A DNA stretch of 35,517 bases from a virus. A program made the translations under genes and the position numbers. Below the pieces are notes generated by a model. It was not told the DNA's origin and made no database searches. It saw only the letters and a list, made by a program, of their open reading frames with translations. Shown piece after piece: positions 1 to 35,517 of the stretch (positions within the stretch are counted from its first letter, which is position 1; each line of letters opens with the position of its first letter). The stretch lies in IMG/VR virus record IMGVR_UViG_3300028897_000210. One strand, written 5' to 3'.

Positions 1-144
1 TCACGCGTGTTTGGAACTGATCCCACGTCTCGTTATGCTGCGGATAGACTCCGAAGAAAGGAGCCAATCCTCCAAAAGGATTGGTTCGCATGAAATCTGC
101 GATCTTGTCTTCGTCGCTCATCCGCTTAAAGAATAGCGACTCGC
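1..144. repeat. terminal direct repeat, copy A (circular-closure overlap)
   Basis: Bases 1-144 (tcacgcgtgtttggaactg...gaatagcgactcgc) are identical to 35374-35517. The unique genome is therefore 35,373 bp. Confidence 0.95.
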
Positions 145-421
145 CGTAGGTTCCACTCGGAGTTCTTGTCTCCATTGGCTGCGCTACTGGACCCTGAGGA
201 GCTTCCAGCCGTTTGGTCTCGCTGCTCTTACGCAGCATGTCGGCATAGATCTGCTCCATATTCGCAGGAGCGCCCGGAACTTTGTTCGGAATACGCCCGC
301 CAAAATCAACGCCGGGCTGACCTGGCATCATGTCCAGCGGGCGCGCATTTGTCTGGAATTCTCCGATTCCAGTTCCGCGCAAAGCGTTGATGAAGCTAGG
401 CGACGCGGCGTTCTGTGCCAT
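1..421 (-). CDS. virion-module hypothetical protein, N-terminal part of a junction-spanning gene (continues at 35373..35306)
   Basis: Hand translation of the minus strand from ATG 421 (GGAGAatgccgATG) gives MAQNAASPSFINALRGTGIGEFQTNARPLDMMPGQPGVDFGGRIPNKVPGAPANMEQIYADMLRKSSETKRLEAPQGPVAQPMETRTPSGTYGESLFFKR. This runs in frame into MSDEDKIADF..., which is track ORF 35306..35494. The joined product is about 162 aa. The track misses it because it crosses the window edge. Confidence 0.7.
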   Translation of the reverse strand, partial: MAQNAASPSFINALRGTGIGEFQTNARPLDMMPGQPGVDFGGRIPNKVPGAPANMEQIYADMLRKSSETKRLEAPQGPVAQPMETRTPSGTYGESLFFKRMSDEDKIADFMRTNPFGGLAPFFGVYPQHNETWDQFQTRV

Positions 422-848
422 CGGCATTCTCCAAATAGCGGCATTGCTCTTTTGTCATCGAAAGGATCACGATATCTCCACCATCATCGTGCATCCCCGG
501 CATTCTGTACTCCTCGACGAAGCCAAGATGAAGGTCGTACTTCATCGCACGCTCGTTCTTTGAATTCACGATGCCAATCAGTTTCTTACGATTGAAATCG
601 TTGAACCCATGATTGAACACAGCAGGCAACATCGCTTTCGGCGTGTAATGCTCACCGGGCGCAAAAGCAATGTGAATCTGTGCCACGGACCCCATAAAGG
701 CGTTGAAACCAACGACCATCAATACTCTGTTCTGCCCGGTGACGTAAGCCATCACCTTCAGGTCTGCGCTGGGCTGTACGTGCGCGTACTCATTCAGAAA
801 CCGCGCGAGTAATGCCCACTGTTCCTGATTTTTCGGGTACACTATCAC
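396..848 (-). CDS. GNAT-like (RimJ/RimL-type) acetyltransferase-fold protein in the virion module
   Basis: Track ORF 396..872 starts at a GTG. A better start is GTG 848, which sits 6 nt after GGGGGAGG and overlaps the upstream stop (GTGA). The C-terminal half, IHIAFAPGEHYTPKAMLPAVFNHGFNDFNRKKLIGIVNSKNERAMKYDLHLGFVEEYRMPG...DIVILSMTKEQ, follows the GNAT core pattern (N..s..l..k.GF..eG). No canonical Q/RxxGxG/A motif is visible. Confidence 0.5.
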   Translation of the reverse strand: MIVYPKNQEQWALLARFLNEYAHVQPSADLKVMAYVTGQNRVLMVVGFNAFMGSVAQIHIAFAPGEHYTPKAMLPAVFNHGFNDFNRKKLIGIVNSKNERAMKYDLHLGFVEEYRMPGMHDDGGDIVILSMTKEQCRYLENADGTERRVA

Positions 849-2608
849 AACGGGCCTCCCCCCTTGACCCACCAGTCAATAGAAGCGAGGGTCAAGCCCC
901 CGATGGCGATATAATCAAACTGCGCAGTAGCCGCGAAACCAGCGCCCACAGTGCCGAGCCATCTACGAATTGGATACGGAGGACCGCCCCACTCGCCGAC
1001 ATCCCACAAATCTGTATCCCAAATCCCAACTGCAACTACTGGGAGAGTAGGCACGCTTTTCCATTCTGGAGCAACGTAATCCGTAAGAATTTTGATGGTC
1101 CCTTGCGGCACAATCTGCGCGAGGAACATGGGCCGGACCATTGGATACGACTTGAGTAATCCAGGCGCTCCGAAGCCGTTATACGCAGGAACTACGCGGC
1201 ACCGAATAGATGATCGGTTAGCACCCTCCTCCTTACCAGCAGCGTTGTCCTGCTGATTTGAAAACATGAGATAGACGCGGCCAGCGGCATCTCCACGCAT
1301 CGTTGGATCACCACCGCCAAAAATCAAGTCGCTGTGATTCGTATAGCTAAGGATAGGCAAATCAGCGAGCTTAGACCACGCCCCGTGCGCCCATCTCAAC
1401 GCGAGTTGGCTTACGCCCTCACGGACTACAACTCTCGGCAGACCAACAACTGCCATCTCCTCACGAGGAAGCACCTTGATGTACCACTCTTGCGAGCGAT
1501 TAGATGCCTTCATGTAGCGCGAAATCAGTGGATTGACCAAGTCAGATAGCCCGCCAACCGGATCACTGTTAGCGGCACTCCCCTGCACTAACTTGGACAG
1601 CGGCGTAAGGCCTCGCACTGACAGAATCCATACGTCGCCCCCAGTGAGATCAACTTGCCGCCGCCCAGCGGGTAACGGACCGACGTACCAGATGCCATGA
1701 AGCGAAAAGGCATTGGGGTCTTCAGCCGCGCTGTCCGGATCGTAGCCCTTAAAGATCACTATGTCGCCTTCAGACCCTACGGCGACAAGGTAATCATCAA
1801 TTCCCTCGCCTCCATCCAATGTCCAGTTGACAAGAGCTACAAGATAGCCCCCGTGCCTGAAGTGAGTTCCGAAATCGAACAAACTAGCTTGGCCCGTGAT
1901 TTGCTCAACAGGCAGATACCACGAGCGAGTTGAATTCTTTTCAACGAACCATAGACGTCGTTTCCAAACCATCAGAAAGACGAACAAATCCGGGTCAATG
2001 CCCGTAATCTGTCCGATATTGTCGCCTTCCATGATGTGAGCGAATCCAGTCGACAGTGTCGCGAAACCATCAGAGAATCCGTCGCTAAATCCCCCGGCTC
2101 CGTAGGCGTAGTATCCTCCCTCGTAATTGCAAGCCAGCAGAAATGAACCGGCAGCGTTCTGGAAATTGCGCCACGTCCAGTAGTCGCTCGTTACGGCCCC
2201 ATCTGTAAGCCCGACCCACGGACCCCCGCCGCCAGCCGTAATGTCATAGATGTTATTGTTCGTGCAAGCGAATAATTGCCCGTTCACCACAACATCTGGA
2301 ATTTCAAGCGTGCTCGGAATGCGCAAACTGTGCGAAATAACTCCAGAAGGAGTTGCTATCGCAGGATAGTAAGACATGATCGTCGGGACAGACAAATTCC
2401 CGGGAAGATCCCAAGCCCACCCAGCGTACCCATACCGAGTAGAAAGCCCTGATTCAGTTGTAATGACGTTAATAAGATCAAGCGCAAATTCTGGCCCAAC
2501 CTTGGCAACAGGATCACGAACGTTGATGCCACTAGACGGCAGCAGTCCGGGCATAATCTGCCCATGCTGCTCTACAGCACGATGAACTCTCTGCGGCTGA
2601 GCGAACAT
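845..2608 (-). CDS. large tail structural protein (tail-tube B / nozzle position)
   Basis: 587-aa ORF with an ATGA overlap to the upstream gene. It is the largest protein after the capsid genes and sits where T7 gp12 would be. The function rests on position only. Confidence 0.5.
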   Translation of the reverse strand: MFAQPQRVHRAVEQHGQIMPGLLPSSGINVRDPVAKVGPEFALDLINVITTESGLSTRYGYAGWAWDLPGNLSVPTIMSYYPAIATPSGVISHSLRIPSTLEIPDVVVNGQLFACTNNNIYDITAGGGGPWVGLTDGAVTSDYWTWRNFQNAAGSFLLACNYEGGYYAYGAGGFSDGFSDGFATLSTGFAHIMEGDNIGQITGIDPDLFVFLMVWKRRLWFVEKNSTRSWYLPVEQITGQASLFDFGTHFRHGGYLVALVNWTLDGGEGIDDYLVAVGSEGDIVIFKGYDPDSAAEDPNAFSLHGIWYVGPLPAGRRQVDLTGGDVWILSVRGLTPLSKLVQGSAANSDPVGGLSDLVNPLISRYMKASNRSQEWYIKVLPREEMAVVGLPRVVVREGVSQLALRWAHGAWSKLADLPILSYTNHSDLIFGGGDPTMRGDAAGRVYLMFSNQQDNAAGKEEGANRSSIRCRVVPAYNGFGAPGLLKSYPMVRPMFLAQIVPQGTIKILTDYVAPEWKSVPTLPVVAVGIWDTDLWDVGEWGGPPYPIRRWLGTVGAGFAATAQFDYIAIGGLTLASIDWWVKGGGPL

Positions 2609-3342
2609 CAGTTTCCAAGTCCAGTGTCTGGCGTGTTGACTAAATTGTCCAGATAACGAAAGCCCATGTACGACCCAGCATTCAGCGAAAGGGCTTGCGC
2701 CATCTGATTACGCGAAGTCAACTCCTTGAAACGCTCATTGAAGTCCTGCTGCACTGCCGTCGTGTTCATGCCACGATTTTCGAGCCACTTAATGCGGAGC
2801 GCCTGCGTGAACAGCAGCGAATCGTGCATCGGAGTATCGCTATTCTTTGACAAGCGATTCTTTTTCGTAGCCGTATCGCCGTCGATCACCCAATCCTTGG
2901 AAATGTACTCGAATGTGATGACCTCACCAGCATCCGGTGCAGTCATGAATTGAAGTTGATCGTTGAGAATACGGCACGCCGGATTAACGAAAAACGATTG
3001 CGACAACCACGACTTAATTGAAGCCCACTGCTGCGCATTAATGACAATGACCGGTCGGCGCTTGGATTGCGACCAGCCCGTATCGTCGATAATGCGAGAA
3101 AAATCAGCAGGCAAATCCCACGCCGCGCGCGATGCATCGCCAGCCAATGACCACTCCACACGAAACTGCTGCCAAGGAAAGACGTCTTGCAACATGGGGC
3201 CGATCTCATTTGCAATCGACCCCATGAAAATCGCATTTTCGTCATTCGAGTCGTAAACTCCGGTCGGCTTGACAAGATTCAGACGAGTGCAAGCATCCTG
3301 CACACACGTCAGAATCGGAGCGTAAGTGTAGAGCGCAGACAT
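2608..3342 (-). CDS. tail structural protein (adaptor / tail-tube A position)
   Basis: 244-aa ORF, translationally coupled (ATGA) to the 587-aa tail gene. The function rests on gene order only. Confidence 0.45.
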   Translation of the reverse strand: MSALYTYAPILTCVQDACTRLNLVKPTGVYDSNDENAIFMGSIANEIGPMLQDVFPWQQFRVEWSLAGDASRAAWDLPADFSRIIDDTGWSQSKRRPVIVINAQQWASIKSWLSQSFFVNPACRILNDQLQFMTAPDAGEVITFEYISKDWVIDGDTATKKNRLSKNSDTPMHDSLLFTQALRIKWLENRGMNTTAVQQDFNERFKELTSRNQMAQALSLNAGSYMGFRYLDNLVNTPDTGLGN

Positions 3343-3345
3343 GGA

Positions 3346-3912
3346 TTATTCCTTGAGCGCGCGCTTCAGTTGCTTGCGCAAATCTTTCATCTCGTCTTGC
3401 ATCTGCTGAATAGTCAGCTTCATCGACTCGTTTTCCTCACGCAGAGCGATGAATGGGGCAGACCCTTGAGCAGCGGCAATGAAATCTGTCGCTTTCTGCT
3501 TCAGCCCATTGAACCCCATGAACTTCTGCCCAGTGGAATCAGGCGCCCCGGCAAGTTGTTCCACTGTGCGAATGTTGAAGAACTTGAGCTCCTCTACCTG
3601 CGCCTTAGTGAGAAGAGGCCACTGCTCGAGCGGAGTTCCGACCACAGACTCTCCCTGCGTGCGTTGCTTGAACGCAGCATAATGGCGCGGAAAGCGATCG
3701 ATATCCTTCGGCCGCACCGGGCGCACGACGATGTTGTCCTTGCTCCCCGGAATGCGGATGTCAATCATTTCGACTTCCTTGAAAATCGGCCGACCTTCCT
3801 TGGCAGTTGCGACATCGTCCTTCACCGCATCAACGAAAAACTTGACGAGCAGATTCTCGTCGCCCGCGCCGGGACGGTGATGGACGGTGTAATCGTAATC
3901 GAGCGTTTGCAT
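3346..3912 (-). CDS. virion-module hypothetical protein with C-terminal coiled coil
   Basis: The track ORF extends to 3996. ATG 3912 is preceded by AAAAGGAGA and lies just after the upstream stop at 3929. The C-terminus, ENESMKLTIQQMQDEMKDLRKQLKRALKE, is heptad-like. Confidence 0.6.
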   Translation of the reverse strand: MQTLDYDYTVHHRPGAGDENLLVKFFVDAVKDDVATAKEGRPIFKEVEMIDIRIPGSKDNIVVRPVRPKDIDRFPRHYAAFKQRTQGESVVGTPLEQWPLLTKAQVEELKFFNIRTVEQLAGAPDSTGQKFMGFNGLKQKATDFIAAAQGSAPFIALREENESMKLTIQQMQDEMKDLRKQLKRALKE

Positions 3913-3928
3913 GGGGGAAGTCTCCTTT

Positions 3929-4507
3929 TTAGGGATTATTGGTGGGCATGATCGAACAGCTGAACTGCACAGCGGTGACATCAATAGTGCCTGCACCGTT
4001 GGGCAACCATAGCGCAGGCCCGATCACTTGGCTGGCTACGGATTTGTTGATATACCACGGCATCGTGATGGTGACCTGACGACTCGCAGCAGGCACAGAC
4101 GCAGCAGCGCCCCACAGCGGGGAGAGGACACCACCGATGAACAGACCGGCCTGAACCTCGGTTCCGTTCGCCCCCTCAAATGTGATGTTGAACGTGCCTT
4201 TGTATTGCCGCCCAGCGACGGTGCCGAGCGTGATTGTCCCCGCTGTAATCTGCGTGGTGGTCCCATCCATATTGGAAGCGAGGTAGTCGGCGTCGAACAG
4301 GTTGGGCAGAAGTGCTGCGGTGGCTGTTCTTGCGTATCCCGTCGCCGGCCCACCAGTGCGGTAGATGAACGCCACGTCCTCAACAGTTGAGTCCACGATG
4401 TCGCGCATGATCCCGCGAACGATAGCGGGAGTCACAAGACCAACGGAGTTATCCGGCATCTGCGAAGTAATCTCCGCACGGATGTCGTCAAGAAATTTGC
4501 GGCTCAC
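3929..4507 (-). CDS. virion-module hypothetical protein
   Basis: 192-aa ORF. The GTG start is 7 nt after AGGAG. It is packed tightly between neighbouring late genes. Confidence 0.6.
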   Translation of the reverse strand: MSRKFLDDIRAEITSQMPDNSVGLVTPAIVRGIMRDIVDSTVEDVAFIYRTGGPATGYARTATAALLPNLFDADYLASNMDGTTTQITAGTITLGTVAGRQYKGTFNITFEGANGTEVQAGLFIGGVLSPLWGAAASVPAASRQVTITMPWYINKSVASQVIGPALWLPNGAGTIDVTAVQFSCSIMPTNNP

Positions 4508-4511
4508 AACC

Positions 4512-4847
4512 TTACTCCTGCGCGGCCACGCACAATGCCCCGGAAGCGGAACACGGCAAGCCGCTATTGTAGTGATCGATAGCCGCAGCAGTCGCTACGA
4601 CGATGCGCCCCGCGTTCATCGGCAACCCGCCTTGCGCGAAAGACTCCACGCTGCCTAACACGCCTGCGAGCTTGCCGTCAGCAGCATAGCCTTGGCCGTT
4701 GTGCTGATGATCAACGGTGCCCGGTAATTCGACGCACAGAACACCATCGGCGTTGAAGGGGAGGCCACCAGAAAAGTGCGTGGGCGCGTCCGCGGTATTA
4801 CGGATACGCCCGCTACCGTCGAACTTCAGGAGACTGTGGTTCAGCAT
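4512..4847 (-). CDS. hypothetical virion protein with three GLP-type motifs
   Basis: 111-aa ORF with ATG preceded by GGAGGAAAAG. It contains GGLPFNADG, GGLPMNAGR and SGLPCSASG. Confidence 0.55.
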   Translation of the reverse strand: MLNHSLLKFDGSGRIRNTADAPTHFSGGLPFNADGVLCVELPGTVDHQHNGQGYAADGKLAGVLGSVESFAQGGLPMNAGRIVVATAAAIDHYNSGLPCSASGALCVAAQE

Positions 4848-4989
4848 CTCTTTTCCTCCCAGTTCCTACGCCTAGCGATGAGTCGTTCCTTACTTCTGCG
4901 TCTTGCTTCACCGTGTTATGACTCCCGACCACCACCGTGCAGGCTACCAATCCCACTGCGATGATAATCAGCAGGACTGGTAGCCACAC
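4813..4989 (-). CDS. possible small membrane protein (58 aa)
   Basis: GTG 4989 lies right after the upstream stop. The product, (M)WLPVLLIIIAVGLVACTVVVGSHNTVKQDAEV..., has one clear TM helix. There is no good SD, and it overlaps the next gene start by 35 nt. Confidence 0.3.
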   Translation of the reverse strand: MWLPVLLIIIAVGLVACTVVVGSHNTVKQDAEVRNDSSLGVGTGRKRDAEPQSPEVRR

Positions 4990-4991
4990 GA

Positions 4992-5519
4992 TTACGCCAC
5001 GTCGGGGAGTTGCGTAGCAGACGAGCCAAACACCGACTGCCCGGCGACAAGTGAGACACCGGAACGATTGCTCCATCCGGTTTCCACTGCCGCGCCATTC
5101 GCCACCGCGCCGGTTGCTGTCACGGTTTTGATTGCGAAGCCGGTGAACGGCGTGGTGCCACCGTCTCGTGATCCGCCGTTACCCGCCATGCAGATCGCAA
5201 CTTGCGATACGTCATACGGGTCAGGCGTGCCATCTGCTTCGCTGCGGCCACCGCCGATATACATCAGGCTGGAATCCGCTGCTTCATCACCGCTGGGCAA
5301 AGTCTGGCCGGGGATGTAGTCGTCAGTGAACTGCGGCCCAATGTCGCCAAGAATCGGCGGTGAACCAAAGCCGATGCCGGTGCAGAGAGCACCAGTGCCC
5401 ACACCCTTGTCGAAGGGCGAAGCCTTGGGACCGGACAGCGGGTCGAAAATGACGCACGGCCCCTGTGAAGGATTCGCAGCGTTTTGAGCTGCGGTTGCAC
5501 CGGGTAGATATGCTGGCAT
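4992..5519 (-). CDS. Gly-rich protein downstream of the capsid gene (possible decoration or head-fibre protein)
   Basis: The track ORF extends to 5645. ATG 5519 is preceded by AGGAGA. The product starts MPAYLPGATAAQNAANP.... The function rests on position only. Confidence 0.5.
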   Translation of the reverse strand: MPAYLPGATAAQNAANPSQGPCVIFDPLSGPKASPFDKGVGTGALCTGIGFGSPPILGDIGPQFTDDYIPGQTLPSGDEAADSSLMYIGGGRSEADGTPDPYDVSQVAICMAGNGGSRDGGTTPFTGFAIKTVTATGAVANGAAVETGWSNRSGVSLVAGQSVFGSSATQLPDVA

Positions 5520-5581
5520 GCGAATCTCCTGTTCAAAAAGGGGTGGGGAGATGCTCCCCACCCAAACCCCCAGCGAAAGGA

Positions 5582-6544
5582 TTAGTTGTTGTCGACCAGA
5601 CGACCCTGGAACTGGCGACCCGAGCAAGTCAGGTTGCCTGCCCATCCCAGGATTTGCACCTCCGCGTCTTGGTTGATCGCATACCGCTTGTTCGGCGACA
5701 GCGGAACCATGTTGCGCGCCGCATGCGGACGCCAGTGCAGGTACTTCGTGTTGAGGAAGTACGCCGTCTTGGTCGTCGCGTAGCCGCCGAGGCCGCCATC
5801 CAGCAGAACGTCTGCCGTCATGTACTTCAGCGTTGGGAAGCCACGCGTCGCACTGTCAGCCCCGGTGAATCGTTGCTGGCTTTGCAGGCTGGCGACAAAG
5901 ATGCCCCAGAAGTCGTTGTCCATCACGATCAGGTCGGGCTTGTCCATGCCTCGGACGAGCGAAGCCCACATCGTGTTCATCGCGCCGTCAACAGTCGTGG
6001 CGTCCAGACCAGCGGCAGTGTACTTATTGGCCCAGAAGGCCCACAGCGCCGGATCGATGCCACCATAAGCGCCGACCGTAGGGGTCACGCTCACGGCCAA
6101 ATCCAGACCCGTGACTTCCTTGCCGCCCGCCCCAGTGCCGTCCGAGTAGATGCCCTCGGCAATCAGGTTCGCCATGGACGACTCGGCGACGCTGATACGG
6201 CCTTCGAGCAGGTCGATCATCTGCTCTCGGCCCGCGTTCTGGAGTTGCTCCAGCCCGCTGATGATCACCGGGCACGCCGCTTGCTTGATCTCGAACTCGG
6301 CAGCCGACAGCACGTCCTGCGCAGCAACCGGGAGGAGATCGTAGCCGCTGTACCATCCGGCGTTGCCGTTCGCGGCGAAGCTCAGCTCTTGGAGGATCTT
6401 GTAGCCGCCGCTGATGGTCTTGACGCGACCACCGGCGTCCAACCACGTCAGAAGACCGTTGTTCTTCGTGACGTTGTCGGCGATTTTCCGCGACCGGTTT
6501 TCGATCGTGGTAGCGACGATGTCGCTGATGTTGGGGAATGCCAT
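5582..6544 (-). CDS. major capsid protein
   Basis: 320-aa ORF directly after the scaffold-like gene. The N-terminus, MAFPNISDIVATTIENRSRKIADNVTKNNGLLTWL, is typical of podoviral HK97-fold coat proteins. A 111-nt structured leader precedes it. Confidence 0.75.
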   Translation of the reverse strand: MAFPNISDIVATTIENRSRKIADNVTKNNGLLTWLDAGGRVKTISGGYKILQELSFAANGNAGWYSGYDLLPVAAQDVLSAAEFEIKQAACPVIISGLEQLQNAGREQMIDLLEGRISVAESSMANLIAEGIYSDGTGAGGKEVTGLDLAVSVTPTVGAYGGIDPALWAFWANKYTAAGLDATTVDGAMNTMWASLVRGMDKPDLIVMDNDFWGIFVASLQSQQRFTGADSATRGFPTLKYMTADVLLDGGLGGYATTKTAYFLNTKYLHWRPHAARNMVPLSPNKRYAINQDAEVQILGWAGNLTCSGRQFQGRLVDNN

Positions 6545-6655
6545 TTCAAACTCCTGTCAGTTCAATGGTTGAAGGATTTTCAGCCATCGGCGCCCTTTTG
6601 GGCTGACGACGCTTTTGCGTCTCCGTCGTAGGCTTTCGCCTCGGGAAGGAGCTTA

Positions 6656-7684
6656 CTATTCGGACAATCGCGAAATGGCAGCTTCGATATCCTCGCGCAT
6701 GGAGTTTGTTGGAGGAACGGTCCCTTGAGGGTGAACCGCAGGTGCTCCTCGAACACTGGACCCCTTGCGCCGAGCTTCGTCCGCCGCCCGTTTCGCTTCA
6801 GCTGCTGAAGCCGCCTTTCTTCGGTCCTCAACAACCTTCGCAATGTCCTCGTGCATCATAATAGCACGGTTGTAGGCCGATTGCAAGTCCATTTTTTGCC
6901 CTCGTTTTGCCGCTACTTCCATGAGATCGGCCATTGTATCCCGAACATCGCTGAAAAACTCGTTTTTCGGGTCTTGAGCAAAGGCTTCAATGGAAGAATT
7001 TGCAGTTTCTTCCATAGAACTCATACTTTGCCGCTCTCGCTCAGTCAACTGCTGTGCTAATTTCTGAATTGGCGAGAGTTGCTGCTGAAGATACGCCTGA
7101 AGCTGCGGATCAACTCCGCCCGCGGGAGCTTGACCCGCCAAAAGCGAGTCCAAAGTCCGTAAATCCACGCCGAACTGCTGAATAATGTTCGCCGCAGCAT
7201 GTGCTTTCTCGATTGGAGTGCCCATCTGCAGAATTGCAGCCGTCCGCATCATATTCGACACGGTTTGGATGGGATCTCCGCTCCCTGCGGCAATCATGGA
7301 CTCGTAAGGCTTGATTGCCTGAGAAAACCGCTCCTGAAGCTGACGAGCCTCGGCTGACGTAGTCAGTCCGCGTGAAATTTCAGACTCCCTACGCACAATT
7401 TCCTCTTGAATTTCAGGCGGTAGGGACGCCCATTTCTCCCGCATCGTGGGCTTCCACGATCCAGGAGCTTTGAATTTGAGTTCTTGCTGTTGCGGCTCTG
7501 GCGGAGTCTCTTTCGCAGGCGGAGGGGTGTCCGCAGGCGGAGTTTCTTTCGCAGGCGGAGGGGTGTCCGCAGGCGGAGTCTCCGCAGGCGGAGGAGTGTC
7601 CGCAGGCGGAGTATCGTCCGCAGCAGGTTCTTGGGCCTCGTAGGCCGCGTTGATCGTGTCTCTCAAAGATAGTTCTTCACTCAC
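6656..7684 (-). CDS. scaffolding-like protein with Pro/Thr/Asp repeat N-terminus
   Basis: 342-aa ORF with a GTG start 7 nt after AAGGAGA. It lies between the portal and capsid genes. It is helical, Ala/Gln/Glu-rich and carries (TPPADTPPPAKE) repeats. Confidence 0.6.
   Translation of the reverse strand: MSEELSLRDTINAAYEAQEPAADDTPPADTPPPAETPPADTPPPAKETPPADTPPPAKETPPEPQQQELKFKAPGSWKPTMREKWASLPPEIQEEIVRRESEISRGLTTSAEARQLQERFSQAIKPYESMIAAGSGDPIQTVSNMMRTAAILQMGTPIEKAHAAANIIQQFGVDLRTLDSLLAGQAPAGGVDPQLQAYLQQQLSPIQKLAQQLTERERQSMSSMEETANSSIEAFAQDPKNEFFSDVRDTMADLMEVAAKRGQKMDLQSAYNRAIMMHEDIAKVVEDRRKAASAAEAKRAADEARRKGSSVRGAPAVHPQGTVPPTNSMREDIEAAISRLSE
7500..7622. repeat. 36-bp tandem repeat (about 3.4 units) inside the scaffold gene
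   Basis: ggcggagtctctttcgcaggcggaggggtgtccgca at 7500-7535 repeats nearly exactly at 7536-7571. Shortened units follow up to 7622. Confidence 0.85.
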
Positions 7685-8012
7685 TGGGGATTCTCCTTGG
7701 TTTATATCCCGAACGCACGCGCTCGAGTGCTTCGTTTACATCATTCTTACGAGTCGAATCGATTCCTTTTTGAATTTTCTCTCGCTCGGCTGCGGCTCGC
7801 TTCCAGGTTTCTGTGAAATCATCCGCAGTAGTGAGTCCATTGCGTCGCATGTACTCACGATGCTGAGCGCGTGAAGCGTAGCGAGGGTCGCGATCGTCCT
7901 GATAAAGACGATCGTTCCACAATAGGCTATCGTGGCTGCGGGATTCTGGAACGTGGTCATCGCTCACCTCCACGGCTTCTTCGCCAAAGTACACCCAGCG
8001 CCGCCGAGTCAT
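7677..8012 (-). CDS. hypothetical head-module protein
   Basis: The track start at 8021 is a TTG. ATG 8012 forms an ATGA overlap with the upstream stop. The product starts MTRRRWVYFGEEAVEV.... Confidence 0.6.
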   Translation of the reverse strand: MTRRRWVYFGEEAVEVSDDHVPESRSHDSLLWNDRLYQDDRDPRYASRAQHREYMRRNGLTTADDFTETWKRAAAEREKIQKGIDSTRKNDVNEALERVRSGYKPRRIPSE

Positions 8013-8293
8013 GTCCACCAACTCTTCTTACGCACGATTGGATTTCCTTGGGCATCGAAAAAGCCGAAGCCTTCAATGTCCGGCGCAGACGACGTCTTTT
8101 TCCCGAGCTCTTTCTGAAGCTCCTCGTACGCCTTCTGCCTTTCCTCCATCTTCTTGCGCAGCCCTTCCTGATAAAGCCGGTTAAGAATGCGCGGATCCGG
8201 CGCCTGAGGCGCATCCTGAGGCGGAGCCGCCGGTTCCGGCGGCTTGCGCAATCCTTTGACGAGGGCTTCAAGCTCCTGTTGCGGGTCGGCCAT
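8009..8293 (-). CDS. hypothetical head-module protein (94 aa)
   Basis: ATG 8293 is preceded by GGAGA and overlaps the portal 3' end by 26 nt. The product starts MADPQQELEALVKGL.... Confidence 0.55.
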   Translation of the reverse strand: MADPQQELEALVKGLRKPPEPAAPPQDAPQAPDPRILNRLYQEGLRKKMEERQKAYEELQKELGKKTSSAPDIEGFGFFDAQGNPIVRKKSWWT

Positions 8294-10010
8294 GAATGAT
8301 CTCCAAAGTTTTTGCTTGACGTTCCTGCGCGTGCGCAGCTTTTTCAGCCGCACTCGCCTCAGTTTCTTTGACATCCGCAATCTGCTGCGGCGTCGGTTGC
8401 GGCGGAGTCGATGCTTTCTGCTTCAGTGAGAGCTGAGTAGCCTTAACCGCCTGATCGAAGACACCCTCGATAGTCTGCGCAGAGCGGAAAGACGACATCC
8501 CCCACTGCAAGATTTGCAGCAAGAACGGAGCTGATCCCGGATCTGCTTGAACGAGTGGCCAGACTTGGCTGATGAATTGCCCCGTAGCCGTGATAAAGTC
8601 CACTCGCCCGCTGCGCTCCGCGTTGTAGTCCGGAATGGAGAGAGTATCTGTGGACACTTCGATTCGGTACCTCGCCATAAACTTGTCTTTGATCAGCTGA
8701 ATCGCCTGTGGCGCAAGCTGAGCATCTGGCGAGTACTGGATATTGCTCTGCTTCGCAATCGTTTCAGGCTTGAAGTGATTACTTATCACCTCCGCCCTGA
8801 GTCGCAGGGTATCAGTCACGAATTTAGCCACTTCCTCCTGACTGAATTGCAGCCGCGCGCTGGAGTAAGATGACTTCATCTGCTGCGCCCCTAGAGTTTC
8901 TCGGGGTGACGAAACTCCTCGCATGATATCGCTGATGCCAAGAAGCTCGTACAACTGACTCATCGCAGCCGGGAGCTGCGCTTGCAGCTTCTCAAGCGCC
9001 GCGACGACCATGTCAAGCGGGAACCAGTCCACGCTTCCCTTCGCCCCGCCGCGCTCGGAATACATCGCCCAGTTCTCAACAGGAATCATGAGGTTGTTCT
9101 TACCCCCAATCATCTGCTTCAACTCGGCGTTGGTCTTATCGTACGCGCCCACAACCCGAATTGCTTCCTCGAGCAACATGATCCGATCGGAAAGCGCAGC
9201 GACTCGGCGGTACTGCTTCTTAGCCATCTGGTAGTCGTTCTTCGGCACGAACCTGCTGGTAATCAGGTTCGCCGCCAGCGGGCGCGGGCAAGGGAAAAAG
9301 TCCTTGAAATCAAGATAGTCGTACTTCTCCTCGAGCGGAGTGTCATCACGCCCGGGATACCAGCACACCGTCTTCCGCCGCTTATTCCAGACCTCCCAAA
9401 TCTCGGCCTTTCGAGATTTAGTCTCGCTGGGCTGCAACTCAGAATCGAGTCGCCTGCCTGCGGGCGCGGGTCCCCACGTGACCTTGTCCACTGCCTCGGG
9501 TCCGAAACGCTCCTCCACTTCCCGCTTCGTCATGTAAACTCTACGGGCCACCCACCAGACCTCCGACCACGTCCGGGCAGGACTGTACCGGAAGTCCTCC
9601 CAATGGACGTAGTCCACTGGCGCCTGTTCGTCAGTAACGAAGTCGTTCCCTTGCTCGTCAGTAATGATGACCGGCTCGTACCTGACCCACACTTGCCCGA
9701 GACCCGGAATGAGTCTGTCTTCCACGGCGCAGCTGAGCGAAGTATGCGTCGCGTCGCACGTGAGCAACCGCTCCATGATGACCGCCGCTACGCGAGCAGT
9801 GTCATCCATGTAATCATCAAACTGGCGCTTGACCAACGGAGACGGCGCGTTAGCGTACAGTGCCGATCGCAGCACGTTGACGTTCGCCCAATAGACGTTG
9901 AAAACCGAGGCCCCTTCGGAACCGTGATACGTCTTCAGAGCTTCTCGCCCCTCCGCCGTAAACTTCTCGAGTTCCTTGGTACTGGCGTCAAGCTGTTCTG
10001 TCCACTTCAT
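8268..10010 (-). CDS. portal protein
   Basis: About 580 aa, immediately downstream of TerL and overlapping it. The track start at 10025 is a TTG, whereas ATG 10010 follows GAGGA. Size and position are typical of a portal. Confidence 0.8.
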   Translation of the reverse strand: MKWTEQLDASTKELEKFTAEGREALKTYHGSEGASVFNVYWANVNVLRSALYANAPSPLVKRQFDDYMDDTARVAAVIMERLLTCDATHTSLSCAVEDRLIPGLGQVWVRYEPVIITDEQGNDFVTDEQAPVDYVHWEDFRYSPARTWSEVWWVARRVYMTKREVEERFGPEAVDKVTWGPAPAGRRLDSELQPSETKSRKAEIWEVWNKRRKTVCWYPGRDDTPLEEKYDYLDFKDFFPCPRPLAANLITSRFVPKNDYQMAKKQYRRVAALSDRIMLLEEAIRVVGAYDKTNAELKQMIGGKNNLMIPVENWAMYSERGGAKGSVDWFPLDMVVAALEKLQAQLPAAMSQLYELLGISDIMRGVSSPRETLGAQQMKSSYSSARLQFSQEEVAKFVTDTLRLRAEVISNHFKPETIAKQSNIQYSPDAQLAPQAIQLIKDKFMARYRIEVSTDTLSIPDYNAERSGRVDFITATGQFISQVWPLVQADPGSAPFLLQILQWGMSSFRSAQTIEGVFDQAVKATQLSLKQKASTPPQPTPQQIADVKETEASAAEKAAHAQERQAKTLEIIHGRPATGA

Positions 10011-11322
10011 TGTAGAGGTCCTCAAGAGTGAAGTTATACGTCGGCTTTATAGGGGAGGCAGGTTCTTCCTCGGGGAGGGCTTTCAGCGCAGTGTCCGTAG
10101 ACACCGCAAAGTACCTGAACACGTCTGCGTAGTGACTCGCCCAGTCATGGACCGGGGAAGCTCGAAACACTTTCTTTTCCTCGTCGTATTCCCTACGGTA
10201 AACCTGAAGCGCATTCACTAGATCCCTAGTGTACTCTTCATTGAACCAAACCTGCGGAAACAAAAGCCTCGCCGCCGCGATGCCGTCGAGAATATCTAGT
10301 CGCGGAACTATCCGTGGGCGCACTCCGTGCGCGAGGAACTGCTCCACAATGGACCGCCCGGTTTGAAGCGACTTAGCTTTCGCATCGTGGGGCAGATACA
10401 CTTGCCCTCTCGCCACGCCGTGATGACTGCAGATCTGCGCGATGCGTTCTATGTAGAACTTGATGGGGCGCAGATTGTGCGCTTCCGCATGGAGGATGGG
10501 ATACGCCTCTACTCCGGGCTGCGCTGCCAGCAGCGCCGTATCATCCCTGTACCCTAAGTCAAACCAGAAATGCAGCGGCAAGTCCGGGTTGGGTTTGATC
10601 CTAGTGATTCTGTTCTCGTTAAGGGCGAGCGCAATGTCATGCGTATAGTACGCTCCCCTCGTCGCTGCCTCAAAGGAACACTCCATTTCCTGGGCGTATT
10701 CCTCGGGGGTCATCAACCGCTGCATCTCTTGCAGTTCCTCCTCCGGAATAATATCCGTCTCGGAAACTGGCATGCGGGAGTGGTACCACCTGTCCGGGTC
10801 TCTCGTAGCCTCGAGATACATATCCCTGAAGTGATTTGGTCCATTGGGCGTCCCAATGAAAGTCGCCCACCCGCCTCGATCCACGAGGGTGGGAAGAATC
10901 ACCTCCGTCCACGTGCTCCCGCGCATTAGCCCGTACTCGTCCAAGACAACGCCATCGAAGTAGAGGCCCCTGAATGAGTCAGGGTTGTCCGCGCCGTAGA
11001 GGGTGAGCTTCGTATTGTTCTGGATGGTGACACTAAGCTCCCCTTCGCTGACTTTCTTCTGAAACGGCGCTGTATATCGCTTGACGTAGTCCCATGCGAC
11101 TTGCTTTGCCTGATTATAGAATGGGGCGATGTACGCATATCTACCCGGCGGGGCGCTTTTTGGACCTGCGAAGTACAGCATCCTTGTGATCGTGTCGTTT
11201 ACCGTTGCTACGGTCTTTCCGCCTCTTCGGTGGACCACTAAAATCGCCCACCGCTGGTGGCGGGAGTGGAATGGGTGGAATATCTCCCGCGGCGAGTACT
11301 CGTGTCTTATTTCCCTGGGCAT
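9988..11322 (-). CDS. terL: terminase large subunit
   Basis: 444 aa. It has a Walker A-like VVHRRGGKTVA, a Walker B-like GVVLDEYG, and a C-terminal nuclease-like half (FWFDLGYRDDTA, YLPHD). Confidence 0.9.
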   Translation of the reverse strand: MPREIRHEYSPREIFHPFHSRHQRWAILVVHRRGGKTVATVNDTITRMLYFAGPKSAPPGRYAYIAPFYNQAKQVAWDYVKRYTAPFQKKVSEGELSVTIQNNTKLTLYGADNPDSFRGLYFDGVVLDEYGLMRGSTWTEVILPTLVDRGGWATFIGTPNGPNHFRDMYLEATRDPDRWYHSRMPVSETDIIPEEELQEMQRLMTPEEYAQEMECSFEAATRGAYYTHDIALALNENRITRIKPNPDLPLHFWFDLGYRDDTALLAAQPGVEAYPILHAEAHNLRPIKFYIERIAQICSHHGVARGQVYLPHDAKAKSLQTGRSIVEQFLAHGVRPRIVPRLDILDGIAAARLLFPQVWFNEEYTRDLVNALQVYRREYDEEKKVFRASPVHDWASHYADVFRYFAVSTDTALKALPEEEPASPIKPTYNFTLEDLYNEVDRTA

Positions 11323-11536
11323 ATCCGTAGTTCGGTGGGGGGAGAGATGTGACTATGATCGTGTCGGAGTCGGCCTGATTTTCTGGAACTCCGTACTTAC
11401 TCGCGAGGCGGGCGAAGTCTACTGGATACGCTCGTTTAAGTCGCGCAAAGAATGCCGCCGCGCCCAGACCGTCCTCGGTCGCCTCGCGGTACAGCAGAGC
11501 TATTTCTTCTCTTGTCCAGGGCTTGCGCGACACCAT
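11141..11536 (-). CDS. small DNA-binding protein at the terS position (Myb/SANT-like WTxEE helix)
   Basis: ATG 11536 gives MVSRKPWTREEIALLYREATEDGLGAAAFFARLKRAY.... The frame has no stop until 11141, so the last 182 nt overlap terL out of frame. The terS role rests on position only. Confidence 0.45.
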   Translation of the reverse strand: MVSRKPWTREEIALLYREATEDGLGAAAFFARLKRAYPVDFARLASKYGVPENQADSDTIIVTSLPPPNYGYAQGNKTRVLAAGDIPPIPLPPPAVGDFSGPPKRRKDRSNGKRHDHKDAVLRRSKKRPAG

Positions 11537-11572
11537 TCGTCTCAAGTCTAACCCCTGCGGGCCATGCGCACG

Positions 11573-11602
11573 TCTATACCACGGGTTGCAGTTGAATTGC
11601 AA
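11573..11602 (-). promoter_or_regulatory. candidate sigma70-type late promoter (TTGCAA-N18-TATAGA)
   Basis: The minus strand reads TTGCAAttcaactgcaacccgtggTATAGA, about 35 nt upstream of ATG 11536 and downstream of terminator 11965-11991. Confidence 0.35.
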
Positions 11603-11649
11603 GCCTCTGGCGTATTTAGTGGGGGAAAATTGCAACGGATGGGGTGGAA

Positions 11650-11743
11650 TTTGAAGAGGACCAAAACTACAACGGATGGGGGCGTACCTCGTTTGAAGAG
11701 GACCAAAACTACAACAGAGTTTGAAGAGGACCAAAACTACAAC
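11650..11743. repeat. three perfect 24-bp direct repeats TTTGAAGAGGACCAAAACTACAAC
   Basis: Copies lie at 11650-11673, 11692-11715 and 11720-11743, with spacers of 18 and 4 bp. A degenerate fourth copy sits near 11620-11640. The flanking CAACGGATGGGG and GCGTACCTC motifs are each duplicated. Confidence 0.9.
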
Positions 11744-11964
11744 GCGAGGCTGCGTACCTCCTGTGGGAATTTTTATGGTGATGGTGGGGGCTGATACTCC
11801 CCGGGGGGTCGGTTTCGTCGCGATTAGATGGCCTTATCGCCCCAGAAGCTACGCTTATCCCAGTCGGATAAAGAAACTTTATGGCTCCAGAAGAACGGCT
11901 TATGCCGGAGGGGATAAACTGGGTGGATGGTGGCATTAATCTTCCTTATGGGCATGGGCAAAAG

Positions 11965-11991
11965 AAAACCCGCGCTGTCCGCGCGGGTTTT
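11965..11991 (-). terminator. rho-independent terminator of the histone-like gene
   Basis: aaaaCCCGCGCtgtccGCGCGGGtttt is a 7-bp GC stem. On the minus strand it is followed by TTTTCTTTT, and it lies 14 nt after the stop at 12005. Confidence 0.8.
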
Positions 11992-12004
11992 CCGGGTTGC
12001 GGCG

Positions 12005-12346
12005 TTACTTCTGCGCCAAGTAACCCCGGCGCTGGAGGTAGCTTACAAAGACGTGGCCCCCGCTAACGCGCTTGCCGTGCGGGCCGTCGTCCAGCAACTT
12101 GGCCAGTTTGGCGGCGGTCGCCGGGCACGCTTTTTCCACCTGCGCCCACGCGTCTTTGTTATGCGCGGCTTTCAGCTTTACCGGGTTGCCACTGGGAGCC
12201 AGTACCGCGTCGCTGGGCGTGGCGTTACGCCGCGTCAGCTTGGCGGCCGCCACGGGCGCTTCCGGCGCAGCCTTGGCCACGGGCGCAGCCTTGGCCACGG
12301 GCGCGGCCTTGGCCGCAGTTTTTTCCTTCTTGGTTTGCTTTGCCAT
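12005..12346 (-). CDS. Lys/Ala/Pro-rich histone-H1-like DNA-binding protein
   Basis: ATG 12346 follows AAGGAG. The N-terminus is MAKQTKKEKTAAKAAPVAKAAPVAKAAPEAPVAAAK, followed by a C-terminal globular segment. The gene has its own terminator. Confidence 0.7.
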   Translation of the reverse strand: MAKQTKKEKTAAKAAPVAKAAPVAKAAPEAPVAAAKLTRRNATPSDAVLAPSGNPVKLKAAHNKDAWAQVEKACPATAAKLAKLLDDGPHGKRVSGGHVFVSYLQRRGYLAQK

Positions 12347-12476
12347 TTTACTACTCCTTACAAGGTACCCGCGTACCGCGCGGGCGACGGTTGCGGCGTA
12401 TGCCGCATTTCTGTATGTTACGCCAAGTTAGGCAGCGGCGCACGAGAAAAGTTGCACGGAAATTTTTATGGCCGCA

Positions 12477-12554
12477 TTACTTCCGGTTATAGCGGTTTCC
12501 GCCCACGCTGTCCAGCGCGATAAGCACAATTAATATCAGGATAATCCAAAGCAT
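12477..12554 (-). CDS. possible 25-aa hydrophobic peptide
   Basis: GGAGAcgacaATG precedes MLWIILILIVLIALDSVGGNRYNRK. It is very short, so support is weak. Confidence 0.2.
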   Translation of the reverse strand: MLWIILILIVLIALDSVGGNRYNRK

Positions 12555-12848
12555 TGTCGTCTCCGGTTGCGTTTCCAATACCCATTAGGCCACAGAACGG
12601 AGAAAAAGTTTCTAAGTTCTTTTTATGCCCCCATTTCTTCCGCTTATGGCCGCCGCCGTCGCCGGCGGCGCGCGGACAATACGCGTCCGATCGCGAACGT
12701 CATAGGCATATTTCGTAATTCGAGGTCGGAGAGCGAGGATCATAGGACTCGGCGAGGTCACTCTCGGAGGTAGAATTCGTTATTCGCACGGCTCGGCGAC
12801 GCCGAGCTCTCGTACTCGGACTCTGAGGTCTTAGTTCAAACGGTCGCG

Positions 12849-12936
12849 CGGTCGCGGAGGGAAGGATCATAGGCTCTTTCGCGGTCGCGGATGGGGGGAT
12901 CATGGGCTCTTGAATGGAGGGATCATAGGCTCTTTC
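12849..12936. repeat. about 32-bp tandem repeat with core GGATCATAGGCTCTT
   Basis: gcggtcgcggagggaaGGATCATAGGCTCTTTC (12849-12880) is followed by gcggtcgcggatggggGGATCATGGGCTCTTG (12881-12912) and a partial unit carrying GGATCATAGGCTCTTTC (12920-12936). A further GGATCATAGG lies at 12737-12746. Confidence 0.85.
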
Positions 12937-13028
12937 GGTCTTCTTCATTCCTTCTTCCTCTTCACTCGGTCTTTGTCCGTCTGATCTGGGCGTTTTTTGT
13001 CGTTTTGGCGGGTTGTCGTCCCCTCCCC

Positions 13029-13192
13029 GTTGCCATACCATTGGCATTTGGGTTGGCGCAATATAGAAAAACCGCGTTAGGGGGTTGCGTATGCGGGTTT
13101 GATTATTTAATGGCAACAATGGCAACAATGGCAACCACCATAGGGGGACATCCGTTGCCATTGAAATTCCGGTTGCCATACCCAATGGCAAC
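13029..13192. repeat. iteron field: 7 copies of ATGGCAAC/GTTGCCAT
   Basis: GTTGCCAT occurs at 13029, 13154 and 13172. AATGGCAAC forms a 3x tandem at 13109-13135. ATGGCAAC occurs at 13185. Positions 13172-13192 form a perfect 8-bp inverted repeat with a 5-bp spacer. AT-rich patches (atatagaaaaa, gattatttaa) lie between the copies. The field sits directly 3' of the primase-helicase stop. Confidence 0.85.
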
Positions 13193-13199
13193 AGCTCCG

Positions 13200-15239
13200 T
13201 TAGAATTTCTTTTTTCCATGATTCAACACCGGAAATTGAGCGAGGAAACGCTGTATTGTTGCCAGTGGCAACGCCGCAGCACCCTTTTCCATCGCCCAAT
13301 ATCTTTCCGATTTTCCTGTTTCAGGATGCCTAATCTTTTTCCCACCATTAGGCCGCTTGAAACCAGCTTTAATCATCGCCTTTGCCAGCCGTTTCCCAGC
13401 ACTGCCCATATCCTTTTCATCAGGATACATCGCCATATACAGAGGCATCAGCTCGCCAGTGGTCGCGATAGGACGATTTCCCCGCCAATTTTCTTTTAGA
13501 TCCATAGCCCAAGACTCCATAGGAGATGCCGCTAATTCATGCATCTCCCGCTTCACCTGTGACGATGGTGCCACTCCGTTTGGATTGAATCGTGATATAT
13601 CGCGCTTCCGCAGAACCCACAGAAGCTCCCCCACATCCTCACTTTCCATCCACTCCGCATACGCGCGCCAGAACTTTGGCTTGCGCACGAGGTCGAAGTC
13701 CTCGTTAATTTCTGGTATCCACACCCGCCGATCGTCAGCCGATACAGGCATCGCATCTGGCTCATTCGTGATTAGCACCCAATTCACTGTATTCCTGATT
13801 TCGTACTCCTGCTGCCCCTTCGCATTGACGACCATTGTATCTTCAGTCCTCACTCGTTTAAGCGTGTCGTAGAGTCGCTGCCTTTCACGAGGAGTCCCCA
13901 CTTCATCCACATACGCGAAGCACTTATGCGCGTACACCGAGTTGAAATCAGACAATAGATGTCTGACTCCCAGCGCAACCGCGCTTCGACCAAACAACCT
14001 CGCCACGGCTTGACACATAAGCGTCTTTCCAATCCCTTGAGGGCCATAGATCAGCGGGGTTATAGTCATCCGCACGCCGGGGTGCTGCACCAGATGAGCA
14101 AACCAGTCCTGCATCAACTCGTAGTCACTCTCCCGCTTGAATATATGCACCAGCACTTCGTGCCAGAGCGATGCTGGCCCTACCTTTTCCTCCACGGCGA
14201 AACCGGTCCACGTATTCAGATATACTCCCCGCTCCCACTTATCCCATGTCGGTTCGAAGACCAGCTTTTCCACTTCGTTCCGCTTAGTCGATCGCAGCCA
14301 TGCGTCGAATCCTTGCTTCTGCACTTGCCTTCCCTGCGCGCCCTCGACTGTGTACATGATCGGAGCCAGCCAATTCCTCATGTCCGCAATCGTGGCCAAC
14401 TTCAGCTCCCCCTCACGGCTGGCTATCCGCTTGATATCCTCGACATATACGTATTTCGAGTTAATCTCTGCGATGGCTCCTGCTGCGGATTCTATATTAA
14501 ACTCTTCGGGTTCCTCGCGCGCCCATTTCTTGAACTCGTCCCCCCGCGCGGCCAGCCAGTCGTCGATTCCCCACGACTTTCCATCTGGGGAGTTGGGAAT
14601 TCGCTTGAGCCATACATTGGACTCTGGAAATCTGGCTCGCCACTTGGCCGAGAACCTTTCTGCGGCGCGCAGCACGTCCTCGTTAAACTCTTCCGATCCT
14701 TCGTTGAGGTTGGAGTCGAAACAGATTACGGGTTCCAGGTTCCGTTCCTCCCACGGCAACTCCATGAGAGATAAGTTCAACGAGTGTTCCTTGCTGCTGT
14801 ACCCTGAAACTCCGTTCAACCCCACGGCCCAGATTCCACGCTTCGCCAGTACGATAGACTTCAGGACACTCTCGCATAAATACACCCGCGCGCGCGAGGG
14901 GATGTTCTCCCACCGGAGTACTTGCGGATAGTACACCTCGGCCGGGCGACCGCGCGGGGCCAGAAGTTTCCTACTCTCCTTGTCTGCAGCCTGTCCGAAT
15001 GGGGTGCCGTAGAACACCCTGACGGTGCCGTACTTCCGGTCTTCACCGTGGACGCCATAGTAGGCGTAGAGAATTCCCCAAGTCCCACTCGGAAACTCCC
15101 GGTTAAACCTCCCTTGAAGTCCAGCTGTGCTGATAGTCGTGATTTTATTCGCTTTCACATCCTCGGGATCTATTCCTCTTGCCTCCAAGTACTTGGCGGC
15201 GAGGACAGGAATAGACTCGAGACGAATAATGTCTCCCAT
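13200..15239 (-). CDS. Toprim (DUF3854-like) / SF3 helicase replicative primase-helicase
   Basis: 679 aa. The N-terminal region is Toprim-like (VYLCESVLKSIV...GLNGVSG...ICFDSN...GIDDWL). It has Walker A GPQGIGKT and Walker B CFAYVDEVG, and the layout resembles P4-alpha/D5. Confidence 0.8.
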   Translation of the reverse strand: MGDIIRLESIPVLAAKYLEARGIDPEDVKANKITTISTAGLQGRFNREFPSGTWGILYAYYGVHGEDRKYGTVRVFYGTPFGQAADKESRKLLAPRGRPAEVYYPQVLRWENIPSRARVYLCESVLKSIVLAKRGIWAVGLNGVSGYSSKEHSLNLSLMELPWEERNLEPVICFDSNLNEGSEEFNEDVLRAAERFSAKWRARFPESNVWLKRIPNSPDGKSWGIDDWLAARGDEFKKWAREEPEEFNIESAAGAIAEINSKYVYVEDIKRIASREGELKLATIADMRNWLAPIMYTVEGAQGRQVQKQGFDAWLRSTKRNEVEKLVFEPTWDKWERGVYLNTWTGFAVEEKVGPASLWHEVLVHIFKRESDYELMQDWFAHLVQHPGVRMTITPLIYGPQGIGKTLMCQAVARLFGRSAVALGVRHLLSDFNSVYAHKCFAYVDEVGTPRERQRLYDTLKRVRTEDTMVVNAKGQQEYEIRNTVNWVLITNEPDAMPVSADDRRVWIPEINEDFDLVRKPKFWRAYAEWMESEDVGELLWVLRKRDISRFNPNGVAPSSQVKREMHELAASPMESWAMDLKENWRGNRPIATTGELMPLYMAMYPDEKDMGSAGKRLAKAMIKAGFKRPNGGKKIRHPETGKSERYWAMEKGAAALPLATIQRFLAQFPVLNHGKKKF

Positions 15240-15340
15240 TACGCTCTCCTATAAAGATCCCCACGCTGCCCGCGCGGGTATGGTACCCTAGCACAGGCGC
15301 GGGCCATTTGACCAGCGCCAACTAAACAAGGAGTTAAGAC

Positions 15341-15505
15341 GTGGGTATAGAAGAAGTACGTGCGATACTGATTGCCATACTGTACGCGGCGAAGCACCGA
15401 GGGGATGGCAAGGTGACAAACCGTGATCTAGATATGCAAACTTCGAGAGCAGAAGCTTCCGTAATCTTGGAGCATGTGTTCGATGTCGCCAGAAGAAGTC
15501 GCTAA
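15341..15505 (+). CDS. small early protein, possible winged-helix regulator (54 aa, GTG start)
   Basis: AAGGAG lies 7 nt before GTG 15341. The product is (M)GIEEVRAILIAILYAAKHRGDGKVTNRDLDMQTSRAEASVILEHVFDVARRSR. It is the first gene of the plus-strand operon and is absent from the track because it is under 60 aa. Confidence 0.45.
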   Translation: MGIEEVRAILIAILYAAKHRGDGKVTNRDLDMQTSRAEASVILEHVFDVARRSR

Positions 15506-15734
15506 GTCCATAGTCAAGCGGATGGGGTGCAAGTGGAACAGACTTGATGATGCTGACCGTGCGGTGTTGATTGTCAACGTCCATATCATGAAGTACAACA
15601 AGTGCGTCTTCACCCCAGCCATCCGACAACGCTACGCTGACGGAGAGTACGTGCCTGAGCATCAAGTGAGAACCCCCTACCACTACGACTCTCTCAACAA
15701 ACGCTTGCAATCCATTTGGAAGCGCGTAGGCTAG
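15474..15734 (+). CDS. early hypothetical protein
   Basis: 86-aa track ORF. The start may instead be ATG 15483. Confidence 0.5.
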   Translation: MCSMSPEEVAKSIVKRMGCKWNRLDDADRAVLIVNVHIMKYNKCVFTPAIRQRYADGEYVPEHQVRTPYHYDSLNKRLQSIWKRVG

Positions 15735-15768
15735 GGGTGCAGTACCCCTCAATAACAGGAGAACCTGT

Positions 15769-16017
15769 ATGACTGAAGCACAAGTGAAGAAGCGCACGAA
15801 GGCAGCATGGTCGCCAGCCGCGCGTGCGAAACGTAAGGCGACGCTGGAAGCTCGGCGGAAGGCGGAGAAAATCCAGCGAACCACGCCGGTTGTCAACCTC
15901 ACTGGTCTGCGCGAACTCGGCGTACTGAGTCCGCCTTCGACGACGACGACGACGACGACGTTCACTGCGGAGCAAGTGATGGAGCTGCTGCGCGAACTGT
16001 GGAGGAAAGGACCATGA
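15769..16017 (+). CDS. early hypothetical basic protein with a Thr7 run
   Basis: ATG follows CAGGAGAAC. The N-terminus is Lys/Arg-rich, and (ACG)7 encodes TTTTTTT. Confidence 0.6.
   Translation: MTEAQVKKRTKAAWSPAARAKRKATLEARRKAEKIQRTTPVVNLTGLRELGVLSPPSTTTTTTTFTAEQVMELLRELWRKGP
15940..15960. repeat. (ACG)7 trinucleotide microsatellite
   Basis: acgacgacgacgacgacgacg, in frame within ORF 15769..16017. Confidence 0.9.
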
Positions 16018-16193
16018 CTAGAAGGGGAGACGAAATACTACTGATCGCCGGACTTGCTCTTGCGGGCTTCATCGCCAACGATGACCCCAAGCATCCGTCG
16101 TCGTACACCGCGCTTGCGAAAGTATCGGTGGAAGCTGCGGAGGCTTTGATGAACGAAGTGGAGGCCCGGTATGGCAGGGAAACCAGCGACTGA
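16014..16193 (+). CDS. early hypothetical protein (59 aa)
   Basis: ATG 16014 follows GGAGGAAAGG and forms an ATGA overlap with the upstream stop. The track start at 15999 is less likely. Confidence 0.5.
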   Translation: MTRRGDEILLIAGLALAGFIANDDPKHPSSYTALAKVSVEAAEALMNEVEARYGRETSD

Positions 16194-16401
16194 CAGACCT
16201 TTTCGGATTTTCGATGAAAAGGCGAAGAACAATCTACCCCATCGCTGCTACCTCACGGAGCAACGAGCGATCGACAAGGCCCTCACGCTCCTGTACTGGC
16301 TTGCGCTTGGGAATTCTTACACAGTCTATGACTCGCGCTCCGGCCGAGCCATTGTTCAATTTACAAGAAGGATAAACGGCATCTATGTTCTTAAGGATTA
16401 G
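16171..16401 (+). CDS. early hypothetical protein
   Basis: 76-aa ORF with GGAGG 8 nt upstream of the ATG. Confidence 0.55.
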   Translation: MAGKPATDRPFRIFDEKAKNNLPHRCYLTEQRAIDKALTLLYWLALGNSYTVYDSRSGRAIVQFTRRINGIYVLKD

Positions 16402-16612
16402 CATCGTTGTCGCTGCGGTATGGGCTTTCTATTGGTACGAGTATCGCCCCTCGGAAATTCGATCAACTTGCGAAGGAATATCAACAGAGCAAGCGGTCGA
16501 GCAGTTCGAAAACTTCAGGGGGAAAGATAAAAAGATCGAGGGCCTGTATTCCCGAAGCACTAAAGAAGCATTTTACTTGAATTGCCTCAACCACTACGGA
16601 CTTAAGGAGTGA
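16385..16612 (+). CDS. early membrane-anchored protein
   Basis: 75 aa. The N-terminal hydrophobic helix is MFLRISIVVAAVWAFYWY. Confidence 0.55.
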   Translation: MFLRISIVVAAVWAFYWYEYRPSEIRSTCEGISTEQAVEQFENFRGKDKKIEGLYSRSTKEAFYLNCLNHYGLKE

Positions 16613-16614
16613 AC

Positions 16615-16767
16615 ATGAAACTCGCAACGATACTTCTGGCCATGCTCTTCACTGGGCTGGCCTACGCTCAGGCATGCAGCACGCACTTCTACACATGGCC
16701 TGACGGTACGACGATGACGTGCCTGACGTGCTGCACTGGAACCGTCTGCACGACGACCTGTAACTAA
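16615..16767 (+). CDS. secreted Cys/Thr-rich mini-protein (50 aa precursor)
   Basis: AAGGAGtgaacATG precedes MKLATILLAMLFTGLAYA|QACSTHFYTWPDGTTMTCLTCCTGTVCTTTCN. The leader is Sec-type with an AYA-Q cleavage motif. The 32-aa mature part has 6 Cys and 11 Thr. It is absent from the track because it is under 60 aa. Confidence 0.6.
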   Translation: MKLATILLAMLFTGLAYAQACSTHFYTWPDGTTMTCLTCCTGTVCTTTCN

Positions 16768-16779
16768 CCCTTGCAATCC

Positions 16780-16819
16780 GGCGGGAATGCAGTAGCCTAT
16801 TGGTACTGGCATTCCCGCC
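16780..16819 (+). other. strong RNA stem-loop (11-bp perfect stem plus a 4-bp extension)
   Basis: GGCGGGAATGC (16780-16790) pairs with GCATTCCCGCC (16809-16819). Inner AGTA/TACT pairing extends the stem. No U-tract follows. Confidence 0.7.
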
Positions 16820-16838
16820 AGCAACTCAGGAGAACCTC

Positions 16839-16973
16839 ATGGGCTACAAATACATCGGCGTCCCAAAGCCGCGCGGGCTTAGGATCTACCGCATGACGAA
16901 CGAACATGGCCGTAAGCTCTGGTCTGCATGGTGCATCAGTACTCGGTGGTTTTCCCTTTACATCTGGAGATAG
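16839..16973 (+). CDS. possible 44-aa early peptide
   Basis: CAGGAGAACctcATG precedes MGYKYIGVPKPRGLRIYRMTNEHGRKLWSAWCISTRWFSLYIWR. It fills the gap before the DUF932 gene. Confidence 0.3.
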   Translation: MGYKYIGVPKPRGLRIYRMTNEHGRKLWSAWCISTRWFSLYIWR

Positions 16974-16975
16974 TC

Positions 16976-17809
16976 ATGGCACAAGCCCTTGTATCCCGCG
17001 CCCGCGTTACGCGGAGCGTGAACGACCTGCCGCTGACCCCTGCGGCTATGAAACTCGGTGCTCCCGCAATTTTCGCGGATAAGCCGAGCGAAAGAGTGAG
17101 CAGCAAGTATATCTACATTCCCACCCATACCATCTTATCCGCGCTGGAAGACGAAGGCTTTCGCGTGTACGAAGTGGCGCAAGCGAGGCCGCACAAGAAG
17201 TATGCGGAGCGCGAGCCTTACGCGAAGCACATGCTCCGCCTTCGGCCCGAAGCCCCCAAGAAGCGCAGCCTGCGGGATAGCATCCCCGAACTCGTGTTGC
17301 TGAACGCTCACGATGGTACCGCGCGCTACACGCTTTTCGTGGGAATGTACCGCTTCATCTGTGCCAACGGATTGATTGTGGGCACGACTTACGGTGGCAT
17401 CAACATCAGACATACCGGCACAGAGACTTCACGCATCGTAACTGACGAAAGCATGAAGCTCACCAACGACTTTGGCCGGGTGGTGGAGATGGCCAACGAC
17501 ATGAAGCGAGTGGAACTCAAGGCCAAGAAGCAGCGCGCGCTCGCGGAAGCTGCTCTGCACCTCCGCTGGCCGCACGATAATGCCCCCATCGGACCCGACC
17601 ATCTCCTTGCTGTCCGCCGTGAAGCGGATGCGGCCAACGACTTGTGGACGCTGTATAACCGCATCCAGGAGAACCTCATGACCGGCGGCATGGAGACGCG
17701 CAGCTTCATGTTTAACCGACGGTCGCATGTCCGCCCCATCCAGCAGATCGGACAAACGGTGGACATCAACCGGCAGTTGTGGGACTTGGCCGCAGGCTTG
17801 CTCAAGTAA
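16976..17809 (+). CDS. DUF932-family protein
   Basis: ATG 16976 follows GGAGA, while the track start is 16928. The stretch ...IPELVLLNAHDGTARYTLFVGMYRFICANGLIVG...IRHTG... matches my recollection of the DUF932 core (R.vC.NGl). Confidence 0.6.
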   Translation: MAQALVSRARVTRSVNDLPLTPAAMKLGAPAIFADKPSERVSSKYIYIPTHTILSALEDEGFRVYEVAQARPHKKYAEREPYAKHMLRLRPEAPKKRSLRDSIPELVLLNAHDGTARYTLFVGMYRFICANGLIVGTTYGGINIRHTGTETSRIVTDESMKLTNDFGRVVEMANDMKRVELKAKKQRALAEAALHLRWPHDNAPIGPDHLLAVRREADAANDLWTLYNRIQENLMTGGMETRSFMFNRRSHVRPIQQIGQTVDINRQLWDLAAGLLK

Positions 17810-17861
17810 CCCCAGCATGCTACCCTACGGGCGCAGGTAGGCTACGAGTACGGATAGGAGT

Positions 17862-18086
17862 ATGGATACTAGAACGATAGAATTGTTCAGCGTGTTGCTG
17901 CACGTTGAATATACACTCCACGAAGCCAACGAACGTGTGGATATTCACAATATCCGCGTTGTGAACGACGTTGGCCGCCCTGTCGGGCCAGACCTGCGCC
18001 CGCTTCTTGCATCACTAGAAACTATCGAGGGGGCCTCCGTGCGAGGCCTCATCGCCCATTTGACTGGAGCAAAATATGCCCACTAA
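17862..18086 (+). CDS. hypothetical protein
   Basis: 74-aa ORF with TAGGAG before the ATG. Confidence 0.55.
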   Translation: MDTRTIELFSVLLHVEYTLHEANERVDIHNIRVVNDVGRPVGPDLRPLLASLETIEGASVRGLIAHLTGAKYAH

Positions 18087-18462
18087 CATCCAGATCCTAA
18101 AGCTGGCGCACGACTGGGATAAGGCCCGCGCGCACAGGCTGGCCGAGCAGAAGAAAGTAGACGAGCTTGAAGTGACCGAGAAAAGACTGAAGAAACTCCT
18201 GATGGAAGCCATTAGGGCGACCAAGGCGCAGAGCGTAGGCGACAAGAACTATGTGTACGCCGTGACCTCGAAAGAAGAACCCTCTCCTGAAAACTGGCCG
18301 AAGATTTACCAGTACATCCAAAAGACTGGAAGCTTCGACCTGCTGTACCGCCGACTGAACGCTGCTGCTGTGAAAGAGCGGTGGGAGGAAGGCGTCAAGA
18401 TTCCCGGGATTACCAAGTTTCCCGTGGAAGACATTTCACGCACTAAAGCGAAAGGAGCATGA
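18076..18462 (+). CDS. hypothetical protein (replication/recombination module)
   Basis: 128-aa ORF with GGAGCAAAAT before the ATG. Confidence 0.55.
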   Translation: MPTNIQILKLAHDWDKARAHRLAEQKKVDELEVTEKRLKKLLMEAIRATKAQSVGDKNYVYAVTSKEEPSPENWPKIYQYIQKTGSFDLLYRRLNAAAVKERWEEGVKIPGITKFPVEDISRTKAKGA

Positions 18463-18464
18463 CC

Positions 18465-19262
18465 ATGAAAGTAAAGAAGAAAACCGCCAAGACGAATGTA
18501 GTCCCCGCGGGACAGACTGCGGTGGCACTCCCGCAGGAGTGGGAAGACCAGCTTGCCGCCGAAGCGCAGAATGCTGCGGCGATCGAGCGACCGGAGACCG
18601 CAGCGTTCAGCCTGCGCGCGGGCGTGCTGTCCTTCGGGGGCCAGCCCATAAAGGATAACAAGATGCAGACCATCGTCTTGTCGTCCGCGCATGAGCGGGC
18701 GTACTTCGACACCGACTTCGACCCCAAAAATATCCGGAGTCCGATTTGCTTCGCGCTTTCGGAGACTGGGGAAGGCATGACGCCGCACAACAACTCGCTC
18801 CATAAGCAAGCCGAAAGCTGCGAAGAGTGCGCCATGAACGAGTGGGGTAGCGATCCCAAGGGCGGGCGCGGGAAGGCGTGCAAGGAGGTGAGGCGACTAG
18901 CGTGCATGAGCGATGGCGCGCTGGAAGACCTTGACCAGATGGCAGACTCGCAGGTTGCGCTCCTGCGCGTACCCGTGACCAGCGTGAAGAATTGGGGCGG
19001 CTACGTCCACAAGCTGGCTTCGGGCAACAGGCCTCCGTGGTCTGTCATCACCGAGGTGCACGTCGTGCCGGACCAGAAGAGCCAATTCCAAGTCAAGTTT
19101 GATTTGGTGGAAGCTCTGACCAACGCGGAAGAGCTCAAGGAGGTCAACGCGCAGCGCAAGCGCGGGCAGGCGCTGGCGATGATTCCGTATCAAATAGCAA
19201 CCGAGCTCGAGGAAGAGGAAGAGCCGCAGCCTCGGGCCAAGAAAAAGAAAAGGAAATTCTAA
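18465..19262 (+). CDS. possible ssDNA-binding or annealing protein with a Cys cluster and charged tail
   Basis: The second ATG, at 18465, has the better SD spacing (AAAGGAGcatgaccATG). The protein contains CFALS...CEECAMNEWGSDPKGGRGKACKEVRRLAC and ends ELEEEEEPQPRAKKKKRKF. The function is a guess. Confidence 0.35.
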   Translation: MKVKKKTAKTNVVPAGQTAVALPQEWEDQLAAEAQNAAAIERPETAAFSLRAGVLSFGGQPIKDNKMQTIVLSSAHERAYFDTDFDPKNIRSPICFALSETGEGMTPHNNSLHKQAESCEECAMNEWGSDPKGGRGKACKEVRRLACMSDGALEDLDQMADSQVALLRVPVTSVKNWGGYVHKLASGNRPPWSVITEVHVVPDQKSQFQVKFDLVEALTNAEELKEVNAQRKRGQALAMIPYQIATELEEEEEPQPRAKKKKRKF

Positions 19263-19639
19263 TGCGCTGCCCTGATTGCAACAAATTCGTCAGTCTCGAG
19301 TTTCAACCTCCCGAGGTTGACGATCTCGAGTACGATGGTCAGAACGTCACAGGCACGGTGCGTCTCACGCGCACCTGTGCCGAGTGTAGCCAAGAATTGA
19401 AGGAGGCTACGCTGGACATTAACGCGGAGGTTGACGCGGAGTGGGCGGAGAAGCATGATGGCCACAACATCTCGGTCGAGTTCGACCCGGAGGAAATTGA
19501 AGAGGGTGGGGGCCGCTACGCCAAGTCGTACTTCGGGGCGGGCGGCAGCATTCAGGTCAAGTGCGACGACTGCAACGAAACGACCGAGGTTGAGTGGTCT
19601 GACAAAGTCGCCGCCAGTCACATGGAGGAGCTTGTCTAA
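19262..19639 (+). CDS. zinc-ribbon protein
   Basis: 125 aa with the pairs CPDC...CAEC and a third CDDC. Confidence 0.55.
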   Translation: MRCPDCNKFVSLEFQPPEVDDLEYDGQNVTGTVRLTRTCAECSQELKEATLDINAEVDAEWAEKHDGHNISVEFDPEEIEEGGGRYAKSYFGAGGSIQVKCDDCNETTEVEWSDKVAASHMEELV

Positions 19640-19719
19640 AGAAGCGGCTGCGCTGGCGGAGCAAGAAAGCCGCGCAGCCGAACGCAACTCCTACTACGAC
19701 GTCGATTGGGAGATGATGG

Positions 19720-21531
19720 ATGTCTTCGACTTTATTGACCCTTGACCTGGAAACGGAGGCCATCGGTGGCGAAGGACCGGGTAAGCAAAACCCTAGCAGA
19801 TGGCCTCCGCGCCCAGTCGGGATGGCGTACAAATGGCTCGGGACAGCGCCAAGGTACCTGCGCTGGGGCCACCCCAGCGGTAACAACTGCGGCGGTCCTG
19901 ACAAAGCCAAGCGCATTGTAGCGCAGGCAATCCAGGACGGCGTGCCGCTGCTATTTCACAATAGCAAGTTCGACACTGCGGTGATGATGGAACATTGGGG
20001 CATGGCATTCCCGGATCCCCTAAAAGTCCATGACACAATGTTTCAGATATTTCTGTACGACCCCTATGCCTCCAGTTTTTCGCTGAAGCCCAGCGCCGAG
20101 CGCATACTCGGGATGGCTCCGGAGGAACAAGAAGAGCTTCGGGATTGGATATTGGCGCACATTCCTTGCAAGCCGACCGAGTGGGGGGCGCATATCGCAG
20201 ATGCGCCGGGAGCATTGGTGAGTCCATACGCGCGCGGAGACGTAAGGCGTACTGAAAAGCTGTTCCGTTTTCTGCGCAAGCGCGTACCGTTGGAGGCCTA
20301 CCAGCGCGAGCAGAAGCTAATGCCGATTATCCAAAGAGCTGAAAAGCTGGGCATCGCTTTGGATACTGAGCATTTCCAAGAAGACATAGTAATGTACGAG
20401 GAAACGCTGGTACGCACAGAAGATTGGCTGCGGCGCACGCTCAAGGCTGACCACATAGACTTCAACAAGGGAGACCAAGTTGCGGATGCCCTAGAGAGGG
20501 CGGGCAAAGTCGGACGCTGGGTGCTCACGCCTACCGGGCGGCGCAGCACGAGTAAAGAAAACTTGGAAGCTGCAATCAAGTCGCCGCTCGTGCTGAAGTA
20601 TTTGCGATATCGAAATGCGCTGGCGCACTGTATGTCCATGTTCTTCCGACCGTGGGCAAAGCTAGAGCATGGAGGGCGGCTATTCCCAGAGTGGAATCAG
20701 GTACGCCAAGCTAAAACAGATCGAGACCCCAAGGGTACCCGTACCGGGCGGCTGAGCAGCAACAATCCAAACTTCCAAAATCCCCCCAATGAGTACACGA
20801 TTGAAGTACCAAAAGGATACCCGACTCTGCCCATTATGCGGAAATACCTTGTTCCTGATAAGGGCTACGTCTGGTGCAAGCGCGATTATTCACAGCAAGA
20901 ATTGCGTATCTTGGCTCACTTTTCTGAGGGGCGACTTTTCGACCGCTATCAAGAGAACCCTAAGATTGACGCGCATGCCGAAACAGGGGAGTTGATTAAA
21001 GAGCATGCCCATAAAGAGCTTCCGAGAAAGTATATCAAGATAACCGGCTTTTCAGTTATCTACGGCTCCGGGCTGCGCGGGCTGGCGCAGCAGCTTGATG
21101 TTCAGATGGGCGAAGCTGAAACCGTGCGCTCGGCATATTTCAAAGCTCTGCCTGAAGTGCCCTCGCTGATGCGGACGTGTATGAATTGCGGCCGGTCCGG
21201 TGAAGGGATAACTACGTGGGGCGGGCGACACTATATCGCCGAAGTAGCTCCGGATGGTAGGAGATTCGATTACAAGTTGCTGAACTACCTTATTCAAGGC
21301 AGCGCGGCTGACTGTACGAAAGAAGCCCTTATCAGATGGGACTCCGTGAATAAGCACGCCAACTTCCTTGTTACGGTGCATGACGAAAACAATATCCAAG
21401 CGCCCCGCGAGCGGTGGAAAAAAGACATGCGCCTGCTGCGCGAGGCCATGGAGTCAATTGAGTTCGACGTTAAAATGCTCAGCGATGGATTTGTTGGAGA
21501 TAGCTGGGCGAAATTGGAGGCAACAGAATGA
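19720..21531 (+). CDS. family A DNA polymerase with 3'-5' exonuclease domain
   Basis: Exo motifs are LDLETE, HNSKFD and YARGD. Polymerase motif A is DYSQQELRILAH, motif B is RKYIKITGFSVIYG, and motif C is VHDE. Confidence 0.92.
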   Translation: MSSTLLTLDLETEAIGGEGPGKQNPSRWPPRPVGMAYKWLGTAPRYLRWGHPSGNNCGGPDKAKRIVAQAIQDGVPLLFHNSKFDTAVMMEHWGMAFPDPLKVHDTMFQIFLYDPYASSFSLKPSAERILGMAPEEQEELRDWILAHIPCKPTEWGAHIADAPGALVSPYARGDVRRTEKLFRFLRKRVPLEAYQREQKLMPIIQRAEKLGIALDTEHFQEDIVMYEETLVRTEDWLRRTLKADHIDFNKGDQVADALERAGKVGRWVLTPTGRRSTSKENLEAAIKSPLVLKYLRYRNALAHCMSMFFRPWAKLEHGGRLFPEWNQVRQAKTDRDPKGTRTGRLSSNNPNFQNPPNEYTIEVPKGYPTLPIMRKYLVPDKGYVWCKRDYSQQELRILAHFSEGRLFDRYQENPKIDAHAETGELIKEHAHKELPRKYIKITGFSVIYGSGLRGLAQQLDVQMGEAETVRSAYFKALPEVPSLMRTCMNCGRSGEGITTWGGRHYIAEVAPDGRRFDYKLLNYLIQGSAADCTKEALIRWDSVNKHANFLVTVHDENNIQAPRERWKKDMRLLREAMESIEFDVKMLSDGFVGDSWAKLEATE

Positions 21532-22181
21532 CAACAAAGTCCCTCTTACCGTGGTCGATTTCTAGGCTCAGTATGTACGAGCGTTGTCCAGCTTCGGCTG
21601 CGTATCGTCACATTCACGGGATATACACGCCCAAATCCCCAGCGGCAGACCGTGGAATAGAAATTCACGGCTCCGTAGAACGCTTTCTCTTGCATAGGCA
21701 AGCGTTCGTACATCCATCCGTGACGCGATATCAGCCTCTTTTATCCCGCATCCGCAAGAACACTCCCCATGTCGAACATCGCCTTGCTGTTGATGAGGAA
21801 TGGCAACCAACTGATTGGATGGACTGCTGGGGGCGATCTGTGATTGATGCCAGCACGGAAGAAAAGTCCACGCTGGTAATCTGGGAGTGGAAGAGCGGTA
21901 AAATCTACGATGACCATAAGGAGCAACGAAAAGCATACGCTGTCTTCGCGCACGCGCACTGGCCCGAGTACGACTACTACGAAGTGAGGACAGTTTACTT
22001 CGATCAACGCAAGCGGTCGAAACTCAAGGTAAAGCCAAAACAAATCAAGATATACAGGGAAGAGTTTGAAGAACGAGTGGGCATAATGTCTGTTGATACC
22101 ATGTATTCCCCGCGCCCCGGCTTCTACTGTAAGTGGTGCGGATATTCAAAGTATTTGGGAGGACCATGCCGTTCGGGGTGA
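21528..22181 (+). CDS. Cas4/RecB-like PD-(D/E)XK exonuclease with a 4-Cys cluster
   Basis: Cys in YERCPASAAY plus the C-terminal CKWCGY...GPC. Nuclease motifs are VID..., EWK and QRKAY. Confidence 0.75.
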   Translation: MTTKSLLPWSISRLSMYERCPASAAYRHIHGIYTPKSPAADRGIEIHGSVERFLLHRQAFVHPSVTRYQPLLSRIRKNTPHVEHRLAVDEEWQPTDWMDCWGRSVIDASTEEKSTLVIWEWKSGKIYDDHKEQRKAYAVFAHAHWPEYDYYEVRTVYFDQRKRSKLKVKPKQIKIYREEFEERVGIMSVDTMYSPRPGFYCKWCGYSKYLGGPCRSG

Positions 22182-22564
22182 GACTTGAAAGAGATATAGA
22201 GCTACGAGTTGTAAATTGGATTTGGAATGTTCACAAAATCCGAACTATAAAGCTCAACATCTACGGGAACAGAGGTTATCCAGACCGCATATTTCTGATG
22301 CCCCTGCGGCCCGCGTGGATAGAATTCAAACGTCCCGGCAAGAAAGTACGCAAACTTCAAGACTACCGTATAACGGAACTCATAGAGATCGGATATGATG
22401 CAATCTCAACGGATAGCGCGACGGAAGCCATCGAGTGGCTTGGAAGAATTTATACCGCACGACTATCAGAAGCAGGCTATTCGGCTAGCGATATCGCAAG
22501 CATGCGCAGGATTTCTGTTACGTCCTGGATTAGGGAAAACAAGCATCACGCTGGCAGCGTATAG
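22166..22564 (+). CDS. VRR-NUC domain nuclease
   Basis: ATG 22166 follows GGGAGG, and the track start at 22133 is a GTG. Motifs are GYPD, IEFKRPG and KLQDYRI. The 3' 170 nt overlap the SNF2 gene out of frame. Confidence 0.7.
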   Translation: MPFGVRLERDIELRVVNWIWNVHKIRTIKLNIYGNRGYPDRIFLMPLRPAWIEFKRPGKKVRKLQDYRITELIEIGYDAISTDSATEAIEWLGRIYTARLSEAGYSASDIASMRRISVTSWIRENKHHAGSV

Positions 22565-23804
22565 AATTCTTAAGAAGCACGGATACGTCCGCGGAGTGCT
22601 GATAGTCACCCCTCTAAGACCAATGTATCACACGTGGCCCGGCGAAATTCATAAGTGGCGACAATTCAAAGGGTTGCGCCCCGGCCTATTACATGGCGCG
22701 CGTAAAATGGAGACCTTACACGGGCACAAAGGGAGCGTGTACCTGATCAACCCTGAGGGAATCGATTGGCTGACAGATCAACTGGCTAAAATGAAGCGTT
22801 GGCCATTCGATGTTCTTGTGGTTGACGAGTCCACGAAGTTTAAGGACTCCAGGACTAAACGCTTCAAGGCGCTGCGCAAGCTGATCCCGAAATTCAAGCG
22901 GCGGTATATCCTGACTGGGACTGTGGCCCCCAATGGGCTGCTGGATCTCTTTGGTCAAATCTACATTCTCGACGAGGGGCACTCGTTGGGGCGGTACATC
23001 ACGCACTATCGGAATATGTTTTTCGTCCCGGGCGGGTACGGGGGGTACTCATGGTCTCCAAGACAGGATGCCATGGAAGAAATTGTGGAGCGCATCAAGC
23101 CTCTGGTATTCGTAATGAATGAAGAGGACGTGGTCAAGCTCCCAAAGCTGATCAACAACTACATCTGGCTCGACCTGCCAGAACAGGCGCGGCGCGTGTA
23201 CCGAGATTTGGAAGAAGAATTCCTTACCATACTCGAAGACGATATTATCACGGCTCCCAGCGCGGCGGCGGCTGGAGTGAAATGCAGGCAGGTTCTGAAT
23301 GGAGCCTTATATATCAATTCCGAGCATGACTGGCGAGAGGTTCATAAGGCGAAGCTCGACGCCCTGCAAGATCTTGTAGAAGAGCTGAGTGGAGACCCGC
23401 TACTACTCCTGTACGAATTTGAGCATGATGCCGAACGGTTGGAGAAGCTTCTGGGCTGGCCGCGCGTAGGAAAAGGGTCGCCCAAGAAGGATAATCAAAT
23501 CCTCGACAACTTCAATAAGGGCATACTCCCGGGGATAATTGCTCACCCCGCGAGCGCGGGGCATGGATTAAATCTACAGGAAAAGTGCGCGAACGTCTGT
23601 TGGTTCGGATTAACATGGAACCTGGAACACTATGACCAAGCGATTCGTCGTGTTTGGCGTCAAGGTAATTCCGCTACCCGCGTTATCAATCACCATATTT
23701 GCATCCGTAATTCGTTGGATGAAACGGTGGTGCAGGCGTTAGCGCAGAAAGACCGCACGCAGCGGGCATTGACTGATTTGCTTAGGGGCTTGCCAAGAAG
23801 CTAG
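22395..23804 (+). CDS. SNF2-family helicase
   Basis: HDYQKQAI, Walker A PGLGKTS, DESTKFK and LTGTVAPNGLLDLF, followed by a helicase-C half. Confidence 0.88.
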   Translation: MMQSQRIARRKPSSGLEEFIPHDYQKQAIRLAISQACAGFLLRPGLGKTSITLAAYRILKKHGYVRGVLIVTPLRPMYHTWPGEIHKWRQFKGLRPGLLHGARKMETLHGHKGSVYLINPEGIDWLTDQLAKMKRWPFDVLVVDESTKFKDSRTKRFKALRKLIPKFKRRYILTGTVAPNGLLDLFGQIYILDEGHSLGRYITHYRNMFFVPGGYGGYSWSPRQDAMEEIVERIKPLVFVMNEEDVVKLPKLINNYIWLDLPEQARRVYRDLEEEFLTILEDDIITAPSAAAAGVKCRQVLNGALYINSEHDWREVHKAKLDALQDLVEELSGDPLLLLYEFEHDAERLEKLLGWPRVGKGSPKKDNQILDNFNKGILPGIIAHPASAGHGLNLQEKCANVCWFGLTWNLEHYDQAIRRVWRQGNSATRVINHHICIRNSLDETVVQALAQKDRTQRALTDLLRGLPRS

Positions 23805-23818
23805 ACAACCCTTACAAT
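23790..23818 (+). promoter_or_regulatory. sigma70-type promoter TTGCCA-N17-TACAAT
   Basis: TTGCCA (23790-23795), an exact 17-nt spacer, then TACAAT (23813-23818). It lies about 80 nt upstream of ATG 23897. A CTCCCT...AGGGAG hairpin (23826-23859) starts near the predicted TSS. Confidence 0.5.
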
Positions 23819-23896
23819 ACAAAAACTCCCTCCTCGCGGGCAGGCGGCGGGATAGGGAGCTACCCCAGCCTGCAAACCTTCTTTAGGAGAGTAGAA

Positions 23897-24472
23897 ATGG
23901 CAACTCGTGGAAAGAAAGCGCCGCCCCCGGCGAAAGAGGACCCCAAGGCCAAGGAAAAGGACAAGGCCAAGGACAAGGCCAAGAAGCCGGGCCGGTTCGA
24001 GTCGCGGCTCAACCCCAACCACTTCATCACGATGCTGGTGGACTACAACCCCAAGCGCGCGGGTAGTGAGAGCCACGACCGCTTCGAGAACTACCAAGAC
24101 GGAATGACGGTGGCCGAGGCTCTCAAGGCGGGCGTCACCAGCGGCGACCTGAATTGGGACATCAAGCACGGCTTCATCAAGGTGGCCGAAGAGCACGACG
24201 AAAACGCCGAGAAGAAGTCGAAGCCCGCCCCGAAGGCGAAGGCCAAGAAAGAGGCCAAGAAAGAAGAGCCGAAGCGCGGTAAGAAAGCGGCCAAAGAAGC
24301 CGAAGAGGAGGAGGACGAAGACGAAGAGGAGGACGAAGACGAAGAGGAGGACGAAGACGAAGACGAAGACGAAGAGGAGGACGAAGAGGAAGACGAAGAA
24401 GACGAAGAAGACGAAGAAGACGAAGAAGACGAAGAGCCGGTCAAGCCCACTCGCGGGCGCGGCAAGAAGTAG
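23897..24472 (+). CDS. charge-block protein: Lys-rich N-terminus, small globular domain, Lys-rich linker, 45-residue poly-Asp/Glu tract
   Basis: 191 aa with TAGGAGAG before the ATG. The sequence runs MATRGKKAPPPAKEDPKAKEKDKAKDKAKKPG...KSKPAPKAKAKKEAKKEEPKRGKKAAKEA, then 45 consecutive D/E residues, then PVKPTRGRGKK. Confidence 0.8.
   Translation: MATRGKKAPPPAKEDPKAKEKDKAKDKAKKPGRFESRLNPNHFITMLVDYNPKRAGSESHDRFENYQDGMTVAEALKAGVTSGDLNWDIKHGFIKVAEEHDENAEKKSKPAPKAKAKKEAKKEEPKRGKKAAKEAEEEEDEDEEEDEDEEEDEDEDEDEEEDEEEDEEDEEDEEDEEDEEPVKPTRGRGKK
24302..24436. repeat. GAR/GAY codon tandem repeat (encodes the acidic tract)
   Basis: Repeating gaagaggaggacgaagac and gaagaagac units, 135 nt in total. Confidence 0.9.
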
Positions 24473-24489
24473 CACCCCGGCGGGCGACC

Positions 24490-25251
24490 ATGGAAATCTT
24501 TATACCTTCCAGCGGTCGCCCGCTCTCGCAGGTTACTTATCACGCACTACCCAAGGAACTGCGGGAGCGGGTGAAGATCGTTGTACCCCCTGACGAAGTC
24601 TGGGCGTACAGAAAATACCCCATCATCACCCATAAGCGCGTCGTGCGGGACATTTGCAAGGTGCGCCAGTGGATTCTTGAACGGGCACATAACAAGTTCA
24701 TCATGCTCGATGATGATCTTGTATTCGCCATTCGTAGAGAAGATGAGCCAACAAAGTTCCGCCCTGCTACGCACGCCGACATAGTGCACCTATTCGAGAC
24801 CGTTGAATCATTGCTTGGCGGTTACGCTCACGTCGGCATTGCCACGCGAGAAGGCGGAAACCGCAACACTGCAGACTATCTTGAAAACGGGCGCATGATC
24901 CGAGCTCTGGCGTACTGCGCGCGCGTAGTGCTGCAAGAGAAAGCTAGGTTTGACCGAGTGCGCGGACGTGAAGATTTGGACATGACCCTCCAGCTTCTAC
25001 GCCGTGGTCTGGACAATAAAATCGTGAATTGGGCTGTTACGAATCAAGGCGGCTCAAACTCAAAAGGAGGATGTGCGCAGTGGCGGACGTTCGAAGTAAT
25101 GGACGAAACCGCGAAACAACTCCATAAGCTGCATCCAGAATTTGTGCGGCTTGTCAAGAAAACAACCAAAACGGCATGGGGCGGAGGAACTCGCACCGAG
25201 GTCGTTATTTCTTGGAAAAAGGCGTTCGAAAGTGCGCAATCAACGGACTAA
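24490..25251 (+). CDS. GT-A-fold-like glycosyltransferase (DxD)
   Basis: 253 aa. It has an N-terminal beta-strand motif IFIPSSGRP, and FIMLDDDLVF about 80 residues later, which is the usual GT-A order. No search was run. Confidence 0.45.
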   Translation: MEIFIPSSGRPLSQVTYHALPKELRERVKIVVPPDEVWAYRKYPIITHKRVVRDICKVRQWILERAHNKFIMLDDDLVFAIRREDEPTKFRPATHADIVHLFETVESLLGGYAHVGIATREGGNRNTADYLENGRMIRALAYCARVVLQEKARFDRVRGREDLDMTLQLLRRGLDNKIVNWAVTNQGGSNSKGGCAQWRTFEVMDETAKQLHKLHPEFVRLVKKTTKTAWGGGTRTEVVISWKKAFESAQSTD

Positions 25252-26071
25252 AGACGTCGCCTATTGGATATACGAGCGCGAGCAAATCCGAATTAAGAAA
25301 GAAGCCGGTAAGCCTTCCCCGTGGACAAAGGATAAAATCCTCAACACTTATCGCTTTTGCAACGTCAACAGGGAAGACGATAGGGTAACTCGGTGGCTGA
25401 ATAAGCACTGGCGTCGGCCCTACCACGATCACCCCAACCTGATCCCCGCGCTGCTCTTGGCGCGCATGATCAACTGGCCTCCCACGCTGGCCGAGATTGG
25501 CTTCCCCGAAAAGTGGAATCCTGAACATATAATCCAGACCATGCACGCTCGCGCTGCTAGCGGAGAAAAGACGTGGACGAGCGCCTACGTAGTAACTACC
25601 TGTGGCAAGGCGATGGACAAGGCGGTGTACGTTGTTCAGAACGTTTGTGACAGCGTGCGGCGCGCTGGGGTAGGCTACCCTACGCCGCCCAGCCTTGAAG
25701 CGGTCTGGACAGCCCTGCGCGGGTTTGATGGGCTGGGGGCCGGGTTCCTCGCAGCGCAGGTAGTTGCTGATTTGAAGAACACATACCGCAACCCTCTGAA
25801 GAAGGCCCATGACTGGTGGACGTGGGCTGCGCCGGGGCCGGGAAGTCTCCGTGGGCTGAGCACATACTTTGGAACTAGCATAACGCGGAACAACTTTTTG
25901 GATAGCTTGCATGCCATGCAGGAAGAAGTGTACCCTATGCTGGGCGCTAGCGTACCGAGACTGTGCAGCCAGAACTGGCAGAACGTGATGTGCGAGATGT
26001 CAAAGTATTGGAAAGCCGATGAAAACAGAGGAAGACCAAAAGCGTACTATTCCCCGACAACGGAATTCTAA
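25232..26071 (+). CDS. alpha-glutamyl/putrescinyl thymine pyrophosphorylase (aGPT-Pplase)-like DNA base hypermodification protein
   Basis: The frame is open from TTG 25142. No in-frame ATG precedes the conserved region, so the probable start is GTG 25232, after GGAAAAAGG. The N-terminal stretch YEREQIRIKKEAGKPSPWTKDKILNTYRFCNVNREDDRVTRWL matches the family signature as I recall it. Confidence 0.5.
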   Translation: MRNQRTKDVAYWIYEREQIRIKKEAGKPSPWTKDKILNTYRFCNVNREDDRVTRWLNKHWRRPYHDHPNLIPALLLARMINWPPTLAEIGFPEKWNPEHIIQTMHARAASGEKTWTSAYVVTTCGKAMDKAVYVVQNVCDSVRRAGVGYPTPPSLEAVWTALRGFDGLGAGFLAAQVVADLKNTYRNPLKKAHDWWTWAAPGPGSLRGLSTYFGTSITRNNFLDSLHAMQEEVYPMLGASVPRLCSQNWQNVMCEMSKYWKADENRGRPKAYYSPTTEF

Positions 26072-26396
26072 CGGGCAATGGAAGAAAAATCCCAAAGAAG
26101 CGTGGTTTTGTCCAACCCATAAGCGATGGATGGTAGTGGTGACCGGGCACCCACTTTTTCCCGGGAAGAAATACGTCCATCGCGCAAGAAAAGTTATGGC
26201 AGAATATTTAGGGCGAGAACTTCTGCCCTCAGAGATTATCCACCACATAGATGGAGACCGCACAAACGACGACATTGAAAATTTAGAGATTACAACACGG
26301 CGCGGGCATAGGCTTGAACATCAGCAAGATTTAGAGGCCGGATGGACTGCTGAAAAATGGCGCGCGCACAGACGAAAGCGATGGAATCGTGATTAA
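26019..26396 (+). CDS. HNH endonuclease
   Basis: IIHHIDGDRTNDDIENLEITTRRGHRLEH is an HNH_3-type motif. It overlaps the upstream gene end by 53 nt. Confidence 0.75.
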   Translation: MKTEEDQKRTIPRQRNSNGQWKKNPKEAWFCPTHKRWMVVVTGHPLFPGKKYVHRARKVMAEYLGRELLPSEIIHHIDGDRTNDDIENLEITTRRGHRLEHQQDLEAGWTAEKWRAHRRKRWNRD

Positions 26397-26410
26397 TTCG
26401 GAGACAGCGT

Positions 26411-27433
26411 ATGAATGTGATTAATGTAAGGAACGTGAACTCTGCATTCTCAGAGGGTATGTGGCAGTTGAAGGTAATGGGGCGCGTAGAACAAACCCGC
26501 AATGGAGAGGCACTGGCATTCCAAGTTCCAGTGACCACCGTATACCGGATGCCCGAAGAGCGAGTGCTATTTGACTGGCGGAGGGACGCCAACCCTTTCT
26601 TCCATTTGGCGGAGGCCTTGTGGATGCTGGCGGGGAGTGACCTAGTGGATTTCGTCGGCCAGTTTGCCAGCCAGATGTTCGAATACTCGGACGATGGCGA
26701 GACCATCCACGGAGCTTACGGATACCGATGGAGACATCGCTTTGGAGTTGACCAGCTTTGGAACGCCATAAAGCTGCTCAGGAATGACCGCACTACTCGG
26801 CGCTGCGTGATTGGCATCTACGATCCTCGCGTGGATGCGATGTATACTGGGAAGGATCTGCCATGTAACACGATGGTGCATTTCCGCGTGCAGCCGGGAA
26901 ACTACCTTGACATGACGGTGTCCAACAGATCTAATGACATGGTCTGGGGGGCATACGGAGCCAATGCCGTCCATTTTAGCGTGCTACAGGAATTCATAGC
27001 ACGCGCGGCGGGGCTACGGGTAGGCGCATATTGTCAGGTGAGCAACAACCTGCACCTCTACAAGCACCACTATCACTTCGCGACGTCTCCCCCGGCGTAC
27101 GAATTTGAGCTCTACAACAGACCTGAGTGTAGATTCATTCCGCTGCTGCAAGTCAGCGAAAAGCCAGAAGCATTCATCGAAGACTGCGAGCAGTTGGTCA
27201 TAGAAGGAGCCGAGTACAACCCGTTTCAGACTTACTTTTTCAAGCGCGTGGTGGAGCCCATGCTCATCGCCCACGTCGCGCATAAGGCGGGAGACGAAAA
27301 GGGTGCGCTGGATAACATCGAGCGAATGGACCAGTGTGATTGGAAGGTAGCAGCGGATAACTGGCTAAGGAGAAGATACTATGCTGAAGAAGCAGAACAC
27401 CAATGGAATCGTTGGCTCCTCAGAAGCCAATAA
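26411..27433 (+). CDS. divergent thymidylate synthase (ThyA)-family enzyme, possibly a dUMP hydroxymethylase
   Basis: 340 aa with GGAGA before the ATG. It has HGAYGYRWR, the catalytic-Cys motif DLPCNTMVHF, and NRSNDMVWGAYGANAVHFSVLQE with the Asn retained, which implies a uracil substrate. Confidence 0.75.
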   Translation: MNVINVRNVNSAFSEGMWQLKVMGRVEQTRNGEALAFQVPVTTVYRMPEERVLFDWRRDANPFFHLAEALWMLAGSDLVDFVGQFASQMFEYSDDGETIHGAYGYRWRHRFGVDQLWNAIKLLRNDRTTRRCVIGIYDPRVDAMYTGKDLPCNTMVHFRVQPGNYLDMTVSNRSNDMVWGAYGANAVHFSVLQEFIARAAGLRVGAYCQVSNNLHLYKHHYHFATSPPAYEFELYNRPECRFIPLLQVSEKPEAFIEDCEQLVIEGAEYNPFQTYFFKRVVEPMLIAHVAHKAGDEKGALDNIERMDQCDWKVAADNWLRRRYYAEEAEHQWNRWLLRSQ

Positions 27434-27677
27434 GGTTCAGGTTGGCGGCGACCACTATGCCAAGTTCGGACAATGGCAGCACTGGGATGTCGTTCACTAC
27501 TTCAACCTCGGGTACTTTGAAGGCCAGATCACAAAGTACCTCTTCCGGTGGAAAGACAAAGGCGGAGTCAAGGACCTCGAAAAGGCCCAGCATTTTCTGC
27601 AAAAACTCATTGAAATAGCCAAGGCCGAGCAGGACGAAGGAGCTGAACCGGGGCCGGGCTACGTCAAGCAAGATTAG
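27381..27677 (+). CDS. DUF3310-family protein
   Basis: AAGGAGAAG precedes the ATG. QVGGDHY...GQITKYLFRWKDKGGVKDLEKAQHFL matches the DUF3310 pattern. Confidence 0.7.
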   Translation: MLKKQNTNGIVGSSEANKVQVGGDHYAKFGQWQHWDVVHYFNLGYFEGQITKYLFRWKDKGGVKDLEKAQHFLQKLIEIAKAEQDEGAEPGPGYVKQD

Positions 27678-27859
27678 CTTGCCATCAGTTTTGACAGGCG
27701 TACCATAACCCTACTGCCTCCCGCGCGTGGGAGCGGGGCTAGCGACAGGTTGGAGTCGCGCACACAGAGGACCACTGATAAACCCTCGTGTGCATCCTTA
27801 CACCCGAGCCGGGGCGGGTTCCGACCTCCCGGCCTTCCTATGCTCGAAAGGATAATCAC

Positions 27860-28093
27860 ATGTGGACTAGTCTTAGCCGTTATGACGGCAGCGATTTGGA
27901 TCATTCGTCTTTGCTTGGGTTGGTAGAAAAGGTATTCGAGGAAGGGGACCACTGCCTTGATTGCCTGCACTGCCGCCAAGAAAGGGAACGGTACGAATTC
28001 TGGGGCATGCGCGGCACGCGCGTAGAGTACTGCTGCGAAGTCCTGGAAGGCGATGTCTCCCCTTCTCAATGTCCCGGAGTAACCCATGAATGA
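27860..28093 (+). CDS. Cys-rich small protein (probably metal-binding)
   Basis: ATG 27860 follows AAGGA, and the track start is 27788. It contains HCLDCLHC...YCCE...QCPG. Confidence 0.5.
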   Translation: MWTSLSRYDGSDLDHSSLLGLVEKVFEEGDHCLDCLHCRQERERYEFWGMRGTRVEYCCEVLEGDVSPSQCPGVTHE

Positions 28094-28259
28094 CTTACGG
28101 TTTCGTAGGACCCTCCCCATGCACATGAACAACGGCACTCCTTGGGAGGACGAGCTCGCTCGCAGGGAACGCCAAGACTTCTGGGCAAGCGTGATCTTTG
28201 TGGTTGGCCTAGTAGGTCTGGGAATAGCGATCGGCTGGGTGCTGGGGAAAGTGCTATAA
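28086..28259 (+). CDS. 57-aa protein with a C-terminal TM helix
   Basis: It overlaps the upstream stop. The product is MNDLRFRRTLPMHMNNGTPWEDELARRERQDFWASVIFVVGLVGLGIAIGWVLGKVL. It is absent from the track. Confidence 0.45.
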   Translation: MNDLRFRRTLPMHMNNGTPWEDELARRERQDFWASVIFVVGLVGLGIAIGWVLGKVL

Positions 28260-28565
28260 ATGAAACTCACCGACAGACCTACGCCGGAGACGGATGCACG
28301 GGCAATGGAGGGATGGGTGCTGGTGCCGAGGGAGCCGACTCCTGAAGTCATTGAACTGCTGGCGAATCCCCCAACCACTGAAAATCTTGAAGCACCAGAA
28401 TGGTATGAGTGCTGGTGGGAGATGCTACTTCGAGCCGCCGCACCAGCGCAGAATGCGGGGGATGCAGAAGTGGCGCCTCGCGCTACTGACGGCCATGTAA
28501 GTGCGACTTCTACGCGCTCTGAGCATGCCTCTGCCTCGCCCGCGCCAACTGAGTTTGAAAAATGA
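28260..28565 (+). CDS. hypothetical protein
   Basis: 101-aa ORF whose ATG directly abuts the upstream stop. Confidence 0.55.
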   Translation: MKLTDRPTPETDARAMEGWVLVPREPTPEVIELLANPPTTENLEAPEWYECWWEMLLRAAAPAQNAGDAEVAPRATDGHVSATSTRSEHASASPAPTEFEK

Positions 28566-28828
28566 TGAATTCATGGCCCTTCCCCAAAGTAATCCAAGAC
28601 CTCAGAGTTGCGCAGCGCAACGAGTTGAAGCCATACTTCCAATACTGTATGGATCGCTGGAACGTGGGAGATGAAACTCGCGCGCTGGCATGGATAAATG
28701 CCAGTCACGATTTCACTAGGGCGCTGGCGTGCTACCGAGCCATTTGGCTCATGGACCAAAAGCTCCAGGCTTTGTCACAACGCACGCAGCCGGGGCCGCA
28801 TAGGGTACCCCCAGCCCAGCGCAGCTAG
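28562..28828 (+). CDS. hypothetical protein (last plus-strand gene)
   Basis: 88-aa ORF with an ATGA-type overlap. Confidence 0.55.
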   Translation: MMNSWPFPKVIQDLRVAQRNELKPYFQYCMDRWNVGDETRALAWINASHDFTRALACYRAIWLMDQKLQALSQRTQPGPHRVPPAQRS

Positions 28829-28870
28829 GCTGTCCAGACAGCCCTACGCCCTCCGGCTAGGCAAGAAAAA

Positions 28871-28889
28871 GGCCCGCACTAGGCGGGCC
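28871..28889 (-). terminator. rho-independent terminator of the late operon (convergent junction)
   Basis: GGCCCGCactagGCGGGCC. On the minus strand it is followed by TTTTTCTT, and it lies 41 nt after the stop at 28930. Confidence 0.75.
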
Positions 28890-28929
28890 TTAAAGGCGCT
28901 GCTCAGAGGAGGGTAGAACTTGGCCCGAA

Positions 28930-29283
28930 CTAGTTTTGCTTCGGCTGCCGAATTAGGTTAAGCCACGAACCTCCAGGACAGACGTCTTCGGGCGGGTAGG
29001 CCGGAGTCCACGTCCCGCCCATAGCGGTGCAGAGGCGTTCCTGCTGGCCAGTGACCGTGGCCCCAATGACGAGCAAGGACGCGGCGAGTGCCACAATAAG
29101 CGCGGTGGCGACTTCACCTTTTTGAGATTTCCTGCGAAGTGCTTTGGATAGCATAGCTGTTCCTTTATCTGTTTGGTTGAATTTCTTGGCAACGCTGACT
29201 GGGACGCCGACCCTGCGCGCGAACTTTGGGTCGTGCGCGGCTGCCGCCATCATTCTCGCCTGTTTTGCGCTTTTGCTTGGCAT
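28930..29283 (-). CDS. DUF3008-like N-terminal domain fused to a TM helix and a Cys-containing tail
   Basis: GGAGG precedes the ATG. MPSKSAKQARMMAAAAHDPKFARRVGVPVSVAKKFNQTDKG is DUF3008-like from memory. The TM helix is VATALIVALAASLLVIGATV. It is the last gene of the late operon. Confidence 0.55.
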   Translation of the reverse strand: MPSKSAKQARMMAAAAHDPKFARRVGVPVSVAKKFNQTDKGTAMLSKALRRKSQKGEVATALIVALAASLLVIGATVTGQQERLCTAMGGTWTPAYPPEDVCPGGSWLNLIRQPKQN

Positions 29284-29323
29284 CTTCTACCTCCCCGTTG
29301 ACGAGACCCTTGTATTGAATTAG

Positions 29324-30058
29324 TCAGGTCTTGATGATCTTGAACATCACAGCCGAGGGTTGCAGGTTGTTATGCGCCCCGTTACCGCCTGTTCCGTTAT
29401 CCGTAATCGCCCGATTCGGCGTTGATGTTGTCCCCGAATAACTTGCCAGCCCGCTGACTCCGCCAGCCTGACCGTCTGAGCTTGAAACATAATGAGTATG
29501 CGACGGGATTTCCGCAGAGGTCAGCGTATGGGTAGCAGCGCCACCAGAGTCGCCGACGTTGGGGCCGATCACGCCGGGATAAGTGGTTCCCCTGCCGATG
29601 GTCGCCTTGCCGTTCAGGTTCGGGACGGCGAAGGTCGTGCTGCCGTCACCAGCGCCCCACAGAACACCAATGGCTGCGAACAGGGCAGCGTAGGTTGTGC
29701 GGGATACAACTGCACCGTCGCACGGCAGGTATCCGGCTGGCGGGGTTGCTCCGGCGTAGTCCAGCACCGTGCCGGTAACGACTTGCGATGGAACGGGGAT
29801 GCCACCGATAGCTGCTGCGATCGCAGCATCTACCTCCTGCCGCTGTGGGACTTGGCTACCGGTAGCGCCAGCAGGAACAGTCAGCGGCCCAGACAACGCG
29901 CCGCCTGTCAGGGGAACATAACGCGCATCCGCATCATCCCTCGTGATGTACTGCGTGTTGACCAGATACCACGCCTGTCCGTTCCAGCGAAACGTGATGC
30001 CAGCCGCAGGGTTGTAAGTCTGCCCGATGGTCGGGTTAGGCGGAAATTGGAAAGCCAT
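29324..30058 (-). CDS. tail fibre protein with phage tail-collar domain
   Basis: GTVLDYAGATPPAGYLPCDGAVVSRTTYAALFAAIGVLWGAGDGSTTFAVPNLNGKATIGRG followed by GGAATHTLTSAEIPSHTH is the classic tail-collar pattern. Confidence 0.85.
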   Translation of the reverse strand: MAFQFPPNPTIGQTYNPAAGITFRWNGQAWYLVNTQYITRDDADARYVPLTGGALSGPLTVPAGATGSQVPQRQEVDAAIAAAIGGIPVPSQVVTGTVLDYAGATPPAGYLPCDGAVVSRTTYAALFAAIGVLWGAGDGSTTFAVPNLNGKATIGRGTTYPGVIGPNVGDSGGAATHTLTSAEIPSHTHYVSSSDGQAGGVSGLASYSGTTSTPNRAITDNGTGGNGAHNNLQPSAVMFKIIKT

Positions 30059-30067
30059 GTTGATTCC

Positions 30068-31102
30068 TTAAGCAGTTCGTTGCCAGTAGTAAACGGCGAG
30101 ATATGGCTGACGGTTTTCGTGCGGCGTACTAGAGCCACTTGAATTCGATGTTCCGGTATGCGAATGGGTTCCTGCGGATTCCGCGGAGATGCTCATAGGG
30201 CTGGAGACGAAGGTGGTTCCAGTGCCATAAGCCTGCACGGCTTTTGGATCTGAGCCTCCATCTGATGAGTATGTAGTCCCACCTAAAGTGTGTACGTGCG
30301 CGCCATCTGGGTTAGTCGTGAATGGATGACTATGCGATCCATTTTCAGCCTCAGTCAGCGCATGGCGTGCCTCACCACCTTCCTCACCCGCGGCATAAGT
30401 ATCACTGCCGAGAGTGCCGACACCGAGCAGGACACGCCCTGCCGCAATCTGCGACCACGTACCGCCGAGAAATCCTGCCGGACTTGTATTTCCCGCAGTG
30501 ATGTAGACAGCCCCGATTGGAAAAGCATTGAGCAACTGGCTAGCAGGAACTTGTCCGCCTGAGTCCAGAGTTGCTACCCCATCCGGCGCACCTTTTTCAT
30601 CGTAGGGTACAAAATCTCCCCCAGTTGGTCCAAGCGAGATGAGCGTGCGCGTTGCATCAGGATTGACGTACTCCATGAGATACGCAGCGTTGTCGCTGTC
30701 GTACCACGTCTCACCTTGCTTCATGTCAGCAGGTTCATCATCCTGCACATTGATGAACGACGAAATACCCTCTGCGGTCTTACCTGAAGCGAGCGCGATA
30801 CCTTGATCAGTGATGGCAAACACATCTTGCCCCCCGACCGAGTACCAGAACTCATTCGCACCCTTACGGTACCACCCCGATGATGGCTCATTCGTCCACG
30901 AAATACCCGGCGCGCTGATAGTGCCGTCCGCATTCTTAAACGGCCCAGCCATACCGCCAAGGCCAGTACGAGAAAGTGAATCAGTTAATGCAAAAGCGAT
31001 GTCCTCCATTGTCGGATTGGCCCAATCCGTTTCAATGATGGTACGCGGAACAACCGGATTACCCGGCGGCAGCGTGTAATTTCCTGATGCGTCGCGTGGC
31101 AT
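30068..31102 (-). CDS. tail fibre protein (conserved podoviral N-terminal anchor plus an HxH C-terminal domain)
   Basis: The N-terminus is MPRDASGNYTLPPGNPVVPRTIIETDWANPTMEDIAFALTDSLSRTG. The C-terminus carries GGEARHALTEAENGSHSHPF, GAHVH and GTHSHTG. Confidence 0.8.
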   Translation of the reverse strand: MPRDASGNYTLPPGNPVVPRTIIETDWANPTMEDIAFALTDSLSRTGLGGMAGPFKNADGTISAPGISWTNEPSSGWYRKGANEFWYSVGGQDVFAITDQGIALASGKTAEGISSFINVQDDEPADMKQGETWYDSDNAAYLMEYVNPDATRTLISLGPTGGDFVPYDEKGAPDGVATLDSGGQVPASQLLNAFPIGAVYITAGNTSPAGFLGGTWSQIAAGRVLLGVGTLGSDTYAAGEEGGEARHALTEAENGSHSHPFTTNPDGAHVHTLGGTTYSSDGGSDPKAVQAYGTGTTFVSSPMSISAESAGTHSHTGTSNSSGSSTPHENRQPYLAVYYWQRTA

Positions 31103-32862
31103 TAGTCTTCATCCTCATCACGGTTACGATAACCGCTGGTAACAGCAGATGACGCGGTTCCAGCATAGTTTCGCAGGAGTTCTGCTAACCTTTTCTGCGG
31201 ACCATACTGGCCCAGAATTGCTTTCGCACCGGGTTCGGTGACTCCGAGGCCTGCGGCTCCGATCATCGATGCCAGAATGGGCATGCCTCCCAGCGCAGTT
31301 CCTCCAGCACCTAGCAAGCCGCCCGCAGTCGCGTATGCGGCCCTGCGCGCGAGCGCTCCCTTTGGCCCGGTAACTTCAGGATTCATGTACGCTTCCTTGA
31401 GCAACGTGCTCAAGTCTTCATACCGCCCTTTCCCAGCCACTTTCAATCCCTGCGGAGTGCCCGCTTCCACTGCTTGAATCAAATGGCGGGGTTCGATGCC
31501 GCTTACTGGAACATCGGTGTACGCCGCCGCACGGGAAAGTAACTGACTCTTCGCGTACTTGTCATCCAGCGCACGCATCGCAGCTAAATCAGCTCCGGTA
31601 AACGTATTCGAGATATTGTTGAAGAACCGTTCCCGAGCAGCCTTCAATCCAGCGACGATGTCGCGGCTATCCGTGCCGCCCATCTTGGAAGCGTCATCAA
31701 TCGCCTCAGTGAATCTATTTTTGATTGCCCTGAGCGTCGGCCCGCCAAAGCGCCCGCCCTGCTGGGCTGGAAAAACCCAGTCTAGGCTCTTGCCCAGCAT
31801 TTTCCGAGCATCGCCGGTCATGCGCCCGCCGCCGCCAGCCTTTTCTGCGGCTCGCACAGACTCGCTTTTCAGCGACACAGGGTACGGAATTGACTTGCCT
31901 TTGAACAGAGTATCGTATGCGTCGTCGAATTGCTGCGACAATTCACGGAAATACTCGCCCCGCGCAGGAACTTCTTCTGCAAAACGCCTGCCTGTGACGC
32001 CCACCTGCGAAATAGGCGCCGCTTCTTCACCAGCACGCTGAAGAATCTGCCTCCCCACGCGCCCGGTGCCTTTTTCCATCACAGCACCGACTCCAGGGAT
32101 CATTTCCCCAAGAGTTTCAAGCGCGCGGAAAGTCTTTCCAGGAAGACCAGCGCCCGCCTGTCCCACGGTAGGCGTGAAACCCTCCTTGAACATCTGGGTT
32201 CCAACATCGCTTGTCCGCACAAGTCCGGAAAGCGGACGCGCAGCAGCTTTCAAGACAAGAGGAGCCGCAGCACCGAGCGCAGCATTCGTAAGACGAGACT
32301 CGCCCTCCAGCGTGGGCTGTAGAAGTCCTGCTTCAGCTCCGCTAACTGCGGAGGGAACGGCTACCCCCAACGCACGGGGAAATCTGGAAGCTGCGGCAAC
32401 GCCTCGTAGTCCTTTCTCAGCAGCACCCAACGGGAGCGCTGTCATCGCAAGGTTGCCCGCGACATTTCCGAGCATGCCTGTATCACTGACCATGCGCCAG
32501 TCTTTGATGTCTTGCTCGCTAGGCGCTTCTCCCATTCCGATCTTGGCCCCAAGCTGACGCAGACTCTGCCACGCTTGCTTCGGCGCAGAAAAGAATCCCA
32601 TCGCCTGCTGACCCCACTCAGGGATCATACGCTCATAAGTGCTGGCGACATCCCCCGGTTGAAAGGGCGTAGGGCTGTCCTGACCGCCTGCGGGCGCTGG
32701 CGTAGGGGTAGCTACCACCCCCGCGCCTTGCGGCTGTCCTGACAATTCCAGACCAGCCTGCGGGGCTGAGGCCAGCCTGCGGGCTATAGCCTGCGCAGCA
32801 GGGACGTCTCCTGCGGCATCCGCCGCCCGGAGAGCTTGCATCAGCTCATCACGGCTGGGCAT
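31102..32862 (-). CDS. large internal virion / ejection-type protein
   Basis: ATG 32862 follows GGAGGA, and the track start at 32874 is a TTG. The protein is Ala/Gly-rich, about 586 aa, and lies between the tail-tube and fibre genes. The function rests on position only. Confidence 0.5.
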   Translation of the reverse strand: MPSRDELMQALRAADAAGDVPAAQAIARRLASAPQAGLELSGQPQGAGVVATPTPAPAGGQDSPTPFQPGDVASTYERMIPEWGQQAMGFFSAPKQAWQSLRQLGAKIGMGEAPSEQDIKDWRMVSDTGMLGNVAGNLAMTALPLGAAEKGLRGVAAASRFPRALGVAVPSAVSGAEAGLLQPTLEGESRLTNAALGAAAPLVLKAAARPLSGLVRTSDVGTQMFKEGFTPTVGQAGAGLPGKTFRALETLGEMIPGVGAVMEKGTGRVGRQILQRAGEEAAPISQVGVTGRRFAEEVPARGEYFRELSQQFDDAYDTLFKGKSIPYPVSLKSESVRAAEKAGGGGRMTGDARKMLGKSLDWVFPAQQGGRFGGPTLRAIKNRFTEAIDDASKMGGTDSRDIVAGLKAARERFFNNISNTFTGADLAAMRALDDKYAKSQLLSRAAAYTDVPVSGIEPRHLIQAVEAGTPQGLKVAGKGRYEDLSTLLKEAYMNPEVTGPKGALARRAAYATAGGLLGAGGTALGGMPILASMIGAAGLGVTEPGAKAILGQYGPQKRLAELLRNYAGTASSAVTSGYRNRDEDED

Positions 32863-33952
32863 TCTGTCCTCCAAGATACTTCTGAATCAATGCGTCATCT
32901 CCAGAAGCAGGAGCTGCCGGACCTCCCGGACTGCCAAGAACTGTGCCTGCCTTCATACGGTCAGCTTGTATGCGATCGTATTCGGTGATCGCGCCTTGGA
33001 GCTTGTCCAGCACGACCGCAGGAGTATCCGTCGGTGCCGGGACGAATGGCCGCAGGCGCGCCTCCTCATGCTGGCTGAGAGCCGCACCAGTGAGGGAATG
33101 GATGACGGTGTAGGCGTTTTTCAAAACTCCCGCTCGCGTTTGCCTTTCTGCTGGAGAAAGAAGAGCTTCCTGCGCCGCCGCACTGATACCCATCGCGTCA
33201 GGGAGTGCCCCAGCAACGCGAGAACCTGTACCGAATGCTCCTGGATTGCTTTTCACATCTGCGATCAACTGCCGCCCAAGATTGGCTGCATTGCGCGCAT
33301 CTTCCTGAGCAGAGTATTGTTTCTGGTACGCACCAAAGGGAATCGGGTTGACAGCATTCCCTTGTGGATCTCGATAAACCCCGGCTTCTGGGTCGAGATA
33401 CACCGCGCTCCCAGCCGGAGACACTACGCCTTTCACAACTTGCGGAGCCGTAAGTCTCTTTTCTTTCGCAGCCGCCGCATCCGCAGCGAGTTGCTTGTAG
33501 TATCCCGATTGAGAAAGCGCCGCCGCCCGTGCCGCAGCCGAATTTGCCATCTGCTCACGACGAAGGTCCTCTGCCGTGCGCCGGTCAATGCGACCAGTGA
33601 GGAACTTTTCCTCACGCTGGCGCGCAGCGAGCGGGTTCTCTACGAACTGTCCTGACGAAGGATCGAAATATCCCGCTTCGCTGGCGCTGAGCCTTTGTGG
33701 GGAAAAGCCGCCCAACGATTGTTGGAGAACGGCATATCCCGGAGCCTTGAATGCAGACCCGCCGAGCGCGCTGAGAGCCATCCCAGCCGTAAGGTCTCGG
33801 CGAGCCGCGTCAGTACGTTGCCTTCCAGCTTCCTGGATCTTTGCGTAGTCGACCGGATTCTGCCGAAGCTGTTCCAGTTTGGAATAGAGCTCGTCAACAG
33901 AAGGACGCTCGCCGCGCAAGCGAGCGACCATCACTTCTTCAGGAGTAGGCAT
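32849..33952 (-). CDS. internal virion-type protein
   Basis: 367-aa ORF coupled to the upstream gene by TAATG. Confidence 0.5.
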   Translation of the reverse strand: MPTPEEVMVARLRGERPSVDELYSKLEQLRQNPVDYAKIQEAGRQRTDAARRDLTAGMALSALGGSAFKAPGYAVLQQSLGGFSPQRLSASEAGYFDPSSGQFVENPLAARQREEKFLTGRIDRRTAEDLRREQMANSAAARAAALSQSGYYKQLAADAAAAKEKRLTAPQVVKGVVSPAGSAVYLDPEAGVYRDPQGNAVNPIPFGAYQKQYSAQEDARNAANLGRQLIADVKSNPGAFGTGSRVAGALPDAMGISAAAQEALLSPAERQTRAGVLKNAYTVIHSLTGAALSQHEEARLRPFVPAPTDTPAVVLDKLQGAITEYDRIQADRMKAGTVLGSPGGPAAPASGDDALIQKYLGGQNAQP

Positions 33953-34269
33953 TACATATTCCCCCAGTCAGAAACGTCGTCCGGGTCTTTTTCCGGCTTG
34001 CCGTACAGACCGCGCAGAATTTCCATGCGCTGCCGGGAAAGATCTTTGCCACGTTCACCAGCTTCTCTGTTCCGCATGCCGCCCGTAATTCCTTGAAGAG
34101 CACGATTGGCTTGGCTGGCCCAATCCATGCGACGAGACCCAAGGGCGGCGCCAGAAGACCGTAGAGCATCAGCTTCAACGAGCTGGCGCTGAAGCTCGCG
34201 CTCTTGCTCGCCAAGATCTCCCATTCCGAGGATAACCTTGAGCTGCTCTTCTGTAAACATTCCTGCCAT
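33952..34269 (-). CDS. small internal virion-type protein (105 aa)
   Basis: ATG 34269 follows GAGGAGA and lies just after the upstream stop at 34280. The track start at 34326 is a GTG. Confidence 0.5.
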   Translation of the reverse strand: MAGMFTEEQLKVILGMGDLGEQERELQRQLVEADALRSSGAALGSRRMDWASQANRALQGITGGMRNREAGERGKDLSRQRMEILRGLYGKPEKDPDDVSDWGNM

Positions 34270-34279
34270 GATCGTCTCC

Positions 34280-35302
34280 TCAGAACTTGAATAAATTGCT
34301 GCCGATTCCGGCGCCCATAGGCCCACCCATCATGAACCCGCCGATGCCGCCGACCAGCGAACCAATATCGGGAGCATTTCCTTGATTCATCTGCGCAGCC
34401 CCGAGACCATAGTTTCCCTGCGCCTGAGCGGCCCCTAGAAGATTTGCAGGCTGCGCTGCACCCGCAGGAGCAAAACTCGGCATCTGAGGACTCTGCACTT
34501 GCTGCCCAGTCAGCAACGCATTCAATTCGTTCAACGACATGCCGCGCCGTTGCGCCTCTTCAGCAATAGCCTGCTGCCGAAGCTGATTACCGGACTGCAT
34601 CGCCCCTTGCGCCAATCCGAGTTCTCGCTGAGCTTCCGCGCCGCCGCCTGCAATGGAAGCAAGCGCGGCATCCTGATATGCCTTTTGTCGTTGCGAGGCC
34701 ATCTGCTCCTGAGCTCGATTCCAGGCAGTGGATCCACCCTCAGGGGAGAGACCCATATTCGCAAGTCGAGTACGTCGCGCTTCTTCCGATTGAGTCAGCC
34801 CCGGCTCGATCATTCCGACTTGACGTTGGTACATCGCCTGCTCAGCGCGATTACGCGCCTGCGTGGGATCATATCCAACAGACTCCAGTGACTGCATTTC
34901 GGGCAAGTTCTCCCAGTCAAACGGAGTTTGAAACGCGCCGGTAGCCTGACCCAGCAGCATCTCAGCCGCGCCAGAGCGACCCATCTGAATACGCTGCTGC
35001 GCATCCAGCGCCGCCTGCTGTTCTGGCGTAAGCTGAAGATTTCCGCTCCACGCTGTGACCGGCTGTCCCGTGGAAGGATCAATCACGCCTTGCGTGTTCC
35101 AATTCATCTGCCCCCACGGAGTATTCAACGTAGGACGATTCGCCCACGTCTGCGTGTTGATCGCTTGCTTGGAGGCTTCAGCTTGCTCTTGAGCAGCCCC
35201 ACGATAATCAGGCGCAGGAGGCGCGTCGCCTTTTCCTCCACCGTATAGGCGGAAGTACTCACCCGTGAGCGCGTTGAGGAGCGTTGAAATTTTAATGAGC
35301 AT
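34280..35302 (-). CDS. internal virion-type protein, Gln/Ala-rich with a Gly-rich hydrophobic C-terminus
   Basis: 340-aa ORF ending GSLVGGIGGFMMGGPMGAGIGSNLFKF. Confidence 0.5.
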   Translation of the reverse strand: MLIKISTLLNALTGEYFRLYGGGKGDAPPAPDYRGAAQEQAEASKQAINTQTWANRPTLNTPWGQMNWNTQGVIDPSTGQPVTAWSGNLQLTPEQQAALDAQQRIQMGRSGAAEMLLGQATGAFQTPFDWENLPEMQSLESVGYDPTQARNRAEQAMYQRQVGMIEPGLTQSEEARRTRLANMGLSPEGGSTAWNRAQEQMASQRQKAYQDAALASIAGGGAEAQRELGLAQGAMQSGNQLRQQAIAEEAQRRGMSLNELNALLTGQQVQSPQMPSFAPAGAAQPANLLGAAQAQGNYGLGAAQMNQGNAPDIGSLVGGIGGFMMGGPMGAGIGSNLFKF

Positions 35303-35305
35303 GAC

Positions 35306-35517
35306 CTAGCCCCACATCGGTTGATCAAGGTAAGCGAAGGGATCATCTTGGCCAGTACGCGAGTACATGGGCTTCACGCGTGTTTGGAACTGATCCCACG
35401 TCTCGTTATGCTGCGGATAGACTCCGAAGAAAGGAGCCAATCCTCCAAAAGGATTGGTTCGCATGAAATCTGCGATCTTGTCTTCGTCGCTCATCCGCTT
35501 AAAGAATAGCGACTCGC
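35306..35517 (-). CDS. C-terminal part of the junction-spanning virion gene (same gene as 1..421)
   Basis: The frame stays open to the window end. It ends ...MSDEDKIADFMRTNPFGGLAPFFGVYPQHNETWDQFQTRVKPMYSRTGQDDPFAYLDQPMWG with stop at 35306. Confidence 0.7.
   Translation of the reverse strand, partial: ESLFFKRMSDEDKIADFMRTNPFGGLAPFFGVYPQHNETWDQFQTRVKPMYSRTGQDDPFAYLDQPMWG
35374..35517. repeat. terminal direct repeat, copy B (circular-closure overlap)
   Basis: Identical to 1-144. The repeat lies inside an open reading frame that continues seamlessly into base 145 onward. Confidence 0.95.

Follow-up and report, generated by a model that had tools for sequence, protein, structure and literature searches.

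A protein with 45 consecutive acidic residues set between lysine-rich blocks is encoded in a viral DNA stretch of 35,517 nucleotides (IMG/VR record IMGVR_UViG_3300028897_000210, hereafter the window), and the locus raises the question of what such a protein, here termed X, does for its virus. An earlier note on the same DNA had likened its charge segregation to that of chromatin chaperones, HMG-type proteins and DNA mimics. The strongest clue to function lies in the operon context, in which X is encoded directly ahead of genes for thymidine hypermodification. The explanation that we consider the most plausible, and hold tentatively, assigns X to the replication and thymidine-hypermodification module of the phage, as a small accessory protein that binds nucleic acid, most likely DNA.

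Architecture of X and its conserved domain

The five-part, charge-segregated architecture described in the earlier note was borne out in the 191-residue product (Table 1), including the 45 D/E residues between Lys-rich blocks and the RGRGKK end. The N-terminus is K/P/A-rich, with 12 K/R among aa 1-32, and a second basic block (aa 97-135, 14 K/R) precedes the tract, which comprises exactly 45 consecutive residues (aa 136-180) written in 20 GAA, 14 GAC and 11 GAG codons. In total, X contains 39 K/R and 68 D/E, giving a pI of 4.56 and a net charge of -29. In the full-length model, order is predicted for aa ~38-110 only. The composition of the N-terminal arm, and not its sequence, is conserved in the orthologues, and similar basic C-terminal ends occur in the relatives L017 (EEPAPKPRAAKIRAKK) and L047 (APAPKKPVGKKK). 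A Shine-Dalgarno sequence, AGGAG (23885-23889), lies 7 nt ahead of the ATG. Long ORFs in the other frames and on the opposite strand (poly-Ser, poly-Phe/Val) are by-products of the repeat that encodes the tract.

Table 1. Features of the X locus and the downstream cassette, in window coordinates
Feature	Position	Strand	Basis or remark
SNF2-family helicase, upstream neighbour of X	22395..23804	+	PF00176 9e-16; phrog_62 2.5e-127
Promoter-like element CTTGCC-N-TACAAT	23789..23818	+	-35 TTGCCA 23790-23795, -10 TACAAT 23813-23818, N17 spacer
5' leader of X, ~78 nt	23819..23896	+	Pseudoknot-compatible stems
Leader stem S1	23826-23831 (CTCCCT) with 23854-23859 (AGGGAG)	+	
Leader stem S2	23840-23845 (GCAGGC) with 23868-23873 (GCCTGC)	+	
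Conserved Shine-Dalgarno context CTTCTTTAGGAG	23878-23889	+	Single exact copy in window
Protein X CDS	23897..24472	+	ATG start, 191 aa; ORF listing
N-terminal Lys/Ala/Pro-rich arm, aa 1-37	23897..24007	+	pLDDT 42-61, without secondary structure; predicted disordered
Globular domain, aa 38-98, plus ordered flanking motif EEHDENAEKKSKP to aa 110	24008..24226	+	Models, HMMER
Second Lys-rich basic block, aa 105-135	24209..24301	+	Composition; predicted disordered
Uninterrupted 45-residue Asp/Glu tract	24302..24436	+	Imperfect GAA/GAG/GAC tandem repeat
Short basic C-terminal end PVKPTRGRGKK	24437..24469	+	Similar end in L017, L047
TET-associated-type glycosyltransferase (TAGT), downstream gene 1	24490..25251	+	PF20691 1.5e-16; phrog_842 7e-44
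5-hmdU DNA kinase helical domain protein (formerly aGPT-Pplase1), downstream gene 2	25142..26071	+	PF18723 1.6e-35
HNH endonuclease ORF, inserted in cassette	26019..26396	+	PF13392 1.7e-9
Thymidylate-synthase (TS)-like enzyme, presumed dUMP hydroxymethylase	26411..27433	+	PF00303 6.5e-22; phrog_5131 4e-108
DUF3310 gene, end of co-directional cassette	27381..27677	+	PF11753 3e-6

No family in Pfam (E<=0.01), NCBIfam or PADLOC matched X, and searches of the PDB sequences, with the single sequence and with a profile, gave no real match; by these collections X belongs to no HMG-type or other known chaperone or mimic family. An HMG box is absent, both by Pfam and by the predicted beta-H-H-H-beta topology. 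The sole PHROG match, phrog_10064 (E 0.005), covers the low-complexity tail. In an exhaustive HMMER search the domain family was found to be widespread in metagenomes, with 1,835 clusters at E<=1e-3, some of them spurious, and 118 at E<=1e-10. The A1 profile of the NPKR...GMTV...WD..HGFI family, as defined here, matches X with 107.7 bits (E 6e-33); the invariant residues of the family are N51, K53, Y66, G79 and D88. Some giant proteins with Ig repeats (P0006, P0019, P0051 and P0063) were rejected as spurious relatives; their matches are confined to the N-terminal half of the query and fall within ASH/DUF1573 repeats. The word-indexed homologue search was dominated by low-complexity candidates for full-length X (one irrelevant match), found no shared words for the domain alone and returned seven matches without names for the domain profile. 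The plasmid collection held no match to X, one MAG contig matched in the genome collection, and among 50,697 phage records the domain was found in PhiJL001 only.

The full-length model of X was built with an alignment of 11 orthologous sequences. The modelling of the central domain that the earlier note had proposed returned a confident fold (pLDDT 98.2 for the domain alone in AlphaFold2, topology beta-H1-H2-H3-beta; 84-96 for aa 41-110 of the full-length model) and no significant fold relative in the PDB. The H2-turn-H3 segment bears an A-x-x-x-G-V-T helix-turn-helix signature, as read from the sequence, and the best Foldseek matches in the PDB were winged-helix modules in MetAP2/Ebp1, PriA and RPC39 (TM 0.5-0.64, E 0.9-7, all non-significant), so that the fold can be called weakly winged-helix-like. 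Against BFVD, Foldseek matched only PhiJL001 gp18 and proteins without a name. The domain itself is not basic (8 K/R versus 9 D/E), and its third helix has conserved Asp residues, unusual for a recognition helix.

The same domain was detected together with a variety of other modules. In L033, L085 and L107 it is joined to a Pyr_excise DNA glycosylase; these fusions occupy the syntenic position of X and share its basic and acidic tail. In L036 it is fused to an SprT-like protease. ADP-ribosyltransferases P0009, P0083 and P0091 carry two to four copies, while P0045 and P0125 join it to PHD fingers. It also occurs inside eukaryotic non-LTR retrotransposon ORFs, with a non-LTR reverse transcriptase in L102; no spliced-leader relics of dinoflagellates were found in the eukaryotic retroelement contigs. 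The domain has no solved relative and is fused to several enzyme classes, and definition of its ligand would annotate thousands of proteins.

Variation and expansion of the acidic tract

The D/E tract is an imperfect tandem repeat with periods of 6, 9 and 30, including five exact tandem copies of GAAGACGAA and four of GACGAAGAA, and its composition is far from chance. This repeat structure fits replication slippage. The variation in tract length that the earlier note proposed to look for among relatives is evident: the longest D/E run measures 0-14 residues in 44 distinct syntenic homologues, nine of them essentially without a tail, versus 45 in X. The 45 residues thus represent a lineage-specific expansion, by triplet repeats, of an acidic end that is usually short (~5-10 residues), and the expansion has made an otherwise near-neutral protein strongly acidic. 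Several observations count against the assembly artefact that the earlier note had considered, in that the repeat of 135 nt is imperfect, keeps the reading frame and has conserved flanks, and acidic blocks occupy the same place in independent assemblies (23 aa in L017, ~50 aa in P0010). Near-identical relatives were not found by megablast of 9 kb against phages, by exact-protein look-up or by a close-relative metagenome scan.

In 33 sequence-divergent orthologous tails the charge order acidic, basic, acidic is kept, and the middle block is net positive in 31 of them. Retention of this order despite sequence divergence is the signature expected of a functional charged disordered region. Conversely, with D/E runs of 0-14 residues and nine homologues lacking a tail, the conserved function of the family cannot depend on a long DNA-mimicking tract, and the tail would be dispensable for the core role of X. 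The earlier note would have taken tailless homologues from a well-characterised family as evidence against its view; many homologues do lack a long acidic tail, and the family is not a well-characterised one.

These data bear directly on the possibility that X is a flexible DNA mimic or host-takeover decoy, which we regard as unlikely, if with an appreciable chance of being correct. The tract would imitate the phosphate backbone and titrate host DNA-binding proteins, such as RNA polymerase, nucleoid proteins, restriction or defence nucleases, or DNA glycosylases attacking hmU-DNA, and the domain and arms would localise X on DNA. Forty-five acidic residues without a basic one, in a protein of net charge -29, suit such a role, L017 and P0010 show independent recurrences of long acidic blocks, the exact tandem copies of 9 nt point to an expansion still under way, and there is a direct precedent from a phage with hmU-DNA, SPO1 Gp44 (PMC8208478). 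However, most orthologues carry 5-10 acidic residues or none and are near neutral, which rules out mimicry as the family's ancestral function. Moreover, X has no homology to Gp44 or to the structured DNA mimics Ocr, ArdA, Ugi and Arn (Pfam, PHROG functional families, PDB sequences), its own acidic region being predicted as disordered, and the adjacent basic blocks would partly neutralise the tract intramolecularly. The growth of the tail from ~8 to 45 acidic residues represents a natural experiment in how charged disordered tails tune or re-purpose DNA-binding proteins.

Operon, promoter and leader

The SNF2 gene upstream of X is syntenic in most of the podovirus-like relatives. Downstream, a TS-like enzyme and a homologue of the 5-hmdU DNA kinase are encoded together, the combination that marks a thymidine hypermodification cassette. 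The listed TTG start of the kinase gene overlaps the TAGT gene, and the true start is probably later; kinase homologues were found in 93 cultured phages, M6 and PhiW-14 included. In L002 and similar relatives only ~170 nt lie between the kinase match and the TS match, and the position of DUF3310 after the TS-like gene is conserved.

X is located directly upstream of the TAGT or kinase gene in at least four phage backbones, namely the podovirus-like relatives with PolA, PD-(D/E)XK and SNF2 genes, the siphovirus PhiJL001 (gp18 followed by gp19), the L019-type contigs of 69-72 kb and a Pam3-like contig (L121). Orthologues occupy 44 distinct syntenic loci, and a cassette gene lies within <=4 kb of 28 of the 57 domain ORFs with >=2.5 kb of downstream sequence, counts in which synteny is inflated by the gathering of loci with patterns from close relatives. 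X is not general to hypermodification cassettes, as 93 cultured phages have the kinase homologue and PhiJL001 alone has the domain.

The position of the X gene between replication and modification genes would also suit a recruitment hub, in which the acidic tip is a short linear motif through which proteins of the replisome or enzymes of the cassette (SNF2 helicase, PolA, TAGT, kinase) are recruited to domain-bound DNA. Many orthologues end in EE[TS][MI][DEA] or poly-E, and an EE(Y/F)DD..KKSKP motif packs on the domain in the model of X (pLDDT 84). On the other hand, the acidic block is non-terminal in the window, L017 and L047, where a basic end follows it, and some orthologues are tailless; we consider this role doubtful, with a small chance of being right.

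The promoter-like element overlaps the final codons of the SNF2 gene. It is the best sigma-70-like match (10/12) within 15.5-30 kb, a region in which six matches were found versus 7.5 expected from shuffles. Since this count is not above chance, the case for a real promoter is its conservation: CTTGC-N18-20-TAnnnT precedes the X orthologue in 22 of 36 distinct upstream regions, in which the other intergenic sequence has diverged. The TTGCCA-N17-TACAAT promoter of the earlier note is therefore upheld (23790-23818), as is the leader, a real feature that is likewise conserved in orthologues. Its supposed uniqueness is not, since CTTGC-N17-20-TAnnAT occurs three times in the window (0.62 expected), including copies at 27678-27706 (+) and 6858-6887 (-). 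Nor does the promoter belong to X alone, for it heads a conserved operon of X, TAGT, 5-hmdU DNA kinase and TS-like enzyme. Only 17 nt separate the stop of X from the start of TAGT, with no terminator-like site predicted between them on the + strand, so the promoter probably drives the whole cassette.

The leader stems of the window (Table 1) are compatible with a pseudoknot. An H-type pseudoknot, CCCN-N2-3-stem-NGGGAT-stem', is common to seven distinct orthologous leaders; in their alignment, registered by hand, 79 of 79 cells pair, 11 of 14 pairs change on both sides, and none of 500 shuffles was equal. The window's own version is looser and of another geometry, and was equalled in 3 of 200 shuffles (0.015). 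The structure is absent from several orthologous leaders (L006-L011, L047, L048, L051 and L066), and Rfam gave no match to the leader or the whole window. A generic pseudoknot scan was unspecific (3-31 matches in shuffled windows), and only positionally conserved leader copies were therefore used. The covarying pseudoknot is a candidate for a new phage regulatory RNA.

X could in principle be an RNA-binding autoregulator in the manner of T4 gp32, which also has an acidic C-terminal domain, binding the leader pseudoknot and controlling its own translation or that of the cassette. The location of the covarying structure in seven leaders, directly downstream of the conserved promoter, would fit, and RNA binding is plausible for a domain found beside reverse transcriptase in the retrotransposon ORFs. 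Yet the pseudoknot is missing from the orthologous leaders named above and differs in geometry in the window, a 5' structure could merely stabilise the mRNA, and nothing links the X protein to the leader RNA; the proposal is highly improbable. The suggestion that X is a chaperone or neutraliser of a basic phage protein, either virion-internal or the 113-aa K/A/P-rich product of ORF 12005-12346, much as acidic histone chaperones serve eukaryotes, is extremely improbable: the tract has a chaperone-like length and that ORF has a Lys/Ala/Pro-rich N-terminus, its own Shine-Dalgarno sequence and a hairpin with a T-run just after the stop, but no co-variation, synteny or homology links the two, the ORF has no phage-record match, X has basic blocks of its own, and most of its orthologues lack a long acidic tract. 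ORF 12005-12346 was also compared with the X domain as a possible paralogue and rejected as unrelated.

A putative accessory protein of DNA hypermodification and its known counterparts

For an accessory protein of the modification module, the following course can be proposed. The ~55-aa helix-turn-helix or winged-helix-like domain would dock on DNA, and the two disordered Lys/Ala/Pro-rich arms would add non-specific affinity, in a linker-histone-like architecture. The acidic C-terminal end would fold onto the basic arms or the domain, thereby tuning or autoinhibiting binding, and may also give basic partners a handle. X would be transcribed first from the conserved promoter, followed by TAGT, kinase, TS-like hydroxymethylase and DUF3310, and would thus be made together with the enzymes that act on hmU already in DNA. 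We infer that it cooperates with these enzymes, and that it probably coats, organises or presents hmU DNA so that this can be modified or protected. In the lineage of the window, the expanded tract may add a decoy, DNA-mimic-like activity to X. This reading draws on the confident domain model with its helix-turn-helix signature, the fusions of the domain to enzymes of nucleic acids or chromatin, the synteny with the cassette, the operon structure, and the disordered arms and conserved charge order of the tails.

Against the accessory role, some half of the domain ORFs have no cassette gene beside them, X is not general to hypermodification cassettes, the PDB fold matches are non-significant, the domain is not basic and has unusual Asp residues in its third helix, and some syntenic orthologues are tailless.

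A more far-reaching version, which we regard as improbable, sees in the domain a specialised reader or adaptor of hmU-type DNA. Phage DNA that contains 5-hmdU would then be bound by X soon after its replication, and either handed to the kinase and glycosyltransferase or protected from nucleases and glycosylases of the host; the expandable tail would serve as a decoy for defence proteins of the host, the new leader pseudoknot may determine expression, and eukaryotic retroelements and PHD-finger proteins would have taken up the same domain. If true, thymidine-hypermodification systems of one class would have a fourth component, X, that had escaped notice.

A long, continuous D/E tail adjoining basic regions, the trait of acidic-tail chromatin proteins, is present in X. 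In HMGB1, one or more DNA-binding domains are followed by a basic linker and an uninterrupted D/E tail of ~30 residues, which folds back to autoinhibit DNA binding, and the same behaviour is proposed for X. Unlike HMGB1, X is bacterial-viral, has no HMG box and belongs to a family in which tail length is not conserved. Linker histones H1/H5 and the bacterial H1-like K/A/P-repeat proteins combine a winged-helix-like globular domain with disordered Lys/Ala/Pro-rich arms. The likeness is one of architecture only, as X lacks a Linker_histone match, carries an acidic block and has a smaller domain that is not basic.

T4 gp32, T7 gp2.5 and bacterial SSB are DNA-binding proteins that belong to the replication module, and their acidic C-terminal tails compete with DNA and recruit partners, and gp32 mRNA has an autoregulatory 5' pseudoknot, a parallel to the leader of X, for which autoregulation is hypothetical. 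In contrast to these proteins, X has no OB fold (it is predicted as helical with two short strands) and no SSB family match. Phage SPO1 encodes TF1, an HU-family protein that prefers hmU-DNA; the concept of an hmU-DNA phage with its own abundant architectural DNA-binding protein, suited to such DNA, is shared with X, whereas the folds are unrelated.

In Gp44, a host-takeover protein of the Bacillus phage SPO1, a DNA-binding domain of ~55 aa precedes a disordered region that is 57% D/E; this region mimics ssDNA, binds the beta and beta' subunits of RNA polymerase and is proposed to serve as a flexible DNA mimic (PMC8208478). Both are phage proteins from the context of hmU-containing DNA or an hmU cassette, and both join a small folded domain to a disordered acidic region free of basic residues, so that X shares, by analogy, the architecture of a flexible mimic. 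No sequence or fold match was detected between them. Gp44 has an Xis-like domain at its N-terminus, a central acidic region that is not an uninterrupted run, and no lysine-rich arms, and its gene is an early host-shutoff gene, whereas X heads a modification operon.

Thymidine hypermodification pathways are actively studied, both for their anti-restriction chemistry and as a source of enzyme toolkits. Cultured phages are the source of the published cassettes, and in these phages the X gene is absent, PhiJL001 apart; the terms "glycosyltransferase", "DNA-binding" and "acidic" were not found in one of the reports (PMC8989533). The window resembles the cassettes of M6, ViI, PhiW-14 and PaMx11 (PMC5889632, PMC8989533) in its TS-like hydroxymethylase and 5-hmdU DNA kinase homologue, and its cassette type adds to them the TAGT glycosyltransferase and X. 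As a promoter-proximal gene product of a TAGT-containing cassette in several unrelated phage backbones, X is a concrete candidate for a DNA-handling accessory factor.

The globular domain and its fusions

Pfam, NCBIfam and PADLOC contain no family for the globular domain of X, the 191-aa protein under study; the PDB sequence search gave no match to it, and the sole PHROG match falls on the low-complexity tail. An exhaustive HMMER search queried with aa 29-106 detected 1,835 clusters (at 50% identity) at E≤1e-3 and 118 at E≤1e-10. The family domain comprises ∼55 aa (consensus ..ITLLV..NPKR.GS.S..RF..Y..GMTV.EAL.AGVT..DL.WD..HGFI.) and mostly forms the very C-terminal end of proteins that are 80-330 aa long. 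Giant Ig-repeat proteins were rejected as spurious members, their alignment spanning only half of the query.

The AlphaFold2 model of the domain (89-sequence alignment, pLDDT 98.2) has the topology beta1-H1-H2-H3-beta2, and its H2-turn-H3 (VAEALKAGVTSGDL) contains, as read from the sequence, the classic A-x-x-x-G-V-T helix-turn-helix signature. Foldseek detected no significant neighbour of this model in the PDB, the top weak matches being winged-helix modules (TM 0.5-0.64, non-significant at E of at least 0.9), while in BFVD it matched only PhiJL001 gp18 and unnamed proteins. In the full-length model, order is confined to aa ∼38-110; residues 1-35 and 111-191 have pLDDT values of 42-60 and are devoid of secondary structure. 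A further small N-terminal motif (…LV.LYN.L..KPVKKF..R..A..R…), likewise unannotated, is common to many two-domain relatives, and gp18 carries both this motif and the X domain.

The X domain is modular, and its fusion partners act mostly on DNA, chromatin or nucleic acids. The fusions to a pyrimidine-dimer DNA glycosylase domain (Pyr_excise) occupy the same slot between the SNF2 and TAGT genes as X, and keep a Lys-rich linker and an acidic end (…QEETIE). Six ORFs of a single phage contig, IMGVR_UViG_3300035182_000806 (locus L036), end in the X domain, one of them a SprT-like fusion, which suggests that the domain may be a common targeting module for differing N-terminal effectors. The domain sequences in retrotransposon-type and PHD-finger proteins, with which P0014 is also listed, derive from freshwater metagenomes; a search for dinoflagellate spliced-leader relics in the eukaryote-type retroelement sequences bearing the domain was negative.

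Features of the window and of related loci (L numbers, viral or metagenomic loci with X-domain homologues; P numbers, homologous proteins)
Feature	Location	Strand	Remark
X coding sequence	window 23897-24472	+	ORF listing, 191 aa
X Shine-Dalgarno	7 nt 5' of ATG		AGGAG
Asp/Glu tract of X	window 24302-24436		aa 136-180, 45 residues without interruption
Promoter motif copy	window 6858-6887	-	upstream of major capsid gene
Promoter motif copy	window 23789-23818	+	ahead of X
Promoter motif copy	window 27678-27706	+	CTTGC-N17-20-TAnnAT, right after DUF3310 gene
X leader	window 23819-23896		looser candidate pseudoknot, longer loops
Candidate pseudoknot stems, X leader	window 23826-23831 with 23854-23859; 23840-23845 with 23868-23873
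Consensus-like pseudoknot motif	window 27802-27833	+	ACCCG-A-GCCGGGG-CGGGTTCCGACC-TCCCGGC, 96 nt after 27678 promoter
HNH endonuclease ORF	window 26019-26396	+	PF13392, between kinase and TS-like genes
113-aa ORF	window 12005-12346	-	own AAGGAG Shine-Dalgarno; hairpin and T-run just past stop
Identical 144-nt ends	window 1-144 and 35374-35517
Candidate pseudoknot leaders, orthologues	L002:3280-3343, L004:7924-7994, L040:294-360, L041:∼2340-2404, L042:2403-2461, L053:2006-2073, L059:872-928
Two-domain relatives, second motif	L001 (PhiJL001):5764-6219; P0015, L005, L021, L029
Fusion, T4 endoV-like DNA glycosylase (Pyr_excise)	L033:2424-3371, L085:4365-5312, L107		partner N-terminal
Fusion, SprT-like metalloprotease	L036
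Six ORFs ending in X domain	L036:4968-12722
Fusion, DUF2786+DUF7168	L022, L098
Fusion, ADP-ribosyltransferases	P0009, P0083, P0091		2-4 domain copies
Fusion, PHD fingers	P0045, P0125
Fusion, eukaryote-type non-LTR retrotransposon ORFs	L102:419-3976; L087, L101, L108-L110		domain just 5' of RVT_1
Backbone, siphovirus	PhiJL001		gp18 directly 5' of kinase homologue gp19
Backbone, 69-72 kb contigs	L019 type		no PolA or SNF2 gene nearby
Backbone, Pam3-like contig	L121		UvrD-type helicase

The hypermodification cassette, its promoter and leader

The X gene is preceded by genes for PolA, a PD-(D/E)XK nuclease and an SNF2 helicase, and directly followed, in order, by those for a TAGT-type glycosyltransferase, a 5-hmdU DNA kinase (HMUDK_hel) protein, an HNH endonuclease, a TS-like enzyme and DUF3310. 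The genes 3' of X constitute a thymidine-hypermodification cassette of the type known from M6-like phages (PMC5889632, PMC8989533); HTVC023P-type pelagiphages have a comparable cluster near PolA, with TS and aG/PT-PPlase1 and, in some, a glucosyltransferase (PMC9599517). The HNH ORF looks like a homing-endonuclease insertion into the cassette, since the kinase and TS-like genes are only ∼170 nt apart in relatives such as L002.

A TAGT or kinase gene immediately follows 44 distinct homologues found in viral and metagenomic loci, and the arrangement recurs in unrelated phage backbones. Where at least 2.5 kb of sequence was available 3' of a domain ORF (57 ORFs), a cassette gene was present within 4 kb in 28 cases; the loci were retrieved with patterns taken from close relatives, which inflates these synteny counts. 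A kinase homologue occurs in 93 cultured phages, and among 50,697 phage records the X domain is found only in PhiJL001; X is thus accessory to a single type of cassette rather than common to all.

The identical ends show the window to be a complete genome or assembly of ∼35.37 kb, either circularly closed or terminally redundant. Its major capsid protein shares 68% identity with that of Stenotrophomonas phage BUCT555 and 60% with that of Myxococcus phage Mx8, whereas the replication/modification module is similar to that of uncultured podovirus-like contigs from freshwater or soil, an indication of a mosaic genome.

The sequence TTGCCA-N17-TACAAT at 23790-23818 is the top sigma-70-like site across 15.5-30 kb, a region in which the number of such sites shows no excess over shuffles. 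Orthologous upstream regions have otherwise diverged, but 22 of the 36 distinct ones retain the motif GCTTGC(A/C)-N∼17-TAnnAT in the same position, and the window has three copies versus 0.62 expected. As the TAGT gene starts 17 nt past the X stop codon and prediction gave no terminator-like site for the + strand of the gap, the X promoter most likely drives the entire cassette.

Directly 3' of the promoter, at the 5' end of the X/cassette mRNA, a candidate H-type pseudoknot of the form CCCN-N2-3-stem(6-8 bp)-NGGGAT(T)-stem' is possible in seven distinct orthologous leaders. It is absent from several others, and no Rfam family matches it. In the seven leaders, aligned by hand, a procedure that favours the structure, 79 of 79 cells are paired, 11 of 14 pairs have changes on both sides and both stems covary; none of 500 shuffles was as good, and slid controls paired at 38-54%. 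For the window leader, 3 of 200 shuffles were equally good (0.015).

The acidic tract and tail evolution

The earlier note's description of X was borne out: the ORF, the 45 Asp/Glu residues, the two Lys-rich blocks ahead of them, the basic end behind (PVKPTRGRGKK) and the promoter sequence. The whole protein has a computed net charge of -29 and a pI of 4.56. The tract is encoded by 20 GAA, 14 GAC and 11 GAG codons, and its DNA forms an imperfect tandem repeat (periods 6, 9 and 30) in which a 9-nt unit is present in as many as five exact copies, a structure that points to growth of the tract by slippage.

Orthologue tails comprise, after the domain, a short acidic motif (E-E-[YF]-D-D), a KKSKP.PKPKAEK-like basic stretch and an acidic end, with mean net charges of -2.1, +5.5 and -4.5, respectively, in 33 tails; 31 of these have a positive middle block and 25 a negative end. 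Their net charge ranges just from -11 to +6. The closest tail arrangements to that of the window are found in L017, in which an acidic block of 23 aa is followed by PAPKPRAAKIRAKK, and in L047, with a similar basic end; P0010 has an acidic tail of ∼50 aa. Since the longest Asp/Glu runs among orthologues span 0-14 residues, nine syntenic homologues are essentially devoid of a tail, and long acidic blocks occur in L017 and P0010, the 45-residue tract is the extreme case of an element that varies in length and expands repeatedly, and not a family hallmark.

Proposed role and known systems

In the best-supported reading, held tentatively and at a little less than an even chance, X is a nucleic-acid-binding accessory protein produced alongside the enzymes responsible for modifying hmU in DNA, with which it would cooperate. 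The helix-turn-helix-like domain and lysine-rich arms would bind nucleic acid, as inferred mainly from what the fusion partners act on, and the acidic end would act as an intramolecular competitor or as a partner handle. In the window phage, the expanded tract may add a decoy, DNA-mimic-like activity.

Among the rival explanations, a pure DNA mimic ranks first; a recruitment hub comes second, and an RNA-binding autoregulator of the leader pseudoknot third. The chaperone proposed in the earlier note, with the 113-aa basic protein as its partner, ranks last and found no support: that protein, in which a K/A/P-repeat N-terminus (AAPVAKAAPVAKAAP) precedes a small globular part at the C-terminus, belongs to no Pfam family, has no match among phage records and showed no relation to the X domain.

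The domain family, its occurrence in the lead gene of a TAGT-type hypermodification cassette, and the conserved promoter and leader pseudoknot before X all appear to be undescribed in the databases and literature covered. The architecture of X, comprising a presumed DNA-binding domain, basic arms and an acidic tail, is of a known kind. One precedent is SPO1 Gp44, in which a small DNA-binding domain is joined to a disordered acidic region that mimics single-stranded DNA and binds RNA polymerase (PMC8208478).

Follow-up and report, generated by a model that had tools for sequence, protein, structure and literature searches.

Gene content of the locus

The window analyzed here is a stretch of 35,517 nucleotides from the virus IMGVR_UViG_3300028897_000210, and because its first 144 nt are identical to its last 144 nt, it is a complete phage genome of approximately 35.4 kb. 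Five adjoining plus-strand genes, all found as ORFs where the original prediction had placed them, form the island, and a further ORF is located directly 5' of them (Table 1). When genes were called independently on three further assemblies that contain this phage (ERZ27275891, SRR5248174 and SRR14699988), the outcome was the identical five products with identical Pfam families. The TAGT and PF18723 genes overlap by 20 nt, and the GTG start codon of the latter at 25232 is preceded by a GGAAAAAGG stretch.

Table 1 Genes of the candidate hypermodification island and the ORF preceding it
Feature	Length (aa)	Coordinates	Strand	Family	Remarks
Lysine-rich/acidic-tail protein	191	23897..24472	+	no Pfam family	ORF call; directly 5' of the glycosyltransferase gene
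TAGT-family GT-A glycosyltransferase	253	24490..25251	+	PF20691	
PF18723 protein ("HMUDK_hel", formerly aGPT-Pplase clade 1)	279	25232..26071	+	PF18723	GTG start
Free-standing HNH endonuclease	125	26019..26396	+	PF13392 (HNH_3)	
ThyA-family pyrimidine hydroxymethylase (predicted), uracil-type	340	26411..27433	+	PF00303, phrog_5131	
DUF3310 protein	98	27381..27677	+	PF11753, phrog_5839	ATG start

Conservation of the module among related phages

Gene context was compared in 57 related PF18723 loci, and homologs were searched for over 59 related loci. The 57 loci share a constant core, PF18723–hydroxymethylase–(HD)–DUF3310. The slot upstream of PF18723 is occupied by TAGT in 41 loci and by a P-loop 5-hmdU DNA kinase in 11, never by both, and a weak GT-B-like gene stands in place of either in 3 of the 57. 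TAGT lies directly 5' of PF18723 in 33 loci, and a DUF3310 gene follows the hydroxymethylase in about 54 of the 59. Since 41 diverse loci, with 27–49% protein identity, show the module in the same gene order, the adjacency of the genes in the island is, as judged from this comparison, far beyond chance. Module conservation and the family assignments support the proposed thymidine-hypermodification island, and the conserved synteny contradicts the option of a plain ThyA among unrelated neighbors. In the PF18723 tree, kinase-linked proteins are interleaved among TAGT-linked ones; a search for TAGT-PF18723 fusions found none. The TAGT version also occurs in two cultured phages, PhiJL001 (an Alphaproteobacteria phage) and the Ralstonia jumbo phage RSL1, in which it comes with three TAGTs, NDP-sugar enzymes, and a sulfotransferase.

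The HNH gene stands apart from this pattern. Its product matched PF13392 (E = 1.7e-9) and numerous HNH PHROGs and is indeed a free-standing HNH endonuclease, but it cannot be counted as a pathway member, as no HNH homolog was found in the 59 related loci, at the corresponding or any other position. Because it is absent from all relatives, the gene is, on comparative grounds, a mobile or selfish homing-type insertion outside the pathway.

A predicted DNA glycosyltransferase in the kinase position

The first product of the island had been described as a GT-A-like DxD protein, and the profile search placed it inside the glycosyltransferases, in the TAGT family (PF20691, E = 1.5e-16; 61.4 bits, with the curated cutoff at 27.5). 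It also matched phrog_842 (E = 7e-44), the name of which is taken from the T6 enzyme. A Foldseek search with the AF2 model (pLDDT 93.1) retrieved GT-A enzymes, with TarP as the best match (E = 4e-7), the IPSSGR...MLDDD motif was confirmed, and D74-D75-D76 were invariant across 35 homologs. The PF20691 match, the GT-A fold, and the invariant DDD together make the protein a member of the GT-A DNA-glycosyltransferase family. In phages, GT-A enzymes of the TAGT type add sugars to 5-hydroxymethylpyrimidines of the DNA and are similar to the base-J glucosyltransferase, and in metagenomes GT-A genes adjoin ThyS genes (bioRxiv 10.1101/2023.12.21.572611). The T6 TAGT acts on glucosyl-hmC DNA (PMC13390438). 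The acceptor of the characterized members is 5-hmC or glucosyl-5-hmC, not 5-hmU; we predict from family, fold, and gene context that the present enzyme is a post-replicative DNA glycosyltransferase acting on 5-hmU. The TET/JBP (5mYOX) dioxygenase partner from which the TAGT family takes its name was not found in the genome, which has a ThyA-family partner instead.

Among solved structures, those nearest to the model are TarP, a wall-teichoic-acid glycosyltransferase, and further GT-A enzymes that act on polysaccharides or proteins. The enzyme might thus act off DNA, on a polymer of the host surface or on some other molecule (in the manner of TarP or of seroconversion), with the hydroxymethylase and the PF18723 protein giving 5-hmU DNA or another non-glycosylated derivative. 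We consider this improbable, because the characterized members of the TAGT Pfam family act on phage DNA (PMC13390438; bioRxiv 10.1101/2023.12.21.572611), and because the gene lies in the replication module, shares the 20-nt overlap with PF18723, keeps its position in 33 loci, and is mutually exclusive with the DNA kinase. Proven DNA GT-A enzymes also have TarP as their top PDB neighbor (bioRxiv 10.1101/2023.12.21.572611).

The expected absence of P-loop kinase, PLP, and radical-SAM enzymes holds for the complete genome. A six-frame Walker-A scan of the complete genome gave matches only in the primase-helicase and one large structural ORF, with no kinase among them, and neither M6 gp51–54 as phmmer queries against the window nor an HMM of related kinases against the genome found anything. 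In Pfam scans of the main ORFs, 39 in number and each 100 aa or longer, only replication and structural functions came up. Whole-genome Pfam scans showed no 2OG/Fe dioxygenase; likewise, no dCTPase or dCMP-specific functions, amino-acid:DNA transferase (AADT), or C5-methyltransferase were found in the genome. Of the canonical kinase-dependent pathway (HMase, P-loop 5-HMUDK, and AADT, optionally with PLP, rSAM, or FAD enzymes), the phage therefore has only the HMase, together with the PF18723 ortholog.

The predicted hydroxymethylase and the DUF3310 protein

The ThyA-family protein matched PF00303 (Thymidylat_synt, E = 6.5e-22) and phrog_5131 (E = 4e-108), and aligned with M6 gp58 at 265 bits and 43% identity; M6 DNA contains 5-hmdU-derived bases (PMC5889632, PMC8989533). 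Its LPC152NT and GAN185AV align with PCH (C146) and PFN177IA of ThyA, so that the retention of the catalytic Cys and the uracil-specifying Asn was confirmed (Cys152 and Asn185). Both residues occur in all aligned family members but one, in which the Asn column is gapped; the CMP hydroxymethylase MilA carries Asp at this column. Relative to the E. coli ThyA sequence, the folate-clamp residues W80, L143, and F176 and the C-terminus are altered or missing. The protein is predicted to convert dUMP to 5-hmdUMP; sequence alone does not strictly separate a hydroxymethylase from a thymidylate synthase, and we favor the former because of the gp58 orthology and the lost folate-clamp residues.

An ordinary thymidylate synthase making dTMP, with functionally unrelated neighbors, would agree with the Thymidylat_synt match and with the retained equivalents of R21, E58, Y94, C146, R166, S167, D169, N177, H207, and Y209. 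It is nevertheless very improbable, given the strong orthology with the M6/YuA-type enzyme of 5-hmdU-hypermodifying phages, the near-universal synteny with PF18723, and the loss of W80, L143, F176, and the C-terminal clamp, which position folate for hydride transfer (again relative to the E. coli sequence). Another reading takes the pairing of a pyrimidine hydroxymethylase with a DNA glycosyltransferase, as in T4/T6, and the T6-derived PHROG label as signs of a T-even-like system with dCMP hydroxymethylase and 5-hmC glucosylation. We give it hardly any credence, because residue 185 is the uracil-type Asn, not Asp, in all aligned members but the gapped one, and because searches of the genome revealed neither a dCTPase nor dCMP-specific functions.

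The last gene of the island was confirmed as DUF3310 (PF11753, E = 3e-6; phrog_5839, E = 2e-23; several "nucleotide kinase" PHROGs) and is a conserved 3' member of the module. Pfam recognizes this domain (aa 122–184), and no other, in the T7 gp1.7 nucleotide kinase, an enzyme without a P-loop, which the protein matched in BLASTP with E = 0.003 over 63 residues. For this reason, a non-canonical nucleotide-level kinase may be present, and the protein is possibly related to such a T7 gp1.7-like enzyme, although at 98 aa it consists of DUF3310 only and does not have the full T7 gp1.7 architecture with its N-terminal region of about 120 aa.

The PF18723 protein

The resemblance of the second product to the aGPT-pyrophosphorylase family was borne out in one respect: in the profile search it fell within the former aGPT-Pplase clade 1 (PF18723, E = 1.6e-35, 123 bits against a cutoff of 25), an accession currently named "5-hmdU DNA kinase helical domain" (HMUDK_hel). 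It does not belong to clade 2 (PF18724, ADDT), for which alone among the clades a transferase activity has been demonstrated, as no match was obtained at E ≤ 1, whereas M6 gp51 itself scores E = 1.4e-46. Its N-terminus carries the conserved PF18723 motif F-x-N-V-x-R-E-x-D-x-x-T-x-W, and M6 gp55 is its ortholog (E = 4e-39). In the phage collection, PF18723 occurs mainly in groups with known thymidine-hypermodifying phages, e.g., M6/YuA-like and ViI-like. The fused or adjacent P-loop 5-hmdU DNA kinase on which the HMUDK_hel name is based is not seen here, where TAGT lies upstream. Because the protein is PF18723, not PF18724, and the reaction reconstituted for M6 did not need gp55 (PMC8989533), the canonical order of kinase and then Pplase is not simply transferable to it. 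The SP10 kinase is also active without its PF18723 domain (PMC8989533).

The all-alpha AF2 model (pLDDT 94.6) gave TM scores of 0.84, 0.83, and 0.78 in BFVD Foldseek to the C-terminal domains of RSL1, PhiW-14, and the SP10 kinase (gp186), and 0.52 to AADT proteins (probability 1.0) and 0.43 to EndoIII in Foldseek. The family has about 35 invariant residues, mostly polar, among them C254-E255-x-x-K258, which is kept as far as M6 gp55, PhiJL001 gp19, and RSL1 ORF231. In a weak hhalign match (E = 0.11, 28 columns), C254 falls on the Cys of E-T-V-L-C in M6 gp51, the residue on which catalysis by Pplase2 enzymes depends (PMC8989533, PMC11472151, PMC13458397); positions -4/-3 are Q-N where Pplase2 has E-T (metal ligands). 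The protein is predicted to engage 5-hmU in DNA. The conserved Cys-Glu suggests that it may itself be a catalyst, and the final base may therefore not be a simple O-glycoside.

In its strongest form, this would make PF18723 the key Cys-dependent, AADT-related catalyst, attacking C6 of a 5-substituted uracil and exchanging or remodeling the C5 substituent, while TAGT, or the kinase of sister phages, would only supply or decorate its substrate, and the final base would not be simple O-glycosyl-5-hmU. The invariant motif, the alignment of C254 with the catalytic Cys, and the likeness to the AADT fold (TM 0.52) all point this way, and the polar-rich invariant residues are more in keeping with an active site than with a passive helical domain. 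The kinase-type sister loci have no AADT within ±6 kb, which leaves PF18723 as their sole 5-PmdU-processing candidate, although AADT genes of these contigs could sit beyond the ±6 kb flanks. Considering also the weakness of the hhalign match, the missing PF18724 match, the Q-N in place of the metal ligands, the dispensability of M6 gp55 (PMC8989533), and the fact that a glycoside or free hydroxyl is a worse leaving group than a phosphate, we regard this stronger role as unlikely.

Proposed pathway and comparison with known systems

We favor, with a probability somewhat above even (about 55%), the interpretation that the island represents, in compact form, a phage module that is widespread and makes glycosylated 5-hmU (base-J-like) DNA. 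Among the three options originally offered, this one fits the comparative data best, because TAGT and the kinase are mutually exclusive in one slot and both would act on 5-CH2OH. On the whole, the original prediction is partly sustained: the hypermodification island, the absence of the canonical kinase, PLP, and radical-SAM enzymes, the glycosyltransferase, and the uracil-type ThyA homolog stand; the canonical Pplase step cannot simply be carried over, and the HNH protein is not a pathway member. In the first step, the ThyA-family enzyme would convert dUMP to 5-hmdUMP before replication, as its orthology and its active-site residues suggest. Host kinases, possibly with the DUF3310 protein, would then phosphorylate 5-hmdUMP, and the phage family-A polymerase would incorporate 5-hmdU, probably replacing only part of T since no dTTP-excluding enzymes are encoded. 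In the third step, TAGT would draw on an NDP-sugar of the host and attach the sugar, in DNA, to the 5-CH2OH of 5-hmU, the hydroxyl that the P-loop 5-hmdU DNA kinase of the identical gene slot would phosphorylate in sister phages. Least certain is the fourth step, in which PF18723 may engage flipped-out 5-hmU, whether to present the substrate to its partner, the transferase, or to catalyze a further step itself; this role is proposed in view of its constancy beside the hydroxymethylase whatever the upstream transferase, its AADT/HhH-glycosylase-like fold, and its Cys-Glu.

We compared the island with the thymidine-hypermodification clusters of Pseudomonas M6/YuA, Salmonella ViI, Delftia PhiW-14, and Bacillus SP10 (Lee et al. 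2018, 2021). It shares with M6 the orthologous dUMP hydroxymethylase (gp58), PF18723 (gp55), and then DUF3310 (gp61) in conserved order, and with M6-type clusters in general the predicted sequence of pre-replicative 5-hmdU followed by post-replicative chemistry on 5-CH2OH. Unlike M6, it has no P-loop 5-hmdU DNA kinase (gp54), amino-acid:DNA transferase (gp51, PF18724), PLP, rSAM, or Nmad5; TAGT takes the kinase position, and the base is predicted to bear a sugar where the M6-type clusters would add an amino acid or polyamine. The combination of a nucleotide-level ThyA-family hydroxymethylase and a post-replicative DNA glycosyltransferase recalls the T-even phages (T4 gp42 with alpha/beta-GT), and the glycosyltransferase belongs to the Pfam/PHROG family of the T6 beta-glucosyl-HMC-alpha-glucosyltransferase. 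However, the hydroxymethylase has Asn instead of Asp, there is no dCTPase, PF18723 is an extra protein, and the single glycosyltransferase must add the first sugar, whereas that of T6 adds a second glucose onto glucosyl-hmC.

The predicted product class is that of base J, in which a GT-A-fold enzyme O-glycosylates 5-hmU in DNA, and phage GT-A DNA glycosyltransferases have been reported as structural homologs of JGT. Unlike in base J synthesis, 5-hmU would arise before replication through a ThyA-family enzyme, not through a 2OG/Fe dioxygenase on DNA, JBP is lacking, and the carrier is a virus of bacteria. The phage 5mYOX/TET + GT-A clusters share the glycosyltransferase family, named TAGT for that association, and 5-hmU glycosylation has been suggested for some of them (Burke 2021; Pyle 2024; T-dioxygenase paper 2026), but here there is no dioxygenase or C5-methyltransferase, and the hydroxymethyl group would come from the nucleotide pool. 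PhiJL001 and RSL1 both encode TAGT, PF18723, and an Asn-type hydroxymethylase. PhiJL001 also shares DUF3310 and has Nmad5, an HD nucleotidase, and a dCMP deaminase in addition, while RSL1 differs in its three TAGTs, NDP-sugar enzymes, and sulfotransferase. Among carriers of the module that are open to experiment, these two phages come nearest, and no published DNA-modification analysis of either was found in the literature searched. A sugar on 5-hmU, i.e., a base J-like DNA modification, is so far a prediction for viruses; its likely role would be to shield phage DNA from host nucleases.

The upstream acidic-tail ORF

The 191-aa protein encoded directly upstream of TAGT has a Lys-rich N-terminus and an Asp/Glu-rich C-terminal tail, and its gene contains a GACGAA codon repeat (×20). 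In tblastn with the low-complexity filter off, about 19 related loci gave matches at the equivalent position 5' of TAGT, in part for compositional reasons, and the protein is a possible accessory. In one locus (L061), a small ORF lies in the corresponding slot.

Organization of the island and completeness of the genome

The original prediction described five adjacent plus-strand genes, and all five ORFs were found where it placed them, with identical products (lengths in the table) recovered in independent gene calls on three separate assemblies of the phage. The content also agreed with the description, as its GT-A-like DxD protein proved to be a TAGT glycosyltransferase, its free-standing HNH endonuclease matched HNH_3 profiles, and its DUF3310 protein matched the Pfam and PHROG profiles of that family. 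The PF18723 gene starts inside the end of the TAGT gene with an overlap of 20 nt, and the DUF3310 gene starts inside the gene of the ThyA-family hydroxymethylase (HMase) with an overlap of 53 nt; a GTG start for DUF3310 just 3' of the HMase stop was ruled out because this codon is absent from the sequence, and the ATG was kept. The first and last 144 nt of the window (1-144 and 35374-35517) are identical. Thus, the window is a complete phage genome of ~35.4 kb, circularly assembled or terminally redundant, and statements on "the genome" can be tested.

Positions of the features in the window and in related loci (L-numbers; L065 is Ralstonia phage RSL1)
Feature	Position	Strand	Length	Remarks
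TAGT glycosyltransferase	24490-25251	+	253 aa	Pfam, PHROG, AlphaFold model
PF18723 protein	25232-26071	+	279 aa	GTG start at 25232
HNH_3 endonuclease	26019-26396	+	125 aa	profile matches; between PF18723 and HMase genes
ThyA-family enzyme	26411-27433	+	340 aa	phrog_5131, M6 gp58 ortholog
DUF3310 protein	27381-27677	+	98 aa	ATG start at 27381
Small acidic protein	23897-24472	+	191 aa	N-terminus Lys-rich; Asp/Glu tail from ~20 GACGAA repeats
SU10-type adaptor and two tail-collar/Gp10_C fibre proteins	2608-3342 and 29324-31102	-		
Radical-SAM/SPASM enzyme	L025:4922-5989; L028:1411-2526; L031:1706-2812; also L036, L056			between TAGT and PF18723
Slot protein	L012:4719-5993; L022:4772-6001; L057:4695-5933		~410-425 aa	upstream of PF18723
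Two TAGT paralogs in tandem	L027:2280-3838			upstream of PF18723
RSL1 TAGT cluster	L065:162923-177762			three TAGTs

The ThyA homolog and the glycosyltransferase

The closest family of the ThyA-like ORF is phrog_5131 (E 4e-108), and it aligns with its ortholog gp58 of Pseudomonas phage M6 at 265 bits and 43% identity. Its LPC152NT and GAN185AV segments align with C146 and N177 of ThyA, so the catalytic Cys and uracil-specifying Asn noticed at first in this divergent enzyme are Cys152 and Asn185; MilA, a CMP hydroxymethylase and the best solved relative, has Asp where the HMase has Asn185. Among the aligned members of the family in related loci, both residues are conserved except in one with a gap at the Asn column; this argues that the HMase family is of the uracil type and excludes a T4-like 5-hmC pathway, since a dCMP hydroxymethylase is ruled out by Asn185. 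Compared with a provisional E. coli ThyA reference sequence, the enzyme retains the nucleotide-binding and catalytic residues, W80 is deleted, L143, H147, and F176 are changed to Asp, Asn, and Ala, respectively, and a ~70-residue extension takes the place of the C-terminal folate clamp. These changes are more in keeping with a hydroxymethylase than with a reductive methylase, although they are no proof. The hydroxymethylase assignment relies mainly on the orthology with the M6/YuA enzyme, as the DNA of phage M6 contains 5-hmdU-derived bases (PMC5889632, PMC8989533).

The first island gene matched Pfam PF20691 (TAGT) at 61 bits (27.5 being the cutoff), and its match to phrog_842 had an E-value of 7e-44. 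Its AlphaFold model (pLDDT 93) has a GT-A fold, for which TarP and other GT-A enzymes were the best neighbours in a PDB structure search, and D74-D75-D76, the MLDDD motif of the original prediction, is invariant in 35 TAGT homologs. Both TAGT and aGPT-Pplase were reportedly defined by Iyer et al. in 2013.

Enzymes absent from the genome

A six-frame Walker-A scan of the window found P-loops only in the primase-helicase and one large structural ORF. Using phmmer, M6 gp51 (AADT, the amino-acid:DNA transferase), gp52 (PLP), gp53 (radical SAM), gp54 (kinase), gp56 (Nmad5), gp59 (HD), and gp65 (dCMP deaminase) had no match in the window, while gp55 matched at E 4e-39 and gp58 at 3e-80. The window also gave no match to an HMM from the kinases of related phages (best E 1.6). 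When the other main ORFs with 100 aa or more were scanned against Pfam, they gave a family-A polymerase, a PD-(D/E)XK nuclease, an SNF2 helicase, a DUF5906/VapE primase-helicase, DUF932, a terminase, an SU10-type adaptor, and tail-collar fibres, and no further nucleotide-modifying enzyme. The original view that this genome has no canonical 5-hmdU DNA kinase, PLP enzyme, or radical-SAM enzyme is thus borne out by these searches.

The PF18723 protein

The second island gene encodes a single-domain, full-length member of PF18723 (123 bits), a family currently named "HMUDK_hel, 5-hmdU DNA kinase helical domain" and formerly "aGPT-Pplase clade 1"; both names are in use, in JGI and GenBank for proteins of the accession and in BFVD. 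The aGPT-Pplase resemblance seen at first therefore holds for the former clade 1 and fails for clade 2 (PF18724, "ADDT"), which did not match the window protein at E<=1 and matched M6 gp51 at E 1e-46. PF18724 is the family of M6 gp51, ViI gp247, and PaMx11 gp46, for which amino-acid:DNA transferase activity has been proven.

The AlphaFold model is all-alpha (pLDDT 94.6). The sequence profile had no meaningful match in the PDB, and a Foldseek search of the PDB with the model returned nothing below E = 1; the solved AADT structures 8Z2M/8Z2N were not listed, and the model only weakly resembled endonuclease III, AGOG, and the DUF2419 enzyme of queuine salvage, all of them HhH-glycosylase-like. 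Among the predicted viral structures in BFVD, the model resembled the RSL1 homolog (TM-score 0.84), the PhiW-14 homolog (0.83), the C-terminal domain of the SP10 5-hmdU DNA kinase (0.78), "Amino acid:DNA transferase" proteins (0.52, E 1e-3, probability 1.0), and Endonuclease III (0.43). These scores, which for the AADT link come from BFVD models only, would group the protein by fold with the AADT enzymes. Researchers have found that these enzymes hold their target base, flipped out, in a pocket (PMC11472151, PMC13458397).

Thirty-five columns, mostly polar, are invariant among 38 PF18723 homologs, including C254-E255-x-x-K258, and this C-E-x-x-K motif is also present in M6 gp55, PhiJL001 gp19, and RSL1 ORF231. 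In a weak hhalign match (E 0.11), C254 was paired with the Cys of "E-T-V-L-C" in M6 gp51. This Cys serves as the catalytic nucleophile of Pplase2 enzymes, whose metal is bound by the E-T pair (PMC8989533, PMC13458397); the window protein has Q-N at the position of this pair. Furthermore, M6 gp55 is dispensable for N-alpha-GlyT formation, and the kinase domain of SP10 does not need its PF18723 domain for activity (PMC8989533). No function was found for the family in the literature searched. It is large, with 4,916 clusters at 50% identity in an exhaustive profile search (E<=1e-3).

The top 120 homologs of each protein were single-domain, with no fusion of PF18723 to TAGT or kinase. When eight of the longer proteins among the best 150 PF18723 representatives were Pfam-scanned, one was a PolA-PF18723 fusion; five other proteins had tails, some of low complexity, with no TAGT, kinase, or HMase signal. 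The fusion, a single representative (P0347, 871 aa) with a family-A DNA polymerase segment and a C-terminal PF18723 domain, may be either a genuine fusion coupled to replication or an artefact of gene calling.

The upstream gene in related loci

An IMG/VR scan with two of the proteins gave 56 related loci, to which M6, PhiJL001, a Manatee Spring phage, an NCBI MAG contig, and RSL1 were added. In the tblastn matrix they are collinear, in the order [PolA - PD-(D/E)XK - SNF2 - small acidic protein] - X - PF18723 - HMase - (HD nucleotidase) - DUF3310, and their module proteins are 27-49% identical to those of the window. This conserved synteny argues strongly against a plain ThyA among unrelated neighbours, the third option of the original prediction.

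The gene directly upstream of PF18723 (slot X) was clustered in 55 loci and was TAGT in 33, a P-loop kinase (PF18748 HMUDK-like) in 10, a radical-SAM/SPASM gene with TAGT one gene further upstream in 5, a protein of ~425 aa whose GT-B signatures are weak in 3, and a singleton in 4. According to profile HMMs, TAGT occurs in 41 and kinase in 11 of 57 PF18723 loci, and the remaining five have neither (three carry a GT-B-like gene and two are cut at the contig end). Not one locus has both, where independence would predict ~8/57; this comparison carries no formal probability, since the loci share phylogenetic history. In a neighbour-joining tree of PF18723 proteins (no bootstrap), kinase-linked members are scattered over four or more positions among the TAGT-linked proteins, which indicates that the slot-X gene was replaced repeatedly while the PF18723-HMase core stayed constant.

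Several loci vary this arrangement. The five with a radical-SAM/SPASM enzyme would imply a more elaborate modification, and the tandem TAGTs of L027 would fit a disaccharide. The L012 slot protein has weak GT-B signatures (Glyco_transf_4 / Glycos_transf_1, E about 1e-3), its homologs in L022 and L057 have no Pfam match, and together they may be a third kind of transferase partner.

Five kinase-type loci (L011, L016, L029, L043, and L045) combine a P-loop 5-hmdU DNA kinase with PF18723, HMase, HD, and DUF3310. No AADT was detected within +-6 kb of kinase-type loci in a single-sequence search of limited sensitivity and flank length, so either 5-PmdU is the end product there or PF18723 processes it. 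Because of this, the alternative that PF18723 is itself a catalyst is kept alive.

Accessory genes

DUF3310 lies downstream of the HMase in ~54/59 related loci. It is the only Pfam domain (aa 122-184) of T7 gp1.7, a P-loop-less dTMP/dGMP kinase; the window protein consists of this domain alone (E 0.003 to T7 gp1.7 in BLASTP), and its possible phosphorylation of 5-hmdUMP is only a lead. The HNH gene has no counterpart in any of the 59 related loci of the tblastn matrix, which argues that it is an insertion. Other extra sequence lies at the same PF18723-HMase junction in three relatives (L009, L019, and L012), and these cases suggest a hotspot for mobile insertions.

Proposed pathway and its meaning

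We propose that the ThyA homolog converts dUMP to 5-hmdUMP, which would then be phosphorylated and incorporated by the phage PolA. Substitution by 5-hmU is probably partial, because the genome has no HD nucleotidase, dCMP deaminase, or dTTPase as found in relatives. TAGT would then O-glycosylate the 5-CH2OH of 5-hmU in DNA with a host NDP-sugar as donor, a step suggested by its family, its GT-A fold, and the fact that the alternative in the slot is a kinase phosphorylating the same hydroxyl. PF18723 would engage the flipped 5-hmU, as the partner of whichever transferase is present or as the enzyme of a further Cys-dependent step.

That the island is a hypermodification module is well supported, and its predicted product is plausible but unproven. 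Taken together, we tentatively speculate, with a probability of about 0.4, that O-glycosylated 5-hydroxymethyluracil is present in the DNA of PhiJL001, RSL1, and a large group of small uncultured phages found worldwide. Under this reading, a base-J-type nucleotide would for the first time be known in nature outside euglenozoan eukaryotes, its synthesis would follow a pre-replicative ThyA-type route in place of a JBP dioxygenase, and PF18723 would be a general 5-hmU-DNA-engaging (base-flipping, Cys-dependent) component that can pair with either a glycosyltransferase or a DNA kinase.

The module shares HMase, PF18723, and DUF3310 with the M6-type hypermodification cluster but is missing its kinase, AADT, PLP, and radical-SAM chemistry. 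Its HMase-plus-GT logic is that of T-even phages, although it is predicted to act on uracil, and its predicted product is of the same class as kinetoplastid base J, although there is no JBP dioxygenase. In viral metagenomes, ThyS genes are often neighboured by GT-A genes, and 5-hmU is the probable target of many phage dioxygenase-GT clusters (bioRxiv 10.1101/2023.12.21.572611; PMC13229309). The literature searched contained no report of a phage whose DNA has glycosylated 5-hmU, and it yielded only predictions and papers on base J of kinetoplastids; Iyer et al. 2013, outside that search, may already predict the combination. If the prediction is true, base-J-like DNA would be a common viral invention that combines a T4-style nucleotide route with a TET-associated-type glycosyltransferase, and such DNA would be resistant to many restriction and CRISPR nucleases and also a target for modification-dependent (type IV) enzymes. 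The TAGT-or-kinase alternation beside PF18723 offers a concrete way into a family that numbers thousands of sequences, and the predicted 5-hmU-directed DNA glycosyltransferase and 5-hmU reader/flipper are possible tools for mapping 5-hmU.

Cultured carriers and other features of the genome

The prediction is open to an immediate test, as PhiJL001 and RSL1, both of them cultured, carry the TAGT version of the module. In PhiJL001 it comprises gp19 (PF18723), gp22 (TAGT), gp23 (Nmad5), gp24 (HMase), gp25 (HD), gp26 (DUF3310), and gp30 (dCMP deaminase). The RSL1 cluster encodes an APS-kinase-like protein, three TAGTs, an NDP-sugar pyrophosphorylase-like protein, a nucleotidyltransferase, and a galactose-3-O-sulfotransferase-like protein, followed by ORF231 (PF18723, E 4e-56) and ORF230 (Asn-type HMase), which suggests that this jumbo phage may carry a sulfated glycan on 5-hmU.

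Upstream of the island, the small acidic protein, which has no Pfam family, may act as a DNA mimic or be histone-like; a similar ORF lies between SNF2 helicase and TAGT in ~19 related loci. No tRNA genes were found in the window, and Pfam scans of its main ORFs gave no integrase. The SU10-type adaptor and the tail-collar/Gp10_C fibres point to a podovirus-like virion.
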